A DNA stretch of 12,349 nucleotides from positions 1 through 12,349 of the forward strand of contig JALUCS010000074.1 in the NCBI GenBank assembly GCA_027050205.1. The letters run 5' to 3'. This DNA comes from a candidate division WOR-3 bacterium. Lineage in GTDB: Bacteria > Hydrothermota > Hydrothermia > LBFQ01. Numbering within the stretch: position 1 is the first letter of the stretch; each line of letters starts with the position of its first letter. The position numbers and the translations under genes are program-made. Shown in pieces: positions 1-12,349 of the stretch. The notes beneath the pieces are model-generated. The model did no database searches. It saw only the letters and a list, made by a program, of their open reading frames with translations, and had not been told where the DNA came from.

Positions 1-211
1 CCACCCCGTCCCCCACCTCAACGACCGTACCGGCGTACTCGTGGCCGAAGGGTCCCCTCCCTATCAGGTGATGCCCCCGTAGGAGGGCCTTGAGGTCGGT
101 CCCGTCCGTCAGGGCGTACTCCACCTTTATCACCACCTCCCCCTCACCCGCCCTGGGCCTCTCCGTCTCTATCACCTTAACCTCGCCGTTATATACTATG
201 GCTGCCCTCAC
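1..211 (-). CDS. Zinc-binding medium-chain dehydrogenase (MDR; threonine/sorbitol dehydrogenase-like), N-terminal part, runs off the window
   Basis: Not in the ORF track; translated by hand from GTG at 211: MRAAIVYNGEVKVIETERPRAGEGEVVIKVEYALTDGTDLKALLRGHHLIGRGPFGHEYAGTVVEVGDGV. Has the GEVVIKV, xGTD and GHExAGTVVEVG motifs of the ADH_N domain. Start overlaps the waaA stop (GTGA). Confidence 0.9.
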   Translation of the reverse strand, partial: MRAAIVYNGEVKVIETERPRAGEGEVVIKVEYALTDGTDLKALLRGHHLIGRGPFGHEYAGTVVEVGDGV

Positions 212-1320
212 CCTCCGATTCTACGGACGAGTTCCGAGAAGACCCTATCAACCACCCCCCTGTTCCTCTCGTAGAACTCCCGCGCCCTCCTACCTATCTC
301 AAGGGCCACTTCGGGCTTCAGGAGTAGGCCGAGGAGCATCTGGGCCAGCTCCTCGTAGGTCCTGACCACCACAACCGCCCCGTACTTGACCATATCCCCC
401 ACGTAGGGCTGCCTGTGGAAGTAGGGGCCGCTAAGGATGGGCTTACCCCAGTACGCCGGTTCTATGAAGGAGTGGCCACCGTAGGGACGCAGCGTGCCGC
501 CGACGAAGACGACGGAGGCCCATCTGTAGAGGCTCCAGAGGTCTCCGATGGTGTCCACTACAAGGACGTCGGTGTCGTCCGGATCCGTCAGGTAGGACAC
601 CGTAAAGCCCTGTCTCCGGAAAGCCGAGGATACGTTGCCGACGTTCTCAAGGTGGCGGGGGGCGACCATCACCCTGAAGCCGGAGACGTTCCGCCTTACC
701 AACCTCGTAGCCTCGGCTATGTCTCCTATCTCCCTACCCCTGACGTTGGCGAAGAGTATAGCCCCGGCGGGCTGGAAGGGGCGGAGGTCCAGAGCCTTTA
801 TAGGCCTTTCAACGGCGTCAAACTTGAGGTTCCCCACCACCTTTACCTCCCGCGCCCCAAGGGAGGCGTACCTTAGGGCGTCCCCTTCGCTCTGGGCGAG
901 GACGAGGTCCACCTTCCCTATCACCTCCCTGAAGAGCTTCAGCCTCCTGTACCACCTGTAGGCTTTCTCCCCTACGGTGGCGTTTACGATGAAGACGGGT
1001 AGCCCCTCCTCCTTGCTTATGGAGATGAGGTTGGGCCATATCTCCGTCTCCACAACGACGAGGGCCTCTTTCCCCTTGGTCATACGGCGAACACACCGGG
1101 GGGAATCCAAGGGGAACCTTACCGCCCTAAGGCCGAGGGATAGGGCGTACTCGTAGCCGCTGCCAGTGAAGACGGAGAGGACGGCGTCCGGGAACTTCCT
1201 TATCAGGGGTAGGGCGGCGTTCACCTCCCCTACGGAGGAGGCGTGAAAGAGCAACCTCCCCGGAGCCTCCGGACACCTCACAGGCAGGAGGGAGGTCAGG
1301 GCGCGGTAGAGTCCGTACAA
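208..1320 (-). CDS. waaA: 3-deoxy-D-manno-octulosonate (Kdo) transferase
   Basis: Motifs FHASSVGE, FPLD, VVETEIWPNLI, GNLKFD, APRHLE, DTIGDL, VFVGGTL and GGHSFIEPA are characteristic of WaaA/KdtA (GT30). The longest in-frame start is TTG 1320; the true start may be ATG 1349 (see findings). Confidence 0.95.
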   Translation of the reverse strand: MYGLYRALTSLLPVRCPEAPGRLLFHASSVGEVNAALPLIRKFPDAVLSVFTGSGYEYALSLGLRAVRFPLDSPRCVRRMTKGKEALVVVETEIWPNLISISKEEGLPVFIVNATVGEKAYRWYRRLKLFREVIGKVDLVLAQSEGDALRYASLGAREVKVVGNLKFDAVERPIKALDLRPFQPAGAILFANVRGREIGDIAEATRLVRRNVSGFRVMVAPRHLENVGNVSSAFRRQGFTVSYLTDPDDTDVLVVDTIGDLWSLYRWASVVFVGGTLRPYGGHSFIEPAYWGKPILSGPYFHRQPYVGDMVKYGAVVVVRTYEELAQMLLGLLLKPEVALEIGRRAREFYERNRGVVDRVFSELVRRIGG

Positions 1321-1355
1321 ACTGCCGAGATTCTACGGATGGCATCCATCCCCTT

Positions 1356-1362
1356 TAAAATA
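1356..1362. promoter_or_regulatory. Overlapping divergent -10 elements for tRNA-Ser/prs (+) and waaA (-)
   Basis: TAAAAT on + (1356-1361) lies 13 nt before the tRNA; TATTTT on - (1362-1357) lies 7 nt before ATG 1349. No convincing -35 found. Confidence 0.45.
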
Positions 1363-1374
1363 GCCACCCTAAAC

Positions 1375-1461
1375 GGAGAGGTGCCCGAGCGGCCGAAGGG
1401 GCGCGATTCGAAATCGCGTGTCCCCGCAAGGGGACCGTGGGTTCAAATCCCACCCTCTCCG
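1375..1461 (+). tRNA. tRNA-Ser, anticodon CGA; CCA not encoded
   Basis: Acceptor GGAGAGG/CCTCTCC with discriminator G; D arm with GG; anticodon arm CGCGA-TTCGAAA-TCGCG; long variable arm GTCCCC-GCAA-GGGGAC; T arm GTGGG-TTCAAAT-CCCAC. Followed by CTT, not CCA. Confidence 0.97.
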
Positions 1462-1463
1462 CT

Positions 1464-2411
1464 TTGGCGATAAAGGTCCTCGGAGGGAACTCCAACCCCG
1501 TAGTCCTGCGTGGTATATGCGCGCACCTCGGCATAGAGCCGACCAAGCATTTTGTCGGCAGGTTCTCCGACGGTGAGATAAGGGTTCAGATAGAGGAGAG
1601 CGTACGGGGACACGACGTCTTCATTGTGCAGTCTACCAACCCTCCCGCCGAGAACCTCCTTGAGCTTCTCCTGATAGCCGACGCCGCCCGCAGGGCCTCG
1701 GCCGCTCGCGTAACGGCCGTCATCCCCTACTTCGGGTACGCCCGTCAGGACAGGAAGGACCGTCCGAGGGTCCCCATATCCGCCAAACTCGTCGCCAACC
1801 TCATAGAGGCCTCCGGTATAGACAGGCTCCTGACGGTAGACCTCCACGCCGACCAGATTCAGGGCTTCTTCAACATCCCTGTAGATAACCTCTACGCCAC
1901 CCCGATATTCCGGGAGCATTTCCTGAAGCTCTTCCCGGAGGGGCTGGATCCGGAGAGGTGGGTGGTGGTGTCCCCCGACGTCGGCGGCATAAAGAGGGCG
2001 AGGCTGATAGCCGAGAAGCTCTGGAACCTCCCCCTCGCCATGGTGGATAAGCGGAGGCCCAGACCCAACGTCTCCGAGGTGGTGAACGTCATCGGGGAGG
2101 TGGAGGGGAAGGAGGTCCTGCTTGTGGACGACATCATAGACACGGGGAACACCATAGCCAACGCCTCCCACGCCCTGATTGAGAGGGGGGCCAAGAGGGT
2201 CCTGGTGATGGCGACACACGGCCTGTTCTCCGGGAGGGCGAGGGAGATTTTGAGCGAGGCCCCCATTGAGAGCATCCTGATAACCAATACGGTCTTCCGC
2301 CGGGAGAGGGCACTACCGGACAGGACGGAGGTCTTGGACATCTCCGGCCTCCTCGCCGAGGCTATAAAGCGAATACACAGCGGCGGGTCCGTCTCCGCCC
2401 TCTTCCTCTAA
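1464..2411 (+). CDS. prs: Ribose-phosphate pyrophosphokinase (PRPP synthetase, class I)
   Basis: Motifs FSDGEI, ESVRG, PYFGYARQDRK, DLHADQIQGFF, VVSPDVGG, VDKRR, DDIIDTGNT, ATHGLFS. The track start at 1437 lies inside the tRNA; in-frame TTG 1464 gives MAIKVLGGNSN, a normal Prs N-terminus. Confidence 0.97.
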   Translation: MAIKVLGGNSNPVVLRGICAHLGIEPTKHFVGRFSDGEIRVQIEESVRGHDVFIVQSTNPPAENLLELLLIADAARRASAARVTAVIPYFGYARQDRKDRPRVPISAKLVANLIEASGIDRLLTVDLHADQIQGFFNIPVDNLYATPIFREHFLKLFPEGLDPERWVVVSPDVGGIKRARLIAEKLWNLPLAMVDKRRPRPNVSEVVNVIGEVEGKEVLLVDDIIDTGNTIANASHALIERGAKRVLVMATHGLFSGRAREILSEAPIESILITNTVFRRERALPDRTEVLDISGLLAEAIKRIHSGGSVSALFL

Positions 2412-2527
2412 GGACACCCTATAAGAGTTCCGCCGTTTTGCAAACCTCCGCATTTTGCTAAACGAACGCGACGTTGGGGTGGATTATCCCTCTATCAGCG
2501 TAATCTCCCGTTGTCTCCTTTCGAACG

Positions 2528-2552
2528 AAAAAAACCCCGCCCGGAGGCGGGG
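2528..2552 (-). terminator. Intrinsic terminator downstream of ino1
   Basis: On - strand: CCCCGCC-TCCG-GGCGGGG followed by 7 T, starting 26 nt after the ino1 stop. Confidence 0.9.
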
Positions 2553-2578
2553 TATCTGCAGCCCGGCGCTGGGCCGTA

Positions 2579-3697
2579 CTACTTCTTGGCTTCCTTCTTT
2601 CCGCCCTTCTTGTCCCTGATGGAGTACTTCTCTATCCACTCCTCAAGCCGGCGGCGGGCCTCCCAGTCGGGTATCTGGATGGGGGGCGTCTTCATGAAGT
2701 ACGCCGAAGGCTCCACTATGGGACCGGCCAAGCCGTTGTCCTTGGCCAGCTTGGCGGCCCTTATGGCGTCTATCATAACGCCGGCGGAGTTGGGGCTGTC
2801 CCAGACCTCCAGCTTCACCTCAACGTTGAGGGGTACGTTTCCGAAGGTGGTACCCTCCATGCGGATGTAGGCCCACTTCCTGTCCTTGAGCCACGGGATG
2901 TAGTCCGAAGGCCCGACGTGGATGTTGTCGTCCCCTATATCGTACGGTAGGAGAGACCTGACGGCGTTCGTCTTGGATATCTTCTTGGAGTGGAGCCTCT
3001 CCCTCTCCAACATGTTGAGGAAGTCGGTGTTCCCGCCGAAGTTTATCTGGTAGGTCCTCTCAAGCTTCACGCCGCGGTCTATGAAGAGCTGGACGAGGGT
3101 CCTGTGGAGGATGGTGGCCCCCACCTGGGACTTGATGTCGTCCCCTATAACGGGAAGGCCGGCGTCTTTGAACCTCTTGCCCCAGTAGTCAGACGTGGCT
3201 ATGAAGACGGGTATGCCGTTGACGAAGGCGGCTCCGGCCTGAAGGACCTGCTCAACGTACCACTTGGTGGCCTCCTCGCTCCCTACGGGCAGGAAGTTCA
3301 CGACCACGTCTACGCCGAGGTCCTTGAAGATCTTGGCTATGTCGTCCGTGGGACCGGGGGCCTTGACGATGACGTCCTTCAGGTACTTCCCTATGCCGTC
3401 GTGGGTCATCCCCCTATACACCTTGGCGTTGAGCTTGGGGACGTCCGTGAACTTGTAGGTGTTGTTGGGGGGGGCGAAGATGGCCTCGGAGAGGTCCTTA
3501 CCCACCTTGCGGGCGTCTATATCAACACCGGCAACGAACTCTATATCGCTTATGTGGTAGCCTCCGAAATCAACGTGCATTATTCCGGGGATGAAGTCGC
3601 CCGGCTTCGCGTTCCTGTAAAAGTAAACACCCTGTACGAGGGCGGAGGCGCAGTTCCCCACGCCTATTATAGCAACCCTTATCTTTTCCTTTGCCAT
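2579..3697 (-). CDS. ino1: myo-Inositol-1(3)-phosphate synthase
   Basis: [18 protein letters not shown]ossmann motif, [50 protein letters not shown] and SAYFMK match the short prokaryotic MIPS family. Confidence 0.97.
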
Positions 3698-3705
3698 GAG
3701 CGGGT

Positions 3706-3733
3706 ATTATACTGGCGAAAGGTCCAAACTCAA
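3706..3733 (-). promoter_or_regulatory. Sigma70-type promoter for ino1, probably leaderless
   Basis: TTGAGT (3733-3728), 16-nt spacer, perfect TATAAT (3711-3706), 8 nt, ATG 3697; no Shine-Dalgarno. Confidence 0.6.
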
Positions 3734-4965
3734 ATCGCCCAAGAGGCCCAAACGTAGATTCCGTACCTCCCGTTCTGGTTGTAGCCTTCAATCCCCACCC
3801 GCCTACGTATGTGGAGGCCGGCCGCCACGCGGTACCCCACCTCGGAGGTTATGAGGCGGGAGGATAGGACGCTCTCGTAGATAGGTATTCCGTCCTCCGC
3901 GAAGGCGTAGGCCCTGAACCATCCCCACCCCCACCTGTACCCTCCCCACATACACCCATTGCAGAGGCCAAATTCAACGTTTTGGACGTACAGCCTGAAC
4001 CTCCACACCTCGTAGTACTCCAACCTTAGGCCGTACCCCTCCCCTGAAAGGGAGAGGGAAACCCTCCTCCTCCTGTCCGACAGGTAGGCCCTTACGAGGT
4101 ACCTCTTCAGAGGAACGGAGAACCATACGGCGTACGATTTGGAGAAACTCCCCTCACTCCAGACCCTTTCCCCTTTGACGTACCGGAGGCGGAAACCTAT
4201 CCCGTTCCTGTAGGCTGCTATCCCGAATCCGGTCCCTTTGCGGGAGAGGGCCGACTCAAGGACCACGGGACCGTACCTCAAGTAGCCTACGCCTTCCATC
4301 TCCCCCCTCCACGTGCGGGCAAGGAGAAGACCTCCCTCCCTTCCGGATACGCCGAAGATGAGGCCGACGGTGTCCAACTTGGCCGTCCATAGGCCAACGC
4401 TTAGGGCTAGAGACGGGGGGGCGTAGGGGCTGTATCGGAGACCCCACCCTCCGGTATAGAAGCCGCCGTATCCAGAGAAGCCGAGGGGGGAGGCGAGTAC
4501 GTAGTTGCCAGCAGCGATACGGACGAAACCCCCGTACTCTATGGCTACAGCCTGCCTACTTCGGGAGAGGTAGAGACGGTTCAGGTACTTCCCCTCCCTA
4601 CCTTTGAAGCTTAACACCCCCTCCCCTTTGCCATCCCTTAGGCCACCCCTGACGAAGAGGGCGTAGTACCTTTCTTCGTTGCCGAAGAGGAGGATGCCCT
4701 TGATGGCATGGGAGACGGTCCAGGGGAGGCCAGACCTCCTTACGAAGTCCTCCCATCCGTAGTAGGGCCGGTGTTTGAGGATGCTGTCTATCTGGGCAGG
4801 GGTTAGGAAAGGGAAGGCTTCTAACTCCTCCCTACCGCAGGAGTTTACGTCTATAGCTTGATAGACGTAGCCCTGAAAGGTTAGGACCTCCGAAGTATCG
4901 GGGACGAAGGGGAGGAAGGCCCACACGCCCCATTCTACGGGGGAGACCCCCTCCCCTGTCCTCAC
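3730..4965 (-). CDS. Helix-hairpin-helix (ComEA-like) domain protein with probable outer-membrane beta-barrel
   Basis: IDVNSCGREELEAFPFLTPAQIDSILKHRPYYGWEDF resembles the ComEA/HHH_3 module. The rest is Gly/aromatic-rich with alternating amphipathic strands, ending RYGIYVWASWAI. Start uncertain: GTG 4965 (GTGA overlap) or GTG 4926. Confidence 0.7.
   Translation of the reverse strand: MRTGEGVSPVEWGVWAFLPFVPDTSEVLTFQGYVYQAIDVNSCGREELEAFPFLTPAQIDSILKHRPYYGWEDFVRRSGLPWTVSHAIKGILLFGNEERYYALFVRGGLRDGKGEGVLSFKGREGKYLNRLYLSRSRQAVAIEYGGFVRIAAGNYVLASPLGFSGYGGFYTGGWGLRYSPYAPPSLALSVGLWTAKLDTVGLIFGVSGREGGLLLARTWRGEMEGVGYLRYGPVVLESALSRKGTGFGIAAYRNGIGFRLRYVKGERVWSEGSFSKSYAVWFSVPLKRYLVRAYLSDRRRRVSLSLSGEGYGLRLEYYEVWRFRLYVQNVEFGLCNGCMWGGYRWGWGWFRAYAFAEDGIPIYESVLSSRLITSEVGYRVAAGLHIRRRVGIEGYNQNGRYGIYVWASWAI
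4940..4956 (-). terminator. GC-rich stem-loop just after the FG-GAP gene stop; no U-tract
   Basis: GGGGAG-ACCCC-CTCCCC on +, starting 5 nt after the stop at 4962. Could be a weak terminator or a 3' stabilising hairpin. Confidence 0.4.
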
Positions 4966-6581
4966 CTCACTATGACGCTCTCGGTGTGGCTACCGGCCTT
5001 TATGAGGTAGGTTCCGGGTTTGAGGTTTATACGCACCTTGCCGTCGGAGCGCACCCTCCTGACGAGGTTCCCTCCGGAGCGGTATATCTCAACTTCACCC
5101 CTGTACCCCTCTACAACGACGGAACCGTCCTCCACCCTGATGCTGAAGCTCTGGGCAGCGACGGGTTTCTCCTCCGTACCGAGGTCCTGGTCTCCGTTGC
5201 CGTAAATGGCAGCGTTGCACACCCACTGGGATACGAAGCAGGAGGCGTCCCCGAACACCAGCTGGAGGCTGCTGCTCGTCAGACGAGATACGATGAGGTC
5301 GCTGGTTATGGAATAGGGAGCGGTGCCGGAACCCGTCCAGACCCTACCGCCCCAACCGTTGGCACTTGACCACGCGACCGGCTGGACACAGGCCAGGACC
5401 ACGTCCCATATACCGTCGGCATCTATGTCGGCCACCGTAGGGGCGGAGCATCCCTCGGTACTCTCGGTGAAGGTGGCTATTATGCTGCCGCTCTGGCCGT
5501 CTATGACCGTTACGTTGCCGCTCGTGCCGGAAACGTTGTTGACCACGACGTCGTAGAGGCCATCGCCGTCAAGGTCGCCCATAGCACCCGCCCTGTTGCT
5601 GGGTGCGGAGACCGTCCAGAGCGGGGTCCAGGTGGGTACATCGTAAGCGGCCACACAGGAGCCTCCCCTGACGACGAGCTCATCGGCCCCATCACCGTCC
5701 AAGTCCCAAGCCATCAGTGCGGAGGACATAGCCGAATACCACCCCTCCTCGTTCCCTATGAGGGTGCCGTTGAAGCCGCAGGGTGCCGAGCCGGTCCAGA
5801 GGAGGGTGCCGGTGGCGGCGTTGTAGCACCTTACGGTGTTGTTCTGTAGGGGTACGCACACCTCCCAGTTGCCATCGCCGTTGAAGTCGCCGATTACGGG
5901 GTCTCCGCCCTCGTCCGGTAAAGTGGCCCTCCAACTGTAGGACCAACTGCTGATGTTCTCCCTAAACATATAGAGGTCCCGGTCCTGGACCCAGTAGATC
6001 TCGGCTATGCCATCGCCGTCTATGTCTATGATGGTCATGTTGGACCTCTCGTCCTCGTCGTCGTCCTCACCGAAGCCGTGCCTGAAGGACTCGTTGCAGT
6101 TGAAATCTATCTTGACGATGTAGGCCTCCCAGTCGTCCCATGGCCAATCCGGCTCCTCGGCCGCCGGACAGAAGCCCACACCGTTCGTGGTGAGGACGCA
6201 CTCCCCCGTTCCGTAGTCCGGCCATATCTGGCTGTCGCAGAGCGCCCTCCCTATGTCTGCCCCGTCCAACCAGGTGTTGGGTCCTCCGGCTAACCAACCC
6301 CTGTCCTCGCCGGTGTAGAAGATGTCGGTAGTGTCGTCCCCGTCCTTGCGGGCGGTGGTAACGTAGAGGTTGGCGTTGTTATCGTCCTCACGGGAGCGGG
6401 TTTTGGCCACCGTCGCCGGCGTGCTGCACCTCCAGGGTGCCTTCGCCGTCTTCTTGTAATCGTGCCTACCCTGACGCCACTCCGGATCCAGCGGGCCGTA
6501 AGGCTCGTAAGACTGGGCCAACAGCCCGCCCAACCATCCCACCATCAACCCTACGGTGAAGATGCCTCTTAAGAACCTCAT
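4962..6581 (-). CDS. Secreted FG-GAP/VCBS-type Ca2+-binding beta-propeller protein with T9SS-like C-terminal sorting domain
   Basis: ATG 6581 has AGGAGG 5 nt upstream and gives a Sec signal (MRFLRGIFTVGLMVGWLGGLLA-QS). Five Dx(D/N)xDG loops: DIDGDG, DFNGDG, DLDGDG twice, DIDADG. Tail GTEEK...VEIYRSGGNLVRR...LKPGTYLIK...VIVR. Confidence 0.85.
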   Translation of the reverse strand: MRFLRGIFTVGLMVGWLGGLLAQSYEPYGPLDPEWRQGRHDYKKTAKAPWRCSTPATVAKTRSREDDNNANLYVTTARKDGDDTTDIFYTGEDRGWLAGGPNTWLDGADIGRALCDSQIWPDYGTGECVLTTNGVGFCPAAEEPDWPWDDWEAYIVKIDFNCNESFRHGFGEDDDEDERSNMTIIDIDGDGIAEIYWVQDRDLYMFRENISSWSYSWRATLPDEGGDPVIGDFNGDGNWEVCVPLQNNTVRCYNAATGTLLWTGSAPCGFNGTLIGNEEGWYSAMSSALMAWDLDGDGADELVVRGGSCVAAYDVPTWTPLWTVSAPSNRAGAMGDLDGDGLYDVVVNNVSGTSGNVTVIDGQSGSIIATFTESTEGCSAPTVADIDADGIWDVVLACVQPVAWSSANGWGGRVWTGSGTAPYSITSDLIVSRLTSSSLQLVFGDASCFVSQWVCNAAIYGNGDQDLGTEEKPVAAQSFSIRVEDGSVVVEGYRGEVEIYRSGGNLVRRVRSDGKVRINLKPGTYLIKAGSHTESVIVR

Positions 6582-6586
6582 AGTTT

Positions 6587-6662
6587 CCTCCTTCTCCGTT
6601 ATTATAAGCCCGAATCGGGGGAGACGTTGTCGCCCCTTGGACAACGGTGTCAGGATTAGAAT
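6587..6662. promoter_or_regulatory. Divergent promoter region between the FG-GAP gene and the symporter
   Basis: Minus strand: TATAAT 6606-6601 and SD AGGAGG 6592-6587. Plus strand: TAGAAT 6657-6662. Inverted repeats at 6609-6619 and 6625-6646. Confidence 0.55.
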
Positions 6663-6672
6663 TATTGGTTTT

Positions 6673-8268
6673 ATGGGCGTAATAGACTGGGGGGTGGTCC
6701 TGCTGTACGTCGCCCTCGTTCTGGGGATTGGGGCCTTCCTAACCCGGAGGCAGAGAAGCCGTCAGGATTACTACCTCGCCGGTCGTAGGATGGGGCCTTG
6801 GCAGGTGGCCCTGTCCCTGGTCGCTACGCAGGTCAGCGCCATAAGCATAATCGGGGCGCCCGCCTTCATAGCCTTAAAGGCCGGAGGGGGGCTGAAGTGG
6901 TGGCAGTACGAGCTGGCCGTCCCCATTGCTATGCTCGTCCTTATGCTGACCCTCGTCCCCCTCTACCACCGCATGAAGGCCATTACCATCTACCACTACC
7001 TTGAGGGTAGGTACGGTCGGGGGGTGAGAGCTACCATCGGGGGGATATTCCTGATAAGCAGGAGCCTCGCCGCCGGGGTGATACTGTTTGCGACGGGGGT
7101 GGTTCTCTCCTCCTTGATCCGCTGGCCTTTGGCGGAGACTTTAGTGGTCGTAGCAACCGTCACCATAACCTATACCGCCCTCGGAGGCATAGAGGCCGAC
7201 ATATACTCCGATATCCTCCAGCTTCTCATCCTGTGGTTCTCCGCCCTGTTTATGGTCTTCCTGCTCCTCGGTATGGTAGGGGGAGACCTCGTCCCCCTCC
7301 TCAAGGCGTCTTCGGAGAGGTTAAACGTCTTTGTTTTGGACAGGACGGGCTTAGGAGATGGGGAGAACTTCTCCCTTTGGGCTATGCTCTTCGGGGGACT
7401 CTTCCTGTACCTGTCCTACTACGGTACGGACCAGAGCGAAGCCCAAAGGCTCCTGACGACTCGGAATGCCGGGGATGCTCAAAAGGCCCTGCTCATAAAC
7501 GGTCTCCTCCGATTTCCCCTCGTCCTAACCTACAGCGCCGTCGGCATCCTCCTGATAGCCTTTCTGAACGCCCATCCGGATTTCTTAAAGGTCCTTGAGG
7601 GGAAGAGGCCGGACTTCCTCGTCCCCGAATTCGTCATACGGTACTTCCCACCGGGTGTCGTAGGCCTCTTTATGGCCGGAATTTTCGCCGCCACGATGTC
7701 CTCCATAGACAGCGCCATGAACGCCCTATCCGCCGCCACTTACGAGGACTTCCTCCTCCGCCTGTTCCCGTCCCTCGCTCGCCTCCCACAGGGTAGGCAG
7801 GTCCTCCTGTCCAAGCTCCTGACGGTCTTCTGGGGTACCTTCTCTACCCTCTTCGCCTTGACCTTAATACGCTCACCGGAGACGGTGATAGAGCTGGTCA
7901 ACCGTATAGGCTCTGCCTTCTACGGCCCTATCCTCGCCGTCTTCCTGATGGGTATGTTCTCCCGGAGGGTCAGTGGCTTTGGGGCGATATTGGGCCTACT
8001 CTCCGGTGTGGCCTTCAACCTCTACCTCTGGAAGTTCGCCCCCGGAGTCTCGTGGATGTGGTGGAACCTCTTCGGGTTCTTGGTCGCCGTACTGGTGGGG
8101 CTAACCGTCTCGGTTTTTGTACCGGAGGGTAGGGAGGTGGATGGGTACGTCGTCGGAGTCGGGGATGTACTGCGGGAGGCAATTAGGCGCAAAAACTACA
8201 TCCTCGCCCTTACGGGTATGAGCCTCTTCATCGTCCTCGTTAGCCTCGCCGTTGAGGTGGCTTTTTGA
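6673..8268 (+). CDS. Sodium:solute symporter (SSS/SLC5 family); substrate unknown
   Basis: DYYLAGRRM, SLVATQVSAISIIGAP, TIYHYLEGRYG, YTALGGIEADIYSDILQ, YYGTDQSEAQRLL, AATMSSIDSAMNALS; roughly 13-14 hydrophobic segments. ATG 6673 is preferred because the track start at 6556 overlaps the divergent gene. Confidence 0.95.
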   Translation: MGVIDWGVVLLYVALVLGIGAFLTRRQRSRQDYYLAGRRMGPWQVALSLVATQVSAISIIGAPAFIALKAGGGLKWWQYELAVPIAMLVLMLTLVPLYHRMKAITIYHYLEGRYGRGVRATIGGIFLISRSLAAGVILFATGVVLSSLIRWPLAETLVVVATVTITYTALGGIEADIYSDILQLLILWFSALFMVFLLLGMVGGDLVPLLKASSERLNVFVLDRTGLGDGENFSLWAMLFGGLFLYLSYYGTDQSEAQRLLTTRNAGDAQKALLINGLLRFPLVLTYSAVGILLIAFLNAHPDFLKVLEGKRPDFLVPEFVIRYFPPGVVGLFMAGIFAATMSSIDSAMNALSAATYEDFLLRLFPSLARLPQGRQVLLSKLLTVFWGTFSTLFALTLIRSPETVIELVNRIGSAFYGPILAVFLMGMFSRRVSGFGAILGLLSGVAFNLYLWKFAPGVSWMWWNLFGFLVAVLVGLTVSVFVPEGREVDGYVVGVGDVLREAIRRKNYILALTGMSLFIVLVSLAVEVAF

Positions 8269-8311
8269 CTTTCGTACCTTAACGGTATAACGAGGCGGCA
8301 GTTATCAACGG

Positions 8312-8327
8312 TGTGACCGATTTCACT
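8312..8327. promoter_or_regulatory. CRP/FNR-family-like site
   Basis: TGTGA-CCGATT-TCACT matches 9/10 of the TGTGA-N6-TCACA consensus in an intergenic region. Confidence 0.35.
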
Positions 8328-8475
8328 CCCCAAAAATGCGGAAACCGATCCGTACTTTACAATTTTCAACGATGTGGGATTTTATGCTTTCTAACGGCCA
8401 AAGAGGATGATTGGGTCTCCAGCCTCCCTTCTTGCGCCTTGGTTCCTTTCGCCTCCTTCGCTTGGCTGGTATAAG

Positions 8476-8489
8476 TGAATTATAATTCA
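8476..8489. promoter_or_regulatory. Perfect 14-bp palindrome (ARG-box-like) containing TATAAT on both strands
   Basis: TGAATTATAATTCA is its own reverse complement; 52 nt upstream of ATG 8542. A second TATAAT is at 8524-8529. Confidence 0.5.
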
Positions 8490-8541
8490 AACTCTGACTA
8501 CCATACGGATTCGGACTCGTCTATATAATAAAGTGCTTACG

Positions 8542-9714
8542 ATGAACGTAAGATATGCACTCGTCGTCCTTCTCCTTGCGACTATAAGCGTTGGCTGTAG
8601 GAATAACCTTAGCAAATACCCCGGCTACGTGGATCCTTCCCACGTGCGTATTTTCGGCAAAGAAGGTCAATCTTGGGAGGGGCTTGACGTGACCGAAACC
8701 CCAGATGGGCGGTATGTGGTGGTAGGCGAGGCTACGATATACGAAAATACCGACGCCGCAGGCACAGCCATAGCCATAAGTGTTAGCGAAAACGGAGACT
8801 CGCTCTGGTTATATAGAAACCCGCTATACTCTACGGCGACGAGTGTGGAAAGCCTGAAGGATGGGAAGATCGCTATGGAAGATTGGGGGGGCATACAGAT
8901 AGTGGATAAAGATGGAAGGCCCCTGTACCGCTTACATGTTGGTTCTGCCTCTTACAGTCAGGGGGACATCTTTTCAAACGACGCTATCATCTACGACCCT
9001 CGTATAGATGCGGTTATATCCTTCTATCCCGGTGTATGTCTGAAACAGCTACCTGTGGATGGTTCTTCCGGATGGTTAACCTGTTCTGGTCTCGGAGGGT
9101 TTGGTACGGAGATAGCCCTAACAGAGAACGGATACGTAGCCTTGGCCGAGAGGGTAGGGGGATTGCTACTGTTTGCGGTTGATACGCAGGGTACCTTGTT
9201 GTGGGTGGATACTTTGAGGATACCCAGAGAATACACCAGTCCCGACATAAGATCCTCCCTTCGCGGCCTTGCCCTTACGGACGACGGGGGCTTTATGATA
9301 GCAGGTCAGACCTGGTTGAGCGAGGGGTGGTATCCCTACATAATCAAGCTTGACTCTAACCGGAAGGTGGAGTGGATAAAGAAGTACGACAGACCGGGAG
9401 ACGAGATAGAGAGGTGGGACGGGTATCCGATGGACCTACTGAAACTTCACGATGGTACGTACGTTATGATAGGGATGAACAGGGCATGTCCCGGTGGATA
9501 CTGCGGTGCGATGATGAGGATAGACGAGGATGGGAACGTGTTAAGGGCGAGAAACTACTTTATGTGGTCGGGGGATATGGCCTTCTGGAACGGCATAGTG
9601 GCTTCCGACGGGAATATAGTGGTGACCGGTGGAACGACCAACAGCGCAGATAAGACGGGGACCTACTACGTCTTTATCTTCAAATTCACCCCCGATGGCG
9701 ATCCGGTATGGTAA
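8542..9714 (+). CDS. Lipoprotein with beta-propeller-like repeats; function unknown
   Basis: MNVRYALVVLLLATISVG-C lipobox (Cys19 from ATG 8542; GTG 8533 is an alternative start). Recurring TxDGxxxxxG...xxDxxGxxxW units: ETPDGRYVVVG/SVSENGDSLW, LTDDGGFMIAG/KLDSNRKVEW, VASDGNIVVTG/KFTPDGDPVW. Confidence 0.85.
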   Translation: MNVRYALVVLLLATISVGCRNNLSKYPGYVDPSHVRIFGKEGQSWEGLDVTETPDGRYVVVGEATIYENTDAAGTAIAISVSENGDSLWLYRNPLYSTATSVESLKDGKIAMEDWGGIQIVDKDGRPLYRLHVGSASYSQGDIFSNDAIIYDPRIDAVISFYPGVCLKQLPVDGSSGWLTCSGLGGFGTEIALTENGYVALAERVGGLLLFAVDTQGTLLWVDTLRIPREYTSPDIRSSLRGLALTDDGGFMIAGQTWLSEGWYPYIIKLDSNRKVEWIKKYDRPGDEIERWDGYPMDLLKLHDGTYVMIGMNRACPGGYCGAMMRIDEDGNVLRARNYFMWSGDMAFWNGIVASDGNIVVTGGTTNSADKTGTYYVFIFKFTPDGDPVW

Positions 9715-9732
9715 AAAAGGAGGTAAAATACC

Positions 9733-12012
9733 ATGCTGTTGAGTCTCCTTAGTGTCGCTATAGTGGAGGACTCTCCCCTTAGACCCTTTGAGATGATGTC
9801 GTGGGAGAGTGAAGGAACGCCCAGCAGTACAGCACTACCCGCGAAGTTCATACCCAACCGCGGTTTTCTTCCCAGCGATGTAGCCTTTACCTCATCTAAC
9901 GGGTACGTGCGAGTGCTTAAGGATGGCACCATAACCGTAGGGACGATAAAGCTCCGCTTTGTAGGGGCAAAAAAACCGACGCTCATCCCGGAAAGGCAAG
10001 AGGGAACTTTCAGTCTCTTTTCCGGTAGGGTTAGCATCTCCGCTCTCCCCTCCTATCGCTCCATAAAGTTTAGGGATATATACGAAGGCATAGACTTCGT
10101 ATTTAACGGTATCAAGGCGGGCGAGTTGGAGTTTTACTTCCATGTAGGGAAAGGAGCGAAGCCAGAACGCATAGAGGTTGAGGTCTCGGGCGGAAACGTG
10201 GAGGTGTTATCAGGGGCCGTTAAGGTATCAAAGAACGGTAAAACCATTTTCCAAATAGCGAGCCTTAAAGCCTTCCAAGGGAGCGAACCTGTAGAGGTAA
10301 AGTTCCACCGAACCGGAGAGAACACTTTTACCTTCGCACTTCAAGACTACGATCCCAACTACGACCTCGTTATAGATCCTACGGTTCTCCTTGGTAGCTC
10401 AAGGAACGATAGGGCTACCCATGTTCTCCCCTTGGGAGACGGTACCGTCTACGTAGTCGGTTATACGGAGGACTACCTCAACTTCGCCGGGGGATACGAT
10501 CACGTGTATGGAACCGCAGTTTACGGAAGGAAATCGGTCTTTGTCAGTCATCTTAGCGATGATTTCTCCACCCATATAGCCACGGCCATAATTTCCGGAA
10601 GTGGGGACGACTACGGTTGGCAGGTGGCCATAGCCGATGACTCCACCATCTACATAGGTGTCTCTACAAGCTCTTCGGATTACGCCCCTGTAAGGACGAT
10701 ATTCGGGACCACCTCCTCTGGCATGTACGACGTAGCCGTTACAAGACTAACTGCAGATCTAACCAGGCATCTATCCACGGCCATTGTAGCAGGTTCGGAC
10801 GACGATCTGTTCCGGGCTATGGCCGTAGGAGATGACGGAACGGTGTATATCACCGGATACACCTACAACTCTTCGGACTTTGCACCGAGTAGAACGGTTA
10901 TAGGTTCCCTCGGTCTTCTGGACGCCTTTGTGACACGTTTGGACCACAACCTCTCTTCCCATCTGGGGACAGCCATCCTAACGGGCAGCTCAAACGATGC
11001 GGCTTACAATATAACTGTCCTTTCCGACGGCGTATATATAACGGGGGCCACAAGTTCCTCCGACTTTACCCCCTCAAGGAGCGTTTTCGGTACTACCGGT
11101 GGATGGGATGCGTACGTAACCAAGTTATCACTTGACCTATCCACCCATATAACGACGGCTATACTGGGAAGCACAGGGGCAGATGTGGCGTACAGGGTGC
11201 TAAGCGTAGCCTCCGGGGATCTGTTGATCTTCGGCCGCACGACTAACCCGTCCAATTTCGCTCCATCCAGAGACGTATGGGGGGATCCGGGTGAAAGGGA
11301 TCCCTTCGTCAGCAGGTTCTCCTCGGATCTCTCATCTCATATAGCTACTGTGGTAATAGCTTCGCCGGATACAGAAATCGTAACCTACCGTAACTACGAT
11401 GTGCGAGGAGATACGGCTTTCTTGGCTATCAACTCCGTCGACCCCACCAACTTGGGCGGTTCGGTCTGTACAGCTTGCAACGTCGCCTCCGGCGGAGGTC
11501 CTATGGATGTGGTAGTGGTGGCCTTAAGCACCGACCTTTCATCCTGTATAGGTAAGTCTATTATAACCGGTGTAGGTGATGATGGCGTCTATACCTTAGA
11601 CGTGGAGGGGAGCGACATCTACGTTGCCGGTCTTTCCATACTCGGCGACACCAACGACCTCGTTACTTACCCTGGGCCTCGCTACTTTTACGGATTTGAT
11701 GGTTCGGAAGAGGGCTTGGTCGTCAAGGTCCAGCCGAGGTGTATAGTCTCCGTTGATGAGGGACGGGAAGAAGTGAGCGTAGGGAGAGCCGTTGTTTCCG
11801 GGGAAAAGCTGATACTCCACTTAAGCCGTCCCGCTTACGTTGGCTACGACCTCTACTCCACCGATGGCCGACTGATAGACAGGAGGAGCCTCGGCTATCT
11901 CCTCACGGGCAGGTACGAATACCATCTGAAGGGACTACCGAAAGGTACGTACATCCTAAAGGTGCGGATAGAAAACCACCTCACACCGCTTAAGGTCCTT
12001 ATCAGTAGGTAA
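9733..12012 (+). CDS. Secreted SBBP-repeat (seven-bladed propeller) protein with N-terminal beta domain and T9SS-like C-terminal sorting domain
   Basis: SD AGGAGGT 8 nt upstream. N-domain motifs FIPNRG, IYEGID, LEFYFHV, YDPNYDLVIDP resemble the domain that usually precedes SBBP repeats. Seven repeats of about 62-69 aa (VYITGxTxSSDF...DAFVT). Tail VSVDE...YDLYSTDGRLI...LPKGTYILKV...LKVLISR. Confidence 0.88.
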   Translation: MLLSLLSVAIVEDSPLRPFEMMSWESEGTPSSTALPAKFIPNRGFLPSDVAFTSSNGYVRVLKDGTITVGTIKLRFVGAKKPTLIPERQEGTFSLFSGRVSISALPSYRSIKFRDIYEGIDFVFNGIKAGELEFYFHVGKGAKPERIEVEVSGGNVEVLSGAVKVSKNGKTIFQIASLKAFQGSEPVEVKFHRTGENTFTFALQDYDPNYDLVIDPTVLLGSSRNDRATHVLPLGDGTVYVVGYTEDYLNFAGGYDHVYGTAVYGRKSVFVSHLSDDFSTHIATAIISGSGDDYGWQVAIADDSTIYIGVSTSSSDYAPVRTIFGTTSSGMYDVAVTRLTADLTRHLSTAIVAGSDDDLFRAMAVGDDGTVYITGYTYNSSDFAPSRTVIGSLGLLDAFVTRLDHNLSSHLGTAILTGSSNDAAYNITVLSDGVYITGATSSSDFTPSRSVFGTTGGWDAYVTKLSLDLSTHITTAILGSTGADVAYRVLSVASGDLLIFGRTTNPSNFAPSRDVWGDPGERDPFVSRFSSDLSSHIATVVIASPDTEIVTYRNYDVRGDTAFLAINSVDPTNLGGSVCTACNVASGGGPMDVVVVALSTDLSSCIGKSIITGVGDDGVYTLDVEGSDIYVAGLSILGDTNDLVTYPGPRYFYGFDGSEEGLVVKVQPRCIVSVDEGREEVSVGRAVVSGEKLILHLSRPAYVGYDLYSTDGRLIDRRSLGYLLTGRYEYHLKGLPKGTYILKVRIENHLTPLKVLISR
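10387..11742 (+). repeat. Seven intragenic protein-level repeats (propeller blades)
   Basis: Units end in FSTHIATA, LTRHLSTA, LSSHLGTA, LSTHITTA, LSSHIATV, LSSCIGKS, plus a degenerate seventh. Diverged at DNA level. Confidence 0.8.
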
Positions 12013-12018
12013 GTGCCG

Positions 12019-12052
12019 GGGCGGTGGGGATCCACCGCCCTTTTACTTTTTT
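12019..12052 (+). terminator. Intrinsic terminator after the SBBP gene
   Basis: GGGCGGTGG-GGAT-CCACCGCCC followed by TTTTACTTTTTT, between convergent stops at 12012 and 12051. Confidence 0.9.
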
Positions 12053-12349
12053 ACGCCTCTCCGAACTTCTTTATGTTAGGGGCGTCGGGGTCCAGCCACT
12101 CTATGGCGTCGTACGGACAAACCTCAACGCACAGGCCGCATCCTATGCAGGAGAGTTCGTCTATCTTCGCCTTGCCGTCCTCCGCGTAGATGGATGGACA
12201 CCCTACCTGAAGGCAAAGCTTGCAGAAGGTGCATTTGTCCGGGTTGACCTGAACGCCGACGAACTCCGGAAGGTGGGCCTTTACCTCCTTCTTGAGGACG
12301 CAGGGCCTGTTCGTAACGATGACGGAAAGCTCGTCCCTCTGGACTTCCC
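12051..12349 (-). CDS. iorA: Indolepyruvate:ferredoxin oxidoreductase alpha subunit, C-terminal ferredoxin part (5' end outside the window)
   Basis: Translated by hand: EVQRDELSVIVTNRPCVLKKEVKAHLPEFVGVQVNPDKCTFCKLCLQVGCPSIYAEDGKAKIDELSCIGCGLCVEVCPYDAIEWLDPDAPNIKKFGEA*. SVIVxxRPCVL followed by CxxCxxCxxxGCP and CxxCxxCxxxCP is the IorA C-terminal pattern. Confidence 0.88.
   Translation of the reverse strand, partial: EVQRDELSVIVTNRPCVLKKEVKAHLPEFVGVQVNPDKCTFCKLCLQVGCPSIYAEDGKAKIDELSCIGCGLCVEVCPYDAIEWLDPDAPNIKKFGEA

Follow-up and report, generated by a model that had tools for sequence, protein, structure and literature searches.

Flush tRNA-gene junctions in an order of candidate division WOR-3 bacteria, with prs two nucleotides behind tRNA-Ser(CGA) as a putative near-leaderless message

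The locus described here lies in a 12,349-nt stretch of DNA, referred to below as the window (contig JALUCS010000074.1, assembly GCA_027050205.1), from an uncultured, heat-loving bacterium of candidate division WOR-3. ARAGORN finds one tRNA gene in the window, a CCA-less tRNA-Ser(CGA) on the forward strand at positions 1375–1461, whose acceptor strands can be read from the sequence (GGAGAGG at 1375–1381 pairs with CCTCTCC at 1454–1460) and which ends with the discriminator G1461; the span given by the program, 1375–1462, counts C74 in. The two nucleotides CT (N74–N75, 1462–1463) separate the discriminator from prs (1464–2411, forward strand), which encodes a ribose-phosphate diphosphokinase of 315 aa and opens with TTG (1464–1466), followed by GCG ATA AAG. 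This 2-nt spacing behind a CCA-less tRNA-Ser was first pointed out in a sequence-only reading of the same DNA, and sequence and ARAGORN agree on it. If the transcript were cut after the discriminator (N73), CT would be the whole predicted leader of the message. The identity of Prs is given by NF002320 (418 bits against a cut-off of 297, with the match beginning at residue 3) and by TIGR01251, where the match begins at residue 4, corresponding to profile position 2; judged from these alignments and from the relatives described below, the position of the start codon is well fixed. We also considered an in-frame GTG at 1437, inside the tRNA, and rejected it as a start because a one-base shift of the spacer (2 nt vs 1 nt) among the genomes of the family puts it out of frame in six of twelve. 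Neither the sequence nor a motif search gave a Shine-Dalgarno (SD) word before the prs TTG, as the sequence-only reading had stated.

A promoter of the tRNA-prs unit is predicted on the forward strand at 1347–1362, with TAAAAT at 1356–1361, 13 nt before the tRNA, and its score of 17.2 in a promoter matrix built for this genome compares with a training median of 15.2. On the reverse strand lies a divergent waaA-like Kdo transferase gene (208–1320), whose NCBIfam matches are below curated cut-offs; a −10 box (TAGAAT, 1330–1335, reverse strand, matrix score 14.5) is predicted 9 nt before its TTG, and the waaA mRNA is thus likely to be promoter-led and leaderless, a local contrast to prs. Convergent with prs is a myo-inositol-1-phosphate synthase-like gene (2579–3697, reverse strand; profile match below the curated cut-off), by which a terminator-like hairpin is found at 2553–2534.

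The junction was compared across 41 genomes, all incomplete assemblies and, where related, not independent samples, comprising 19 of the order (12 of the same family and 7 of a sister family) and 22 others. prs was matched in 39 of the 41, and 30 loci were examined (12 in the family, 7 in the sister family and 11 in other orders). In all 12 family genomes tRNA-Ser(CGA) is followed by a prs TTG whose place in the protein does not change; six genomes have it 2 nt behind N73 and six have it 1 nt behind, and the variable arm and the codons diverge. The record of Ca. Caldipriscus shows an identical tRNA-prs junction, with 1 nt spacing, and this puts the family within WOR-3 (PMC12542636). In the sister family tRNA-Ala lies upstream of prs in five genomes, with the TTG at 3, 3, 8, 9 and 9 nt, and the other two genomes have a longer spacer that carries its own TAAAAT. 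Among the 11 loci in other orders, eight lack any tRNA closer than 400 nt, and the remaining three have one more than 20 nt away. The sequence-only reading had stated that prs commonly follows tRNA-Gln with a normal spacer, and this is borne out by 26 of 79 outside loci, where the first in-frame start is at least 12 nt away. Such tRNA-Gln-prs operons also put prs downstream of a tRNA, but they mostly encode CCA and have spacers of 12 to more than 200 nt. Unlike an SD-led tRNA-mRNA operon, the present locus has no SD 4–12 nt before the prs start outside the tRNA.

The layout is not confined to prs. Distances from each tRNA to the next gene were tallied in the present genome (G000), in one genome each of a sister genus (G007) and the sister family (G017), and in two genomes of other orders (G020 and G019). 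A uniform rule was applied: of the ORFs downstream of a tRNA that have 45 aa or more, the one reaching furthest was chosen, and its first ATG, GTG or TTG was taken as the start. The G020 tally excludes a tRNA that lacks a standard T-loop as well as one weak call. By this rule a start lies 0–4 nt after N73 (a flush start) behind 12 of 43 tRNAs in G000, 28 of 45 in G007 and 22 of 44 in G017, and behind 0 of 44 and 0 of 43 in G020 and G019, respectively. The rule misses Trp-rpmG at 3 nt in G017, and in G000 it admits cmk, whose flush start is likely false given that its domain begins at residue 41, so that 11 of the 12 junctions in this genome are credible. In the three genomes of the order the spacer histogram reads 4, 24, 14, 14 and 6 for 0, 1, 2, 3 and 4 nt, and then at most 3 per position up to 13 nt; TTG is used by 39 of these 62 flush starts. 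In four cases the rule puts the start at 0 nt. One of them is purB in G007, which has no other in-frame start within 120 nt; for these four a cut right after N73 would be required. In G000 none of the 43 tRNA genes encodes CCA, and N74 is C or T (31 and 12, respectively), N75 is T in 41 and N76 is T in 41. tRNA-Phe, tRNA-Ile(GAT) and tRNA-Ala(GGC) do not appear in this list of 43, probably owing to assembly gaps.

The flush partners in G000 are genes of unrelated function, namely L28, L33, NuoH, GatC, Rrf2, a Gfo/Idh/MocA enzyme, an OmpA-domain protein, DUF4321 and a MurA-like enzyme (PF00275); a tRNA-Val-ahcY junction is present in the sister genus. Since the partner genes mostly differ between the two families, the layout appears to have been recruited repeatedly. 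The tRNA-to-start survey that the sequence-only reading had called for thus gives a spacing conserved in 12 of 12 family genomes and flush starts order-wide. The same survey does not support its further suggestion of a special tie between PRPP synthesis and tRNA maturation: prs shares this position with dozens of genes unrelated to it, and the tRNA beside it is tRNA-Ser in the family but tRNA-Ala in the sister family. Another genus of the order (g3) has the layout more rarely, at 4 of 9 tRNAs in G012, most of which were preselected for a nearby NTG.

A pattern scan of 242 genomes across the phylum proved too noisy to use, with counts of 13–35 in 16 order genomes, 8–9 in genus g3 and at least 17 in 19 of 224 outside genomes. 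In a partial follow-up of outside genomes, an ORF at 0–4 nt was found for 5 of 17 tRNAs in G021, 1 of 16 in G032, 1 of 15 in G040, 0 of 10 in G036 and 0 of 1 in G191, and these ORFs, judged without Pfam, are mostly short, cross the next tRNA or have a later ATG. The G021 figure concerns tRNAs preselected for a nearby NTG, and four of its five passing ORFs have at most 68 aa. Together with the probable false start of cmk, this speaks for the reading that flush starts are accidents of U-rich trailers, in which TTG arises easily from TTT-rich sequence and the real start is elsewhere. For the order, we regard this as extremely improbable. Flush tRNA-gene starts exceed chance, at 12 of 43 tRNAs in G000 against none in the two genomes of other orders. 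Among trailers holding any NTG-type start at 0–4 nt, that start heads the downstream ORF in 12 of 15 cases in G000, 28 of 30 in G007 and 22 of 28 in G017. Thirty-three of 49 flush ORFs tested in two relatives have a Pfam match at E 1e-8, and in 21 the domain begins within 10 residues of the start, including L28, L31, L33, L19 and NDK; by these matches the flush ORFs are real genes. The ribosomal proteins begin with their usual N-termini. For prs itself, the next in-frame start in the sister genus is 43 nt further on, inside the domain.

Comparison of the same gene pairs inside and outside the order suggests the direction in which the spacing changed. In Trp-rpmG, the gene has an SD in both outside genomes, with a spacer of 16 nt in G020 and 28 nt in G019, and lies at 3 nt without SD in G000, G007 and G017; the spacer of Leu(UAA) and a DUF4321-like gene is 12 and 10 nt outside the order and 1 nt inside. 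These pairs would seem to have collapsed from longer or SD-led spacers to flush ones within the order. In G019, 21 of 43 spacers measure 10–16 nt and none is shorter; these A/U-rich spacers hold no SD and three TANAAT motifs, and SD-less spacers outside the order thus stop near 10 nt. About 10 nt may be the floor beside an intact tRNA and 0–4 nt the mark of a free 5′ end, although the 10–16-nt class could itself reflect a cut. For other orders this class can be read in two ways: as the minimum space for a ribosome next to a folded tRNA, or as the product of cleavage some 10 nt downstream, after which RNase PH would trim the rest. We also note that the tRNA-Arg anticodons of G019 are TCG, GCG and CCG, with no ACG among 43 tRNAs, which suggests inosine-free decoding.

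How this bacterium starts translation elsewhere in its genome bears on whether a nearly leaderless message could be read. Our own gene finder gave 1868 genes in G000, of which 791 have unambiguous starts; 356 of these carry a −10 box 5–11 nt upstream but no SD word, 210 have an SD word but no such box, 8 combine the two and 217 have neither. A −10 box at this distance hence precedes 364 of the 791 clear starts, so that about 46% look leaderless, and an SD word precedes 218. TTG opens 42 of the 356 genes with a −10 box only, and the leaders of about 0–4 nt that the −10 boxes imply would match the tRNA spacers. From these motifs the organism probably reads leaderless or near-leaderless mRNAs routinely. 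Loss of the anti-SD was considered as a trivial cause and rejected, since CACCUCC is intact in the 16S rRNA and the SD word is in use at the 218 starts just mentioned. The 16S 3′ end (contigs C12 and C17) has GAAC before ACCUCC, where the usual sequence is GAUC. The promoter matrix, trained on 330 −10-box promoters of G000 and modelling its main promoter type, finds a match before 38 of 42 tRNA genes. This main type has no −35 box; its TANAAT is preceded by a C at a distance of six bases in 92% of the 330 sites, and its flanks are C-rich.

It could be argued that a promoter inside the tRNA gene, recognised by another sigma factor, makes prs a primary leaderless transcript; the genome, judged by motif, makes many such mRNAs, and the matrix covers the main promoter type. 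We hold this to be very improbable. A promoter within the tRNA was also what the sequence-only reading had named as evidence against itself, and no matrix match stands before prs, where the best score is −21 against a 5th percentile of 10.2 for the training sites. At all 16 of 16 hand-picked tRNA-adjacent starts neither an SD nor a matrix match was found at the motif level. Moreover, the end of the T-loop is 15 nt upstream of the start and so falls beyond the 5–11-nt window, and the many tRNAs concerned do not share one acceptor-strand sequence.

We therefore turn to processing, and consider it fairly probable that a cut at the discriminator would release a translatable, near-leaderless prs mRNA. 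In this scheme the tRNA promoter would give rise to a tRNA-prs hybrid transcript, co-transcription being likely; RNase P would trim the tRNA 5′ end; and a putative endonuclease would cut at or next to the discriminator, after N73 or possibly after C74 where it is encoded. The freed tRNA would then receive CC and then A, and the remainder would be a nearly leaderless prs mRNA on whose 5′ end ribosomes could load. Speculatively, UUG starts and leaders of 1–4 nt would damp the output of strong tRNA promoters.

The chief rival to this scheme holds that the uncut hybrid is translated with the tRNA as its 5′ leader, and that the tRNA is freed later by 3′–5′ exonucleases (PNPase, RNase R or an RNase II-like enzyme) or by a transcription stop in the U-rich trailer. 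No extra endonuclease is needed, the trailers are indeed U-rich, and PNPase is found; RNase R is present in 41 of 41 genomes, and all 19 order genomes have a further enzyme of the RNB family (RNase II-like). The latter accompanies RNase R in only 2 of the 22 others. Its gene (G000:C122:20201-21034 and relatives) may encode a trimmer that substitutes for RNase PH. A preprint reports that mitoribosomes use some unprocessed junctions, but also that structured junctions block initiation in mitochondria (bioRxiv 10.64898/2026.07.30.741833). At the present locus a G+C-rich stem of 7 bp ends 3 nt before the start codon, and selection beside a folded tRNA should have lengthened the spacers, as in the 10–16-nt class, rather than giving 0–4 nt. 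Folding with ViennaRNA predicts base pairing of the start region within the precursor and an accessible start after release; this carries little weight, as the predicted fold did not reproduce the cloverleaf. Translation of the uncut hybrid hence agrees with the enzymes found but is at odds with the geometry, and we regard it as unlikely, though worth serious consideration.

The enzyme inventory agrees with cleavage at the discriminator in part. In G000 the gene for RNase P RNA is present (RF00010, 192 bits), and two nucleotidyltransferases were found; in the PDB they come closest to 4WBY/1VFG and to 3WFO, presumably the Aquifex A- and CC-adding enzyme pair. The sequence-only reading had asked after a CCA-adding enzyme and after rnz, and had assumed RNase Z as the cutter; the former is thus accounted for, whereas an rnz gene was not found. 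RNase Z exceeded the cut-off in 0 of 41 genomes with TIGR02651 and TIGR02650, both of which gave matches in the control genomes. Weak TIGR02651 matches below cut-off occur in 26 genomes, G000 not among them, and in G000 itself, which is 93.5% complete, there is no match at E 0.001. An armless RNase Z-like protein exists in 5 of 19 order genomes; in G000, a profile that we built from eight such proteins hit only two proteins, namely the beta-CASP nuclease at E 1e-7 and a glyoxalase-like one at E 0.002. Four of the five metallo-beta-lactamase-fold proteins of G000 were scanned (the contig-cut L066 was left out), and these belong to other families. RNase E/G was found in 0 of 41 genomes, and RNase J was not found in G000, to which that search was confined.

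HARP, a protein-only RNase P, has a scattered distribution within the class, occurring in the sister family and three other families (G012-G018, G020, G022, G024, G026, G028, G030, G032, G035 and G037) and in 0 of 12 genomes of the family itself; conversely, the beta-CASP nuclease is present in 9 of 12 family genomes and 0 of 7 in the sister family. Each is confined to one of the two families, and both were rejected as an order-wide cutter. HARP is reported to cut the tRNA 3′ side at least 13 nt downstream (PMC12217051), and such a cut would destroy the prs start. RNase Y, found in 41 of 41 genomes, is left as the default candidate because it is the only named endonuclease besides RNase P in all order genomes, although cuts of such precision would be required of it. 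Stand-alone RNase PH was not found in any of the 19 order genomes and is present in 22 of 22 others, as expected if no trailer were left to trim; its absence across the order counts as one evolutionary event.

RNase Y also figures in an either-or fate of the transcript, in which an RNase Y-like cut within the first codons yields the tRNA and destroys the message, a minority of transcripts is translated through transient opening of the acceptor stem, and the layout, having arisen through genome compaction, acts to damp expression. The ubiquity of RNase Y, the enrichment of TTG, which suggests low output, and the HARP 3′ cuts reported to fall 13–16 nt downstream (PMC12217051) are in line with this idea. 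However, the highly expressed L28, L33, L31 and L19 genes have the flush layout and start with ATG, and RNase PH, the trailer trimmer of model bacteria, was not found in the order. We judge such an either-or fate to be decidedly improbable.

Some findings weigh against discriminator cleavage with leaderless translation as well. The searches for candidate cutters (RNase Z, E/G and HARP, and in G000 RNase J) gave no order-wide match, and 39 of 62 flush starts are TTG, a poor leaderless start in model bacteria. In mycobacteria and Caulobacter UUG is described as poor or inactive as a leaderless start, with each extra leader base costing about twofold (PMC4633059, PMC8459731). A beta-CASP-type 5′–3′ exonuclease could also attack the released 5′ end, the homologue TTHA0252 being such an exonuclease (PMC4229858). 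At somewhat less than an even chance, we propose that the order uses tRNA genes as promoter-plus-leader cassettes, that an endonuclease other than RNase Z, E, J or HARP would cut up to three-fifths of its tRNAs precisely at the discriminator to give leaderless, often UUG-started mRNAs of core genes (ribosomal proteins, prs, purB, murA and nuoH), and that this new route of tRNA 3′ maturation may have made RNase PH dispensable. The interpretation offered by the sequence-only reading is partly supported.

tRNA punctuation of animal mitochondrial transcripts was reportedly described by Ojala, Montoya and Attardi in 1981, and the sequence-only reading likened the prs junction to it. The likeness holds in that CCA-less tRNA genes abut start codons that have no SD or promoter of their own, and that the mRNA 5′ end would come from tRNA 3′ processing and be read leaderless. 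It fails as regards RNase Z/ELAC2, of which no homologue was found here, and the single long precursor: this is a free-living bacterium whose tRNAs head separate transcription units, 38 of 42 with their own promoter motif, and in which about a quarter of genes have SD-led translation.

Among bacteria, Bacillus subtilis RNase Z cuts CCA-less pre-tRNAs 3′ of the discriminator and CCA is added afterwards (PMC1874595). The 0–4-nt spacing implies the same cut site, but rnz was not found here and the downstream product would be a message rather than a discarded trailer. Comparable too are two leaderless-rich genomes in which tRNA 3′ ends are cut endonucleolytically by an enzyme that the reports leave unnamed: in Propionibacterium acnes such cuts were mapped without an obvious tRNase Z (PMC3848588), and in Streptomyces coelicolor they fall within CCA (PMC4681348). 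These differ in that the same texts report no translated cut product, and P. acnes keeps RNase E, J and PH. The promoter-made leaderless mRNAs of Deinococcus, mycobacteria and Caulobacter share SD-less initiation at or near the 5′ end, whereas the flush starts have no −10 box 5–11 nt upstream and many have UUG and leaders of 1–4 nt. The nearest prokaryotic parallel seems to be the tRNA-snoRNA dicistrons of Archaea, known from plants as well, where RNase Z releases the downstream RNA and tRNA 3′ processing thereby makes the 5′ end of a functional product, although that product is non-coding and RNase Z is present (PMC4247193).

In the open full-text literature, subscription papers being beyond our scope, we found no report of bacterial mRNAs made by tRNA processing. 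Three points are new here: a distribution confined to one order, with outgroups as controls; SD-led gene pairs whose spacers seem to have collapsed; and RNase Z and RNase PH missing from the enzyme set. If the proposal is true, translatable leaderless mRNAs would arise routinely in bacteria through RNA processing as well as through the choice of transcription start. Until now this route has rested mainly on the disputed MazF case, the best-cited bacterial example of processing-made leaderless mRNA, which other laboratories failed to reproduce (PMC9031893). The proposal would also make it possible to study mitochondrial-type tRNA punctuation in bacteria, the sister orders serving as a natural control because the same gene pairs there retain an SD or a 10–16-nt spacer, and would point to a missing tRNA 3′ endonuclease, the same question as in P. 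acnes. In practice, gene callers will misplace flush TTG starts. Not every neighbour has followed the layout: in the sister genus, tufA behind tRNA-Gln keeps an SD and a 19-nt spacer, though most tRNA neighbours there are flush.
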